Shown here one piece after another: positions 1 through 58,414 of a DNA stretch of 58,414 nucleotides. How positions within the stretch are numbered: the stretch's first letter is position 1; each line of letters begins with the position of its first letter. The translations under genes and the position numbers were made by a program. The notes under the pieces are model-generated. The model made no database searches. It was not told where the DNA came from and was given only the letters and a program-made list of their open reading frames with translations. Origin of the DNA: an uncultured delta proteobacterium (GTDB lineage: Bacteria; Desulfobacterota; Binatia; UBA9968); contig CAVUVW010000009.1 of NCBI GenBank assembly GCA_963745035.1, positions 1 through 58,414 on the forward strand, written 5' to 3'.

Positions 1-290
1 TCACGGTGGGTGGCGCTCACTTTTTCTCGGGCTGCGGGCGCGGAGTCGGTTGTGGCGGCTGGGGGGGACTCTTCCGGCGGCGGGTCGTCTTTTGCGGTCT
101 TCTCCGCCGATGCGTCTTCGACTTCCCGCTCCATCTGGCGAAATTCTTCCTTCAGATCATCGGTGGCGCGGCGAAATTCGGCGAGACCTTTGCCCAACGC
201 TTTGGCAAGCTCGGGAAGTTTTTTCGGCCCGAGAACGATCAAGGCGAGGCCCAGAATTAACAGCAATTCTGGCATGCCGATGCCGAACAT
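1..290 (-). CDS. tatA: Twin-arginine translocase TatA/TatB family subunit (3' end runs off the window)
   Basis: Manual translation from ATG at 290 gives [50 protein letters not shown], the TatA/B TM helix, hinge and amphipathic helix. Missing from the ORF track because no stop lies in the window. TatA vs TatB is uncertain. Confidence 0.9.
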
Positions 291-375
291 GCCTGTACGC
301 TATGTGATTTCCTAAAACTTGGCAAGATTGGCCGGTGGTTTTGCAGCGCGGCACCGTAGATGTTAGCCTGATTGT

Positions 376-1404
376 GTGAAGCCGACAGCGGTAGTGGTCG
401 ATAAGGAATACTTGAAGCACGTTCCCGGCACCGGTCACCCGGAGCGGCCCGAGCGCATCCAGCCGCTGCTCGATCTCGCCGCGGGTTTGGACAAAGAGAA
501 GTTTGCGCTTCTGCCGCCGCGCAGTGCCGCCCGAACCGACGTCGAGCAGGTGCACGGCGCTGACCACGTGCGTCTGATCGAATCCACCTCGACGGCCAAC
601 CGCTATGCGCTCGACGGCGACACCATCACGTGCCGCGACTCCTTCGGCGTCGCTCTGCTGGCCACGGGCGGTTTTTTGACCGTGCTCGACGCGATCGCCG
701 CAAACGACAGCGCGAACGGCTTCGCGCTGGTCCGGCCGCCCGGTCACCACGCCCTGCCGGACCGGGCCATGGGTTTTTGCCTGTTCAACACGATGGCCAT
801 CGGCGCCGCGTACTTGAAGCGCCGGCACGGCGCAAAAAAAATCATGATCGTCGATTGGGACGTGCACCACGGCAACGGCACGCAGGAGATTTTTTACGAC
901 GATCCGTCGGTGCTGTTCGTCTCGAGTCATCAGTTTCCTTTTTATCCGGGCACGGGCTCGATCAACGAAGTCGGCGCCGGCGCGGGCGAAGGATACACGA
1001 TCAACGTGCCGCTGCCGGCGGGCTGCGCCGATCGGGAATATTTGCAGGTCTTTCAAGACGTGGTCGTCGCCGCGGCGGAAAAATTTGCGCCCGAGTGGTT
1101 GCTGGTTTCCGCCGGCTTCGATCCGCACCGCCGCGACCCGCTCGGCGGCATGGAGGTGAGCGAGGAAGGATTCGCCGTCATGGCGCGCGCGCTCGTCGAG
1201 CAAGCGGCGAAGCTCGCCGGCGGACGCATCGCGTTCTTGCTTGAGGGAGGCTACGATCTCGCGGCGCTGCGAGACTCGGTGGCCGCGGTGTTGGCCGAGC
1301 TGCAAGCGCCGCAAAGGAGCGCGCTCGGCGCGCTGCGGCTGGCCGACAGCGGCGTCGAGCCGATTCTGCGGCGCGTGCTGCAAGTTCATGAAAAGTATCG
1401 CTAA
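376..1404 (+). CDS. Zn-dependent histone deacetylase / acetylpolyamine amidohydrolase family protein
   Basis: Motifs HPERPER, RPPGHHA, GFCLFN, DWDVHHGNGTQ, SAGFD, LEGGY. Confidence 0.95.
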   Translation: MKPTAVVVDKEYLKHVPGTGHPERPERIQPLLDLAAGLDKEKFALLPPRSAARTDVEQVHGADHVRLIESTSTANRYALDGDTITCRDSFGVALLATGGFLTVLDAIAANDSANGFALVRPPGHHALPDRAMGFCLFNTMAIGAAYLKRRHGAKKIMIVDWDVHHGNGTQEIFYDDPSVLFVSSHQFPFYPGTGSINEVGAGAGEGYTINVPLPAGCADREYLQVFQDVVVAAAEKFAPEWLLVSAGFDPHRRDPLGGMEVSEEGFAVMARALVEQAAKLAGGRIAFLLEGGYDLAALRDSVAAVLAELQAPQRSALGALRLADSGVEPILRRVLQVHEKYR

Positions 1405-1498
1405 AGCAAATTCCTATTGACCCTCCTTGGCGACTCATCTATGTTGACTTGGACCTAAACGTTTCAGCTCCGCTACAGATCGGTTAAGTATTGCGACC

Positions 1499-2743
1499 AT
1501 GAATGAACAACGCAGAGTTGTCGTGAGCGGGCTTGGTTTAGTCTCGCCGCTGGGAACCGGCGTGAGGAAAAACTGGCAAGCGCTGCTGGAAGGCCGCTCC
1601 GGCATTCGCAAGATCACGCGCTTTGATGCGGAGGGATTTGCCGCGCGCATCGCCGGCGAGGTGCCGGATTTCAAAGCCGAGGACTACGTCGAGCCCAAAG
1701 AGATCAAGAAGATGGATCTCTTCATTCAATACGCCCTCGGCGCCGCCGCCGAAGCAATGGACGACAGCCGCCTGAAAATCGATGGCGAATTCGCCGAAGG
1801 CGTCGGCGTGATCATCGGCGTCGGCCTGTGCGGCATCGAAACCATCGAAGTAACCAAAGAAGCGTTGCTGAGCGGCGGGCCGCGCAAGATCTCGCCATTC
1901 TTCATTCCCAAAGTGATCTCCAACCTGGCGCCAGGGCAGGTGGCGATTCGCTACGGCGCCAAGGGCGTCAACTGGACGCCGACCTCGGCCTGTGCGTCCG
2001 GCACCCATGCAATCGGCGAAGCGTTTCATCTGATTCGCCGCGGCGTGCAGGACGCCGTGATTACCGGCGGGGCAGAGTCGGCAATCACGCCGCTCGGCGT
2101 CGGCGGGTTCGCCGCCATGAAGGCGCTTTCGACGCGTAACGACGAGCCGGAAAAAGCCAGCCGGCCCTTCGACAAGGCGCGCGACGGTTTTGTCGTCGGC
2201 GAAGGCTCCGGCATTCTGATTCTCGAGGAGCGCGAGCGCGCGCTCCGGCGCGGCGCGAAAATTTACGCCGAGGTGATCGGCTACGCCGCCAACGGCGACG
2301 CCTATCACATGACCGCGCCGTCGCCGGACGGCGAGGGCGCGGCGCGCTGCATGCGCCTGGCGCTGAAGGACGCCGGGCTCGCGCCCACCGACGTCGACTA
2401 CATCAACGCGCACGGCACCTCGACGGAGTACAACGACGCCAACGAAACCACGGCGATCAAGGCGGTGTTCGGCGAGCAGGCGGCCAAGCTGGCGGTCAGC
2501 TCGACGAAGTCGATGACCGGCCACCTGCTCGGCGCCGCGGGCGCGATCGAGGGCATCTATTCCGCGCTTGCGCTCTACCATGGCATGCTGCCGCCGACCA
2601 TCAATTATGACAACCCCGACCCGGAGTGCGATCTCGACTACGTGCCCAACCGGGCGCGCAAGGCCGACATCGACGTGGCGCTGTCCAATTCCTTCGGCTT
2701 CGGCGGCACCAACGGCTGCGTCATTCTCCGGAGGGCGCAATGA
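1499..2743 (+). CDS. fabF: 3-oxoacyl-ACP synthase II
   Basis: Cys-His-His triad in [14 protein letters not shown] and GHLLGAAG; ends [10 protein letters not shown]. Confidence 0.97.
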
Positions 2744-3729
2744 GCGGGCAGCGGCGCAGCGCAATCTTGGGCATGGGCTCCGAGGTGCCCGGCAAAGTCA
2801 TCACCAATCACGATCTGGAAAAAATCGTCGACACCAGCGATGAATGGATTACCGTGCGCACCGGCATCAAGGAGCGGCGCGTGCTCGAAGACGGCAAGGG
2901 CAATGCCGACATGGCGTTTCAGGCGGCGCGCCGCGCGCTCGCCGACGCCGGCATGGACGCCAAGGAGCTCGACGCGATCATCATGGGCACGGTGACGCCC
3001 GACTATCCGTTTCCGAGCTCGGCGTGCGTGCTGGAAAACATGCTCGGCGCGCGCGATGTGTTTTCCCTGGACGTTGCCGCGGCGTGCTCGGGATTTCTCA
3101 ACGCGCTCGCGGTCGCCGATTCGTTCATCCGCACCCGCAGCATCAACAACGCACTGGTCGTCGGCTCCGACGCGCTCAGCCGCTTGCTCAACTGGCAGGA
3201 CCGCAGCACCTGCATTCTGTTCGGCGACGCGGCCGGCGCGGTGGTCTTGGGCGCGACCGAAAACGGCTCGGGAGTGCTGAGCACCAAGCTGCGTACCGAC
3301 GGCTCATACGTGAAAACGCTCTATGTGCCCGCCGGCGGCTCGCTCAAACCGGCCACCGCCGACACCGTGCGGCGCAACGAGCACACGATCACGATGAACG
3401 GCAAGGAAGTGTTCAAGATCGCGGTGCGCTCGATGGAGGACATCAGCCGCCAAGCCTTGGCCGAGGCCGAGGTCGATATCAGTCAAGTCGCGCTGGTGAT
3501 CCCGCACCAAGCCAACCGCCGGATCATCGTCGCGCTGGCCGAGCGCCTCGGCGTGCCGATGGAAAAGGTCATGGTGAACGTCGAAAAATACGGCAACACC
3601 TCGGCAGCGTCCATCCCGGTAGCGCTAGACGAAGCCAAGCGCCAGGGGCGCGTCAAGCCCGGCGATATTGTGCTGCTCAATTCCTTCGGCGGCGGCTTCA
3701 GCTGGGGCGCCGCCGTGGTGAAGCTCTAA
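2740..3729 (+). CDS. fabH: 3-oxoacyl-ACP synthase III
   Basis: [33 protein letters not shown] at 2740 overlaps the fabF stop (ATGA). Confidence 0.96.
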
Positions 3730-3787
3730 TCGCTGCCGGGTTAATTGCCCGCACTTCCTCGTTAAACCAATTTCCTTTTCGAAGACC

Positions 3788-3848
3788 GTCATTCCCGCAT
3801 GCTTTTGGCGGGAATCCAGGCAATCCGGAACTGGCCCCCGGGGGTGAC
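3788..3848. repeat. REP-like palindrome (GTCATTCCCGC...GCGGGAATCCAG family) with degenerate partner
   Basis: GTCATTCCCGCatgcttttgGCGGGAATCCAG between convergent fabH and pncB; second copy at 38571. Confidence 0.75.
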
Positions 3849-3937
3849 AGCTTTGAGACAGATCTCTTGCCGAGTTCTGATACCCGGGTGCTTGCAGCGG
3901 GGTTCTTCATTGTTCCCCGCCAACGGCGCCGGGCAAT

Positions 3938-5254
3938 TCAGAAATTCTTGGCGGCAATTTCTTCGCGCAGGGCGGCGAGCTGCGGGCTGAACTCGACGGG
4001 AAAGCGGCCCGGCGCGCGAATCGCTTTCACGCCTTCGGGAAGCGCGGCGAGATCGGCGGCGAGCAATTCGCGCATTTCCGCTAAACTCGGCGAAGGCGAG
4101 CGGCGTCGGCCGCCGCGCATGACCTCTTGAAGCAAGGGCTCGCCGGGAAGATTTTCCGCGCGCAAGCCGATCACGTCTTTTTCCCTTTGCCGGAAGAGCT
4201 GCTTCTTCCCCGGCCACGACGCCTTGCCCGCGCTCAGCTTCAACACCGCGCGCTCTTCATATTCCACGAGCTTGTAGGCCACATCCGCCCACGGCGCATC
4301 GGCGGACACGCCCATCTTGGTGCCGACGCCGTAGCTGTCGAACGGCGCGGCGGCCAGGCGCTCGAGCTCGAACTCGTCGAGGCCGCCGCTGCCGATGATT
4401 TTCACTTCAGTGAGTCCGGCTTCGTCGAGGATGCGCCGCACTGCGGCGGCCGACTCGGCCATGTCGCCGCTGTCGATGCGCACGCCGAGAAGCTTCTCGC
4501 CCCGGCGCGCCATTTCTCGCGCCACAATGACGGCATTTCGGGCGCCAGCCAGGGTGTCATAGGTGTCGATCAGCAGGATCGCCTGGCGCGGAAAGGTTTC
4601 GACGTAGGCGCGAAAAGCGTCGATCTCGCGCGCAAAGCTCGACACGAAGGAGTGCGCCATGGTGCCGACCAGCGGAATGCCGTAGCGCTGCCCGGCCAAG
4701 ACGTTGCTTGTGCCGGCGAAACCGGCGAGGTAGCTGGCGCGCGCGACTTTCATGCCGGCGTCGGCGCCCTGGGTGCGGCGCAGCGCAAAATCGACCATGG
4801 GCCGACTGCCCGCGGCCCGGACGCAGCGCGCCGCTTTGGTAGCGATCAAGCTCTGCAGGTGAATCTGGTTGATAATGAACGTCTCGACGATCTGCGCCTC
4901 GATGATCGGCGCGGTCAGTTCGAGCGCCGGCTCACCGGCGAAAAAAATCCGTCCTTCGGGCAGCGCGAAGACCTGGCCGGAAAAGCGCAGGCCGCCGAGA
5001 TAGTGCAAAAAATCGTCGGAGAAAAGTCCCTTGGAGGCGAGAAAATCGAGCGCCGCCGCCTCGAAGGCGAAGCTTTCGAGATAATCCAGAACGTCTTGCA
5101 AGCCGGCGGCGACGAAATAGCCGCGCTCGGGCGGGTAGGAGCGAATAAACAGGCTAAAGGTCGCCGGCGCCATGCGCCCGGCGCGAAAATAAGCCTGAGC
5201 CATGGTGAGCTGGTAAAGGTCGGTGAGCAGAGTGAGATTTTCGCCGGCGGCCAT
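3938..5254 (-). CDS. pncB: Nicotinate phosphoribosyltransferase
   Basis: LLTDLYQLTM, DFALRR, GTSNV, GTMAHS, LIDTYD, VRIDSGD. Confidence 0.96.
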   Translation of the reverse strand: MAAGENLTLLTDLYQLTMAQAYFRAGRMAPATFSLFIRSYPPERGYFVAAGLQDVLDYLESFAFEAAALDFLASKGLFSDDFLHYLGGLRFSGQVFALPEGRIFFAGEPALELTAPIIEAQIVETFIINQIHLQSLIATKAARCVRAAGSRPMVDFALRRTQGADAGMKVARASYLAGFAGTSNVLAGQRYGIPLVGTMAHSFVSSFAREIDAFRAYVETFPRQAILLIDTYDTLAGARNAVIVAREMARRGEKLLGVRIDSGDMAESAAAVRRILDEAGLTEVKIIGSGGLDEFELERLAAAPFDSYGVGTKMGVSADAPWADVAYKLVEYEERAVLKLSAGKASWPGKKQLFRQREKDVIGLRAENLPGEPLLQEVMRGGRRRSPSPSLAEMRELLAADLAALPEGVKAIRAPGRFPVEFSPQLAALREEIAAKNF

Positions 5255-5394
5255 GGTTCAGTTGACCGCCAGTGTAGTGAAAAGAAATCTCGGAGTAAAG
5301 CAACCGTACGGCGCGCTCTGTTGCTTTATCAGAGCCGTTTTGTTACAGATTTTCGTGAGCCGCGGCGGGTAATTAGCACCACAGGAGGAGATCG

Positions 5395-6118
5395 ATGTTC
5401 AGCGACAAAATCGAGTTGAAGGACTTTGAGAAGCAAGATCCCGAATACCAAGATTTGCTGCGCCGGGTGCTGGCGATCCAGGCCGATTGCGAGATCGGCG
5501 GACCGAATCTTTACGTCAAGCATATTCTCCCCGACGCGCCCACCAAGCTGGACCAGTTGATCGTCGCACGCACCGCGGCCGAGGAGATGGACCATTACCG
5601 AAAAATGGCACGCCTGGCCGGCGACATCGGCGTCGACGTATCCTTCGTGCTCAGCCGCACGAACCAGGAGCGCTACGTGGAGGCGTTCCGCGGCGAGATC
5701 AAGACCTGGGAAGACTTCGCGGTCTTCGGTTTCCTCATCGACCGGGTCGGCCGCTTCCAGCTCGAGGAGTTCATCGACTGCACTTATGTGCCGCTCGCCC
5801 GCGTGGTTGAAGATCCCGATGTCATCCGCGAAGAAGAGGGGCACATCGATTTCGGCACCAACATGTCGGCAGAATGGGCTGCCAAAGGCGGCGAGCATAA
5901 AGAGCGGATCCAGAAGGCGGTCGATTACTGGTACGTCAAGGGACTCGACATGTTCGGCAACTCGAAGTCGTACCGCTCCGAGCGCTATATGTTCTGGGGT
6001 CTCAAGCGCCGACCCAATGCCATCGCGCGCCAGCAGTATAAGGACGAAGTCGACGGTTTGCTGACCAAGATGGGGCTCGACAATCCCCGATCCGAACCAG
6101 GGGCGCCTCTACACATAG
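5395..6118 (+). CDS. Ferritin-like di-iron protein of the PaaA/PaaC (phenylacetyl-CoA epoxidase)/BoxB superfamily; +1 frameshift near 6079
   Basis: RBS AGGAGGAG. Ligand pattern ADCE, EEMDH, IDR, EEEGH plus the Paa-like tail QKAVDYWYVKGLDMFG..WGLK. Removing one base at about 6079 gives MGLTIPDPNQGRLYT* (TAG 6116-6118). Confidence 0.8.
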
Positions 6119-6121
6119 GGT

Positions 6122-6188
6122 GGTTTCGTGTCTCGGGTCCCGGCGCTTTCGGCTCAACCCGAGACTGCAAACCTGAAACTCGAGACCT
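6122..6188. repeat. Heptamer-periodic inverted repeat
   Basis: Left arm GGTTTCGTGTCTCGGGTCCCGG; right arm AACCCGA-GACTGCA-AACCTGA-AACTCGA-GAC. Confidence 0.6.
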
Positions 6189-6204
6189 AAAGGCGAGGAA
6201 TTTC

Positions 6205-6396
6205 ATGGAAGCAGCACCGAACACCGAGGCGTTGGACGAACAATTCAAGGAATTCATCCAGGCGTTGAAGAGCGCCGTGGGCTCGGCCATGCCGCATCTC
6301 AAGGACGATCCGCAGACGGTCGACAAGGCGCTCGCAGATTGCAAGGAGATTCTCGACGTGGTCATGGAGGGCAACGTCAAAGAGTGGCTCGCGTAA
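6205..6396 (+). CDS. Small acidic helical hypothetical protein (63 aa)
   Basis: GAGGA RBS then ATG 6205: MEAAPNTEALDEQFKEFIQALKSAVG...NVKEWLA; GC3-rich codons. Confidence 0.7.
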   Translation: MEAAPNTEALDEQFKEFIQALKSAVGSAMPHLKDDPQTVDKALADCKEILDVVMEGNVKEWLA

Positions 6397-6510
6397 GCCC
6401 ATGAACCGTCCGGACCGCCGGGTCCGCTCATCGAATGGTTTGTCAAAGGCGCCTTGGTTCTACAGGCGCCTTTGTGCATCAGAAACAATTTCCAGCCAGG
6501 GAGAAAAACA

Positions 6511-7290
6511 TTGAACGTCGTCGTCTGCGGCAAGGTGATCCCCGCCAGCTCGGTGACCATCGAAATCGATCCCAACACCAAGCGCATGGCGCGCAAGGGC
6601 GTGCCGCATGAGCTCGATCCGGCGGCGGCCAGCGCCGTCGAAGAGGGGCTGCGCCTCACAGAGAAACACGGCGGCGGGGTGACTTTAATTACGATGGGCA
6701 CGAGCGATGCAACGATCGGCATCCGCAACGCCTTGGCCATGGGCGCGGCCTCAGCCGTGCATATTCTCGACGAAGCGGTGGCCGGCTCCGATACTTTGGG
6801 AACCGCCAAGCTGCTCGCTGCGGCGATCAAGAAGCAGGAATTCGATCTGGTGATCTGCGCCACCGAGAGCAGCGACAGCTACTCGGGCATCGTGCCCGGG
6901 CAAATCGCGCATTTTCTCGGCGTGCCGCCGGTGACCTTCGCGAAGGAGATCGCTGTGGAGGGCGGCAAGATCACGATCAAGCGCCAGAGCGAGAGCGGCT
7001 ATGACGTGGTCGAAGCGAGCTTGCCGGCGCTGGTGGCGTGCAGCAGCGGCATCAACGAGCCGCGCTATCCGCAGCTCAAGGGCATCATGGCGGCGAAGAA
7101 AAAAGAGATCAAAGTCTACACCGCCGCCGATCTCGGTCTGGCGGCGGATCAGGTCGGCGAAAAGGGCGCGCGCGAAAAAGTCTTGACCATCGGCCGGCCG
7201 CCCAAGCGCCAGGCCGGCAAAGCGGTGGCCGACGAGGGCGAAGGCGGTAAACAGATCGCGGACTTTCTCGCTGAAATCAAGGTGATTTAA
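6511..7290 (+). CDS. etfB: Electron transfer flavoprotein beta subunit
   Basis: TTG start; VVVCGKVIP, ALAMGA, GSDTLGTAK, INEPRYP.LKGIMAAKKK. Confidence 0.95.
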   Translation: MNVVVCGKVIPASSVTIEIDPNTKRMARKGVPHELDPAAASAVEEGLRLTEKHGGGVTLITMGTSDATIGIRNALAMGAASAVHILDEAVAGSDTLGTAKLLAAAIKKQEFDLVICATESSDSYSGIVPGQIAHFLGVPPVTFAKEIAVEGGKITIKRQSESGYDVVEASLPALVACSSGINEPRYPQLKGIMAAKKKEIKVYTAADLGLAADQVGEKGAREKVLTIGRPPKRQAGKAVADEGEGGKQIADFLAEIKVI

Positions 7291-8259
7291 GTGGCGGACA
7301 CAATCTGGGTATACGCGGAGCTGAGCGACGACAGGATTACTACTACGTCGCTCGAAATGCTCGCCAAGGCGAGCGAAGTGGGCACTGCGGAAGCGATCCT
7401 GCTCGGCCCGGCTCCGGAAGAAGCGGCGCAGACTCTGGCAAAACATGGCGCGAGCAAAATCTACCGCTCGGCCGATCCGGTCTATCGTGATTACTTGACC
7501 TTGCCCGCGGCCGAAACCGTCGCCGCGATGATTGAGCAACACAAGCCGGCGGTGATGCTGTTCGCGTCGAGCTACAGCGGCCGCGACCTCGTCGCCAACC
7601 TGAGCGCGCGGCTCGACTGCGGCGCGATTACGGATGTCGGCGACTTTCAATTAAAAGACGGCAGCGTGGAGGCGACCATCCCCGCGCTCGGTGCGAGCTA
7701 TCAAAACACCAGCACCTTGGTGAGTACCGGCACCAAGCTTCTGGTCGTCCGGCCGAAATCGTTCGAGCCCAAAGTCAACGAGCAGCCGCTCAACATCGAA
7801 GAAATCGCCGCCGCGAGCGGCGAGGAGCTGAAAAAAGTTCACATGAAAGAGCGGGTGGCGATCAAGCGCGAAGGTCCGTCGCTCGAAGGCGCGAAGATCG
7901 TCGTCTCCGGGGGGCGTGGGCTCAAGGGCGAAGAGCACTTCGCCATGCTCAAAGACCTCGCCGATGCGCTCGGCGGCGCCGTCGGCGCCAGCCGCGCCGC
8001 GGTGGACGCCGGCTGGGTGCCCTACGCCATGCAGATCGGCCAGACCGGCAAGACCGTGAAGCCCGACATCTACTTCGCCGTCGGCATTTCCGGCGCGGTG
8101 CAGCACCTCTCGGGTATGAAGACCGCCAAGTACATCATCACCATCAACAAAGACGCCGACGCGCCGATCTTTCAATACTCTGATTTCGGCATCGTCGGAG
8201 ACCTCTTCAAAGTCGTCCCGCAGTTGATCGAGGAGCTGAAAAAACGCAAAGGCGCCTAA
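7291..8259 (+). CDS. etfA: Electron transfer flavoprotein alpha subunit
   Basis: VVSGGRG, GASRAAVDAGW, QIGQTGKTV, GISGAVQHLSGM, INKDADAPIF. Confidence 0.97.
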   Translation: MADTIWVYAELSDDRITTTSLEMLAKASEVGTAEAILLGPAPEEAAQTLAKHGASKIYRSADPVYRDYLTLPAAETVAAMIEQHKPAVMLFASSYSGRDLVANLSARLDCGAITDVGDFQLKDGSVEATIPALGASYQNTSTLVSTGTKLLVVRPKSFEPKVNEQPLNIEEIAAASGEELKKVHMKERVAIKREGPSLEGAKIVVSGGRGLKGEEHFAMLKDLADALGGAVGASRAAVDAGWVPYAMQIGQTGKTVKPDIYFAVGISGAVQHLSGMKTAKYIITINKDADAPIFQYSDFGIVGDLFKVVPQLIEELKKRKGA

Positions 8260-8848
8260 CGCAGTCTTGCATTTTGTTGACCTCAAAACTTTCCGGCATC
8301 TTTGGAGTTTGCGTTTTGAGGGCTGGCGTACGCGAATTTAACTTTTAACGTTCAAGAGTTCATGATTTGGGCAAAACCCCTCTCGCAAACGTTTGCGTGA
8401 TTGGAATCAAAAGAGCGCGGTTTGATTCCTCAGCCGTCCTTCTTCACGAACCGCACAGTTGCAAGAGTTCAAAACGGTTCAAACCTTTTATCCCCCGAAT
8501 CTAGTCCGGGGTTAGTCGACTTTCACGAATTCTCTCAACGCTGAAACGATCGAAAATCGTGAGCTTGGCAGCAGAGCAAGGACATTGTTCCAGCGGGCGC
8601 GAAGAGAACGTTTCTCCACAGGGCATGTTGCTGGCGGCATCGATGTAAAGCCTCTGGCGGAGTAAATCATGGTGGACCCCAAATCATGAGTGGCCGCGCG
8701 TGAATTAAACGCTGGGACATAGCCTCGCTGACCCGTGAAACGCTTTGCGGAGCCTTGACAGGTAACCCTTCGCCGCAATAAAGGTCGCGCAGGTGAATTC
8801 CAATCGTGTTTGCCGAGGGCGTGTGTGTAGACGTGAGAGGAGGTAAGA

Positions 8849-9965
8849 ATGACCAACCATCATGAAAGCGTCACGTTCCGTATGGCGCTTACCGTATCGG
8901 TTGTAGTCTTTTTATTTACGGGTTTGCTCAACTCCGCCTTCGCGGCTTCCGCCGAGGAGGTTTACGCGTCGCTGGCCAAAATGCCCAAGGAGCAGCGCCA
9001 GAAAACCATTCTCGAGAGAGCGCAAAAAGAAGGCAAGGTCGTCGTCTACGGGGCGACGGAGGAGTCGATCGTCAAAGGCATCATCGCCGGCTTCAACAAG
9101 AAGCATCCCGGAATCAAAGTCGATTATCTGAGGGAAGTAAGCACTGCGATACTTTCCAAGGCCATGATGGAAGTCAACGCCGGACGCTGGAGCTGGGACA
9201 TGCTGTCGGTTGGGCCCGGCTATAACGACGTCAAGCAGGCGAAAGCCGCCGCTCGACATTACGGGCTGGTGGTGGAAGACGAGTATCCGAAGCAGTTTCT
9301 CGGCAGCGATTGGTTCGGCTTCGAGATCCTTCCCTTGGTCATCGCCTACAACAAGAGCCTGGTGAAACCGGCGGATGTTCCGAAAAGTTACGGCGATCTG
9401 CTCGATCCCAAGTGGAAAGCGAAAGTGGCCATCGACGTCAATCCCGACAATCTGCTAACGGCGATGATCAAGAAGTGGGGCAGGGAAAAGACCGCCGACT
9501 GGCTCGACAAGTTTATGAACGGCAATCAGGCTTTGATTCGCCGAGGTCATACCGTGCAGACGCAGCTGCTCGCCTCCGGCGAATATCCGATCGCCTCCGA
9601 AGTTTATGCCTACCGCGTCGAGCAATTGATGGAAAAGGGCGCGCAAATCGATTGGCTCGTGGCGGCGGATGTGGCCGAGGCCGAGGTGCCGGGCTATGTG
9701 ATTTCGCGGCAGGCGCCCAATCCTTACGCGGCGCTCCTCTTTGCGCAATACCGAGCCTCTCAAGAGGGCCAGAGCGTTGCCGGAGGGTACGGCCGGATCG
9801 GCGTGCACCCGCAGTCGGAGCTGAAGTACCCGCGGTTGCGCGAGCTGGTCAAGAGTCCCACCTTGGAGCGGCTCGACTCTCATCACTGTCGAAGACCAGA
9901 AGCTCTGGGACCAGGCAAGCGAGCTGATCCAGAAATATGTCGCGCCTCGGGTAAGAGCGAAATGA
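8849..9965 (+). CDS. ABC transporter substrate-binding protein (Fe3+/thiamine/AfuA-like); +1 frameshift near 9874
   Basis: Signal peptide; AQKEGKVVVY, AYNKSLV, DLLDPKWK, APNPYAALLF. Corrected tail LTLITVEDQKLWDQASELIQKYVAPRVRAK* (TGA 9963-9965). Confidence 0.85.
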
Positions 9966-10108
9966 GGAATGGGCAAGAGATTGATCTAAACTTCGCGGCG
10001 TAATCTGAATAATCTCAACCGAGGAGTTCGCGTTCAAGAGCTCAAGCGCGTCAACGGCTTTCGGAGCGCGTAAACTCTCGAACTCGTGAACTATCGACCA
10101 CTGCGCTC

Positions 10109-11866
10109 ATGGCGGACACGCGCGCCGTTGCCGCGGCTTCCGATCTCCCGACGATTCGTTATCGCCAGCCGTGGCGCGGCTGGTCGCAATCTCTCGGCAT
10201 CGCGTTGCTGATTGCGGTAGTCGTTTGGCTGGTTGCGATCCCGCTCGCCATGGTCGTTTGGGGAGCGTTCCGCGACGGAGCGCCGGGGACTCCCGCTACC
10301 TTTACCTTCGGTAATTTCGTTCGCGCCTACTACAACGTCGGCCTGCTGCAGGCGATTCAGAACTCGTTGATCTTTGCTTCGGGCGCGTCGCTGATCTCTT
10401 TTTTTGGCGGGACGATGCTTGCTTGGATCACGGAGCGGACCGACGCGCCGTTGCGCCGGGTGATTTACGCCCTGGTTCTGGTCCCGGTGATCGTCCCCGG
10501 GATTCTCTTCGCGACGTCGTGGCTGTTTTTGCTCAACCCGACGATCGGCGCGCTGAACAAGTTCGTCGCGTACTGCTGCGGCATCGAGACGCCGATCTTC
10601 AACGCCTACAGCATGGGAGCCATGATTTGGGCCGAGGGCGTGGATAATTTCAGCCTGCCTTTTCTCCTCATGGCGGCGGCCTTTCGCTCCATGGATCCGG
10701 CACTGGAGGAAGCGGCGCAAACAGCCGGCGCCGGTGTCTGGACAACCATGCGCACTGTGACGCTGCCGGTGCTTCTACCGGCTGTTCTGGCCACCCTGCT
10801 ACTATCGTTCATTCGCGCCATCGAGAGCTTCGAGGCCCCCGCCATCATGGGTATCCCGGCGGGAATCTCGGTGTTCGCCACCGAGGTGTGGCTGTCGGTT
10901 TCGCGCACCCGTCCCGCCGACTTCAATCTGTCGGCCACGTTTGCCATGGGTTACCTGCTGGTCACCGTCGCGGGCGTCTATTTCTATCACCGCGCGACGA
11001 AAATGTCCGAGCGTTACGTGACAGTGACCGGCAAAGGATACCGGCCCAACCGTCTCCGCCTGGGCGCCTGGCGCTGGCCCGTGACGTGCCTCAGTCTGGT
11101 TCTTCTCGGCGCTTCAGTCTTGCTGCCGCTTTTCATTCTGATCTGGACTTCGTTGATGCCTTTCTACATGGTCCCGTCGTGGCAAGCCTTGTCTCTCGTT
11201 TCGCTGGAGAACTATCGGCAGGTCTTGGCGCTGGATGCAGCGTACGACGCGTTCGTCAACAACCTGATCGTCGGCGGCTCGGCCGCGGCCATCGGCGCAC
11301 TGTTGTCGGCGGTGATCGGCTGGGTGGTGATTCGGACGCGCCTGCCGGGCAGGCGACTGTTGGATATGTTGGCCTTCGCGCCGATCGCGATCCCCGGAAC
11401 AGTCATGGGCATCGCGCTGTTGTGGCTTTATCTGACCTTGCCGATTCCGATCTACGGAACCCTGTGGATCTTGCTCATAGGCTTCCTGGGCAAGTACATG
11501 ACCTTCGCCGTGCGCTCCACCTACGCTTCTCTGACGCAAATTCACAAAGAGCTGGAGGAGGCGTCCACGTCCTGCGGCGCCCCTTGGGTGAAAACGTTTT
11601 TCCGCGTCACGTTGCCGCTGATGGCGCCCGGTCTGCTCATCGGCTTTCTTTTCATTCTAAGCTTGAGCTTCCGCGTTCTGGGTTTGCCGGTCATGATCAG
11701 TCACGTCCACACCCGGATGATGCCTTCGTTCATTTTCACTCTTTACGACGAAGGAAAATATGAAGTGCTGTCGGCGCTGGGAGTCATGATCATGCTCTTT
11801 CTTCTCGTCATCGCCGCAGTGTCGCGCTATGTCGCGGGAAGATTCGGCGTCCAAGAAGGCCGCTGA
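10109..11866 (+). CDS. ABC transporter permease, FbpB/ThiP type with two fused TM domains
   Basis: Two EAA loops (DPALEEAAQTAGA, HKELEEASTSCGA); about 12 hydrophobic segments. Confidence 0.93.
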   Translation: MADTRAVAAASDLPTIRYRQPWRGWSQSLGIALLIAVVVWLVAIPLAMVVWGAFRDGAPGTPATFTFGNFVRAYYNVGLLQAIQNSLIFASGASLISFFGGTMLAWITERTDAPLRRVIYALVLVPVIVPGILFATSWLFLLNPTIGALNKFVAYCCGIETPIFNAYSMGAMIWAEGVDNFSLPFLLMAAAFRSMDPALEEAAQTAGAGVWTTMRTVTLPVLLPAVLATLLLSFIRAIESFEAPAIMGIPAGISVFATEVWLSVSRTRPADFNLSATFAMGYLLVTVAGVYFYHRATKMSERYVTVTGKGYRPNRLRLGAWRWPVTCLSLVLLGASVLLPLFILIWTSLMPFYMVPSWQALSLVSLENYRQVLALDAAYDAFVNNLIVGGSAAAIGALLSAVIGWVVIRTRLPGRRLLDMLAFAPIAIPGTVMGIALLWLYLTLPIPIYGTLWILLIGFLGKYMTFAVRSTYASLTQIHKELEEASTSCGAPWVKTFFRVTLPLMAPGLLIGFLFILSLSFRVLGLPVMISHVHTRMMPSFIFTLYDEGKYEVLSALGVMIMLFLLVIAAVSRYVAGRFGVQEGR

Positions 11867-12052
11867 GAGCGAAATCCAGCGGTATGCGTGACTGTGCGCA
11901 GCTATCCGTTCACGCTGAGTTGCGGCTTCTTCAATTCTCTCCCTGCCTCGGCTTCCGCGCCTCTTGCTGGAAGCTCCGCCTGGGTTCGTAGCTGGGGCGA
12001 ATAAACATGGAGAAATGGTCTGAGCCAAAGTACGCGAGGCGCTTGAGTTCGA

Positions 12053-12089
12053 GGAGCATTGAAGATCATGAGAGATTTTTCAATGCTCG
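12053..12089 (-). terminator. Stem-loop downstream of the small membrane peptide gene
   Basis: GAGCATTGAAGATC...GATTTTTCAATGCTC inverted repeat; no clear U-tract. Confidence 0.4.
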
Positions 12090-12117
12090 CCGACAGGAGG
12101 AAGTCGTCCGCGTGATT

Positions 12118-12228
12118 TTATGTGCAGCCGCGCACCATGAACAGCAACAGCAGGATCGGTATCGGGATACCAATCGCCCAGAGTAGGATCCAGCCTATCG
12201 CGCCTTTTTGATCTTTCAGGATTTTCAT
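12118..12228 (-). CDS. 36-aa single-pass membrane peptide
   Basis: MKILKDQKGAIGWILLWAIGIPIPILLLLFMVRGCT*; RBS GGAGGAGG at 12233-12240; sigma-54 promoter upstream; below the ORF-track size cut-off. Confidence 0.8.
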   Translation of the reverse strand: MKILKDQKGAIGWILLWAIGIPIPILLLLFMVRGCT

Positions 12229-12267
12229 GATCCCTCCTCCATTCACTTCACTTTGAATAGAAAAAAG

Positions 12268-12283
12268 GCAATCGATGTGCCAG
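12268..12283 (-). promoter_or_regulatory. Sigma-54 -24/-12 promoter
   Basis: Minus strand CTGGCAC-ATCGA-TTGC matches TGGCAC-N5-TTGC. Confidence 0.75.
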
Positions 12284-12389
12284 AGGCAATTACTCGATAT
12301 TCCGCAGCCTTTGCTCGTCGATGGACCGCTCGGTTCGGCGTATGTGGAGGAGAAAAGCCGACAGCGCGACGCTTTGCAGTCCTTTTGAG

Positions 12390-13310
12390 TTAGCGGCGAA
12401 CGAGCTTGCCAAAGCCGGCAAGAATCAGCAGCGCGAGCGCGATGAACAAGGCGGCGAGCAGCACGAGGAGATGGGTGGGCGCGCGCATGTCTGGCGCTTT
12501 TGGTTTTGGCACATCCGACCAGTTGGCTTGAAACTTTCCGCTATCGAAGTCGTAGACGTAAACATTGTCCCACCCGAAGCAGTGGATGGGCTTAGCGAAG
12601 TTCAGTTTGGTTCTTTGCGTATCGGCCGGAACGTCGCCGGCCTTGTAGATGCAGGTGTTGAACGTCAGGGCGACGTTTCTCACGCCGCTCCCGGCGACGA
12701 ACGCTCCGGCGGGGTAGTCAATCAAATACACCACCGGCTGTGTCGGCTTTTCGGCGCCGTAGAACTTTTGCGTGCGCTCCTCATAGGAGCCGGGCTTATT
12801 CCAGCGCATTAAATAGAACCGGCCGTATTCCGGATCACTGTTGTAAGCGGGATCGCTGTCCTGGGAATCGATCACCCAGTCATGAAAGCAAAACGGAACA
12901 TCGGCGCCGAAGCTCGGCACGATATCGCGGACGATCGTGTGAACCTTGCCGCCACCGTCCCTCGAGCTGTAAAAAACGCAGCCTTTTTTGAACTGAACGA
13001 CGGCATATTTCTCGAGGGAGTCCACCGACGCAGTCTCGTATTCCATGATCGTGCCGTTGCCGTAGGTAGGATGATCGGGATCGTCGCTGAACCAAACTTC
13101 ATAGACCGAGGTCGTGAGAGTGAATCTTTTAAGATCGCAGGTGCCGGTCGACAGGCAGTCCGGATTGGCAAAGACCTGCCTGGTCTCCGAGAGCGTGTGC
13201 ATGTGCCCTTTGCCGTCAAAGTGGCCGTAAGCGTTGCCAGAGAGAAGGAAGAGGTAGAAAGAAAGTAGACTTAAACAGCAGGCATAAGGCAACCGAATAC
13301 GCATGGGCAA
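12390..13310 (-). CDS. Exported Cys-containing hypothetical protein with C-terminal membrane anchor
   Basis: N-terminal signal-like segment ending NAYG; aromatic-rich body; Pro/Lys linker, hydrophobic helix and KLVRR tail. Confidence 0.75.
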   Translation of the reverse strand: MPMRIRLPYACCLSLLSFYLFLLSGNAYGHFDGKGHMHTLSETRQVFANPDCLSTGTCDLKRFTLTTSVYEVWFSDDPDHPTYGNGTIMEYETASVDSLEKYAVVQFKKGCVFYSSRDGGGKVHTIVRDIVPSFGADVPFCFHDWVIDSQDSDPAYNSDPEYGRFYLMRWNKPGSYEERTQKFYGAEKPTQPVVYLIDYPAGAFVAGSGVRNVALTFNTCIYKAGDVPADTQRTKLNFAKPIHCFGWDNVYVYDFDSGKFQANWSDVPKPKAPDMRAPTHLLVLLAALFIALALLILAGFGKLVRR

Positions 13311-13424
13311 CAGGTACCAGGCAATAATAAAACAGATCGTTCAAGGTCGGATCGAACGAAGGGTGCGAAGGTCTTTAAACCTTGGCTCCGGTCGAGCCGA
13401 CACGAATGCTAGTCTTGCTTCGTT

Positions 13425-14051
13425 CTACTTGGCTGCCGCCGCGGCGGCTTCGTATTGAGCAGTTCCCTTGGCCGGGATCGTCCAGAAATACACGGTGCCG
13501 CCGTCGGCCTTGAGCGTCTGCTCGGGTTTCCAACTGCCCATGTCGAAGGCGTGGGAGACGATCCGGGTTCCCGGCTTCAATTCAGCCAGAAGTTTCGGAA
13601 GCAATTTCAAGTTGAGGCTGGGCAGCAGATAGAGCGTCACCACCGTGGCGTCGCTAATTTTCGCCTCGAACAAATCTTCGTTGAGGAAACGCACGCGGTC
13701 GCCGACGCCTGCGGCTTTGAGGTTGGCCTGCGCCTCCTTGATGCGTTCGGGATTAATGTCGATGCCGACCGCGCGCGCGGCGTTATACTTTTGCACCGCC
13801 ATGATCGGAATGCGCCCGTCGCCTGAACCCAGATCGTACACCACGTCGCTCTTGCCTACCTTGGCGACTTTGAGCATGGCTTCCACGGCTTCATAAGGCG
13901 TCGGCACATAGACGACGTCGGGGGAGCGGAGTTGCGCGCCGCCCGTGCCCTCTTGCAGTTGCTGCGCCTGGCTCGGCGCCGGGGCAGTGATCTCATAACC
14001 GATTAGACAGAGCGCCAGAGCCAGCAAGTACGATCGTGTTTTGGTCTTCAT
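13425..14051 (-). CDS. Class I SAM-dependent methyltransferase with N-terminal signal peptide
   Basis: DVVYVPTP, VYDLGSGDGRI, ATVVTLYL, LKPGTRIVSHAF; RBS GGAGG. Confidence 0.9.
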   Translation of the reverse strand: MKTKTRSYLLALALCLIGYEITAPAPSQAQQLQEGTGGAQLRSPDVVYVPTPYEAVEAMLKVAKVGKSDVVYDLGSGDGRIPIMAVQKYNAARAVGIDINPERIKEAQANLKAAGVGDRVRFLNEDLFEAKISDATVVTLYLLPSLNLKLLPKLLAELKPGTRIVSHAFDMGSWKPEQTLKADGGTVYFWTIPAKGTAQYEAAAAAAK

Positions 14052-14379
14052 GTTTCCTCCTGTTGGTTTAGAGACGTTTGGAGCTAGTTTGAACTCTCAC
14101 GGGCGGTCCAGCTTGAGCTCCCTAGCAAGTAGTCGACCGCCACCATTTCGGCATGTGCCGATAACTCGGCGCGCCTGCTTCGTCAGGGTTTCTCCTTGAT
14201 GCTCGTAGAAACCACTTAAACGTGCTCGCGTCAAGGGTTTTCAGCCGGATCTCGAATTATCCGGAGCCTGGCACAATGCTTGGTTAACCCACGATTAGAG
14301 TCGAATCATCAATCGGAGTGAGCGGATGTGGGCTCTCTTCCGAAACGAAAATTTAACTGCAATGGAACAAGGAGGAGTC

Positions 14380-15111
14380 ATGTTTTTAGCGATGAAGGGA
14401 AAGGCCGCGCTCGTCACCGGCGGATCGCGCGGCATCGGTCGGGCGATCGCCGAGCGCCTCGCGGCGGAAGGTGTTGCCGTCGCAATCAACTACACCCGCA
14501 ACGAACAACTGGCGTATGAAGTCGTCAAAGGGATCACGTCTAAGGGCGGCAAAGCTGTCGCTTTTCAGGCCGATGTTTCGAAGCCTGCCGAAGTGCGCCG
14601 CATGTTCAGCGAGGCGGAAAGCGCGCTGGGAGGTCTGGATGTCGTCGTCGCCAACGCCGGCGTCCATATCGAAAAGCCGCTGATCGAAAACACCGAGGCG
14701 GAATACGATTACGTTTTCGACATCAATACGAGAGGCGTATTTTTCACTCTGCAGGAAGCTGCCCGTCGAGTGCGTGACGGCGGCCGCATCGTCGTGGTAT
14801 CGACCGGCGGCACGAGGATGCATTTTGGCGGCATGTCGCTCTACCTCGGCAGCAAAGGAGCCATCGAGCAGTTTGCGCGCTCACTGTCGATTGAACTAGG
14901 CCCGCGCAACGTCACCGTAAACGTGCTCTCGCCGGGATTTACCGCCACCGACATGCTTCCGGAGCAGTATCGTGAATATGGCGCGAGCCTCTCGCCCTTC
15001 AAGCGCGTCGGCGCGGTCGAGGACGTAGCAGATGTAGCCCTGTTTCTCGCCAGCGACGGCGCGCGTTGGGTCACCGGCCAGAACCTCCAGGCGGGTGGTG
15101 GTGTGACCTAG
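14380..15111 (+). CDS. Short-chain dehydrogenase/reductase (SDR)
   Basis: TGGSRGIG, ANAG, YLGSK, NVLSPG; RBS GGAGGAG before ATG 14380. Confidence 0.93.
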   Translation: MFLAMKGKAALVTGGSRGIGRAIAERLAAEGVAVAINYTRNEQLAYEVVKGITSKGGKAVAFQADVSKPAEVRRMFSEAESALGGLDVVVANAGVHIEKPLIENTEAEYDYVFDINTRGVFFTLQEAARRVRDGGRIVVVSTGGTRMHFGGMSLYLGSKGAIEQFARSLSIELGPRNVTVNVLSPGFTATDMLPEQYREYGASLSPFKRVGAVEDVADVALFLASDGARWVTGQNLQAGGGVT

Positions 15112-15159
15112 CGGGCGGGAAGACGTCTGAGGCTCGTAAAAACAGTTCGACTTGAGAGG

Positions 15160-15453
15160 AGAAATCGTTCCCGGCACGAGCAACTCGAACGACGCGATGA
15201 CGGACAGCATTCAAGGTTTGCGCCCTGACGGTCGTTTTGTTCTGATGGGCTTCGAGGCCAAGCCGCTCAGGCTTTCCCCGGGCGACCTGATCATGAAGCG
15301 CATTTGCGTTACCGGCTCGCAGCAAAACGGCCGCGAGTATCTCCCACGAGGCGCTCGACTTTGCCGCGAAGGGCAAAGCGAAAACCATCGCCGAAACCTA
15401 CTCGGAGCGACATCAACAAAGCCTACGAACGTGTTGTCGAAGGCAAGGTGCAA
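15160..15453 (+). pseudogene. C-terminal fragment of a Zn-dependent (MDR) alcohol dehydrogenase
   Basis: Pieces in shifting frames: TSNSNDAMTDSIQGLRPDGRFVLMGF, GSQQNGREYL/HEALDFAAKGK, DINKAYERVVEGKV. No N-terminal domain. Confidence 0.7.
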
Positions 15454-15475
15454 AAAGCAAAGAAGGGATACGCCC

Positions 15476-15688
15476 ATGAAACTCTCGTTCGTGCCGCTGT
15501 TACTCGGCGGCGGATCGCTTTCTCTCGAAGCGCGCAGCGCCCTGATTGAAAATCGCCGCGCCGATGCGGCGGTTTTGCTCATGCAGCAATTCGACTTGAA
15601 CTGCCGCGAAGCGGGCGAGCTGGTGGATGTGTCGATATGCGACGAAGAAAAGCCCGAGCGGCGCGCGCCGGGCATTTGCCGCGCCTGA
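15476..15688 (+). CDS. Hypothetical protein (70 aa)
   Basis: ATG after AAGGGA; MKLSFVPLLLGGGSLSLEARSALIENRRADAAVLLMQQFDLNCREAGELVDVSIC. Confidence 0.5.
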   Translation: MKLSFVPLLLGGGSLSLEARSALIENRRADAAVLLMQQFDLNCREAGELVDVSICDEEKPERRAPGICRA

Positions 15689-15867
15689 CGAGTACGCCAT
15701 TGAGCAGGGGAGCGCATCCCGTCGCCGTGACCTTCGACTGAGTTTTGGTTTGCAATGCGGAAGTGTCGAGACGTGGGTGGTCGTCCGCTCGGGGCCAATT
15801 TCCGAAGAATCTCCGGTTGCTCGGATCTCCGATGACTAAGCGCGCAACGCCGATCCTGCTGAGGACG

Positions 15868-15966
15868 ATGCTCCAGGCGCAGGACCAGCTTGCGCAAAGC
15901 GAAACGAACACGGCGATGGCGCTGGTGGCGGTGTACACGGCTTTGGGCGGCGGCTGGGAGAAGTAG
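15868..15966 (+). pseudogene. C-terminal remnant of an outer-membrane efflux factor (NodT/OprM family)
   Basis: AQDQLAQSETNTAMALVAVYTALGGGWEK* matches the family's terminal LYKALGGGW signature; the rest of the gene is absent. Confidence 0.7.
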
Positions 15967-16174
15967 AGCGAGATGCACGCCGCCGGTGCTCATTCCCCCA
16001 CAGCTTGCCACAGACAGTTCATCTTCCTTGGCTTGCCGGCTCTCCGCCTGAATTTCGGCGCGTGCCGAAGGGCCGTCACGCCGCTCTCGGCGCAATTTCC
16101 CCGCATGCTGCTGCGTCCCTATGGATCTCGTGTGATTTTCCCCGCTTCCGCCCGCCGGCGCCGTCCCGACTCCT

Positions 16175-16190
16175 TTGGCACTTATGTTGC
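16175..16190 (+). promoter_or_regulatory. Sigma-54 -24/-12 promoter
   Basis: TTGGCAC-TTATG-TTGC, 36 nt upstream of ATG 16227. Confidence 0.75.
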
Positions 16191-16226
16191 CATACTGATT
16201 CTCAGGAGAGGAAAGGTGACGGACTC

Positions 16227-16409
16227 ATGAAACTCGAAATTCCATTGCTGACCGGATTGGCGTTCCTTGGAACGCAACTGTTAATGCGCGCGCAGATTCA
16301 AGGTTTTGAAGCGGCGCTGCTGTCGAGCGGTGTCGAGTACGGCCTGCGCGGGTGGCGCGCAGCGTCGAAACGGCTGCGCCGGACGTTGACGCACTGCACC
16401 GAAGGTTGA
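16227..16409 (+). CDS. Small hypothetical protein (60 aa)
   Basis: Purine-rich RBS (GGAAAGGTG); first ORF after the sigma-54 site. Confidence 0.45.
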   Translation: MKLEIPLLTGLAFLGTQLLMRAQIQGFEAALLSSGVEYGLRGWRAASKRLRRTLTHCTEG

Positions 16410-16466
16410 CGCGATGTGTCAACTTAATCTCAGCCGGCTTTCAGCCGTATCGGGCCTGAGGGAGCG

Positions 16467-16883
16467 ATGATGGCATTCACAAATAAATCGTACTTGGGCA
16501 GCGGCAAAGCTCTGAGGTACGCGGCAGGCGCGCTGGTGGCGGTTCTGATCGGTTCCAGCGCCGTCAGTGCGGCGGATACGGGATGGGGAACGCACTCAAT
16601 CTCGGCGTCCAGCGACGCGGCCCAGCGAGCGTTGAAAGTAATCCAGTCCTCGCCGCTGGTCGCCGGCGGCGTGAACCTCGGCACGGCGGTTCTCTATGAC
16701 GATCCGGCGACTCGTCGGGCAGCGGATTATCTGGAGCTTTACGACGGCCAAGGAGGGCTTGTCGTGGTTTCCTGGTTTGACAGCTTCGGCATTCAACGAA
16801 TCGCCGTGGACCGCGCGTTCGTCGCCGGCGAGGAAGGGCTCGAAGGCGTTTTTGTCGCGGTCGTCGACGATAGCTTCATCTGA
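16467..16883 (+). CDS. Exported hypothetical protein
   Basis: GAGGGAG RBS; hydrophobic signal ending AVSA; beta-rich C-terminal half (YLELYD..LVVVSWFDSFGIQRIAVDR). Confidence 0.7.
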   Translation: MMAFTNKSYLGSGKALRYAAGALVAVLIGSSAVSAADTGWGTHSISASSDAAQRALKVIQSSPLVAGGVNLGTAVLYDDPATRRAADYLELYDGQGGLVVVSWFDSFGIQRIAVDRAFVAGEEGLEGVFVAVVDDSFI

Positions 16884-16894
16884 ACGGCCCGGCG

Positions 16895-17170
16895 ATGTTG
16901 AAGATCACGATCATCGATGGCGGCGACCGGACAGTCTTTGAGCTGGAAGGAAAACTCGCCGGACCCTGGGTCGAAGAAATGAAGGAGTGTTGGCGCAAGG
17001 CCGCCGACGCCGACCGCCAAGTCGGCGTGTTGCTCAAGCAGGTGAGCTTCATCGACAACGCCGGCAAGGCGCTGTTGATCGAGATGTGCCGCGGCGGGGC
17101 GGAGATCGATGGGGAAGGGTGCATGACGAGCGTGACCGTCGCGGAAATAAAGGGAGGATGTAAATCATGA
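16895..17170 (+). CDS. STAS-like (anti-sigma factor antagonist-like) small protein
   Basis: MLKIT..FELEGKLAGPWVEEM..LKQVSFIDNAGKALL resembles the STAS V.FIDS.G motif, with Asn at the phospho-Ser position. Confidence 0.7.
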   Translation: MLKITIIDGGDRTVFELEGKLAGPWVEEMKECWRKAADADRQVGVLLKQVSFIDNAGKALLIEMCRGGAEIDGEGCMTSVTVAEIKGGCKS

Positions 17171-17535
17171 GCGGGCGAATTCACGAAGTGAACGACGGTA
17201 ATTTTGAGCAGGTGGTGCTGCAATCCGACCGCCCGGTGCTGGTGGATTTTTGGGCGCCTTGGTGCGGCCCGTGCCGCGCGCTGGCGCCGACCCTCGATGA
17301 GATCGCGGCCCAATGGGCGGACCGCGCACGGGTAGTGAAGCTCAATGTCGATGGCAGCCCGAAAAGCGCCGCGGGGTTCTCGGTGCGCGCGATTCCGACC
17401 TTGATTCTTTTCAAGAACGGACGGGAAGTCGAGCGCTTGCTCGGCGCCATCGACAAAACCGAAATCGAGCGCAGGCTCGAACCGCACCTGGAAGCAGGGA
17501 GCGAAATGGGGGAAAAGCATGGAAGCGTACTCTAG
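17167..17535 (+). CDS. trxA: Thioredoxin
   Basis: PVLVDFWAPWCGPCR, VRAIPTLILFKNG. Confidence 0.95.
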   Translation: MSGRIHEVNDGNFEQVVLQSDRPVLVDFWAPWCGPCRALAPTLDEIAAQWADRARVVKLNVDGSPKSAAGFSVRAIPTLILFKNGREVERLLGAIDKTEIERRLEPHLEAGSEMGEKHGSVL

Positions 17536-17935
17536 CGGCAGCGCCAGGGAAGAATCGAGTTTCACCGCGGACGAGCGGGTGTCGTCGCTGTTTCAACCCG
17601 ACACTCTGCTCTCGACTCAGTACTTTGAAAATCTCCGCCGCAAGACGCTCTTCGAGCCGGAGAAGCGGCTCATGCTGGCGATTCTCGAGGACGGCATTCA
17701 CTGCTACTTCGATAATCTTCACGCGAGCGGCGGCAAAAAAAAGCGTCTGTTCGAAGACGCCGAGGCTTGGATCGTCGCGAGCGACGACGATTGGGTGTTT
17801 TCATTCGAGAGCGTTTGCGATGCGCTTGGCTTGAATCCCGAGTATGTGCGTCAGGGATTGCTCCGCTGGCGAGAAAAGAGCGGCAATACGCGCCGCGGCC
17901 GCAACAGCGAAGCGCCCGCCAAGTTGGCGGGATAA
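17519..17935 (+). CDS. Conserved-looking hypothetical helical protein
   Basis: LFQPDTLL..QYF, PEKRLMLAILED, FSFESVCDALGLNPEYVRQGL; good codon bias; overlaps the trxA end. Confidence 0.75.
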   Translation: MEAYSSGSAREESSFTADERVSSLFQPDTLLSTQYFENLRRKTLFEPEKRLMLAILEDGIHCYFDNLHASGGKKKRLFEDAEAWIVASDDDWVFSFESVCDALGLNPEYVRQGLLRWREKSGNTRRGRNSEAPAKLAG

Positions 17936-17969
17936 GGAGAACGAAGTCAGGATTGGCGAGGAGGTCCAT

Positions 17970-18152
17970 ATGAGCTCATGGGTAGCGGTTTTCGGTCAAA
18001 GTCCGGTGAACAATGCTCCCTACAACGGCGATCGGCTGCCGGAGCAGATCTGGCGATGGCCGACGGGAACATGGTTTCAAACGCGCGTGCGCTATCTGCG
18101 CCAGTGCAATAACGAGCGAGCAGTGCGGTCTACCGCCGCTCGCGGGCGGTAG
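17970..18152 (+). CDS. Small hypothetical protein (60 aa)
   Basis: Strong RBS GAGGAGGT then ATG 17970. Confidence 0.45.
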   Translation: MSSWVAVFGQSPVNNAPYNGDRLPEQIWRWPTGTWFQTRVRYLRQCNNERAVRSTAARGR

Positions 18153-18156
18153 TTTT
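18130..18156 (+). terminator. Rho-independent terminator candidate
   Basis: CTACCGCC-loop-GGCGGTAG followed by TTTT. Confidence 0.55.
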
Positions 18157-18447
18157 GGCATGAACGAGGCGCATATGAGAATCGCGGAAATCGACTGGCC
18201 GCTTTTTTGGCAAGCGCTGCGCCAGCAGGACCCGACCGTGAGAGAGCGTTGGCTAGCGCGCTGGGTCTTCGCCGACGATACGGTGAGGCTGTCGCGGCGG
18301 CCTGGGCGCGAAAAGAAGCGCTAAGCGTTCGCGGCTGTCGCGAGACGGCGCGGTCTCCGCCCATTTTGCCGTCGAATCGAAGGAATAAAAACAAACCCCG
18401 CCGGATTGCCGCGAGCGGGGTTGTTCCAGAACATTTTCGACCTGGCG

Positions 18448-18870
18448 CTACTTCTTCTCAGTCTTCTTTTCGTCGGCCTTGGCCTTTTCTGCCGTCTTGG
18501 TTTTTGCGGTGTCCGATTTCGTCGCGTCGCTTTTGGACGCTGCGGTAGTCTTTGCCGTGCCGCCTTTGTTCTTATCGGTTTCGCTAGTCTTTGTGCTCGC
18601 CTTGTCGCTGGACGTCTTGCCTGTAACCGTGACGTCGGAGCGGATCTGCTTCATGAGGCCGGGGCCGATCCCCGGAACCTTTTCCAGGTCGTCGACGGAT
18701 TTAAAATTGCCGTTTTTCTTCCGGTAATCGATGATCTCCTGCGCGCGTTTGTCGCCAACGCCTTTGAGAGTGGTCAGCTCCTCCTTGGTCGCCGTATTGA
18801 TATTGACCACCGCCAGCGCCGCGCCGGAGAGCGCAAACCAGATCGCGAACGCCAATAATAGTTTCTTCAT
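18448..18870 (-). CDS. comEA: ComEA-family helix-hairpin-helix DNA-binding protein with Lys/Thr/Ala-rich tail
   Basis: Signal peptide; VNINTATKEELTTLKGVGDKRAQEIIDYR..GNFKSVDDLEKVPGIG. Confidence 0.92.
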   Translation of the reverse strand: MKKLLLAFAIWFALSGAALAVVNINTATKEELTTLKGVGDKRAQEIIDYRKKNGNFKSVDDLEKVPGIGPGLMKQIRSDVTVTGKTSSDKASTKTSETDKNKGGTAKTTAASKSDATKSDTAKTKTAEKAKADEKKTEKK

Positions 18871-18915
18871 CGAAACCTCCTCGTTTCGTTTGGGTTTATC
18901 GGCCGCTATGTCCTC

Positions 18916-18943
18916 TTAGACGAATGGCTCGTCTCGGCATTCA
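18916..18943 (-). promoter_or_regulatory. Putative ECF-sigma promoter upstream of comEA
   Basis: TGAATG-N16-GTCTAA on the minus strand; same -10 and spacing as the sites at 50666, 53036 and 53404. Confidence 0.45.
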
Positions 18944-19126
18944 CTACGGCTCCGTACCGCACCTCAGATCGAAACGGGGTAATAGCGAGAGGGCTTGACG
19001 ATGTCAAGCCGATCTCCATTTTTACCGGATGTTCGACAGGCCGCCTGTTAATAGCGACATTGCGAGTAAGCAACGACATCCGCCGGGTCGTTGTGCGGCT
19101 GCGCCAAACCCGATAGCAAGGAAACT

Positions 19127-19636
19127 ATGGAAACCGTTCAGGACCGCGCGAAGCTCTCCCTGCGGGCATGGATCGAAACCCACGGGCATGTCTTGCTCTA
19201 CGACGAGGACCGGTCGAGTTTGCTCGACGTCGCGTCTGGCAAAAGCCTGCGCTTGTCCTGGCCGGATGTCAGCGCCTTCGAGGAGAAAATTCATCCGGAG
19301 ACGGGTGATCACTATCTGGTGCTGCTTTTCGAGAGCGGCAAGCAAATCGCCCTGGCCGATCCGGGCGGCGTGGCGTTCGCTCCGTCCACGGAAAATTCCG
19401 GCCCGGTGGCGAACTTGCCGTCCGTGGTTTGTCTGCGGGATTTTCTCACGCTCAAGCAGCGCATCGATCATTATCTCTATGATCATCCGAACGAGCCGCC
19501 GCCGCGCGAGTGCTTGGATTTGATCATGATCTGCATCGCAACTCTCGACGGCGCCCGCACGGTGGGTTTCGACGTGGGCGATTTGGAAGGCGAGTTGGAG
19601 AAAGCGTTGAACGAATTGGAGCGGCGAACCCAATAG
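19127..19636 (+). CDS. Hypothetical protein
   Basis: AAGGA RBS; 169 aa with strong GC3 bias; no family recognised. Confidence 0.75.
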   Translation: METVQDRAKLSLRAWIETHGHVLLYDEDRSSLLDVASGKSLRLSWPDVSAFEEKIHPETGDHYLVLLFESGKQIALADPGGVAFAPSTENSGPVANLPSVVCLRDFLTLKQRIDHYLYDHPNEPPPRECLDLIMICIATLDGARTVGFDVGDLEGELEKALNELERRTQ

Positions 19637-19664
19637 CAACCGGGAAGATCAATGCTCTCCGCGA

Positions 19665-19770
19665 TGTCATTTTGAGGCGAGGCCGAAGGATTTGTTTTCT
19701 CTCTGAAAGTCCTCACCAGAGCCCGAAATGCGAAAGCAGATTCTTCGTCGCTGCGCTTCTCAGAATGACA
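19665..19770. repeat. REP-like doublet (TGTCAT.CTGAG...AGATTCTTCG...CAGAATGACA family)
   Basis: Terminal TGTCATTTTGAG and CTCAGAATGACA inverted repeats; related copies at 27081 and 46187. Confidence 0.75.
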
Positions 19771-19887
19771 GCCGGAGTGTCTCGGACGGCTCCGGCGCGA
19801 AGATTGTTGGAGCGATGGAGAGATGGAGTATTGAATTTCGAGCGGTCAAATTGCTCAATCGATGTTTTTTGATCTGGGGACATAGCC

Positions 19888-21131
19888 GTGGGATTGGTGA
19901 GCTCATTACGCTGTCCGAAATGCGCCCATGAGCCGGCCTCGAAAACGATTTTTCAATGTCCGGACTGTCGTTGCGTCCTCGAAGTCTGGACCGGTATCGA
20001 GCATCTCACGCGCGCAGATTTCGATCGTATGCGGCAAAGCCGCGATCGCTCGATCTGGCGCTGGTTCGAATTTTTCCCTTTAGCTGATCGGTCACACATC
20101 GTTTCCCTGGGTGAGGGTGATACTCCGTTGCTTCATGCCGCTCGGCTCGGCAAAAAATTGGGCATCGCCAATCTTTACCTGAAGAACGATACGGTCTTAC
20201 CGACAGGCTCGCTGAAGGACAGGAGTAACAGTGTCGGTCTCTCGGTGGCGAAGGAACTCGGCTTTACCGCCGCCGCCGTCATGTCGACCGGCAATGCGGC
20301 GGCCTCGGTCGCGGCCTATTCGGCCGCCGCGGGCATTAGAAGCATCGTCATGGTGCCCGCGGGCACGGCGCCGTCGAAGATCATTCAGGCGCGCGCCTGC
20401 GGCGCGACGGTGATCGTCATTGCCGGCGACTTCGACAACGAGGTGGCCAAGCTTTACAAAGCGGCGGTTCAAGAATTCGGCTGGTACGATTGCCTGTCGT
20501 CGAATCCGTATCGCGATGAAGGAAAAAAATCCTACGCCTACGAAATGGCGGATCAACTCGATGGGCGAATGCCGGATTGGATAATCCATCCGACGGCGGG
20601 GGGTACCGGCATCTATGCCATGTGGAAGGGATATCAGGAATTCTTGTCGCTGGCTGGATCAATCGCGCCCGAAACTCGTGCTGCTCAAAGCGGAAGCCGC
20701 TGCGCCGATTGTCGCCGCGTTGGAAAAGGGTTTAGCGGACGTCGAGCCCGTGGTCGGCGCGCGAAACAGTCGCCGAGAGCATTCAGGTCGGAAATCCAGT
20801 ATCGCTCGGCTGGCGCGCACTTGCGGCGATTCGGGAATCGAAGGGCACCGCCGCCGCAGTCTCGGATGAGGAAATCGTCGAAGCGCAAGAGTTGACCGGC
20901 TATCTCGCCGGCATTTTCGCCGAGCCGGCGGCGGCCACTTCCGTGGCGGTGGCGAAGAAACTGCGCGATACCGGGATGGTCGGCAAGGACGATGTCGTCG
21001 TCTGCAATCTCACCGGCCATGGGCTGAAGCAGCCCGAGGCGATTCGCTTGCTGGAGGAACTAGCCCCCATCGCGGCGACGCTGGATGCGCTCCGAGAGCG
21101 AATTTCCAAAGCGAGCGAAACAGAGCGCTAA
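19888..21131 (+). CDS. thrC: Threonine synthase-like PLP enzyme; several frameshifts at about 20650-20760
   Basis: Two N-terminal CxxC pairs, SLGEGDTPL, PTGSLKDR, STGNAAAS, EGKKS, then GIFAEPAAA and VCNLTGHGLK in another frame. True threonine synthase function not assured. Confidence 0.8.
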
Positions 21132-21258
21132 GGATGTTTCATTGACTCTGCCCTTGTGCCCCATGCTCCAGTTTGTTTGATATTGGCGCCGGCCGCATGA
21201 TTGTTAAAGGAAAATTTCTTTGGGGGTCGCAGGTATCGGGCCTGTGTAGTTTTGCGAC

Positions 21259-21861
21259 ATGATGAAACCAACTCGATTGTTTGTGGCATCTTTGATTGGT
21301 CTCGTGACTTCAAGCGCCACTCTCCCGGCAGAAGAGAAGCCGGTAAAACTCGTCCCGGTGCTCAAGATCAATAGCGACCTGGATCGCCGCACGGAGATCA
21401 AGCCGTCAAAGATCCCCGGCGGCGGCAATGGCCTGTTTGCCGCCGTTGCGATCAAAAAGGACGAAGTGATCGGCGAATTGGGCGGGCAGTTGAGAACGGA
21501 AGAGGACTATCCTGCGGGCAATTACTATCTTGCCTCCATTCCGGAATGCGCCTGGGAAGAAACGCATCCCTATCGATATCTCGACGCCAAGCACTTCGGC
21601 GCCCACGTGAGCCGGATCAATTTTGCGCCAAGAAAAATCAATGGCGTCGAAACGAAATTCCAAAACTCCGCTTTAGTGCAGCTTTGCAACTACCCTTACG
21701 TCGTTTTCGCGGCCCTGCGAGATATCGAGGCGGGCGAGGAGATCTGGGCAAGCTACGGCCCACACTATGATTATGGTTTTATGACGGCGAGTGAAGTGCG
21801 GGATTTCTTTTGCGGTCTATTGAAGCTCGACTGCGCCGAAGGATATGCGTTTGAGCCCTAG
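21259..21861 (+). CDS. SET-domain protein with N-terminal signal peptide
   Basis: KPSKIPGGGNGLFA..IKKDEVIGE, SRINFA, ALRDIEAGEEIWASYG; C-terminal CGLLKLDC. Confidence 0.85.
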   Translation: MMKPTRLFVASLIGLVTSSATLPAEEKPVKLVPVLKINSDLDRRTEIKPSKIPGGGNGLFAAVAIKKDEVIGELGGQLRTEEDYPAGNYYLASIPECAWEETHPYRYLDAKHFGAHVSRINFAPRKINGVETKFQNSALVQLCNYPYVVFAALRDIEAGEEIWASYGPHYDYGFMTASEVRDFFCGLLKLDCAEGYAFEP

Positions 21862-21891
21862 GCTACAAAAAAACAGCCAAATCGGCTCTGC

Positions 21892-22857
21892 CTACACCTT
21901 GAACCCGTGCTCGCGGTACCACTTCTCCGCCCCGGGGTGGAGCGGGACGTCGCGCGGGGTAGCATCGGTGTTTTCGCCGAGTTGACCGACACCGGTGTAA
22001 GAGTCTTCCCAGAACATATGGTCTTTGCGCGCGGCAATGGCGTCGCAGATTTTGTAGGCGTCGTCGTCGGGCAACGTCGCGCGGGTATAGATCGGCCAGC
22101 CGCTGTAGTCGATGCACGTGTAGTTTTCAGTCAGGCCTTTAAACCGCCCAGGTTTGATGGTGTATTTGCGCCAGCCGAGGTCATCGACCAAATACTTGAA
22201 CGCCGAATCTTCGAGCGTGATCGGCTTCATTCCTGAGGCGAGCGCGGGCTCGAACCAGAGCGGCAAGCCCTCGTCAAAGATGGCATCGATGCTGCCGTCG
22301 CGGATCGCTTTCATGCGCCGCTCATCGCCCGGCCCGCCGTTGAGCTGCAAGCTGCCGCCCCATGTTTCGATATCCTTCACCGTCATGCCGTACGCCGCCA
22401 ACGTTTGATCGACCAGCACTCGAGTCGAGTGGGTGGCGTCCTCGCGAATAGACAGGCGCAGCGGATATTTCTTCTCTTTGATCTCAGCCAATGATTTCAG
22501 TCCGGTGCGCGGATGAATCAAGTAAACGAAATGATCGAGGGACGGATAGACGGCAACGATGCGCACGGGCAGCGCTTTGGGAAAAAGGCCGGTGCCGCGA
22601 TAAGCTTGTGTCAAAAGTCCGGACGGATTGATCATGGCGGCTTCCAGTTCGCCGTTACAGACAGCGTTGGCCAGGATCGGCGAGCCCGTGGACATGCGCA
22701 GCCACGGCTTGAAGGTTTCATTGGAGCCACTGCCGACTGCGATGCACATGTCGCGCGGGCCATAGTAGGGCGTGTTGGGGTTGCCGGCGATGTGCAGGCC
22801 GATTTCCCAAAGCATCAAGGCTCGCTGAAAGTTGGCGCCGCGGGGAAGGGGTTCCAT
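21892..22857 (-). CDS. TAXI-family TRAP solute-binding-like protein without signal peptide
   Basis: IVAVYPS..GLKSLAEIK, DGSIDAIF, C-terminal VPLHPGAEKWYREHG typical of TAXI proteins. Confidence 0.75.
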   Translation of the reverse strand: MEPLPRGANFQRALMLWEIGLHIAGNPNTPYYGPRDMCIAVGSGSNETFKPWLRMSTGSPILANAVCNGELEAAMINPSGLLTQAYRGTGLFPKALPVRIVAVYPSLDHFVYLIHPRTGLKSLAEIKEKKYPLRLSIREDATHSTRVLVDQTLAAYGMTVKDIETWGGSLQLNGGPGDERRMKAIRDGSIDAIFDEGLPLWFEPALASGMKPITLEDSAFKYLVDDLGWRKYTIKPGRFKGLTENYTCIDYSGWPIYTRATLPDDDAYKICDAIAARKDHMFWEDSYTGVGQLGENTDATPRDVPLHPGAEKWYREHGFKV

Positions 22858-22955
22858 GATTACTCTCCATTCACTTTGATTTGGTGCCGCTACCTTATTG
22901 ACCCGAGTACGTTCGTGTCAATAGTGTGTCGCCAATCGTGAAGAAGGATGACTCT

Positions 22956-23093
22956 CCACGAAGAGCACGAAGGTTTTTCGTACGGTGCGCTGCGCGCACC
23001 GATCGGTCCGAAGCTTCGTTCGAAATGACAACACCCGCTCTTTTGCGCCTTGCGCGATCATTCTTCCTTCGTGTCCTTCGTGCTCTTCGTGGT
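22956..23093. repeat. Composite nested palindromic element
   Basis: Outer arms CCACGAAGAGCACGAAGG and CCTTCGTGTCCTTCGTGCTCTTCGTGG enclose CGGTGCGCTGCGCGCACCG and half-copies of other repeat families. Confidence 0.7.
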
Positions 23094-23125
23094 AAGACTT
23101 TGTCGGGTTGCGAGATGGGGGGATA

Positions 23126-23524
23126 ATGCCTTTTGACGCCCAAGCGATTTTTGCCAATCTGGCCGAGAAGGAAAGGATCAAAGGCCATCATTCGGCGGAA
23201 GGCCGGGCGATTCGCACCTTGAGCCGCGCCCTGAGCGGCTGGTCGGCCGGGAGTCTCTCGCGCCGCGATGTCATGGTGCTCTGCAATCAGGCTATCGAGG
23301 ATTGGCTCAAGGTTCGCTTGGGGCGCTCGCCGTGGTCGACGCGATCCGCGCCGGCGCTTCTGCGCGCCGCAAGGGCTGCCCAGTGGATTACACAAGCGGA
23401 CGCGGATCGATTGCTGAGCCTGTACCACGCTTGCTCGCAGGCCGTTGAAGGCAGGCAGGTTTCCGCGCAGGAAGTCGAAGCCGCGCTTGAGTTTTGCATC
23501 GAGCTGATAGACAAGCATTGGTGA
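23126..23524 (+). CDS. Hypothetical helical protein (possibly HEPN-like)
   Basis: LCNQAIEDWLK..WITQADADRL..EVEAALEFCIELI; stop overlaps the next start (GTGA). Confidence 0.65.
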   Translation: MPFDAQAIFANLAEKERIKGHHSAEGRAIRTLSRALSGWSAGSLSRRDVMVLCNQAIEDWLKVRLGRSPWSTRSAPALLRAARAAQWITQADADRLLSLYHACSQAVEGRQVSAQEVEAALEFCIELIDKHW

Positions 23525-25020
23525 GTGAAGAAGTTGACCCCGGCGGCTCCCGCGCCTCGCGCACGGCCAATGGCTACGATCTTCCCGCACATCCCATGGA
23601 CTCTCGCGCCAACTGGTTGCTGCTCGCCAACGCAGCTCTAGGAAATTTTCTCGCCGGCACTGCCAGCCGAATCTTCTCTGTATCGCTGCCGACCGTCGCC
23701 GCCAGCCTGGAGACGACGATCGTCGGCATCGCCTGGGCGGTGATCGCCTATCAAATTTCCCAGATCAGCTTGTCGCTGATCTTCGGCCGCATCGGCGATA
23801 TCTACGGGCGCCACAAGCTTTTCGGTCTTGGCCTGGTCGTGTCGTCATTGGGTGCGCTGCTCTGCGGCCTCTCGCAAAACGTCACTCAATTGATCCTCTT
23901 TCGCATGTTTCAAGGCGTCGGAGCTTCCATGACTCAGTCGCAGGGACGCGCCTTGGCTATGGAAGCTTTGCCGAAAGAGTCCTCCGGGCGCGCGCAGGGA
24001 TTTATGACTACGGCGTTTCATTCGGGCGTGCTGCTCGGGCCGAGCGCCGGCGGATTGATCATCGATTATATTCACTGGCGGGCGGTGTTTTTCTTTCTGA
24101 TTCCCATCGGCCTCGCCGGCATGGTTCTTACGTTGATCAACCATTTGAAAGGCAACACGCCGAAGCGTTCAGTCACTGCTGAATCCAACGTCGCGATCGA
24201 TTACCTCGGGGCGCTGCTGCTCATCGGCGCGACTCTGGCGCTCGTTTCATGCATCGATCATCGCATCATGGAGTCTCTCGCGCCGCCGGTCCAAGTCGCG
24301 CTGGTCATTGCCTTTGTCTTGTGTTTTGCCGGTTTCATTTATCGCGAATATACGACTGCGAGCCCGATTCTGGATTTGTCCCTGTTTCGCATTCGCATGT
24401 TCACCTTGAGCGCGCTCGCGTTGCTGCTCGTCGGCGTGTCGCAAGTGATGATGGGTTTCGTCCTACCCTTTTACCTGCAGGACGTTTTGCATCTTACGCC
24501 GACCTTCATCGGGGTACTGTTTGTGAGCGCGCCTATCTTTACTGTTACTTTCTCGCCGTTCGTCGGCTGGGTAGTGGACAAGGTGGGGCCGCGGCTACCG
24601 GCGACCGCCGGCATCGGATTTTTGGCCGCGGCGGGTTTTCTAGGATCCTTTCTACGCCCGGACTCGCACTGGGCGTCAGCCGTGGTCGTGCTTGGCCTAT
24701 GGGGATTGGCGACTGCTCTATTCTTCACTTCGAATCATACGGCAATGATCAACGCGGTTCCGCCGCAGCACCGTGGCGTCGCGACGGGAGCCATCTACGT
24801 CGTTTTCGGCCTTGGCTCGACGTTCGGCGTCTCGTTGGGCACTTTGCTTCTCACGGCGGCGTTTCGCTATTACAGCGGAGACCCGGCCGCGACGCCGACG
24901 CCGAACAACCCGACCGCATTCGTTCAGGCGATGAATTTCAGTTTTGTGCTGGGCGGCCTCATGGCGCTCGTGGCGATGCTCTGCTCGGCGTTGCGGGGAA
25001 AGAGAGCGGTTGATGGATAA
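23521..25020 (+). CDS. MFS transporter, DHA2 (EmrB/QacA, 14-TM) family
   Basis: Motif A GRIGDIYGRHK, RMFQGVGA, WRAVFF, PILDLSLFR. Confidence 0.92.
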   Translation: MSEEVDPGGSRASRTANGYDLPAHPMDSRANWLLLANAALGNFLAGTASRIFSVSLPTVAASLETTIVGIAWAVIAYQISQISLSLIFGRIGDIYGRHKLFGLGLVVSSLGALLCGLSQNVTQLILFRMFQGVGASMTQSQGRALAMEALPKESSGRAQGFMTTAFHSGVLLGPSAGGLIIDYIHWRAVFFFLIPIGLAGMVLTLINHLKGNTPKRSVTAESNVAIDYLGALLLIGATLALVSCIDHRIMESLAPPVQVALVIAFVLCFAGFIYREYTTASPILDLSLFRIRMFTLSALALLLVGVSQVMMGFVLPFYLQDVLHLTPTFIGVLFVSAPIFTVTFSPFVGWVVDKVGPRLPATAGIGFLAAAGFLGSFLRPDSHWASAVVVLGLWGLATALFFTSNHTAMINAVPPQHRGVATGAIYVVFGLGSTFGVSLGTLLLTAAFRYYSGDPAATPTPNNPTAFVQAMNFSFVLGGLMALVAMLCSALRGKRAVDG

Positions 25021-25170
25021 TCCATTGGCCTTCAATCCAGGAGGACAGTTGCGCATCCCGCGTTGCGCGAGGGGGATAATCGCTCCAGCGTTGGCACCAT
25101 TGTTTCCTTACGGCCGGATGATTCAATCGACTCTTATCGGCGCCGGCGGTAGTCCTAAACTTTCACTCCC

Positions 25171-26441
25171 ATGACTCCAGAGCCGTCATCTCGAGGCGAG
25201 CAGCTCAGACGTTACGGCCTCGTCGCGCTGGCATTTCTGCACATCGGCGTCGGCCGCGGTTTGCACGGCACGTTCGGAGTGTTTTTCGTGGCCATGCTGG
25301 ATGCCTTCGGCTGGTCGCGCGCCACCACCGCCGGCGCTATTTCGCTGGCGATTATCTTCGAAGGCGTTTGCTTGCCTTGGGCGGGCGGCCTGATCGACCG
25401 GATCGGCGGCCGAAAGACGCTGATCTCGGGCGGCCTCGTGCTCTGCGCGGGACTGCTTTTCGCGTCGACCATCTCGGCGCTGTGGCACTTCTATTTCTGG
25501 ATCGGCATCGTCAGCGCGGTCGGCATCGCTTTGATCGGTATGGTGCCGCACGTTGCGATTATCTCCCGAGAGTTTCCCCAGCGGCGCGGTACGGCGCTCG
25601 GCATCGCCTGGGCGGGCGGCGGGCTCGGCATTGTTTTGCTGGTGCCGGTGACCCAGCTCATGATCGACAAATGGGGTTGGTCGACGGCCTACGTCGCGCT
25701 GGCGGCGATCACGGTTCTGCTGATCATTCCGCCGGTGCAGGTATTTCTGCCGGCCTCGCGCGCGAAAAATCCGGCCGCGACACCCGTCCGCAAAAAATTT
25801 CGTAAAGATCACAAGGCGTCGCAGTGGAAACCGACTGGACGGTCAAGCGCGCGCTTACCAATTCCGCCTTCTGGCTGCTTTTTATCGCGCGCACTTTGGC
25901 GAGCATGGGCAATCAGGTCATCGTGACGCATCAGATCGCCCATGCCATTGACGTCGGTTATGCAAAGGTCTTTGCCGCATCGATCTTCGGATTGATGGGC
26001 GTGATCAGCATCGGTGGCAGACTTTTGTTCGGCTATCTGGCCGATGTGATGAACCGGCAGATGGTATTTGCCTTGGTGCAGATCATTTCGGCGCTGGGTA
26101 TCTTCGCGCTGCTCGCCATGGACGACGCCTCGACGCCGTGGCTGCTTTACGTTTACGCAATTTGCTACGGGCTCGGCCAGGGATCGCGCGCGCTGGTGCT
26201 CTCGGCGATTTCCGCCGACATATTTCACGGTAAGCACTTCGGCGCCATTTTCGGCTATTTTACTTTTAGCATCGGCCTCGGCGGCGCGGTTGGCGCGTGG
26301 CTCGGCGGTTTTCTTTTCGATGTGACTCAGAGTTATGCGCTGCCCTTCTGGGTCTCCCTTGCTTGTTTGATTATTTCCGTGTTTATCGTTTGGGCAAGCG
26401 GGCGCGTCGTTCAAGCGCAATCTGGAAATGAAAGGAATTAG
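25171..26441 (+). CDS. MFS transporter (OFA/MCT-like); frameshift near 25780-25825
   Basis: GGLIDRIGGRK and FPQRRGTALGI in ORF 25171; C-terminal half (AFWLLF, GYLADVMNR, GGFLFDVTQSY) in ORF 25824-26441. Confidence 0.85.
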
Positions 26442-26444
26442 CCA

Positions 26445-27062
26445 ATGATCAAGCTCTATACCTGGGGCACACCCAACGGCAAAAAGGTCTCGATCATGCT
26501 CGAAGAGATCGAAATGCCGTATGAGGTTTATCCGGTCAACTTCGGCAAGAATGAGCAGTTCAAGCCGGAATATCTGGCGATCAATCCCAACAACAAGATT
26601 CCTTCGATCATCGACACCGAAGGTCCCGGAGGCAAGGCTTTTACGTTGTTCGAGTCCGGCGCGATCCTGATGTACTTGGCGGAGAAATCCGGCAAGCTCT
26701 GGCCTGCCGACATGCAACAGCGCTACTTGGTGATTCAGTGGCTGATGTTTCAAATGGGCGGCGTCGGGCCGATGTTCGGCCAGGCGAATTACTTCTACCG
26801 GCTCGAGGAAAAAGTTCCATATGCCATCGAGCGATTTCGCAAGGAAGCGCTGCGCTTGTACGGCGTGCTCGATAAACAGCTAGGGCAGCACGAATATTTG
26901 GCGGGCGAGTACTCGATCGCCGATATCGCGACGTACACTTGGGTCGGACGCCACGAGGGGCATCACGTGAAGCTCGAGGAGTTTGCCAATGTGAAGCGCT
27001 GGTTTGACACGATTTCCCAGCGCCCGGCAGTGCAGCGCGGGATGGCGATCCCGAAGGTCTGA
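26445..27062 (+). CDS. Glutathione S-transferase, YfcG/YghU (Nu-class) type
   Basis: TPNGKKVSIMLEE, INPNNKIP, FESGAILMYLAEK, QWLMFQMGGVGPMFGQ. Confidence 0.95.
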   Translation: MIKLYTWGTPNGKKVSIMLEEIEMPYEVYPVNFGKNEQFKPEYLAINPNNKIPSIIDTEGPGGKAFTLFESGAILMYLAEKSGKLWPADMQQRYLVIQWLMFQMGGVGPMFGQANYFYRLEEKVPYAIERFRKEALRLYGVLDKQLGQHEYLAGEYSIADIATYTWVGRHEGHHVKLEEFANVKRWFDTISQRPAVQRGMAIPKV

Positions 27063-27080
27063 AAACGGAACTGGAAAAAG

Positions 27081-27157
27081 CAAAAGCAGATTCTTCGCTC
27101 TCGCTCAGAATGACGATCTGATCTCATCCTGAACAAGGTGAAGGATCTGCTTTTTGC
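27081..27157. repeat. REP-like doublet (same family as 19665)
   Basis: AAAAGCAGATTCTTCGCTCTCGCTCAGAATGAC...TCATCCTGAAC..GAAGGATCTGCTTTT. Confidence 0.75.
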
Positions 27158-27244
27158 GGTTTTATCGACGGATGAAGGAAACCGCTTAGTTTACACACTT
27201 CAGTTCGATGAGGGTCCGCTCGCCTAATACAAGAAGGAGAAATC

Positions 27245-29023
27245 ATGGCGAAAGCGCAAAAATTGGAAAAACCGCGCGCCGAATGGGGCTCGGATGTCGT
27301 CGTCGATCTGCTCAAGGCCTTCGAGTTCGAATACATCGCTATTAATCCTGGAGCGACCTTTCGCGGATTGCACGACTCGCTGGTCAACTATGGCGGTAAT
27401 CACGCGCCTGAGATTATTCTTTGCAACCATGAAGAGATCTGTGTCGCGTTGGCGCACGGTTATGCGCGCGCCAAGGGACGGCCGATGGCGGCGGCGGTGC
27501 ATAATATCGTCGGCCTGCAGCACGCGTCGATGGCAATTTACAACGCCTGGGCAGACCGCTTACCCGTGATCGTACTCGGCGGCACCGGGCCGATGGACTC
27601 CGCCAACCGCCGGCCGTGGATCGACTGGGTGCATACGGCCAATGTCCAGGGGACTCTGGTGCGCGACTTCGTCAAATGGGACGACCAGCCTGGCAGCGTC
27701 GAGGCGGTGCCGGACTCCTTCATTCGGGCCTACCGCCTGGCGACCAGCGATCCGCAGGGGCCGGTTTATATCTGCTACGACGCCGACGTGCAGGAAAAAC
27801 AGCTCGACGGCGACGTGAGCTTTCCGTCGCTCGACCGCTATCCCGCGCCGCTGGCGCTGCAAGCGCCGGAAGAAGGTTTTGAAAAGACGGTCCGATGGCT
27901 GCTGGAAGCGAAGAAGCCGGTGATACTCGCCGACTGGGTAGGGCGGCGCGAGGCCGGATTCAAGGCGCTTGGTGAGCTGGCGGAGATGCTCGGCGCGCCG
28001 GTGCTCGATCAGTTCGGCCGGTTCAACTTCCCCGTGCAGCATCCGCTGAACCTTACCGGCCAGAGCGACAAGGTCATTCCGCAGGCTGATTTGATTCTCG
28101 CGCTGGATGTTCCCGACCTCGAAGGCGCGACCGCGCGACGAGCGCAAGAAAGAGGCAACCGCCGAGCGACGTCGTTGATATCGGCCGGTGCCAAGATCAT
28201 CAATGTCAGCCTGGACGACCTGCTCGTGCGCGCCTGGGCGACCGATTTCAACAAGCTGCGCGAAGCCGACCTGATGATCACGGCGGATACTTCGGTGTTC
28301 TTGCCCGAGTTGGCCCGCCGGCTCAAGGCGGAGAAGAAGCTCGGCGAGCTGAAGGATGACATCGCGCGGCGGCGCGCGGATTGGGAAAGGATTTACCAAG
28401 ACAAAAAAGCCGCTTTGGAAAAAGAGCTCAAGGCGAAGTGGGACGACAAGCCGGTGTCGATGACCCGCATCTACGGTGAGATCAACGAAGCGCTCAAGGG
28501 AGAAGATTGGGTGCTCACCAACGGCAGCTCGCAAAGCAAGGAAAACTTCTATCTGCCCGCAGCGAAGTTCAATCAGATCCTCGGTAAGTACAAAGGCGGC
28601 GGTTTGGGCTACGGCCTGCCGGCTTCCCTCGGCGCAGCGCTGGCGCACAAAGGGTCGGGGAAGTTTTGCCTGAATATCCAACCCGACGGCGATTTGCTCT
28701 TTACCGTGAGCGCGCTCTGGACCGCGGTGCATCATCAGATTCCGCTGCTGACCATCGTTTGCAGCAACCGCTCCTACTTCAACGACGAAGAGCATCAGGA
28801 AAGAATCGCCCTCGTGCGCAACCGCCCGGTGGAAAACAAGACCATCGGCATCCGCATCGAAGATCCCAACGTCGACTTCGGCGCCATGGCGCGCACCTAC
28901 GGCTGCTGGGGCGCCGGCCCGATCACCGAGCCGAAAGATTTGATCAAGACCTTGCGTGAAGCCGTAAAGGTCGTGAAAGGCGGCAAACCTGCGTTGGTCG
29001 ATGTCGTCTGCCAGATGAGATAG
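27245..29023 (+). CDS. Thiamine diphosphate-dependent enzyme (acetolactate synthase/benzoylformate decarboxylase-like)
   Basis: NPGATFRGLHDS, HEE catalytic Glu, ThDP motif variant PDGDLLF...NRSY. Confidence 0.92.
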   Translation: MAKAQKLEKPRAEWGSDVVVDLLKAFEFEYIAINPGATFRGLHDSLVNYGGNHAPEIILCNHEEICVALAHGYARAKGRPMAAAVHNIVGLQHASMAIYNAWADRLPVIVLGGTGPMDSANRRPWIDWVHTANVQGTLVRDFVKWDDQPGSVEAVPDSFIRAYRLATSDPQGPVYICYDADVQEKQLDGDVSFPSLDRYPAPLALQAPEEGFEKTVRWLLEAKKPVILADWVGRREAGFKALGELAEMLGAPVLDQFGRFNFPVQHPLNLTGQSDKVIPQADLILALDVPDLEGATARRAQERGNRRATSLISAGAKIINVSLDDLLVRAWATDFNKLREADLMITADTSVFLPELARRLKAEKKLGELKDDIARRRADWERIYQDKKAALEKELKAKWDDKPVSMTRIYGEINEALKGEDWVLTNGSSQSKENFYLPAAKFNQILGKYKGGGLGYGLPASLGAALAHKGSGKFCLNIQPDGDLLFTVSALWTAVHHQIPLLTIVCSNRSYFNDEEHQERIALVRNRPVENKTIGIRIEDPNVDFGAMARTYGCWGAGPITEPKDLIKTLREAVKVVKGGKPALVDVVCQMR

Positions 29024-29129
29024 GAACGTCTTCCCGCAAATCGCGCGAAGGCGCAAAGTTAAGAAAATTTATCCGCCTTGACGCCCTTGGCAGCATGGAT
29101 TCCCACACCGCCAAACGCCGGTCGGCGGC

Positions 29130-29444
29130 TCAGTGATAAGTTTTTTGGAGAGCCTCGTCTTCTTGGCGCAATCGTTTGTCGATAACGAACGGGCCGAAGG
29201 GAAGCAGTGCGGCGATTAGGACGCCGCCCGTTTGCCACAAAGTCCACTTGGCTTCCTGGTGCGCCTGCGTGAGCGCGACACAAAATGTAATGAATAACAG
29301 ACCATGGACCCAGCCAACAAGCGTGACCGCTTGCGGCAGGCCGGCGAAATACTTGAGCGGCATGGCCACACCCAGCAGGAGGAGAAAGGAGATGCCTTCG
29401 ATGAGCCCAATGATACGAAGGCGGCTGATGGAAGTGCGGACCAT
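29130..29444 (-). CDS. DUF3817-like small membrane protein
   Basis: EGISFLLLLGVAMPLKY, GWVHGLLF, AALLPFGPF. Confidence 0.85.
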   Translation of the reverse strand: MVRTSISRLRIIGLIEGISFLLLLGVAMPLKYFAGLPQAVTLVGWVHGLLFITFCVALTQAHQEAKWTLWQTGGVLIAALLPFGPFVIDKRLRQEDEALQKTYH

Positions 29445-29561
29445 GGGGTTACGTCCGGATGTTCGCTTGCAGGAATTAAAGTCTTACCGAGTAAATAGCC
29501 GGTAAAAATCTTTAATTCAATGCGGAATCCAATCGGAAGAACGTAAGCAGTGCTCTAGCAG

Positions 29562-30272
29562 CTAACAGCCGAGTTGCTCGGCGAGATCCATGAAATTCTT
29601 AGCGATAATGCCGTACCTGTCATTTGGTGGGATTGGAAGGGACTTTCCCGGTCCATGTTCCATGGGTCGGTGGACGAACGCAGTTCGAAGGCCGTATTTT
29701 TGCGCCGATTGAAGATCGTGCTCGTGGGCGGCGACCATCATGACTTGTTCGGGTTTGAGGTCGAAGAGTTGCGGGACCAGCAGATACACCGACGAGTCCG
29801 GTTTGTAGTGTTTCACGTTTTCCGCCGAGAGAATGCAATCCCACGGTAGGCCGGCGTGCTTCGCCATGTTGGTTAACAAGGAAATATTGCCGTTGGACAA
29901 CGTGCTTACTACGAACCGCGATTTTAAACGCTCGAGTCCGGAAACCGAATCGGGCCATGGCGTGAGCCGATGCCAGACGCGATTGAAATGCTGCTTCTCA
30001 TCTTCGGTGAGGTTCGTGATACCAAACTTCTTCAGGGTTTCGTCCAGCATCATTCGGTGCAGATCGTCGAGCTTGGTCCAAGGTAATTCTCCGCTCCCGA
30101 CGCGATCCATGTACGGGCGATAGATCGAGCGCCAGGCATCGGCGAAAGCCGCCCAGTCGATTTGCAGTCCTTTCGTTCTGCCGAGCTGCTCGCCTTCAGC
30201 GATCACGCTGGAGCGCCAATCGACGACGGTGCCGAAAACGTCGAAGGCGAGGACCTCTACCTCTTGTGGCAT
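29562..30272 (-). CDS. Haloacid dehalogenase type II (HAD superfamily)
   Basis: FDVFGTVVDWR, WHRLTPWPDS, LSNGN, YKPD, MVAAHEHDL. Confidence 0.93.
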   Translation of the reverse strand: MPQEVEVLAFDVFGTVVDWRSSVIAEGEQLGRTKGLQIDWAAFADAWRSIYRPYMDRVGSGELPWTKLDDLHRMMLDETLKKFGITNLTEDEKQHFNRVWHRLTPWPDSVSGLERLKSRFVVSTLSNGNISLLTNMAKHAGLPWDCILSAENVKHYKPDSSVYLLVPQLFDLKPEQVMMVAAHEHDLQSAQKYGLRTAFVHRPMEHGPGKSLPIPPNDRYGIIAKNFMDLAEQLGC

Positions 30273-30275
30273 AAT

Positions 30276-31044
30276 TTACCTCGATCCCGCGGCTCTCTTC
30301 ATTTCGAAAAGATCGACAACCGAGGCTTCCGGGACCTGTGTCACGTACACGAAAGCGATTCCCACGGCCAAAATGAGTTCGAGCAATCCGACCCACATTG
30401 TGACTGTGGCATGGCGCCACCAACGGATCGATCTCCGTCCGATGAAACCGCAAAGCAAAGCCCCCAACGCCGCGGTCCAGATGGCTTGAAGCCGCAACAT
30501 CTCCGGATCTAAGAAGGACGGAGAAAGAATACTCCGCAATCCGCCTTGGATCATCGTGAGCGCGGTGGCCGCCAATTCCAGTAAGGCCCATATCGCACCC
30601 ATAGCGGAAAAAAGCACGATTCCACCGTAGATGCGGGCAAAAGAAGCTCCGAGAGGAGGGCCGTAGAGTTTCAGCAGCGCTCTTTCGATGGTCGTGGCTT
30701 TCGCGCCCCCAAGTATGTCGGCCAGATGATCGCTCACAGCCTGCACGTCGCGGTCAAAGGACATATGGCGAAGCTCCATGGCGTTAAGACTGGAAATTTT
30801 CCTGAAACCGCGCCGGTAAGACGGCTTCGGCTGGCATGGAAGCCCCGTCGCCGCACTTGTCGAGCGTTTCTCTGATGACATCGTGAAAATTGGCGCCAGG
30901 TCGAATCGAGTCCACGTCGAAAAATACCTGGTTGCCAAACTGCGCTTTGAGTTTATCCACCAGGCGGCCGGCGTAGCCGGCGCTGTCCGCGCGGCGATAA
31001 CTGACGAAAATTGCAACTTTGTCTGGAGCCGAGAAGAGCTTCAT
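30276..31044 (-). pseudogene. TIR domain + multi-TM protein with internal TIR deletion and a frameshift near 30805
   Basis: IFVSYRRADSAGYAGRL..VFFDVDSIRPGANF..TLDKCG joins directly to DGASMPAEAVLP; after a shift it continues LNAMELRHMSFDRDV and about 3 TM helices. Confidence 0.7.
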
Positions 31045-31060
31045 TGTGGGCGAAAGCAAC

Positions 31061-32227
31061 TCAGCCGCAGACAGGAAACTTGAACGGATAATTGTGCAGC
31101 GCCTCGCCGCCGTTCGGTTTGACGACCACGGCCGCGCCGAGCTGGAGTCCGGCCGTGAAATCTTTGGTAACCGGGTTGGGCTGGATCACGTGAACCATGT
31201 TTTCTTCCAGCGTCCAGCGCTCCAGCGGATGCGCCGCGGACTTGGTGCCAAGCTCCGGCGATTTGCCGGCTTCGCCGTGAAAGACACTGTCGTAGGAGGT
31301 AAAGCCGCTTTCCTCGATCACCGAAGTCGCGGCGACGATCTGTTCGCTCGTCGTGCCGGGTTTACAAACCCTTCGGACGTCTTCGTAACACCGGTAGGCG
31401 GCGTCGAAAAGTTTTCTGTAAGTCGGCGAGGGCTCTTTGCCGATGGCAAAGGGGCGGTGAATTTGCGTCGAGTAGCCCCAGTAGCTCACGGTGAGCTCGG
31501 TGATGATCACGCTGCCTTTCTCCAGCACCCGTGAAGTTTGCTTTTGCCATGGCACGAAACGATCAGGATTGGCCATGTTCGTCGCGGCGATGAAATGAAT
31601 GCCGGGATCCCCGCCCTGCTTGATGTAAGAGCTGTAAACGATCGACAGAACATCCTGTTCAGTCAGTCCCGGACGCAATTGGTTTTCCAAGGCCTCGCAT
31701 GCGAGATCGGTGAGATAGCCGCTCTTGCGCAGGTAAACCAGTTCTTCCTCGCTGCGCACCCGCCGGATGCGGCCGAACTGAGTCCCGAACTCGACGAACT
31801 CTGCTTCCGAAAACTGGCGCTGCAACTCAGTCACATGGCCGTAAGCCATGCCGCGCATACTCACGAGACCGATCTTAGCTTTGTTTAGGCCGCGCTTCCG
31901 TATCTCTTCCACAATCGTCGGCAGCGGCGTCGGGCCGTACCAGCGCACGTCGTCGATGACGGACTGCGCCTTGGCGCAGGGCTGGTGATTGAAGAAATGG
32001 ATGAAAACCGTTCCCTCGCCTTCGCGTGGAAAGAGCATCCAGCAGGGTGACTGCGCGAGATAGTTGGAAAGATACGCGACTTCCGACGAACCGCGCGCGC
32101 CGGAGATGAGAATCGCATCGATATTCTCTCTCTTCATTGCTTCGCGAATTGCGCGGTAGCGGCGAGCGTATTCGGCTTCGGAGAAACGGGGGAAAAGATC
32201 GCTGTTTACGGGTTGGTCATTCATCAA
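31061..32227 (-). CDS. M24 (pita-bread fold; Xaa-Pro peptidase/creatinase-like) protein
   Basis: FSEAEYARRY, RRVRSEEEL, LRPGLTE, ELTVSYWGYSTQIHR, FHG, LEENMV..IQPN. Confidence 0.88.
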   Translation of the reverse strand: MMNDQPVNSDLFPRFSEAEYARRYRAIREAMKRENIDAILISGARGSSEVAYLSNYLAQSPCWMLFPREGEGTVFIHFFNHQPCAKAQSVIDDVRWYGPTPLPTIVEEIRKRGLNKAKIGLVSMRGMAYGHVTELQRQFSEAEFVEFGTQFGRIRRVRSEEELVYLRKSGYLTDLACEALENQLRPGLTEQDVLSIVYSSYIKQGGDPGIHFIAATNMANPDRFVPWQKQTSRVLEKGSVIITELTVSYWGYSTQIHRPFAIGKEPSPTYRKLFDAAYRCYEDVRRVCKPGTTSEQIVAATSVIEESGFTSYDSVFHGEAGKSPELGTKSAAHPLERWTLEENMVHVIQPNPVTKDFTAGLQLGAAVVVKPNGGEALHNYPFKFPVCG

Positions 32228-34125
32228 TTCGTGCCTAGGCTTAAGGTCTCTTCTGCTGTACCATCCGGCGGATCGAGAGTCGTGAACAACGCACGGCTAT
32301 TCGGCATGGTCGTAAAGCCGTCCCGATAAAGTTGTTCGCCGCCCCACTGAAGCTGGTCGCCTTCTTTGCTCAATTTCTCGACGCCTTGATAAATCGGCAT
32401 CACGCGGCTCATCTCTTCGCGGATGGCCTGAGTGTCGTTGAACGGAAACAGCTTGTCGCCGTTCGACATCGTCTTGCGACCGATCAGAGCGGGTATTTCC
32501 CAGTCTGGCAAACTTTCACCGAGGCAGTGACCGGGCATTTCAGGAGTGAAGCGAATGCGCCGCTCGGTGCTTGTCGAAGTTCCGCCGGTGCGCTGTTCGT
32601 AGCGCGTTTGTCCGGGGAGAAGCACGACGGTCTCGTTGGCATCGACGAGCATCGAAGTGTTTAACACGATGTCATGATGGACTCGTACGGGAACTTTTGC
32701 CAGCGCTTCATTGATGAACCTCGGTTCAGGCATGGTTTCGAGCAGATTACCGCCTAGGGAGTAGAGGAATTTTATTTCGCCCCGATGTGCCGCTTTGATC
32801 ATGTCCGGCACCTTCAGGCCCGGCTTGGAGGGAACGGGATGATGCCAAAGATTAGAGAACCGGCGCGCGGTGTCGCCATTGACCGAAAACCCGCCTGGAA
32901 AGGTGTCCGGCTCTGAGCCGCATTCACCGCCCCCCTGTGCACCGCTGTGCCCCCGGATCGGCATGATGCCGCACTTCTCTCGCGCGAACATACCACGGGC
33001 AAGAGCGAGATTGACCACCTCCTTGACGTTGTCGACGCCGAATTCGTGTTGCGTGAATCCCGTACCGTAGACAAAGACCGCGCTGCGCGCCTTGCTGTAG
33101 GCTTCGGCCAACCGCTGCATTTCCTCGCGGGACACTCCGGCGCGCTGCTCCAACATGTCCCACGTTTGCTTTTCGAGCGCCGCCGCCAACTCGCCGAATC
33201 CCATTGTCTGCCGCTCGATGAACGACCGATCGACACGTTCGGCGAGGATCAGAAACTTGATCACACCGTTGATGAACGCGATGTCGCCGCCAGCGCGCAC
33301 CTGAAACAGATTGTCGATTAGCTTGGTGTCGATCGAAGGCGGCCGAGCGTTCTGGACGTCATGCGCGCGCAGCGGACTCACGAGGACGATGCGGGTGCCG
33401 GATTTCTTGGCGTGGTGCAGGTATTTGGTCATCACCGGGTGGTTGTCGGCGACGTCGGGGCCGAAAACGACCAACAAGTCTGTCCCGATGAAATCGGCAA
33501 GGGAACAGGTCGCCGCGCCGTAGCCCAGCGTTGCCTTCAATCCTGAAACGCAGGCAGCATGGCTCAGGTGTGAGCAGAGATCGACATTGTTGGTTCCAAG
33601 CACGCGGGCGAGCTTCTGGAAGACATAGTAAACTTCATTGGTCAGCCCGCGCGAGGTGGCGAAGAACGCAAGCTCATGCGGAGTTGTTTTGCGGATCGAT
33701 TTAGCGACGATGTCGACCGCTTCTTGCCAAGTTACCCGTAAAAAACCGCGCTGGCCTTTGTGCCGCACCATAGGGTAGGACAAGCGACCGAGCGACACGA
33801 GTTGATCGGGGCCCATGCGCCGAAGCCGTGCAACGTCGCTCAGCGCCGATAAGTCGACGGCCTCCATGGTATTGACCTTGAGCAGCTTGAGCCGCGGCAT
33901 GCATAGATGCATGCCGTCGACGACATTGTCGCGCAGGCCGTAGGGTCCGAGCGAGCAACTATCGCAGACGCCGTGATTGAGGATATTCCACGCGTAGGGA
34001 AGTTCTTTGCGGTTTGCCCAAAGGACGCTGAGGATCTCCCGGTAATGATGAGGCTTGGCCTGTCCGATCCATCCGAACGGAACCAAGCGGGAAAGCCAGG
34101 TGTCGTTGGATTTCACTCCAGGCAT
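32224..34125 (-). CDS. FdhF/YdeP-family molybdopterin oxidoreductase-like protein lacking the C-terminal domain
   Basis: GVCDSCSLG, GRLSYPM, TSRGLTNE, GTNNVDLC, PIRGHSGAQG, STERRI; 633 aa. Confidence 0.88.
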   Translation of the reverse strand: MPGVKSNDTWLSRLVPFGWIGQAKPHHYREILSVLWANRKELPYAWNILNHGVCDSCSLGPYGLRDNVVDGMHLCMPRLKLLKVNTMEAVDLSALSDVARLRRMGPDQLVSLGRLSYPMVRHKGQRGFLRVTWQEAVDIVAKSIRKTTPHELAFFATSRGLTNEVYYVFQKLARVLGTNNVDLCSHLSHAACVSGLKATLGYGAATCSLADFIGTDLLVVFGPDVADNHPVMTKYLHHAKKSGTRIVLVSPLRAHDVQNARPPSIDTKLIDNLFQVRAGGDIAFINGVIKFLILAERVDRSFIERQTMGFGELAAALEKQTWDMLEQRAGVSREEMQRLAEAYSKARSAVFVYGTGFTQHEFGVDNVKEVVNLALARGMFAREKCGIMPIRGHSGAQGGGECGSEPDTFPGGFSVNGDTARRFSNLWHHPVPSKPGLKVPDMIKAAHRGEIKFLYSLGGNLLETMPEPRFINEALAKVPVRVHHDIVLNTSMLVDANETVVLLPGQTRYEQRTGGTSTSTERRIRFTPEMPGHCLGESLPDWEIPALIGRKTMSNGDKLFPFNDTQAIREEMSRVMPIYQGVEKLSKEGDQLQWGGEQLYRDGFTTMPNSRALFTTLDPPDGTAEETLSLGTN

Positions 34126-34131
34126 TGACGA

Positions 34132-34602
34132 TCAGCTTCCGTCGGTGGATTCTTTTGCGGCGCGCAATTCGGCCAAAATATCGGGAAACGCCTCGGGTTG
34201 GCTCTTGGATATCGCTGTTTTGTATAAGGCGTAACGCTGGTGCGGTTTCCAGCGCCGCCATTCCTCAAGCATCACGGTATTGAAGCACGCGGCAGTCTTT
34301 TGTGCCACCGGTGCAGGAATATTTGCCGTGCTCCAGGATTCGGGGTCTAAGGGGTCAGTCGCCTCGACGGATGTGCCGGTATTCTTGCGGGACAAAAAAT
34401 CGAGGTAGCCGGTGAACGCCTGCTTTTCCTCGTCGTTATCGATCGGCAGATGACAAAGGACGGTGCGCTCTTCGAAGCCATAAGCGAGCCAATCTTTCAG
34501 CGAAATCTTTAATCCCGTAAGATCGAGCTTCATGCGCACGTCGAGCGGAATCCGATTTAGGGTGCGATAGAACTCGGCTTCATATCGGTAGCGATTGAAC
34601 AT
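34132..34602 (-). CDS. Nitrate reductase-associated protein (NarM-like)
   Basis: YEAEF..L.RIPLDVRMKLDLTGLKISLKDW, W......QRYALYK, recalled as the NarM family pattern. Confidence 0.8.
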   Translation of the reverse strand: MFNRYRYEAEFYRTLNRIPLDVRMKLDLTGLKISLKDWLAYGFEERTVLCHLPIDNDEEKQAFTGYLDFLSRKNTGTSVEATDPLDPESWSTANIPAPVAQKTAACFNTVMLEEWRRWKPHQRYALYKTAISKSQPEAFPDILAELRAAKESTDGS

Positions 34603-34699
34603 ATCATCAAGTGGTTGCCTTTTGGTGCCGCGTGACGCTATTTTCCTCATGTAACTTGTCAAGTCAACCCGTCCCACAAGGAGGATTTGCGCCAAGCTA

Positions 34700-35227
34700 A
34701 TGCAGTACGATCCGAGACAACCCAATCCTGTGCCATCGCCCATCGAGCCGACGGGATTTTTTACCGGCATTCAACTCCGGCCGGTTATCGCCGGCGTGGT
34801 TATCGACACTATCGCTACTATCGCGCTGGTAACCGCATACTATTCTCTGTTCGTCGCCAAAGACATGGCTGCTCCAGGTGGGATGTCTGAGGATGCCTTT
34901 GCGGAATATTGGAATTCGAGCGAAGGCTTGGTAACGAGTTTATTGCTCGGCTCGCTCGGAACTATGATCGGCGGGTTTTACGCGGCTTACAAAGCGCGAA
35001 CTTTGGAGATGAAGCACGGCGCTCTGGTCGGCATCGGCTCGATCCTGCTGGCGCTCGTTTTCCAAGCCATGGGATCGCAGAGAGAATTGCCCGAGTGGTT
35101 CATGGCTCTGTCGTTGGTAGCGGCGATTCCAGCCGGGGCGCTCGGCGGTTTCTTCGCGGAAATTTACAAAAACGCACTCGGAGGAGGGCGTTCATCGCGC
35201 CGGCGCGGCCTGTCTGGGCGCATGTAA
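34700..35227 (+). CDS. Membrane protein (about 4 TM)
   Basis: Hydrophobic Gly-rich helices (IGGFYAA, HGALVG, GALGG). Confidence 0.75.
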   Translation: MQYDPRQPNPVPSPIEPTGFFTGIQLRPVIAGVVIDTIATIALVTAYYSLFVAKDMAAPGGMSEDAFAEYWNSSEGLVTSLLLGSLGTMIGGFYAAYKARTLEMKHGALVGIGSILLALVFQAMGSQRELPEWFMALSLVAAIPAGALGGFFAEIYKNALGGGRSSRRRGLSGRM

Positions 35228-35270
35228 GCTGCATTTTTTCATCGAGAGCCGTGCCTCAGTACCTGATTCC

Positions 35271-35822
35271 ATGTCGACTATCATTTTTCGGCGGGCTGAG
35301 GCCCAAGACTATGCGGCGATCTTGGATCTCCAGTCAGCGAACTTCGTCGCTAATCTTGACGAAGCGGAACGTAAGCAAGGCTTCCTCTCGGCGCAATTTA
35401 GCGCCGAGCAAACCGCGGCGATTGCCGAGGATCTCGGGACGATGCTTGCGGTTGCCGATGGCAGAGTCGCCGGCTTCCTGTGCGCGTTTCGCAAGGAGTT
35501 CGATACGGGGTCGCCGGTCATCGCCAAGATGCTGGAGTCGTATGATCGTTTGAGCTTCCAAGGCCAGCCGCTGAGCTCGTTCAGTAGCTATATCTACGGC
35601 CCGGCGTGCATCGCTCGAGAATACCGAGGTCGCGGCCTGTTGCGCGGTCTCTATGAAGCTCAGAAGAAGGATTTGGCGGGCCGATTCGAGATCGGCGTGG
35701 CCTTCGTTTCGCGTAGTAATCCGCATTCCTTGCAGGCGCATCTCCGCGGGCTGGGCATGAGCGAGGCCGGGGATTTCGCGGTGAACGACAACGTTTACGT
35801 CACTTTGGCTTTTCGCCTCTGA
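35271..35822 (+). CDS. GNAT-family N-acetyltransferase
   Basis: FRRAEAQDY, GPACIAREYRGRGLLRGLY, NPHSLQAH..LG. Confidence 0.85.
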   Translation: MSTIIFRRAEAQDYAAILDLQSANFVANLDEAERKQGFLSAQFSAEQTAAIAEDLGTMLAVADGRVAGFLCAFRKEFDTGSPVIAKMLESYDRLSFQGQPLSSFSSYIYGPACIAREYRGRGLLRGLYEAQKKDLAGRFEIGVAFVSRSNPHSLQAHLRGLGMSEAGDFAVNDNVYVTLAFRL

Positions 35823-35931
35823 CGATTCAGCTGACTCGTCATCGGAGTTCTTTGATGCCTTGCAGATTGCCGGACCGTTCCATAGAATCGTTTACACGGT
35901 CTCTGCCGTAATCAAGCTTGCGAAAGGAATC

Positions 35932-36442
35932 ATGACTATGGATGCCGATGCCAAGAAAACCGCGCTGCGAATGATACCGTACGGAATTTATGTGCTGACT
36001 TCGGAAGGGAAGGACGGTAAAGTTGCCGCGTCGACTGTGAACTGGGTAACACAGACAGCGTTCCAACCGCCGCTGGTCGTAGTGGGCGTCAAGGCCGACT
36101 CCGGCGCCCATGCGATTATCAAAGACTCCAAAGTTTTTGCGCTCAATATTCTCGGCAAGGATCAAAAGGGCCAGGCTTTTACGTTTCTTCAAACCGCTCG
36201 AGCGCGAGGGCAATAGCATCGGCGGCGAGCCGTTTCGCAAAGGTAGCTTGGGCGCGCCGATCCTGGAAAAGGCGCCCGCGTTCGTCGAGTGTCAACTCGT
36301 GGACACGATCGAAAAGGGCGACCACTCGATTTTCGTCGGAGAAGTCAAGGACGCCGGGGTCGCGGTGCAGCCGTCAGGGCGTCCCGATGACGCGATTCTG
36401 GCAATGCGAGATCTGGGCGATAAGGTGTTCTACGGCGGATAG
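35932..36442 (+). CDS. Flavin reductase-like FMN-binding protein; +1 frameshift near 36185
   Basis: LRMIPYGIYVLT, WVTQTAFQPPLV, FALNILG; then GAPILE..FVECQL..GDHSIFVGEV in the next frame. Confidence 0.88.
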
Positions 36443-36506
36443 CGCGCCGCGGTTACAAGTTCTCGGAATAGGTCGATTGGCAGAGTCGTCGGACAAATGG
36501 GAGGAC

Positions 36507-36878
36507 ATGATGGCTAAGATACGACATATCGCTTATCGCGCGGAGGATGTCGACGCAATGGCGAAGTTTTTTGTCGACGCGATGGGCATGACGATGATTC
36601 AAAAGCGCAAGAACAACGCCATCGATCTGAGCGATGGCAGCGTGAATATTACCGTGCTTCCGCTCGCAGCCGGCCACGGCGGGAAAGCCGGGATAGACCA
36701 CATTGGGTTTTCCACGGACAATGACCAGGAGCAGTTCCAGCTACTGGAAGCCGCGGGCGCAAAAAAAGCGGGCGCGGTGAACCTAGGCACCGCCTACTAC
36801 GAAGACAAGTTTCTGGGCCCCGAGGGAATCATCGTCGATGTGGGCCATTGGCAGGGCGCCGCGCCGCTGGACAAATAG
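36507..36878 (+). CDS. VOC/glyoxalase-family protein
   Basis: KIRHIAY..DVDAMAKFF, GIDHIGF, KFLGPEGIIVDV; RBS GGAGG. Confidence 0.88.
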   Translation: MMAKIRHIAYRAEDVDAMAKFFVDAMGMTMIQKRKNNAIDLSDGSVNITVLPLAAGHGGKAGIDHIGFSTDNDQEQFQLLEAAGAKKAGAVNLGTAYYEDKFLGPEGIIVDVGHWQGAAPLDK

Positions 36879-36879
36879 T

Positions 36880-36962
36880 CGTTCAAAAGTTCAAAGTTCA
36901 ATCGTTCAACGCTCGGATGGACTCCGAATATTGAACGGTTGAACCTTTGAACGCTTGAACGG
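36880..36962. repeat. GTTCAA tandem/inverted repeat element
   Basis: Four GTTCAA units facing four TTGAAC units between convergent genes. Confidence 0.85.
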
Positions 36963-36976
36963 CTTCCTCTCTCTAT

Positions 36977-38446
36977 CTACCGGATCATTAAGCGCTCGGC
37001 TTTGCCTGAATAGTTGATGAAGACGGTTTTCAGCTCGGTAAAAAAGTTCAGTCCTTCTTCCGCCATCTCGCGCTCGCCCACGCCGGTCGATTTGGTTCCG
37101 CCGAAAGGCAGCTGGGCCTCGCCGCCGATGGTCGGTTCGTTGACGTGGACCATGCCGGTTTCCACTTCCTCGACGAATCTCATGATCGTATCGACGTTCT
37201 CGGTGAAGATGGACGTCGTGAGGCCGTATTCCACCCCGTTGGCGAAGCGCAGCGCCTCATCCAGATTGTTCGCCGTTGATACCGCCAGAACCGGACCGAA
37301 TATCTCTTCCTTGAAGATGCGCATCGTTGGGGCCACGTTGTCGAAGATCGTCGGTTCGACGAAGTAGCCCTTGCCGAGCTGCTCGGGCGTCTTGCCGCCA
37401 AGCAGCAATCTCGCGCCTTCCTTGCGGCCGATATCAATGTAATCCAGATCGGTCTTCCATTGTTTCTCGTCCACCGCCGGCCCCATGTCGACGGTTTCAT
37501 CCAGACCCGGCCCTATTTTGATTTTTCTTGCCGCTTCGACGAGCCGTTCGACCAGCGCATCTTTGACCGAAGGCGCGGCGATCACGCGCGAGGTCGCCGT
37601 GCAGCGCTGGCCGGTCGATCCGAACGCGCCGCCGTGGATCGCGACGGCGGCTTTGTCGAGATCGGCGTCGGCCATGACGATGACGGCGTTCTTGCCGCCC
37701 ATCTCGCAAGTCACTTTGGCGCCGCGTTGTGCCGCCTTGACGTAGAGCGCGCCGCCGATCTCATTCGAGCCCGTAAAGGAGATTGCCCTCAGCACCGGCG
37801 ACTTGACCATGGCTTCGCCGACGACGGAGCCGGAACCGACCAGCATGTTGAATACCCCGGGCGGAAGACCGGCCTCGGCGTAAATCTCGGTGAGCAGGGT
37901 CGCCGTCGCCGGCGTCAATTCGGCGGGTTTGAAGATGACGCAGTTGCCCGCGGCGAGGGCCGGAGCGGATTTCCACACGGGGATCGCCCAGGGAAAGTTC
38001 CATGGCGCGATAAGTCCGACAACTCCCAGCGGCTGCCGGATGGTATACGTGAAGGTGTCGCGCGCTTCGGACGGCAAGGTCTTGCCGTGCATGCGAAAGC
38101 CCTCGCCGGCGTAAAACTCCAGCAGCGAGATGCCCTTCATCACTTCGCCCTTGGCTTCTTTGAGCACTTTGCCTTCCTCGCGGGTGAGGGTGCGGGCGAT
38201 CTCGTCGACGCGCCGGCGCGCAATGTCAGCGGCGCGCCAAAGGACGCGGCCGCGCTCGGGGCCGGGCGTTTTGCGCCAGCCGCGCGACGCGGCTTGGGCT
38301 TGCTCGATGGCTCTCTCGACATCTTCGACGGTGGCAGCGGGAAATTCGCCGATCACATCATCGGGATCGGCAGGGTTGAGGTTGCGTACCAGGCGATTCG
38401 ATTTAGGGTGAAACCATTGCCCATTCACATAAGAGCCGGTGTTCAT
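36977..38446 (-). CDS. NAD(P)-dependent aldehyde dehydrogenase (KGSA-dehydrogenase-like)
   Basis: APWNFP, FTGS, EMGGKN, GQRCTA, EEIFGPV, PFGGTK. Confidence 0.95.
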
Positions 38447-38570
38447 AGAAGCCTCGGTTGCATTGGAATTTGCGCAGATGTTCGCTGTTCAGAAGTGATT
38501 TATGAGCTTGCGCACGCCCACGGAGAATGAGAAATGGAGGGTTTCCCCTCGGGACGTTTTTCCCCCGATT

Positions 38571-38649
38571 CGTCATTCCCGCGCAAACGGGAATCCAGGT
38601 TTGTTCTCCTCCCAATTAGCCTGGATACCCGCTTTTGCGTGTGTGACGG
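38571..38649. repeat. REP-like doublet (GTCATTCCCGC family)
   Basis: CGTCATTCCCGCGCAAACGGGAATCCAGG...CCTGGATACCCGCTTTTGCGTGTGTGACG. Confidence 0.8.
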
Positions 38650-38712
38650 AAGGGCACGGTTCCGTCTTGCATTCGGAGCCCTCATGCTATCACCGATCCG
38701 CAATTTTCAAAG

Positions 38713-38778
38713 ATACGAAGCGCACACGAGGTTCGATGCAGGAGAATTTTACTTCGTGTCCTTCGTGCCTCCGTGGTG
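38713..38778. repeat. Nonamer-periodic CACGAAG/CTTCGTG inverted repeat
   Basis: Right arm CTTCGTGTC-CTTCGTGCC-TCCGTGGTG as at 23066-23093; left arm degenerate. Confidence 0.6.
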
Positions 38779-38794
38779 AATTTTCTTCTTGCAA

Positions 38795-39850
38795 CTAGAA
38801 AGAAGATCGCCGCGTCAGCTCGCGCAAAGTAGTGCGCCACTTCTCTTCCAGTTTGTCGATTTGTTCCGCGTTCAATCCCTGTTCCGGATACCAGCGCTTG
38901 AAGCCGTAATCTTTGGTCGGATTGCCGTATTCGTATTTTTCCAGAACTTTCTGGCCGCCTTCGCCGAGAATAAAATCGGCCAAGAGCAATGCCGCGTGAG
39001 GATGCGGTGCGCTGGCCGAAACCGCGGTCGAACCCGAATTGCTTGGGACGATATCCATCGGCCGCCATTCGATGGGCGCGCCCGCTTTCAGCGAAACCTC
39101 GACGTGATTCCGGAAGGTGGTCGGCGATACGCCCACTTCGCCTGAAATCACCATATCAAGGAGTGCCCGTCCGGAAACGTTGTGCATCGCCGGACTCTGA
39201 CCGCGCAGCTTTTTTACGAACTCCTCGCCTTTGAATTTGAGCAGCGCGCCGACGACGGTAACGCCAGTATCGCTTCCTGCTAAGGCAATCTTGTCCTTGA
39301 GCTCGGGGCGCAGGAGTTCCTGATAATTTTTTGGCGCCAAGTTCGACGGGACGAGATTCTTGTTGTAGGCGAGGCCAATGTGCGACTCGCGGTCGATCGC
39401 CCAGAAGAATAGACCTTTCGGGGCCTTTTCTTTGACGTTGTCGGGGTATTTCGCCTGGGTCGGAAAATAGTAAGGAACCAGCATTCCGTTTTCTTTTAGA
39501 AGCTTCAATAAAGGGATAGTCGTTTCAAAGGTATCGGCGATATAGCGCTTGGACTGGGCTTCGGCCATCACTCTCGCGCTCATCTCCTGTCGGGTGGCGC
39601 GGTAGGACTCCACCTTGACGCCCGGATACCTCGCTTCGAAGGCGGCGGCGAGCTGCTTATAAGAGTCTCCGGCCAGCGAAGTGTACCAGGTTGCCTTACC
39701 TTCCGCCTTGGCGCCGGCATAAAGGACTTTTTCCCGGTCTGGTTTATTGTAAGCGGCCAGCTGATCGATGGGCATCGGCTTGGCACTCTGCGCCGCTGCC
39801 GCGGCGGCGATCGTCATCGAGAGCAGGAACACGCTAAAGGAAATTTTCAT
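38795..39850 (-). CDS. ABC transporter substrate-binding protein (AfuA-like), orphan
   Basis: Signal peptide; GAKAEGKATWY, AYNKNLV, APHPHAALLLADF; paralogous to 8849. Confidence 0.88.
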   Translation of the reverse strand: MKISFSVFLLSMTIAAAAAAQSAKPMPIDQLAAYNKPDREKVLYAGAKAEGKATWYTSLAGDSYKQLAAAFEARYPGVKVESYRATRQEMSARVMAEAQSKRYIADTFETTIPLLKLLKENGMLVPYYFPTQAKYPDNVKEKAPKGLFFWAIDRESHIGLAYNKNLVPSNLAPKNYQELLRPELKDKIALAGSDTGVTVVGALLKFKGEEFVKKLRGQSPAMHNVSGRALLDMVISGEVGVSPTTFRNHVEVSLKAGAPIEWRPMDIVPSNSGSTAVSASAPHPHAALLLADFILGEGGQKVLEKYEYGNPTKDYGFKRWYPEQGLNAEQIDKLEEKWRTTLRELTRRSSF

Positions 39851-39877
39851 TCTCCGTCTCCTAATAGGTTAGTGAAC

Positions 39878-40810
39878 TCAGTAGCCGGTTTCGTTGAGCT
39901 GATGATAGAAGAGTTTGTAAAACTGCCGGAGCCGTTCCGGCCGTTTGTAGTGGGCGAACTCCTGGGGGACTTTGAATTCCTTTTCGATCTGCTCCAACGT
40001 CTTGCCGGCTTGAACCATCTTCGCCACTTCATCGCGCATGACGACGAAATACCGCTTTTGCTCTTCCAAGTCTTTCACGCCGCGGCCGATATGCACGGGA
40101 CCATGGCCGGGAACATATGTTTCGACGGCGAGGCTCCGCGCCATAATGTTGTCCAGAACTTTGATCCATCCGGAGACGTTGGAATAGAATACGCCGGCGG
40201 ACTCGCCTTGACCGGGATGAATCTCGGTATCGAGGAGATCGCCCATGAGCATCACGCGCTTTTGCGGGATGTACACGGTCAGATCGCCGGTGCTATGAGC
40301 GCGCCCTTCGGGAGTTATCTGAAGGGTCAAGCCGCCGAAGTATAGGGTCATCGGTCCGTCGATGGCGATCGTCGGCGTAAGCGGTTCGCCCTTCTGATAA
40401 GCCGCGTAGCGCGGGTCGTTGGATTTTTTGCGCTCCAGGAATTCCTCGCGCTCCTGCATCTGCAGATCGTGCACCTGATTTTTCGTGGCGATCCAGGCCG
40501 GCGCGTCTTCGCGGAAGTGCCACGCGCCCGAGGCGTGATCCCCGGCGCTGTGGGAGGTAATCAGATATTTGATCTTTTTGTCGGTGGTCTTGCGAATGAA
40601 CGCAAGAGTCTGATCGGCATTGTCGATGTGAAAATCAAGAACGACCACGCCTTCGTCGGTAAAAATCACAGTGGAGTTGCCGGAGCCTTGAGAATGCTCG
40701 AGCATGTAGACGCCATCGGCGATTTTGGTCGGGGTCATGCGAACCGGCGCGGCGGCGCTCGTGGTCAAGCACCAGATCAACGCGAGCATGATTGTCGGAC
40801 GAATCTTCAT
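39878..40810 (-). CDS. Exported metallo-beta-lactamase-fold protein (cyclase-like)
   Basis: GNSTVI..GVVVLD, ITSHSAGDH, AHSTGD, MGDL, VPGHG. Confidence 0.88.
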   Translation of the reverse strand: MKIRPTIMLALIWCLTTSAAAPVRMTPTKIADGVYMLEHSQGSGNSTVIFTDEGVVVLDFHIDNADQTLAFIRKTTDKKIKYLITSHSAGDHASGAWHFREDAPAWIATKNQVHDLQMQEREEFLERKKSNDPRYAAYQKGEPLTPTIAIDGPMTLYFGGLTLQITPEGRAHSTGDLTVYIPQKRVMLMGDLLDTEIHPGQGESAGVFYSNVSGWIKVLDNIMARSLAVETYVPGHGPVHIGRGVKDLEEQKRYFVVMRDEVAKMVQAGKTLEQIEKEFKVPQEFAHYKRPERLRQFYKLFYHQLNETGY

Positions 40811-40826
40811 CGTGCGGCTCCTTAAG

Positions 40827-41711
40827 TCACTTCAGAAGGCCGAGAGACTTGGCCATGTCGATAGTTCGGCGCGCGCGCTCGACGATGGGCCGGTCGATCA
40901 GTTGACCGCCGAAAGCGATGGAGCCGTCGCCGCGCGCATTGGCTTCCTCGAACGCTTGCAAGACGTTTCGGCAGTATTCGATTTCTTCAGCGGTAGGACT
41001 GAAAACCGTGTTGATGGCATCGACTTGCGAGGGATGAATGCATGACATGCCGGAAAAGCCGAGCTGGCGCGACTGTTTGGCAAATCCAAGCAATCCCGCG
41101 CTGTCGTTCAGATCCACCCAGACGCCGTCGATCGGTTGGACGTGGGCCGCCGCGGCGGCGATCACGATCGCGGAGCGCGCGTAAATCAGATCGCGGGCTT
41201 CGCCTTCGCGGACGGCTGGAAGCCCGATCTCGCGGCCAAAATCCTCGGCGCCGAAAATAACACCGACGATCCGTTCGGAGGCTGCGGCTATGGCTGGCGC
41301 GTTAAGGAGGCCGCGCGGGCTTTCGATGGCGATCAAAAGCTTCACGCTGCCCTTGTCGAGCTTGTTCTTCGGCTCTTGGTCGGTCAGGATCGCGTCGACT
41401 TTGCGCACCTCGTCCGGAGTATCGACTTTGGGACAAACCAGACCTTCGAGTCCAGGCCGGACGACGGCTTCGAGATCCGCGTCCATGCGCGCATGGCCGA
41501 TGGCGTTGATGCGCACGTAGCGTGCCGGCGATCCGGCCGCTTTCTCGCGGCCGAGCGAGTCGGCGATATTCTTGCGCGCCGCGTCTTTTTCGTTGGGCGC
41601 CACGCCGTCCTCGATGTCGAGCATGATCGCGTCGGCGTTAAGACCGAGCGCTTTGTCGATCATTCTTTGCCGATGGCCCGGCACGAACATCCACGAGCGG
41701 ATCAAGTTCAT
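40827..41711 (-). CDS. citE: CitE-family CoA-ester lyase (HpcH/HpaI aldolase/citrate lyase family)
   Basis: RSWMFVPG, LDIEDGV, YVRIN, PKV, IES, FGAED, CIHPSQ, IDRP. Confidence 0.93.
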   Translation of the reverse strand: MNLIRSWMFVPGHRQRMIDKALGLNADAIMLDIEDGVAPNEKDAARKNIADSLGREKAAGSPARYVRINAIGHARMDADLEAVVRPGLEGLVCPKVDTPDEVRKVDAILTDQEPKNKLDKGSVKLLIAIESPRGLLNAPAIAAASERIVGVIFGAEDFGREIGLPAVREGEARDLIYARSAIVIAAAAAHVQPIDGVWVDLNDSAGLLGFAKQSRQLGFSGMSCIHPSQVDAINTVFSPTAEEIEYCRNVLQAFEEANARGDGSIAFGGQLIDRPIVERARRTIDMAKSLGLLK

Positions 41712-41874
41712 CTCTCGTTTCTCCTTCGCTGGTTCCTTATCCGATGACGGCGCAAATGTCTAACATGAGCGAAGATTTGGTGCTCGAGCACGACTGGGCG
41801 CCACGCGTCTTTTGCTCTGTCGCTCGACCCTTCTGATTGCACTCGAAATTTTTTTAAAGAATAACTGAAGGGAT

Positions 41875-43113
41875 ATGAAAGTTTCGACTCTCAAGCTTCT
41901 TCTGCCTATGGTCGGTGTTTCCATTCAAGCCAATTCGGCGTCAACCGTCATTCCTCCTTATCTCGATGACATGCGTATTCCAGTGGCGGCGATCGGCACC
42001 CTCATATCTCTGGCACCGGTTTTGGCACTGACATCACGATTGCCGATGGGCATGCTCTATCATCAGGCGCGCGCGCGGATCTTGGTTTCGGTGGCGATAC
42101 TCGCCATGGGTGTGACCAATTATTTGTATTCTCTGGCGGCGACTGTTTTTGCATTCGCCATCGTTCACGCCTTGAACGGATTTGCCTACGGCGCGGTGAC
42201 GACCCTCTACATGGCATTTTTCGTGGACTCGCTCGATGCCGACGAAAACCGCAACCACGCTATCGGCTATTACGTCGGCAGTTTGGCGATGGGCTACTCG
42301 ACGGGGAATTTTTTCGGCGGCTTGATCGCCGACTATTGGGGTTATGCCGCGACCTTTCAAGTGGGCGCTTTGTTGTCTTTGGTCGCGGTTGGGCTTTTGT
42401 TGCTGTTACACCGTCCGAGCGGCACGGGCGGAAGCAATGCAAAAGCCAAGGAAGGCGCCAAGCTGACCTCGAAAGAATCGCTGAAATCCCTCATGGAGCC
42501 GGAGCTGGCGACGGTCGTCATCGTCGCGTTGTTCCTGAATCTCCTGCATCAGATGGGCGGCGTGTTCATTTCGCTCTACGGCTTGGCCGTCGGATTGAGC
42601 CTCACACAGATCGGCATCATTCGCGCCGCTTACGCGGGCTGCAACGCGATCACCCGTCCGATCAGCGGGCATGTCGTGAATAAGGTCGGCCATCGCGGCC
42701 TGTCGTATTTCGGCCTGCCGCTGCAATCGCTAATTCTCATGCTCGTGCCGTTGTTCACCGGATTCGGCGCGATCCTGTTCGTCTACGTCGCTTCGGGTTT
42801 CTTGCGCGCGGTGGTGATCGTCGCCAATGCCGTCGGACTGGTTCAGGACGTGCCCGAAGCGCGCGTGCGGCGAGGCCTCGCGTCCGGGGTCTACAACGCG
42901 GCCGGCGACCTTGGCAATATTCTCGGGCCGTTCGTTGGCGGAATCATTGCGCAGACCGCCGGCATCGCCAGCGTGTTCGTCATCGGCTCGCTGGGCTCGA
43001 CGGCGGTATTTCTTATCGGAGTTTTCTTATTGCGTCGGCTCAAGTCAGCGGAGTCTGGCGTCCGGCGTCTAGCGTTTCCGAATCCGATCCAATTCAAAAG
43101 GCAAAGACGCTAG
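41875..43113 (+). CDS. MFS transporter
   Basis: About 12 TM segments; RGLASGVYNAAGDLGNILGP. Confidence 0.88.
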   Translation: MKVSTLKLLLPMVGVSIQANSASTVIPPYLDDMRIPVAAIGTLISLAPVLALTSRLPMGMLYHQARARILVSVAILAMGVTNYLYSLAATVFAFAIVHALNGFAYGAVTTLYMAFFVDSLDADENRNHAIGYYVGSLAMGYSTGNFFGGLIADYWGYAATFQVGALLSLVAVGLLLLLHRPSGTGGSNAKAKEGAKLTSKESLKSLMEPELATVVIVALFLNLLHQMGGVFISLYGLAVGLSLTQIGIIRAAYAGCNAITRPISGHVVNKVGHRGLSYFGLPLQSLILMLVPLFTGFGAILFVYVASGFLRAVVIVANAVGLVQDVPEARVRRGLASGVYNAAGDLGNILGPFVGGIIAQTAGIASVFVIGSLGSTAVFLIGVFLLRRLKSAESGVRRLAFPNPIQFKRQRR

Positions 43114-43124
43114 ACTCTAAACCG

Positions 43125-44286
43125 TTAGTATGACTTCGGCATTCCCAGAACATGCTGGCCCAGGTAGGCCAGCACCAAATTGTTGCTCACGGGCGCGACG
43201 GTGAGCAGGCGCGTCTCTCGAAACTTACGTTCCACGTCATATTCCGCGGCAAAGCCGTAGCCGCCATGCGTTGTCAGGCAGGCATTGGCGGCTTCCCATG
43301 CAGCTTCTGACGCCAGGTACTTTGCCAGGTTCGCCTCGGCGCCGCATTTTTCCTTGCGATCGAATTTTGTCGCCGCTTGGAAGCGCACCAGATCCGCGGC
43401 CTCGATATTGGCGTAGGCTTTGGCGATGGGAAATTGCACGCCTTGATTGGAGCCGATCGGCCTTGCCGAAAACGATTCTTTCGCTCGCGTACTTGGCGGC
43501 GCGCTCGACGAACCAGCGGCCGTCGCCGATGGCTTCGGCGGCCACCAGGATGCGCTCAGCATTCCAGCCGTCGATGATGTAGCGAAAGCCGAGGCCTTCT
43601 TCGCCGATCAAGTTTTCCGCCGGCACTTCGACGTTGTCGAAAAAGAGCGCGTTGGTGTGGTGGTTGATCATCAGATCGAGCGGCTTGACTTCGAGTTTCC
43701 CTTTGGCGTCGCGCAAGTCGACGATGAAGACCGAGAGGCCGCGGGTTTTGTCCTTCAGTTCGTCGTAGGGCGTCGTGCGCGCGAGCAGGAGCATGAGATC
43801 GGATTGCAGGACGCGCGAGATGAAGATCTTCTGGCCATTGATAAGATACTTGTCGCCTTTGCGCGTCGCGGTGGTCTGGATGCGCGTGCTCTCCGAGCCG
43901 GCGTTGGGCTCGGTGACGCCGAAGGCCTGCAGGCGCAGCTCGCCGGTGGCGATTTTCGGCAGATAGCGTTTTTTCTGTTCGTCGTTGCCATGGCGCAGCA
44001 GCGTGCCCATCGTGTACATCTGCGCGTGGCAGGCCGTGGCGACGCCGCCGGAATGATTGATCTCTTCGAGAATAATGCTCGCTTCGGTGATGCCGAGACC
44101 GGTGCCGCCGTATTCTTCCGGAATCAACGCCGCGAGCCAGCCGAGCTCGGAAAGTTTGCGCACGAAGGCTTCGGGATATTCCTTCTTGCCGTCGATCTCG
44201 CGCCAGTAGGCGTCGGGAAACTCCCGGCAGACTTTCTTGATCTCTTCGCGGATCTGTTGCTGCTCGGTGGTCAGGTTGAAATCCAT
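43125..44286 (-). CDS. Acyl-CoA dehydrogenase; frameshift near 43460
   Basis: IPEEYGGTG, FGVTEPNAGS, INGQKIFIS, NAERIL; C-terminus NQGVQFPIA..HGGYGFAAEYDVERKFRE in the next frame. Confidence 0.92.
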
Positions 44287-44354
44287 CGGGGCCTCCTATA
44301 ATTAGCCGATAGACTATAGCGAAATATTTTTCGCGCCAACAGAGGAGGAAGGCA

Positions 44355-44865
44355 ATGGCCGTCAAACCTGGCTGGGAAGGCCGTTTCTTCGAAGATTTTG
44401 ACGTCGGCGATATCTACCGCTGCCGGTTGGGCCGGACCGTCACCGAGGCGGACAACATCTGGTTCACTTTGCTGACCAACAACACCAACCAGATTCACTT
44501 TAACAACGAGTACGGCAAGCGGACGGAATTCGGCAAGTGCTTGATCAACAGCGCGCTGACTCTCGCCATCGTCGCCGGCATGGGCGTGGCCGACGTGAGC
44601 GAAAACGGCTTCGCGCTCGGCTGGGATCAGATCAAATTGCCCAATCCGTTGTTCGCCGGCGATACGCTCTATTCCGAGTCCGAAGTTTTGGAGAAGCGCG
44701 AATCGGCGTCAAAGCCCCAATGGGGCATCATCAAAGTGCGCACGCGCGGCATTCAACAGGAAGGCAAGGTCGTGATCGACTACGCGCGCAGCGTGATGGT
44801 GTGGAAAAAGGCGCATGCGCCTAAAACGGACTTATTTCCTGAAGATCAAAGAGGACAGGAAATAA
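44355..44865 (+). CDS. MaoC-family (hotdog) acyl-CoA hydratase/dehydratase; probable +1 frameshift near 44842
   Basis: GRFFEDF.VG, GRTVTEADN.WF..LT.N.NQIH, PLFAGDTLY.ESEV; corrected tail FPEIKEDRK* (TAA 44863-44865). Confidence 0.88.
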
Positions 44866-44870
44866 GTCCT

Positions 44871-44906
44871 GTTCAAATCGTTCAAGCAGTTCAAGCCGTT
44901 CAACCG
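44871..44906 (+). repeat. Four tandem 9-nt GTTCAANNN units
   Basis: GTTCAAATC GTTCAAGCA GTTCAAGCC GTTCAACCG. Confidence 0.85.
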
Positions 44907-44917
44907 TAAGACAAGAG

Positions 44918-46125
44918 GTGAGTGTGGCGAGCAATTCAAAACCTGCCCGCGCTTTAGATGGAGTCAAGATTCTCGCCTTCGAGCAGGTGCTTTCGGGGCC
45001 GTTTGCGACCTGTTTGTTGGCCGACATGGGCGCGGAAGTGATCAAAGTCGAGCGGCCCGGCGTCGGCGACGTGATTCGCTCGTGGGATTCGGTGGTGAAG
45101 GGCTTGTCGTCGGGCTACGTTTGGCTGAATCGCAACAAGCGCAGCTTGACGGTCGACGTCAAAAAAGAAAAAGGACGAGCCATTCTCCAGGACCTGGCGA
45201 AGCGCGTCGGATATCTTTTTCGAGAACTACGCTCCCGGCGTCGCGGGGCGATTGGGTCTTGGCTATGAAAAACTGAGCGAGATCAATCCGCGGCTGATCT
45301 ATTGCTCGCTTTCCGGCTACGGCCAGGACGGGCCATATCGGGACGTCAAGGCTTACGATCTGCTGATTCAAGGCGAGGGCGGTATCATCGCGACGACCGG
45401 CTATCCGGACAAGCCCGCGCGCGCCGGCATCGCCATCGCCGATATCGCCTCGGGCATGTACGCGGCGATCGGTATTTTGCTGGCGCTTTATCAGAGAGAA
45501 AAGACCGGCGAGGGGCAGTTGATCGACGTTTCCATGCTCGATTCGATCGTCTCCTGGCTCGGCTATTTTCCGCATCACTATTGGCACGCCGGCGAAGAGC
45601 CGGCGCGCGTCGGCATGCGCCATCATTACGTCACTCCCTATGGGCCTTATCTTGCCGGCGACGGCGAATACGTGAATCTCGCCGTGGCCAGCGCCTCGGA
45701 CTGGGAAGTTTTTTGCCGCAAGGTGATCGAGAAGCCGGAGTTTCTCGAGGACCCGCGCTTCGGCAACGGTCGAAGGGCGGCGAAAAAATCGCGGGCTACT
45801 GGAAGAGACCATCGAAAATATCTTCCGCCAAAGGGATCACAAGCATTGGCTGGAACAACTGAAAAAAGCGGAATTGCCGCACGGCATCGTGCGCGGCATC
45901 GCTCAGGTGCTGGCTCATCCTCAAGTGGCGGCGCGAAAGCTCATCCGCGAAGCCGAGTCGCCGGTCGGCAAAGTGCCGGTGATCGCCAACGCGCTCAAAA
46001 TGTCGGCCAGCGAGGCGCGCTATGATCGGATTCCAGCTTTGGGTGAAAACAATGAGGCGATTCTCCGCGAGCTCGGCTACGATGCCGCCGCCATTGAAGG
46101 GTTGAAAAAGGAACAAGTGATCTAA
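44918..46125 (+). CDS. CaiB/BaiF class III CoA-transferase; frameshifts near 45205 and 45765
   Basis: LDGVKIL, GPFAT.LLADMGAEVIKVE, NRNKRS, ENYAPG, SGYGQDGP, IADIASG, PALGE across three frames. Confidence 0.9.
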
Positions 46126-46186
46126 AGCATCTTGGATGATGCCTCTAAGCAACGCCAGCCGAGTTGACGGCGGAACTTCGATCGAG

Positions 46187-46280
46187 GTCACCCTGAGCCA
46201 CAGGCGAAGGATCTGCTTTTCACGTTGCTGCACCGAAGCCCCAAAGCAGATTCCTCGTCGCCGTGCTCCTCGGAATGACA
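46187..46280. repeat. REP-like doublet (same family as 19665 and 27081)
   Basis: GTCACCCTGAGC..GAAGGATCTGCTTT...AAAGCAGATTCCTCG..CTCGGAATGACA. Confidence 0.75.
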
Positions 46281-46353
46281 CTCTGATGCGAAACGATTTG
46301 GGGGACGCCATCTCTGTTCAATTCTCAGATATCAAGATCCGGGAGAACTTCTC

Positions 46354-46909
46354 TTGCGCAAGCCGGTCGTGGGAGTGATGGGGGCATCGGCGAACGACGC
46401 CCTCAGTGCTACTGAAGCCAATCGAGTCAAAGCACTGGCCGAGGCGCTTGGTGCGGCAATCGCGCGGCAGAATTGCATTCTCATCACGGGCGCAACGACC
46501 GGCCTGCCGGATATGGTGGCCCAATCATTCCGCAAGCACGGCGGCTTTGCGCTGGGCGTATCGCCCGCAGAGAATCGCCGGGAACATGTCGCGCGCTACG
46601 GGCTGCCGGAGGATGGCGCGGATGTGATCGTCTTCACCGGCTTCGGTTACAAAGGACGCAACGTCGTCAACGTGCGCTCCGCCGACATCGTGCATGATCG
46701 TCGGCGGCGCCACCGGAACGCTGAACGAATTCACCATCGCGTACGATGAAGGCAAGATCATCGGCGTGCTCGAAGGCAGCGGCGGTATCGCCGAGCATAT
46801 TCGCGAGATCATCAAGGCCTGCAACAAGCCGACAGAGTGTCAGGTTTTCTTCGACAGCGACCCGGCGAAACTGGTCGAGACTTGTATCGAGGCTCTTCAG
46901 AAGAGGTGA
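46354..46909 (+). CDS. LOG/SLOG-family nucleotide-binding protein; frameshift near 46693
   Basis: VGVMG, LITGATTG, GVSP, RNVVNVRSAD; then VGGATGTLNEFTIAY in the next frame. Confidence 0.82.
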
Positions 46910-47511
46910 GAGAGCAATTCTCGATCAGGTCGATGGGCGCCGGCCGCTTTGCCCTTCGGTTGCGCGAAATAATCCCTCGCAAATTTTTTCAGCACGTCGC
47001 GCTTCAAACCGCTCAGACTGGCTTCTTCCACGGCCCTTTCCTCGGTCCATCCAAGCTCGACGATGCGGAAGATCAGCATGAGCGGCGCCACCCTTTCGGC
47101 GAACGCGCAGTTGATCAGCATCGGATGATTCGCTTTGTCGCGAACCAGCCGTAGAAACTCGTCAATCTGCTTGCGCTCCGGCAATTTTTTCGTCGCGGCG
47201 ATATTGAAGTAGCGCATTTTATTCTGTTCGGCCATAAATCGCTCTTGAGCAACATCTACGCCATCTCCCGCCGCTCTTAATGTCAGTACGGAACGAAACC
47301 CGTTCGCGGCTGCCTTCGCATAGGCCGTGGACGAGGGTTTGCCGCCGACCGCTGGTTTGTCATCAATGCACAGCACGATCGGTTCATCGATCTTGTCCGG
47401 GCGCGCAATGGTACCCGTTGCGGCACGCTCTGTCTGCTGCGCGGCACTGTGGCCGGCGCAAATCAAAAGAATTGCGACCCCGAGCAGCAACTCTGCGAAG
47501 CCGTACCGCAC
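46897..47511 (-). CDS. Exported DUF442/phosphatase-like (Cys-loop) protein
   Basis: Signal peptide; GGKP, GFRSVLTLR, YFNI, PMLINCAFAERV (Cx4R), GWTEERAVEEA. Confidence 0.7.
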   Translation of the reverse strand: MRYGFAELLLGVAILLICAGHSAAQQTERAATGTIARPDKIDEPIVLCIDDKPAVGGKPSSTAYAKAAANGFRSVLTLRAAGDGVDVAQERFMAEQNKMRYFNIAATKKLPERKQIDEFLRLVRDKANHPMLINCAFAERVAPLMLIFRIVELGWTEERAVEEASLSGLKRDVLKKFARDYFAQPKGKAAGAHRPDRELLSHLF

Positions 47512-47517
47512 TGGTAA

Positions 47518-48516
47518 CTAGAGCTTGAAGAGGCCCGCCGCGGTTTTGCCCAGTATGGCGGTCTTTTCATCGTTGGAGCACGGCGCCTGACGGACCATGT
47601 TGATCGACTCGATCAAATTAGCCGCTGTCTTGCATTCCAGCGGATAGTCGCTGCCGAACATGATGCGGTCGGGAGTCGTGATATTGAATGCCGCCGCCAT
47701 GGCCGGCAGCCACGCGCCGGTTCCGGCGGTGTCGAAGTAGAGGCGTTGAAAAAGTTTCTCGAAGCGTTCCGTCAGACCGAATTTTTTCTGCTCCGATTGC
47801 GTCTTGAGATAACCGCGCATATCGTTCGGAATATCCGCGTCTTCGGTTTCGAAGAATGCCATCATGCGCCCTTGAGCGACGGACGTGCCGCCGCCTAGGT
47901 GGGGCATGATGAAGCGCAACTCCGGGTAGCGCGGCAGCACGCTGTTCATCACGCGCACGATCGCCTGGGTGGTTTCCAATGGCCGAAACACGCAACGGTC
48001 GAGGTTGTAAAGAGTGTCGGAGCCTGTCGGCTTCGATTGCGGGTGAATAACGATCGGTAAATTGTTTTTCTGGATGACCTCGAAAAGCGGATTCATGACC
48101 GGATTGTCGAGCTGAACGTCGAGATGGCAGGCGAGCAGCGCGACGGCGCGCAAGCCAAGCTCGTTGATGCCTCGTTCGAGCTCGCGCTTTGCCGCCTCGG
48201 GCTCGTGCACCGGCAAGTGAATGCAACCGCGAAAGCGTTTGGGATGCTGCTTCTCGACCTCGGCGATGCCGTCGTTGAGCGCCTTGGCGACTTCAGCGCC
48301 CATCACCTGCACTTGATCGGTCAAGATGCAGATGTTGATGCCGGCTTCGTCCATGCACCGGAGGTGGGCGTCGAGATCTTTGCGCGAGGGATGAAGGGTC
48401 AAGCTGATCTCCTTGGTGACGATGCGCTTGTCGCCCGCCTGTTTGGCGAGGCGGTCGAATAATACCGGTGGCATGAAATGATGGTGAACATCGACGATTA
48501 GTTCGGCTGCGGCCAT
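47518..48516 (-). CDS. Amidohydrolase_2 family (ACMSD/aromatic decarboxylase-like)
   Basis: VDVHHH, MDEAGI, IVIHP, PHLGGG, YFDTA, IMFGSDYP. Confidence 0.92.
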   Translation of the reverse strand: MAAAELIVDVHHHFMPPVLFDRLAKQAGDKRIVTKEISLTLHPSRKDLDAHLRCMDEAGINICILTDQVQVMGAEVAKALNDGIAEVEKQHPKRFRGCIHLPVHEPEAAKRELERGINELGLRAVALLACHLDVQLDNPVMNPLFEVIQKNNLPIVIHPQSKPTGSDTLYNLDRCVFRPLETTQAIVRVMNSVLPRYPELRFIMPHLGGGTSVAQGRMMAFFETEDADIPNDMRGYLKTQSEQKKFGLTERFEKLFQRLYFDTAGTGAWLPAMAAAFNITTPDRIMFGSDYPLECKTAANLIESINMVRQAPCSNDEKTAILGKTAAGLFKL

Positions 48517-48598
48517 GATTCGCGGCGCTCCTTGTCCGGGAAATTTTGTGGATCAACCTACGTCAGGGCGCGTGCGACTTCAAGCCGCCCGCTGGCCA

Positions 48599-49306
48599 TC
48601 ATCGGCCCGACGACCTCGCGGGAAGAAGGTACGATGCGGCCAGCACAATCACGGGCATGAACGTCGCATGAACGAATAGATCCGCCGGCGTCCAGGCATA
48701 GCTCGCAAACCTCGGCGAGGCGCAGGTCGGGCAGATCCACATCAGCGGTCCGGCGAAATAAAAGGAGTTGTGCACGCCGCCGAAGATCGCGCGTTCGCCG
48801 AACAGGGCGATGCCGCCGCCGAGAGCAAAGGCGCAGGACACCATCCAGACGCGATCGACGGCGGCGTTGGAAAATCGAAAAAACATGCCGCCGAAGAAAA
48901 ACACGTAGAGGAAATACAGCAGCAGAACAAAATGAAACGGTTCGAAGGTGGTCTCGTGAAACACCGAGTGCAGGCCGAAGTTCTTGATGAGCTCGACTTG
49001 CTCCGGTCTGTCCCAGCGAAAGAAGAGCGCCTTCGAGCCGAAATCGATCAGCAGCACGCCGAGAAGAAGGCGGGCGTAGAGCTTGGCCTCGTGGGCGGCC
49101 GGCTTGCGCCATGAGCCCCTCACCTGAAAACCGCGCCACTTGGTAATCAGCAGCCAGAAGCACAACAAGACGCCGGACCAGATCAGCGCATCGTGAAAAC
49201 GACGGTGAAACGGCGCGCCCTCTTGGAGCGCGCCGGTGAGCCAAAGCGGCGCGAGAAGCGACAGCACGAGAACGAAGGAAAAATAGCGCTGCAGAGAAGC
49301 GATCAC
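48599..49306 (-). CDS. Divergent signal peptidase II (LspA)-like membrane protein
   Basis: [31 protein letters not shown], WTPAD align by eye with LspA motifs; see findings. Confidence 0.65.
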   Translation of the reverse strand: [235 protein letters not shown]

Positions 49307-49322
49307 GGAATCAAGCTCTGCC

Positions 49323-49979
49323 TCAGATCGGCGCGGCTTCGACGCCCTTCAGAACTTCCGGGGTCACGTCCTTCAACGACGAGCAAATCTTCGTCGCCTT
49401 GGAGAAGTCGTGATGGCGCGTATATTCGTTCGGCACGGCGATGCAGCGCATGCCGGCCCGATGCGCGGCCACGACTCCTTTTTCGGCGTCTTCGAAGACC
49501 AAGCATTGCGATGGAGGAACGCCGAGATCGCGCGCCGCCTTTAAAAAAATATCCGGCGCCGGCTTTACCCGCGCGACGTCAAGGCCGCTGACGACGACCT
49601 CGAAAAAGTGACCGATGGCGAGACCGGCCAGCACTCCGTCAATCGCATCGCGATAGGAGGAAGACGCCAGGGCGATCTTCACTTTTCCGCGAAGAAAATC
49701 GAGAAGCTCCAGTGCGCCTTCCATCGGCCGCAGCGACGAGGCGAGCAGGTCCAGGTAGTGCCTGGCTTTGCGCAGCCGGAGCGCGTCCGGATCCAGAGCC
49801 AGACCTCGAAGGTTCACCCAATCGACGATGCCGTTGCCGAAGCGCACCCAGTGCTCGGCGTAGTCGTCGTCCCGAAGCTCGACGCCATGCTCCGACAGCG
49901 CCATCTGGTACGCGCGGCAATGCAAACATTCCGTATCGGCCAAAAGGCCGTCCAGGTCGAAGATTACGGCGGAGATCAT
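49323..49979 (-). CDS. HAD-family phosphatase (beta-PGM/CbbY-like)
   Basis: IFDLDGLLADTE, ALASSS, KPAPDIF, VFEDAEKGV. Confidence 0.93.
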   Translation of the reverse strand: MISAVIFDLDGLLADTECLHCRAYQMALSEHGVELRDDDYAEHWVRFGNGIVDWVNLRGLALDPDALRLRKARHYLDLLASSLRPMEGALELLDFLRGKVKIALASSSYRDAIDGVLAGLAIGHFFEVVVSGLDVARVKPAPDIFLKAARDLGVPPSQCLVFEDAEKGVVAAHRAGMRCIAVPNEYTRHHDFSKATKICSSLKDVTPEVLKGVEAAPI

Positions 49980-50058
49980 GAGTCGCGAAGCGTTCTTGCT
50001 ATTCTATGCGACTTCGCCGCGATTTTCACGTGCGCCGCAGTTTGCTGTTTGCGGATCC

Positions 50059-50092
50059 AAAAAAAGGCCCGAGCTCTTTGCGAGCCGGGCCT
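50059..50092 (-). terminator. Rho-independent terminator after the Spy/CpxP gene
   Basis: Minus strand AGGCCCGGCTC-GCAAA-GAGCTCGGGCCT followed by a T-run. Confidence 0.75.
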
Positions 50093-50119
50093 CTTCCGGG
50101 GCGATGGGAGTTGCGCGGT

Positions 50120-50635
50120 CTAGGAAGCCTGAGGCGGCTGCCTACGAAAACGCTCGAACCGGGAGCGTACCAGAGTCTTGAGCTGATCCTGTTGCTCCGC
50201 GGTCAACACCGACTTGCCGTTCTCCAGGGCTTCGATGCGCAGGTAGCGCAGCTCGGAGCGGTATTTTTCGCTTTCCTGGATCTTTGTCTTGATCTGGATC
50301 AAGTTGGCCGGCGACTGCTGCGCCATCGCGGCGACGTCCTTTTCGATGGCCGCCAATTGCTGGTGCAGCGGCGCGACTTGGCTCTGATAGTGGTTTCTGA
50401 TCTTCTCCAAATTGGCCGTTTGCTCGCCCGTCAGGTTGAGCTCGCTCTTGTGCTTCAGCGCGATGGTGATCAGCGGCGCTCCGGCGAGACCGCCATGCAT
50501 CCGCGCGCCCCGGCTAAAATTTTTCTTGCCTGCCACGGCGCCGTCCTGGCCTGAAACCGGTGGAACGTTGGCCGCCATCATCGCCGCCACGGCGAAGGCC
50601 GCGCCGGCCAAGGTGAATTTGCGTATTCGACTCAT
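50120..50635 (-). CDS. Spy/CpxP-family periplasmic chaperone-like protein
   Basis: Signal peptide; two LTxxQ motifs (LNLTGEQ, VLTAEQ). Confidence 0.85.
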   Translation of the reverse strand: MSRIRKFTLAGAAFAVAAMMAANVPPVSGQDGAVAGKKNFSRGARMHGGLAGAPLITIALKHKSELNLTGEQTANLEKIRNHYQSQVAPLHQQLAAIEKDVAAMAQQSPANLIQIKTKIQESEKYRSELRYLRIEALENGKSVLTAEQQDQLKTLVRSRFERFRRQPPQAS

Positions 50636-50665
50636 GGACCCTCCTAAGGTCTGTAGATTTTACCC

Positions 50666-50694
50666 TTAGACGGTTGCCGGAGAAAAAACGTTTA
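50666..50694 (-). promoter_or_regulatory. Putative ECF-sigma promoter
   Basis: TAAACG-N17-GTCTAA about 30 nt upstream of the Spy/CpxP ATG. Confidence 0.55.
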
Positions 50695-50874
50695 CCGGCG
50701 TCGGTCGGGCGGCTTCGGGCCGGCGCCGTCAAGAGGCGGCTTGAGAGATCAGCGAAAAAAGGAACATCGCGATCTTGCGCATCTTTTGCCGCAGGAAGGC
50801 GAGCACGTTGGCGCGCACTTTGGCCGGTATGTCGCGCGCGCTGACCGCGCCGAGAGAAATAGTTTTCGGTAGGT

Positions 50875-51006
50875 ATGAAGAAAACTCATGCAGTCCGGAC
50901 AAATCTTGTGATTCACGGCAAGAAGGGCGCTGCGGAAATTCTCGGCATCAACCCGAGCACCCTGCGCTCGCGCATGGAGAAACTCGGAATCAAAAAGACG
51001 GGGTAA
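50875..51006 (+). pseudogene. Isolated Fis-type HTH (C-terminus of a sigma-54 activator), 43 aa; relic or mini-protein
   Basis: MKKTHAVRTNLVIHGKKGAAEILGINPSTLRSRMEKLGIKKTG*. Confidence 0.65.
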
Positions 51007-51016
51007 GGTTGGCGGA

Positions 51017-51110
51017 GTTCAAGCCGTTCAAAACGTTCAACCGCTTTCGCTCCGTTCAATCCCCCTTCTACATCTTCCCCCGTGTCACGGGGGAAGATGA
51101 TGGGGTTGGG
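51017..51110. repeat. GTTCAA repeats followed by a strong CCCCCG/CGGGGG hairpin
   Basis: Four GTTCAA units then CATCTTCCCCCGTGTCACGGGGGAAGATG; a degenerate equivalent lies at 8458-8511. Confidence 0.75.
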
Positions 51111-51121
51111 ACATGGTTGGG

Positions 51122-51772
51122 CTACTCGGTCGTCTCAGCGTTCTTGGCGGCGATGAGCGACGTTGCGGATCTGGAGCGAGTCGCGAACTTTGCCCGGCGA
51201 TCTTGACGCCACTTTACTACGAGCCGAAAGCCGAGCAGCAGCGCCAGCACGGCGCCGTACTGCGCTGGACGGCTGATGTCGGCTTTGACGAGCCAATAAA
51301 AATGAATCACGCCGGCGATGGCGGCGAGATAGACGAGCCGGTGAAGCTGCTGCCAACGCTTGCCCAGCCGGCGGATCATTCCCGCGGTCGACGTGGCCGC
51401 CAACGGCACCATAATCACGAAGGCGAAAAAACCCACGGTGATGTACGGCCGTTTGATGATGTCCTTGCCGATGGCGCTGAAGTCGAAGAAGAGATCGAGG
51501 CCGATGTAAGTGGCGAAGTGCAGCGACGCGTAGAAAAACGCGAAGAGTCCGAACATGCGGCGAAATTTAATCAGCTCATTCCAGCCGGTGATGCGGCGCA
51601 GCGGCGTAACGGAGAGACTCGCGATTAAAATGATCAGCGCCCAGGAGCCGGTAAATCGAGTGATGAACTCGATCGGATTGACACCCAAGTCGTCGGTATA
51701 CGCGCCGTACGCAAGTTGAATCGCCGGAATGAGGCAGAGGAGGAAAACGAGGCGTTTGAGCCAGATGGTCAT
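51122..51772 (-). CDS. msrQ: Methionine sulfoxide reductase heme-binding subunit
   Basis: RRMFGLFAFFYASLH, KRPYITVG, PLAATS, WQQLHRLVY, IHFYW. Confidence 0.95.
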   Translation of the reverse strand: MTIWLKRLVFLLCLIPAIQLAYGAYTDDLGVNPIEFITRFTGSWALIILIASLSVTPLRRITGWNELIKFRRMFGLFAFFYASLHFATYIGLDLFFDFSAIGKDIIKRPYITVGFFAFVIMVPLAATSTAGMIRRLGKRWQQLHRLVYLAAIAGVIHFYWLVKADISRPAQYGAVLALLLGFRLVVKWRQDRRAKFATRSRSATSLIAAKNAETTE

Positions 51773-51779
51773 GACGCAG

Positions 51780-51872
51780 AATGGATAATGGATAATTGAG
51801 AATTGACAGTTAAAAGCTAAAAAAGCAGTGGTTGGTGTTCCAATTGTCCATTCTCAGTGTCAATTATCCATT
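51780..51872. repeat. Heptamer-periodic AT-rich inverted repeat between msrP and msrQ
   Basis: AATGGAT AATGGAT AATTGAG AATTGAC ... GTCCATT CTCAGT GTCAATT ATCCATT. Confidence 0.85.
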
Positions 51873-51876
51873 AACT

Positions 51877-52845
51877 TCAGTAGAATTTTTTCAGATCCAT
51901 TCCCTTATACAGACTCGCCACCTGCTCGCCGTAGCCGTTGAACATCAATGTTTTGCGGCGCAGGAATTCGCCGATGCGCCGCTCGGTTGCCTGGCTCCAG
52001 CGCGGATGATCGACTTCCGGATTTACGTTGGAATAAAAGCCGTACTCCTGAGGCTGCATCTTGTTCCACGAGCTTGGCGGTTGGGTTTCGGTAAAGCTAA
52101 TTTTGACGATCGATTTGATGCTCTTAAAGCCGTACTTCCACGGCACCACCAGGCGCACCGGGGCGCCGTTTTGCGCCGGCAGAACTTCGCCGTAAAGGCC
52201 GACCGAGAGGATCGTCAGCGGATGCATGGCTTCGTCCATGCGCAGCCCTTCGACGTACGGCCAATCGATGACGTTGCCGAAGAGGCCCGGCTTTTGGCCC
52301 GGCATGCGCTTGGGATCGACCAGAGTGACGAAGTGAACAAACTTGGCGTTGTTCGTGGGCTCGGCCAGTTTGATGAGCGCGCTCAACGGAAAGCCGACCC
52401 AAGGAATGACCATCGACCAGGCTTCGACGCAGCGCAGACGATAGACGCGCTCTTCGAGCGGACTGAGTTTCATGATCGCGTCGATGTCGTAAGTCTTGGG
52501 CTTCTTGACTTCGCCTTCGACGGCGACGGTCCACGGGCGCGTAGTCAAATACTTGGCGTTTTGCGCCGGGTCGCCTTTGTCGACGCCGAGCTCGTAGAAG
52601 TTATTGTACGAGGTGATGTCTTTGAATGAATTCTGCTTCTCGTCGGTGCCGTAGGGCCCTTTCTTGACGTTGGACAGCTTTTCGCCGGCCTGGGCTCCAT
52701 GCGCAACGGCGTCGATGCCGGCGAGCGCGGCGCCGGCCGACAGCGCAGCGGCCGATGCGCCCGCGATGAACTGGCGACGGTTCATGTACAGGTCTCTCGG
52801 CGTGATCTCGGACGATTTGATATCCGCGGCTCTTTTGATCAGCAT
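51877..52845 (-). CDS. msrP: Periplasmic methionine sulfoxide reductase Mo catalytic subunit
   Basis: Tat motif [46 protein letters not shown]. Confidence 0.97.
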
Positions 52846-53035
52846 GGATGGCTGTCCTCCTCGTTATCGAGCATGTTTGCCGACAAAAGAGGCAGTGTCA
52901 AACTACGTCGGCGAGCGGTCCTTTTAGCATAGCGGCTCCTTCCAACGATACGGCTGTAGCGAACTATGCCTTGTCTGTCCATGAGCACAACAGTCGTCGG
53001 GGTTGTCCCAACCGTCGCCGGCGCGTAAACATCCG

Positions 53036-53064
53036 TTAGATGGATCACGAAACAGTTTGGTTGC
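53036..53064 (-). promoter_or_regulatory. Putative ECF-sigma promoter upstream of msrP
   Basis: GCAACC-N17-ATCTAA. Confidence 0.45.
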
Positions 53065-53142
53065 GCTTCCGACTTTGTAGCCAAAACGGACGGAGTCGAG
53101 AACAAGTTCCCGAAATCCGCGTTTTTTCGCCGAGGGGTCTGT

Positions 53143-53346
53143 CTAATGGACGAGCTGGGAAGGGGAAAGATTTTCGAATTCTTTATTAAGATCGAGCGGG
53201 TTGGAGGTTTTCTTGAGGATCTCGACCAGGGCAAGCTGGGCGATGTTGTAGGCTTCGACGTCGTTGTTGGAATATTCAAACGCGACCTCGCTTGCCGCCG
53301 CGATCAAGTCGCCTAAAGTCGTCTCGATATTGTGTTTCCTTTTCAT
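53143..53346 (-). CDS. Small hypothetical protein (67 aa)
   Basis: GAGGAG RBS; ETTLGDLIAAASEVAFEYS..EAYNIAQLALVEILKK. Confidence 0.7.
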   Translation of the reverse strand: MKRKHNIETTLGDLIAAASEVAFEYSNNDVEAYNIAQLALVEILKKTSNPLDLNKEFENLSPSQLVH

Positions 53347-53403
53347 GTTGTTTAGCCGGCTCCTCTCGCTTGGCCGCCGCCGATTGGCGCGCCTTCTGAC
53401 TGA

Positions 53404-53431
53404 TTAGACGTACGGCGGGAGGAAAAGTTGT
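53404..53431 (-). promoter_or_regulatory. Putative ECF (sigmaE-like) promoter
   Basis: ACAACT-N16-GTCTAA, i.e. CAACTT-N16-TCTAA, close to the RpoE consensus GAACTT-N16-TCTRA. Confidence 0.6.
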
Positions 53432-53464
53432 ACCGATCTTTGGCCAAAAACGGCTGGAACGAGC

Positions 53465-54226
53465 TCAATCTCCGGCCCGCAGCTCGGAGGCTTTTTCCGC
53501 CGCTTTATGAAAGAGCGGCGCTTGTCGGAGGCGGCGGTATTCCTCGTCTTGCAGATATCCGACTCTAGCCAAGCGGGTCAAAATCCGGTTTCGCCGGTTG
53601 AGCAGACTGGGCTCTTTAGCGCTGCGCGGGCTCGGCAGCATGGCGGCCAGAGTGGCCGATTCGAGTGGATCCAAGGCCGAGGCCGGCTTGCCAAAGTAGT
53701 AGCGCGCCGCCGCTTCCGCGCCGTACACGTTTCTGCCCCACTCGACGACGTTCAGATAAAGCTCGAAGATGCGCTGCTTGGAAAGCGTTTGTTCAAGTTG
53801 GCGGGCGATCACCATTTCCTTCAGCTTCCGCAGCGGATTTTTGGCGGGACTCAAGTAAAGATTTCTCGCGAGCTGCATGGTGATCGTGCTGCCGCCGCGG
53901 CTGAAGCTCAGCGTCTCCCAAACCTTCTTCAACGCGGCTTGAAGCTCGTTCACGTCGATGCCTCGGTGGCTGAAGAACGCCGCGTCTTCGCTGATGAGAA
54001 TCGCTTTTTTCAAGTGCTCGGAAACCGCGGCGTAGGAAATCCAGATTTGCCGGCGCGGCGCTCGCTCGCCCTTTTTGCCGTACTCCTCCTCGCGCAGCTC
54101 CATCAACGCCGTGGTCCTGGGATTTCTCTGCTTGAGCGGCGCGATATCGGGCAGCGAAAGATAGAAATAATACGCCGCCGCGACCAGGAGAGTCAGCAAC
54201 GCGCTGCTAACGAGGAGCTTCTTCAT
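53465..54226 (-). CDS. mtgA: Monofunctional peptidoglycan transglycosylase
   Basis: SEDAAFFSHRG, GGSTITMQLARNLYL, RKLKE, KQRIFELYLNVVEWG. Confidence 0.93.
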   Translation of the reverse strand: MKKLLVSSALLTLLVAAAYYFYLSLPDIAPLKQRNPRTTALMELREEEYGKKGERAPRRQIWISYAAVSEHLKKAILISEDAAFFSHRGIDVNELQAALKKVWETLSFSRGGSTITMQLARNLYLSPAKNPLRKLKEMVIARQLEQTLSKQRIFELYLNVVEWGRNVYGAEAAARYYFGKPASALDPLESATLAAMLPSPRSAKEPSLLNRRNRILTRLARVGYLQDEEYRRLRQAPLFHKAAEKASELRAGD

Positions 54227-55262
54227 GGGTGAAAAGAAACCGGCCGGCCTTCGCCGTCATCGAGGAAGTCGCTTGCGCGCCGAGCTTCTCGCGCTCGACC
54301 CAGCGCCAGCGCGCGCTCGGCAGCTTGCATGCGTTTTTGCCGGCGAGATCGAAGAGATAAAGCGGCGCGCGGATGCGCCGGTGGGTAATCGCGTGGCGCA
54401 TTATGCCGAGTTTTTTCGGTTGCGGGAGCGCGCCGAGAGCTTGCAGTTGGCGGCGCAGCAAGGCGGCGACCGGCTCGCGAAAATTCATTTCTCCGCCGGG
54501 CAGCTCCCAGAGACTGCCGAGCAAGCCGCCGGCGCCGCGCCGGCGAAGGAGGATTTTATCGTCCCGCCGGACGATCGCGAGCGGCCAGACGACGGTTTTA
54601 AATTTGGCTTGTCTACGGCGCGCAGACGGGGCGCGCGCGCGCGTTCGGCCGGCGCAGAGCGAACGCAGCGCGCAGGCGGCGCAGCGCGGATTTTTCGGTG
54701 TGCAGACCGTGGCGCCGAGCTCCATGATCGCCTGGTTGAATTCGCCGGGACGCCCGGCCGGAACGATCTCGGCGGCGAGCGCATGCACGCGGCGCTCGTT
54801 GGCGTTGCCGAGCAGCCGGCCGAGCACCCGCCGAACGTTGCCGTCGATCGCCGGGTATGGTTTTCCGAAGGCGATGCTCAGCAGCGCGCCGGCGGTGTAA
54901 TCGCCAATGCCGGCCAAGGCCCGCAGCTCGACGAAATCTTGCGGTATGACTCCGCCGTGCCGGCGCATGATCTGCCGAGCCGCTTGCCGCAAGTTTTCCG
55001 CGCGCCGATAGTAACCCAGACCCGACCAAAGGCGCAGCACTTTAGACAAACGCGCGCGCGCCAGCGCATCGATGCTCGGAAACTCCTCTAGGAATCTCTC
55101 ATAGTACGGAACCACCACGGCGACCCGCGTTTGCTGCAGCATGGTCTCGGAGATCCAGATCGCGTAGGGATCCCGCGTCCGCCGCCAGGGCAGATCGCGT
55201 TTGTTGGTTTGATACCAGCGGAGAAGTTTGCGGCGGAGAGCGGAGCGGAGGTTGGGCGCCAT
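54207..55262 (-). CDS. mutY: A/G-specific adenine glycosylase
   Basis: RDLPWR, SETMLQQT, WSGLGYY, GIGDYTAGA, DGNV, Fe-S motif CTPKNPRCAACALRSLC. Confidence 0.96.
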   Translation of the reverse strand: MAPNLRSALRRKLLRWYQTNKRDLPWRRTRDPYAIWISETMLQQTRVAVVVPYYERFLEEFPSIDALARARLSKVLRLWSGLGYYRRAENLRQAARQIMRRHGGVIPQDFVELRALAGIGDYTAGALLSIAFGKPYPAIDGNVRRVLGRLLGNANERRVHALAAEIVPAGRPGEFNQAIMELGATVCTPKNPRCAACALRSLCAGRTRARAPSARRRQAKFKTVVWPLAIVRRDDKILLRRRGAGGLLGSLWELPGGEMNFREPVAALLRRQLQALGALPQPKKLGIMRHAITHRRIRAPLYLFDLAGKNACKLPSARWRWVEREKLGAQATSSMTAKAGRFLFTHEEAPR

Positions 55263-55338
55263 GAATGCAGCGAATCGAGTTTTCAGTTATAAGGCACTGT
55301 AGTCGAAATCATCGCCGAAGGAAATCAACCGCGAGATC

Positions 55339-56205
55339 GTGCTGCCGATTATTTTTGGCCTGTTGACCTCGCTGTGCTTCGCCATCGCCAGCCTGCTCGC
55401 GCAGCGCGGCTATTCGCGGGGCGCGGCGCCCTGGGGAGCGTGGATCACCATCGCCGGCAACTGCGCTTTGCTGCTCGCGGCGCATTTTGCGCTGTATTCG
55501 GACACTCGGCTGCTGGTCGCCGACAATCTCATTTTCATCGCGGTGGGCCTGCTGGTTCCGGGAGTAACACGGGTGCTGAGCTTCCGCGGTATCCGCGCCA
55601 TGGGAAGCTCGATCACCTCGACCATCATCAACACGACGCCGATGTTCTCGACGTTGCTCGCCATCGCGCTGCTCGGGGAAAGGCCGGGAGCGCTGGTGCT
55701 GCTCGGCGTCGCTCTCACGGTGGGCGGCCTCGCCGCGGTCTCCTGGGACCGGGGTCAGACGGCGTACAAAAAAAGTGAGCTCGTTTATCCGTTCTTGTGC
55801 GCTGTGATATTTTCCTTGAAAGACGTGACGGTGCGCTGGGCGCTTGGCGCGGGCGACGGGCAGCCGATCTTTTCCGCCGGTGTCGCCGCCTTGACCTCGA
55901 CTTTTCAGATATTTCTCATCACCCGTTACGTCCAGGGTGAAAAATTTGCACTGCCGGCGGCGCCGGTGGCGAAATGGTTTGTCTGGTCCGGGCTATTTAC
56001 CGGCGGATCGTTTCTCTTCATGTATCTCGCCTTGAGCATGGAGCGGGTAACCATCGTGGCGCCGCTCATCAACAGCTACGCGGTCTTTGTCCTGCTGCTC
56101 ACGCCCCTGATGGCGCGTCAAATCGAAAGCGTCACGCCGCGCAAAATCGCCGGCGCGGCGCTGGTGGTCGCGGGCATCTTTCTGATATCGGCGGGCAAAG
56201 ATTAG
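55339..56205 (+). CDS. EamA/DMT-family transporter
   Basis: Two 5-TM repeats; LLGERPG, KIAGAALVVAGI. Confidence 0.88.
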   Translation: MLPIIFGLLTSLCFAIASLLAQRGYSRGAAPWGAWITIAGNCALLLAAHFALYSDTRLLVADNLIFIAVGLLVPGVTRVLSFRGIRAMGSSITSTIINTTPMFSTLLAIALLGERPGALVLLGVALTVGGLAAVSWDRGQTAYKKSELVYPFLCAVIFSLKDVTVRWALGAGDGQPIFSAGVAALTSTFQIFLITRYVQGEKFALPAAPVAKWFVWSGLFTGGSFLFMYLALSMERVTIVAPLINSYAVFVLLLTPLMARQIESVTPRKIAGAALVVAGIFLISAGKD

Positions 56206-56304
56206 ATCGATTGCGAGGTCGCCTGACGGCAAAGTGAAAAAAATCCCGACAGTCCGCCGGAGCGTTTATCCGCCCGGCGGTCGAGCTCGCGCGCAGCACC
56301 CGCT

Positions 56305-56781
56305 TCAGTCTTCCTCGTGGATTTGCTGGGTCAGGTAATTTTGGTAGCCGAGCTCGGTGATCTGATGGAGCTGGGTCTCGATCCAGTCGACATGCTTCTC
56401 TTCGTCCACCAGAATATGCTCCAATAGCTCGCGTGAGGCGTCATCGGAGTGTTCGAGGCAAGTCTTGATGCCCGGACGCAGCACGGTCAGCGCGGCGAGC
56501 TCCAAGGCAAGATCGTTTTCCAACTGTTGCTTGACTCCGGCGCCGACGCTGATCTTGTCGTAAGCAACGACGTTGGGAGTTCCCTCGAGGAACAAGATCC
56601 GTTCGATCAGTCGGTCGGCATGCTTCATTTCGCCGATGGACTCGTCCCAGATCACTTTCTTAAGCCTTCGATAGCCCCAGTTCTCGCACATCTTGGCGTG
56701 AATGAAGTACTGGTTGACGCCGGTCAGTTCTTTGCGCAGCACCTGATTGAGAACCGTGATGACCTGATCGTTGCCTTTCAT
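56305..56781 (-). CDS. bfr: Bacterioferritin
   Basis: MKGN..VI..LN..L..EL..VNQYFIH, ESIGEMKHAD.LIERILFLEG, DEEKH.DW.E; RBS AAGGAG. Confidence 0.96.
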   Translation of the reverse strand: MKGNDQVITVLNQVLRKELTGVNQYFIHAKMCENWGYRRLKKVIWDESIGEMKHADRLIERILFLEGTPNVVAYDKISVGAGVKQQLENDLALELAALTVLRPGIKTCLEHSDDASRELLEHILVDEEKHVDWIETQLHQITELGYQNYLTQQIHEED

Positions 56782-56830
56782 GCGCATGCTCCTTTCCAAA
56801 GCGCGGCGTGCCGCCAAGAACAATGCCGGT

Positions 56831-57232
56831 TCAGCGCGCCGCGCCGCCGACCGTCAAAGTCAAATCGGTTGCGCCGCTCTGTTTGCCGACGCCGATGAGC
56901 AAGGTGTTGCCTTCCTTGGTGTATGCCAGCATGGCGCCGCCGCCGCGCACGTTCATGTTCGTCTGCCAGCCGCGGGACAGCAGCTCCCTTTTGTAGAATT
57001 CGACGATCTCGTCGGCGTCCATGTTGCCCTGAAAGGTCGCCTGCCCGGCGCCGAAGCCGAGCAGCGACATCTCCACCGGCTTTTCGGTGCTTCGCGTCAT
57101 CGCCTTGGGAACCGGCACCGAAACTCCGGCGATGGTTTCATCGTACGACCGCGCGCAGCCGTTTGAAAGGGCGAGCGCGGCGAACAGCAAAATGGTGGGC
57201 TTGCACAGGATAAGACGGGCGGGATAGCTCAT
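56831..57232 (-). CDS. Putative lipoprotein
   Basis: Hydrophobic signal ending LSNGC; IVEFYKRELLSRGWQ. Confidence 0.7.
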   Translation of the reverse strand: MSYPARLILCKPTILLFAALALSNGCARSYDETIAGVSVPVPKAMTRSTEKPVEMSLLGFGAGQATFQGNMDADEIVEFYKRELLSRGWQTNMNVRGGGAMLAYTKEGNTLLIGVGKQSGATDLTLTVGGAAR

Positions 57233-57294
57233 CGCTGCTCCTGGTCATTGACTACACCAACGCGGTGCGCCGATCAACGTAAAGCGCGGCGCGA

Positions 57295-58414
57295 TCACGA
57301 ATTCGGTTCAGGCGGAACCGGCAGTCCGAGCCAAAACCAGAGCACGAGCAGCACGACGCCGAGCAGCTCCGGCAGAGAAGGCGACACATGGATCAACGCG
57401 CCGCCGAGCATGCCGCCGAGGGACGAGCCGATAAAGCCGCAAGAGCTGTACACGCCGCTCGCCATGCCGCGGCCGCTCGCCGGCACGCGCCGGGTGAGAA
57501 AGGCGGGCAAGATCGGCTGGTAGATGCTGTAGCCGAAAATAAACGCCGCGCCGCTCAAATAGAGCAGAACGTCGTATTGCGCGCCGAACAAATAAACGCC
57601 GTAGCCGACGGTGGCCGTGAGCCAGCCGATCAAGATCGGGCCGCGGAATCGATCGGCTTTTTCGGCGCGCCGCATGTACGGAAACACAAACAAGATGCTC
57701 GGCAAAAAAATGATCGAATAGACCTTCCACAGCTCGGTCTTCTCCAGGCCGATCGCTGTCCAGCTTAAAGGATAGGTGAAAAAGAAGAGATTGAGCGCGA
57801 ACGAGAGCACGAAGGCGGCGATAAAGATCGGCCGCAAGTGATCACGGACAACCATTGGGCCGAGCGCCGACGGTGTTTCTCCGGCGCCGCGCGCTGCGGG
57901 AAAGCAGAAAATGGCGAGCAGCAGCGACAGCAGACCGAGCGCGGCGAGCAGATAAAATAAGCCGCCGAGCCCGATCTGCGCGGCGAGAAAAGGGCCGGCG
58001 AGCAGACCGATCATAAACGACACGCCGACGGCGATGCCGGTGATCGTGTATGCCTGGGCGCGCACGCTCGGCCGGGTCAGATCGGCCAAGGTCGCGAAGG
58101 CGACCGACCCCACCGCGCCGGTGCCCTGCAGCGCGCGCGCGAGGATCAAGCCGTAGATGTCCGTCGCCAGGGCGCAGCTGGCGCTGCCGGCGACGAACAG
58201 CGCGAGGCCGCCCACCAGCACCGGCTTTCGGCCCCAGCGGTCGCTCGCCCAACCGAGCGGGATCTGCAGCGCCGACTGCACCAGCGCGTAAATGCCGAAG
58301 GCCACCCCGGCGAGCGCCGCCGAAGCGCCGGGATAGCGCACGGCATAGACGCTGAAAATCGGCAGCATGAGAAAAATGCCCAAGAGCCGAAGCGCGGAAA
58401 TCAAACTGACGAGG
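57295..58414 (-). CDS. MFS transporter, YajR-like (5' end outside the window)
   Basis: LRLLGIFLMLP, GWASDRWGRKPV, ARALQGTGA, ADLT. Confidence 0.9.
   Translation of the reverse strand, partial: LVSLISALRLLGIFLMLPIFSVYAVRYPGASAALAGVAFGIYALVQSALQIPLGWASDRWGRKPVLVGGLALFVAGSASCALATDIYGLILARALQGTGAVGSVAFATLADLTRPSVRAQAYTITGIAVGVSFMIGLLAGPFLAAQIGLGGLFYLLAALGLLSLLLAIFCFPAARGAGETPSALGPMVVRDHLRPIFIAAFVLSFALNLFFFTYPLSWTAIGLEKTELWKVYSIIFLPSILFVFPYMRRAEKADRFRGPILIGWLTATVGYGVYLFGAQYDVLLYLSGAAFIFGYSIYQPILPAFLTRRVPASGRGMASGVYSSCGFIGSSLGGMLGGALIHVSPSLPELLGVVLLVLWFWLGLPVPPEPNS

Follow-up and report, generated by a model that had tools for sequence, protein, structure and literature searches.

A narrowly distributed LspA-fold membrane protein with interchangeable Asn and Asp at the first catalytic position, a possible intramembrane pseudo-peptidase

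Introduction

Gram-negative bacteria cannot do without LspA, the signal peptidase II, and the enzyme is a target for antibiotics. In PMC6952399, 14 conserved residues of this enzyme are deemed untouchable, which forms the basis for describing globomycin and myxovirescin as 'resistance-proof'. The contig analyzed here, hereafter the window (58,414 nucleotides, from an uncultured delta proteobacterium), contains a gene whose product resembles LspA and departs from it at several of these residues. A preliminary description, made by eye from the sequence, regarded the product as a repurposed pseudo-peptidase. The locus raises the question of whether such a protein is a divergent signal peptidase, a hydrolase of another kind, or a protein that has kept the fold and uses it for something other than cleavage.

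Results

An intact gene under purifying selection

The gene and its immediate upstream neighbor are arranged as follows.

48599..49306, minus strand: LspA-like open reading frame, 235 amino acids plus TGA stop (48599-48601), GTG start; predicted six-helix membrane protein
49323..49979, minus strand: HAD-IA phosphatase gene, 16 nt upstream of the GTG start of the LspA-like gene; HAD_2 match of 101.7 bits

A sequence search identified 229 homologs of the LspA-like protein at E<=1e-3. The gene showed a dN/dS of 0.17, similar to the 0.13 of the HAD gene and the 0.14 of an LTXXQ gene further upstream. The pN/pS ratio was 0.545 in the N-terminal extension versus 0.275 in the core, indicating that the core is under tighter constraint. 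The open reading frame is real and is kept intact by purifying selection. RNA-library contigs from three libraries of two studies mapped within the gene, differing from it at 1-2 positions per 151-207 nt; they are a possible sign of transcription and suggestive only, as DNA carry-over could also explain them. Parts of the region were uncovered, for example 49176-49397, where none of the three RNA runs yielded a contig, which proves nothing. Many relatives of the protein are called 'lipoprotein signal peptidase' by the JGI automatic annotation.

The protein is predicted to adopt the LspA fold

AlphaFold models were obtained for the LspA-like protein (pLDDT 89.8, pTM 0.82) and for P0131, a distant relative 27% identical to it (pLDDT 89.3, pTM 0.85), from alignments that contained no canonical LspA. 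The top five Foldseek matches of the LspA-like model were all LspA (probability 1.00), and the following match scored 0.07. VIA returned Z scores of 14.3, 13.8 and 13.6 to 6RYP, 6RYO and 5DIR, respectively, with 150, 144 and 140 aligned residues (of 155-164) at an rmsd of 2.8-3.3, the next match having a Z of 5.7. For the P0131 model, the Z scores to the LspA structures were 14.5, 14.1 and 13.5, followed by 5.4. The structural kinship assumed in the preliminary description was thus recovered by both programs and in two predicted models, and the models assign the protein to the LspA fold of four helices and a beta-cradle.

The relationship was also detectable between alignments. Comparison by hhalign of A3, a family alignment of 67 rows, with A5, composed of ten canonical LspAs encoded in this genome and in related ones, gave a probability of 82.5% (E 9.8e-6, 132 columns) and reproduced the alignment that had been made by eye. 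The broader A3 versus A5 comparison was needed, as the close-clade alignment A1 against one canonical LspA reached only 8% probability. PF01252 matched residues 82-214 (profile 3-131 of 142) with 17.9 bits (E 0.0036), below its gathering cut-off of 25 bits. Among 13 representatives scanned with this model, P0121 alone passed (27.9 bits), while P0131, P0132 and P0145 scored 18-20 bits; a precomputed PF01252 match was present in 13 of 120 relatives among those listed. In the protein atlas, a stored homolog fell in a separate Binatota cluster, 12% of whose 86 members carry PF01252; ordinary LspA clusters followed below 0.9. None of the NCBIfam models matched the protein at E<=10. Sequence searches against solved structures returned one unrelated match for the single protein (E 0.88) and two matches for the A1 profile (E>=4.9), all unrelated. 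For comparison, the LspA encoded in this genome and that of P. aeruginosa (5DIR) were used.

A remodeled pocket around a retained aspartate

The fold core and the motifs within it that align with the LspA active site are listed below.

48602..49111, minus strand: LspA-fold core, residues 66-235, as delimited by VIA, Foldseek and PF01252; the core starts near residue 66-68
49031..49045, minus strand: DFGSK, residues 88-92, equivalent to DQxTK of LspA (Asp21/Lys25, S. aureus numbering); D88 in 131/135 and K92 in 128/135 family members
48956..48982, minus strand: NFGLHSVFH, residues 109-117, possible equivalent of Asn52-x-Gly54 and the following loop; contains His113 and His117
48791..48820, minus strand: ten-residue motif, residues 163-172, equivalent to GGAxGNxxDR; Asn106 replaced by Leu168 and Asp109 by Glu171, Arg110 kept as Arg172
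48761..48781, minus strand: GGVHNSF, residues 176-182, first catalytic position, with Asn180 (codon AAC, 48767-48769) for the Asp of GxVxDF (Asp118, S. aureus numbering)
48680..48703, minus strand: SYAWTPAD, residues 202-209, without variation at any of the eight positions in 21/21 close-clade members; Asp209 is the second catalytic Asp, and Thr206 stands for Asn133

The hhalign alignment paired D88/K92 with the Asp and Lys of DQxTK, GGVHN with GEVID, WTPAD with FNVAD, and residues 163-172 with GGAIGNLIDR. Six conserved LspA residues, Asp21, Lys25, Gly102, Arg110, Val116 and Ala135, are kept as D88, K92, G164, R172, V178 and A208, and Asp209 (Asp136 in S. aureus numbering) is kept in 133 of 135 family members. 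As the preliminary description had proposed, alignment to canonical LspAs placed an Asn, Asn180, at the first catalytic Asp, the second Asp being retained. The GN of LspA is replaced by A167-L168 and its FN by W205-T206, and these replacements are widespread in the family (L168 in 127/135, T206 in 123/135), as are E171 (126/135) and R172 (133/135).

The earlier statement that the conserved Asn residues are lost therefore holds for GN and FN. It extended to NxG as well, where the programs disagree: HMMER (6.9 bits) set N109/G111 on the N-T-G of LspA, gapless to G177 and with an equal distance (55 residues) to the GG motif, whereas hhalign opened a nine-residue gap at N109-F-G111. The loss of NxG is therefore unproven and probably wrong. 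N109-F-G111 was invariant in 21/21 close relatives, and N109 was not kept in distant members. The histidines that had caught the eye are likewise a partial feature. Within the close clade, His113, His117, His125, His179 and His213 show conservation (117-128 of 135), but they are clade-specific and not family-wide: distant members have Gln, Glu or Cys for His113 and Asn or His for His117, and His179 varies even among 17 genomes (Gln in three, Tyr in one).

In the S. aureus enzyme LspMrs, D118N retained 0% and N133A/Q 3% of activity according to Table 1 of PMC6952399. Because natural equivalents of both changes are present here, the protein is, judged by its residues, not an ordinary signal peptidase II, which upholds the earlier view that it is not a working one as far as the ordinary enzyme is meant. 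If the protein were an ordinary and merely divergent signal peptidase II, the LspA fold, the JGI name, the PF01252 match in 13 of the 120 listed relatives and the 27.9 bits of P0121 would all be expected. That reading is barely credible given the equivalents of two mutations reported as inactivating in the same table, the score below the Pfam cut-off, the lack of a matching NCBIfam model and the two complete lspA genes already in the genome. The automatic label 'lipoprotein signal peptidase' is probably a wrong functional call for these relatives.

Repeated Asn/Asp switching at position 180

Across the family, residue 180 was Asn in 111 members, Asp in 20-21 and another residue in 2-4 of 134-135 alignment rows. 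In the close clade it was Asp or Asn in 122/122 members, and among distant relatives Asp occurred in 6/10; one pair in a distant clade differed at this position (L038 D, L039 N). The codons were AAY and GAY. At least 12 Asp/Asn changes were placed on the family tree, some of them between sister pairs with 90-99% support. Members bearing Asp and members bearing Asn were alike in their motifs and in their similarity to the clade consensus (0.788 vs 0.811). No nearby compensating change co-varied with the residue at 180, and the top associations (142, 38 and 29) look phylogenetic.

Given at least 12 switches, Asn180 does not represent an isolated loss; a remodeled hydrolase has to be considered. 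Most distant relatives keep Asp180, so that part of the family has both Asp residues and may be catalytically competent. For the family as a whole, the sequences indicate that the catalytic dyad is not required.

The protein could accordingly be read as a hydrolase with a single-carboxylate site, in which Asp209 would activate water, Glu171 and Arg172 would assist, and the substrate would be something other than an ordinary prolipoprotein. Asn and Asp would be interchangeable at position 180 because only a hydrogen-bond donor or acceptor is needed there, as with the protonated Asp of the classical dyad. Glutamic peptidases, which use a Glu/Gln pair, offer a precedent. The near-invariance of Asp209, the exclusive occurrence of Asp and Asn at position 180 throughout the close clade and the retention of Glu171 and Arg172 are all consistent with this reading, as is the pocket being the most conserved region, in the core with its lower pN/pS. 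The equivalent of Arg172 matters in LspMrs, where R110A is listed with 0% activity (PMC6952399). The same mutational data speak against it, as changes reported to leave 0% (D118N) and 3% (N133A/Q) of activity in LspMrs occur here together and in combination with Asn106 to Leu. We consider such a site unlikely, though it is the chief competitor of the reading favored below. A family-wide version, in which all members would be active intramembrane hydrolases on a 'half dyad', with Asp209 providing the sole chemistry, the CPxC loop as a lid and presumably a new lipid-linked substrate, appears rather unlikely; under it, position 180 would flip at least 12 times because the partner needs only an Asp/Asn-shaped hydrogen-bonding group.

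An N-terminal hairpin and a CPxC insert

Three further segments set the protein apart or are strongly conserved.

49127..49306, minus strand: N-terminal extension, residues 1-60, predicted in two models to form helices 2-27 and 38-56, both absent from canonical LspA
49100..49120, minus strand: RGSWRKP, residues 63-69, short strand (64-66), putatively on the cytoplasmic side
48713..48748, minus strand: 12-residue insert, residues 187-198, with Cys192-Pro-Thr-Cys195 at 48722-48733, putatively on the periplasmic side and between the catalytic positions

The two added helices of the preliminary description were found, and its figure of 75 added residues is reduced to about 55-65 relative to canonical LspA. 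Leu5 and Tyr8 do not vary within the alignment of the close clade (A1) or within that of the distant clade (A4), and structure matches of the extension were generic helical only (Z<=5.4). The loop 57-70 contains four Lys and Arg and no Asp or Glu; in the adjoining strand region, Gly64 is present in 135/135 and Trp66 in 133/135 family members.

The CxxC insert was already apparent by eye, and hhalign against canonical LspA defined it as 12 residues between the catalytic positions. In both models it forms a short helix followed by a loop. Of 135 family members, 132 have Cys192 and 131 have Cys195, and the distant clade reads CPxCG at the insert. A second conserved Cys pair was not found in the close or distant alignments.

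Genomic context

The domain scan confirmed the neighbors named in the preliminary description, HAD upstream and an amidohydrolase (Amidohydro_2) downstream. The overlap with the HAD gene that it reported is not there, the HAD stop and the GTG start being 16 nt apart. The HAD gene lies upstream of the LspA-like gene in 18/18 related loci, its product scores below every NCBIfam equivalog cut-off, and the two genes are probably co-transcribed. A promoter and terminator scan revealed no convincing terminator; since the counts were near expectation (two promoter-like sites against 1.1 expected, five terminator-like sites against 6.0), the scan does not define an operon. Two genes upstream, an LTXXQ or Metal_resist-like periplasmic protein is encoded (Metal_resist 27.3 against a cut-off of 29.2). 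Both the HAD and the LTXXQ genes persist at loci without the LspA-like gene. The amidohydrolase gene likewise keeps its position in members of the genus without the LspA-like gene and is therefore not specifically linked.

MsrPQ genes further upstream were considered as functional context and dropped, as none of the 18 related loci contained a match to them. For the distant clade, a metagenome scan provided only two loci, with different neighbors, too few to judge context outside the genus. Gene context gives no functional lead.

The insert and the neighborhood bear together on whether the activity of the molecule resides in the CPxC loop, in which case the protein would be a membrane thiol-disulfide or Zn/Cu-handling protein on an LspA scaffold, with His residues as further ligands. 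The almost universal Cys pair, the five His of the close clade, the knuckle-like CPxCG of the distant clade, a weak ADK_lid match of P0130 (E 0.0066, below the cut-off), and the nearby LTXXQ and MsrPQ genes would fit. However, there is one Cys pair only, single Cys losses occur in P0081 and P0141, and a periplasmic CxxC may be a mere structural disulfide. The His residues are not family-wide, with His179 being Gln or Tyr in 4/17 genomes. The neighbors argue no better for it, as LTXXQ persists without the gene and falls short of the Metal_resist cut-off, and MsrPQ is found in 0/18 related loci. We regard this reading as improbable.

A third LspA paralog with a narrow distribution

The preliminary description had suggested looking for a canonical lspA elsewhere, and two are present in the same genome, a housekeeping ileS-lspA, with IleS confirmed upstream (PF01252 146.8 bits), and a second complete paralog (104 bits). 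Both loci are on other contigs than the LspA-like gene. Canonical lspA was also found in the 5/5 other carrier genomes tested, 6/6 with this genome. The LspA-like gene is an accessory, third LspA-fold paralog. Within its genus, 22 of 31 genomes carry it, and it was absent from every other sampled genome of its class or phylum; its absence from 9/31 indicates that its role is dispensable.

Coexistence of an altered and an active form invites the idea that the protein regulates housekeeping LspA, by binding its active cousin or competing for substrates. Pseudoenzymes commonly act in this way, and canonical LspA co-occurs in all six carrier genomes examined. Against it, the gene is unlinked to either lspA locus, which lie on different contigs. 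Complex prediction for the LspA-like protein with housekeeping LspA, run without controls, gave scores of 0.27 and 0.11 against a mark of 0.32, which speak neither for nor against an interaction. Regulation of LspA is a very doubtful explanation.

Discussion

The reading we favor, tentatively and a little short of even confidence, is that the protein is a ligand-binding intramembrane pseudo-peptidase on the LspA fold, encoded by an accessory paralog. In this view, a hairpin of two helices at the N-terminus leads into a complete LspA fold, and the protein would reside in the inner membrane with six helices in the predicted topology. The LspA pocket on the outward-facing side of this membrane may still be used, for holding a ligand and not for cleavage; we infer this use because SYAWTPAD with Asp209, Glu171-Arg172 and Asp88/Lys92 are the most conserved parts. 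The ligand could be a lipobox-like peptide, the N-terminus of a lipoprotein or the head group of a lipid, which would make the protein a pseudo-peptidase in the sense of iRhoms. A disulfide or small metal site would probably form in the CPxC loop, which would give the pocket a new cover. A binding role is our best guess from the pattern of conservation, and one aspect of that pattern counts against it: with Asp209 invariant and residue 180 limited to Asp or Asn, a remodeled hydrolytic site would look alike. The term pseudo-peptidase used in the preliminary description is therefore a proposal, as Asn180 did not arise in a single loss, Asp180 persists in 21/134 members and at least 12 switches took place.

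Whichever reading applies, the LspA fold can stay under selection while three of the 14 conserved residues change, and the first catalytic position in this family tolerates Asn and Asp equally. An altered LspA fold under selection points to a new job in a genus of uncultured soil bacteria. If lipobox-like ligands are bound without cleavage, the protein would work as a natural trap for substrates and as a bacterial analog of iRhoms. If the pseudo-peptidase reading is true, no intramembrane aspartyl pseudoprotease would have preceded it in bacteria, and its role would be that of a receptor or holder to which lipoprotein N-termini bind. If it still hydrolyzes, it would represent a new active-site solution, a catalytic variant for an intramembrane aspartyl protease. 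Literature searches outside subscription journals and MEROPS yielded no description of an LspA-like family with altered catalytic residues.

Proteins that keep a protease fold, lose a catalytic residue, add parts and remain conserved in sequence are described in PMC6451368, PMC3149277 and PMC9355673 for iRhoms (rhomboid) and EGY3 (site-2 protease). The LspA-like protein follows the iRhom-type pattern in its fold, Asn180, dN/dS of 0.17 and addition of the N-terminal hairpin and CPxC insert, but 21/134 members keep Asp. Since Asp180 is still found in about one sixth of the family, loss of catalysis is here something we infer, unlike in iRhoms and EGY3, which are eukaryotic and have unrelated folds.

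Extra copies of lspA are also known from producers of LspA inhibitors. As described in PMC8689077 and PMC9943842, such producers carry additional genes beside the housekeeping copy, as the present genome does: LspA3 and LspA4 in the myxovirescin cluster of M. xanthus and GlobF in the globomycin cluster of Streptomyces. This precedent, together with the patchy occurrence of an accessory gene in a soil genus, is what would commend the protein as a decoy or immunity protein against globomycin- or myxovirescin-type inhibitors, and Asn could still hydrogen-bond with their blocking hydroxyl. Yet the producers' copies are reported there as functional peptidases inside biosynthetic clusters, with GlobF keeping all 14 conserved residues, whereas at least three of the 14 are changed here, including some reported in PMC6952399 as within hydrogen-bond distance of the antibiotics. 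Among the 47 open reading frames scanned in the window there was no biosynthetic cluster, only a stand-alone ketosynthase, so the decoy idea is without contextual support. As 1:1 sequestration would further need very high expression, this explanation is very improbable.

The closest comparison is with LspA itself (MEROPS A8, PF01252; 5DIR, 6RYO, 6RYP), with which the protein shares the whole predicted fold. Seven of the 14 conserved residues are identical (Asp21, Lys25, Gly102, Arg110, Val116, Ala135 and Asp136, S. aureus numbering), and two are conservatively changed (Asp109 to Glu171 and Phe132 to Trp205). Unlike LspA, it has an Asn/Asp-variable first catalytic position, Leu for Asn106, Thr for Asn133, the CPxC insert and two extra N-terminal helices. 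Its gene, unlike that of LspA, is not beside ileS, is dispensable in the genus and has a very narrow distribution. The second LspA paralog (L002 here, L025-L028 in relatives; PF01252 102.6-111.7 bits) is likewise an extra LspA-fold gene in the same organisms; it keeps DQxTK, NTG/NSG, GGLSNLxDR, VVDF and FNxAD intact and lacks the CPxC insert.

The LspA-like gene in its genomic setting

The open reading frame named in the preliminary description was borne out exactly, and occupies the middle of a run of genes on one strand:

50120-50635, minus strand: LTXXQ-family periplasmic protein
49323-49979, minus strand: HAD-IA phosphatase, upstream of the LspA-like gene
48599-49306, minus strand: LspA-like gene, 235 aa, GTG start
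47518-48516, minus strand: Amidohydro_2 protein, downstream of the LspA-like gene
46897-47511, minus strand: PTP-like secreted protein of 204 aa with a signal peptide, after the amidohydrolase

The amidohydrolase follows as described, and the supposed overlap with the HAD gene is in fact a gap: the GTG start lies 16 nt beyond the HAD stop codon. The window spans all of contig C9 in a 7.4-Mb genome (28 contigs, 92.6% complete, 5.8% contaminated). The open reading frame is a real gene. It had 229 homologues at E<=1e-3; among the 120 matches listed, identities were 60-93% at equal length, and the named relatives were Candidatus Binatia / Binatota MAGs. Across 17 genomes, its pairwise dN/dS of 0.17 (pN/pS 0.35) was close to those of HAD (0.13) and LTXXQ (0.14), with tighter constraint on the LspA core (pN/pS 0.275) than on the N-terminal extension (0.545). 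Short metatranscriptome contigs from three libraries of two studies fell within the gene, each stretch of 151-207 nt showing 1-2 mismatches; because RNA libraries may contain DNA, they are no more than suggestive of transcription. In the genus member G709 (C28:97661-98353, probably the same as locus L020 6001-6681), the gene lies in three pieces in different frames beside a HAD gene matched in part only, which could be a decaying copy or long-read assembly indel errors.

An LspA fold supported by predicted structure

The LspA signal in the sequence was weak. Pfam Peptidase_A8 reached 17.9 bits where its cut-off is 25, covering profile positions 3-131 of 142, no NCBIfam model matched, and searches of solved structures by sequence with the protein or the family profile returned no match. 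A profile-profile alignment of 67 family members with 10 canonical LspAs, from the window's genome and five related genomes, gave 82.5% probability (E 9.8e-6, 132 columns) and reproduced the alignment first made by eye.

The fold was clear from comparison of predicted structures. The AlphaFold model, built on family members only (pLDDT 89.8, pTM 0.82), significantly matched three LspA entries and nothing else. Foldseek, the check originally proposed, assigned a probability of 1.00 to the top 5 chains and 0.07 to the next; VIA-align gave LspA Z scores of 14.3, 13.8 and 13.6 over 140-150 residues at 2.8-3.3 A, the next match reaching 5.7. The model of P0131, a distant family member 27% identical to the window protein (pLDDT 89.3, pTM 0.85), gave 14.5, 14.1 and 13.5 against the LspA structures and 5.4 for the next match. 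The aligned part comprised residues 66-235. Residues 1-60, the two extra N-terminal helices anticipated earlier, were modelled as a two-helix hairpin that matched generic helical pairs only; in the distant member P0145 (349 aa), an N-terminal RDD domain (PF06271, 60.9 bits) replaces it. The protein is firmly placed among the LspA-fold paralogues, but not as a standard signal peptidase II.

Alteration of the catalytic residues

The 14 highly conserved residues listed for Staphylococcus aureus LspA (PMC6952399) were carried over through the genome's own LspA, aligned to the structures 5DIR and 6RYO, and then through the profile-profile alignment. Seven are the same (Asp21=D88, Lys25=K92, Gly102=G164, Arg110=R172, Val116=V178, Ala135=A208, Asp136=D209), two are conservative (Asp109->E171, Phe132->W205) and three are altered (Asn106->L168, Asp118->N180, Asn133->T206). 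The Asp-to-Asn change at the first catalytic position and the loss of the GN and FN asparagines were thus recovered as described. The supposed loss of the NxG motif was not confirmed: N109-F-G111 is present and is placed by HMMER on N-T-G, the Asn52/Gly54 counterparts, a pairing that hhalign does not make. Activities given for S. aureus LspA in Table 1 of PMC6952399 are 0% for D118N and R110A and 3% for N133A and N133Q, so the window protein has natural counterparts of two inactivating substitutions.

Of 134 family rows, 111 have Asn at position 180, 21 have Asp and 2 have Tyr or Glu, a count that leaves out P0122, P0144 and P0146 (partial or chimeric), the unrelated P0148 and proteins <170 aa. 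Within the close clade the residue was Asp in 14 and Asn in 108 of 122, never a third, and the codons differed by a single G/A change, as expected. On a maximum-likelihood tree with that column removed, at least 12 Asp/Asn changes were required, and supported sister pairs differed (P0033 N/P0038 D, 99; P0069 N/P0093 D, 96; P0129 N/P0135 D, 99). Two relatives of P0131 in the distant low-GC clade, each 61-63% identical to it, read GGVHD (locus L038) and GGVHN (L039). The Asp and Asn sets of the close clade were equally close to its consensus (0.788 and 0.811) and otherwise alike in active-site motifs. Asp209, on the other hand, is kept in 133/135 members, and SYAWTPAD was wholly invariant in a 21-sequence close-clade alignment, matched in this by very few other stretches.

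Asn180 is thus not simply a lost catalytic residue. Its switching between Asp and Asn, beside the conserved Asp209, indicates that an Asp- or Asn-shaped side chain, not a carboxylate, is required next to an indispensable carboxylate, a pattern unlike the behaviour of a two-aspartate dyad. The main alternative, a remodelled hydrolase using a single carboxylate, fits this pattern if residue 180 forms the hydrogen bonds that the protonated aspartate would otherwise make; we consider it possible but rather unlikely.

The insert, the histidines and a cytoplasmic sheet

The loop insert noted earlier comprises 12 residues (187-198) with Cys192-Pro-x-Cys195; Cys192 is kept in 132/135 and Cys195 in 131/135 members, and the distant clade reads CPxCG. 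It is probably periplasmic, judging from homology with LspA, whose dyad is near the membrane's outer face (PMC6952399), and from the charge distribution of the loops. CPxC may form a disulfide, act as a redox pair or supply half of a metal site. A redox or metal role of this loop, which could be combined with either a pseudo-peptidase or a hydrolase, is improbable as the primary account. The close clade conserves histidines 113, 117, 125, 179 and 213, which distant clades do not, and His179 is Gln in 3 and Tyr in 1 of 17 genomes; this weakens models that depend on these histidines. On the cytoplasmic side, Gly64 (135/135), Trp66 (133) and Arg144 (132) are conserved, and the model predicts that they make up a small sheet of two strands without counterpart in canonical LspA.

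Paralogues, distribution and gene context

A canonical lspA elsewhere in the genome was confirmed: a 179-aa LspA directly downstream of IleS, with every motif intact (146.8 bits). Canonical copies were also present in 5/5 other carrier genomes tested, and their scores followed the same pattern. A further complete paralogue (104 bits), again with intact motifs throughout, lies at locus L002 (G000:C13:775193-778624, ORF 1228-1965, plus strand). It scored 102.6-111.7 bits against PF01252 across L002 and L025-L028. Of the five related genomes examined for it, G401, G403, G404 and G405 have it and G402 gave no match, which brings the number of LspA-fold genes to three in most of these organisms.

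The LspA-like gene has a narrow distribution. It was found in 0/400 other genomes sampled across the phylum and, in a class sample, in 2/6 genomes of the window's genus, 0/19 of the family's other genera and 0/275 of other families. Within the genus it occurred in 22/31 genomes (including G000, the window's own, and G706, flagged unpublished) and in 6/10 of high quality. Only 29 clusters matched at E<=1e-3 when 1.84 billion representatives were searched, about ten being full-length distant relatives.

Among 18 related loci, HAD (18/18) and LTXXQ (16/18) lay upstream and Amidohydro_2 (17/18) and the PTP-like gene (15/18) downstream, all missing neighbours falling at contig ends; this synteny says little because the genomes are all of one genus. 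Genus members lacking the gene retained the amidohydrolase/PTP-like block, with different upstream neighbours each time, as well as HAD and LTXXQ orthologues: HAD precedes restriction-related genes (HSDR_N, PDDEXK_3) in G606 and a NUDIX gene in G409, and the gene order is rearranged in G537. No remnant of the gene was found in these three at E<=10. The junction downstream of HAD appears to be a place of insertions and rearrangements, at which the LspA-like gene is an accessory gene. In G606 (L040, C63, 1754-2769), a PD-(D/E)XK nuclease gene and a type I HsdR N-terminal fragment stand in its place. Neighbours at L038 and L039 were unrelated to the window's, and no biosynthetic cluster was found in the 58-kb window, which encodes ordinary metabolism. 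Since neighbours persist without the gene and vary in the distant clade, and no such cluster is present, context offers no functional lead.

Other features of the region were recorded. The 46897-47511 protein may be a secreted phosphatase-like protein (best match to dual-specificity/PTP-like phosphatase families 26.2 bits, below the cut-off of 27), and at L032 (G591:C341, 1019-2156) it occurs in two tandem copies, 54% and 60% identical to the protein of the window. Upstream of LTXXQ, 51122-52845 (minus strand) encodes the periplasmic methionine-sulfoxide repair pair MsrQ (209 bits) and MsrP (491 bits), matched in none of the 18 loci. Three plus-strand genes appear split into two overlapping or adjacent ORFs each, namely CoA_transf_3 at 44918-46025 (44918-45268/45252-46025), SLOG cluster4 at 46354-46909 (46354-46749/46694-46909) and an MFS transporter at 23494-25926 (23494-25020/25171-25926). 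Related loci have the two SLOG parts joined in a single frame; the splits probably reflect indel errors of the assembly that shift the frame, the alternative being true pseudogenes.

Comparison with known LspA paralogues and pseudoproteases

We infer a function other than signal peptidase II. With the pocket retained and the catalytic network taken apart, the protein would hold a ligand and not cleave it. A ligand-holding pseudo-peptidase is our preferred reading, at a likelihood somewhat short of even, because the pocket is kept, the network dismantled, redundancy with real LspAs complete and new parts added; readings as a decoy, an LspA regulator or an ordinary enzyme are weaker. The retained fold and pocket, lost catalytic network and added parts would resemble iRhom-type pseudoproteases. 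The open full-text literature, as distinct from subscription journals and MEROPS, yielded no account of an LspA-like family with altered catalytic residues; such sequences may be listed in MEROPS as non-peptidase homologues. Extra LspA paralogues on record are LspA1-4 of Myxococcus xanthus and GlobF of Streptomyces, which PMC8689077 and PMC9943842 present as working peptidases. GlobF is reported to show no difference at the 14 conserved residues, whereas at least 3 of the 14 are changed in the window protein.
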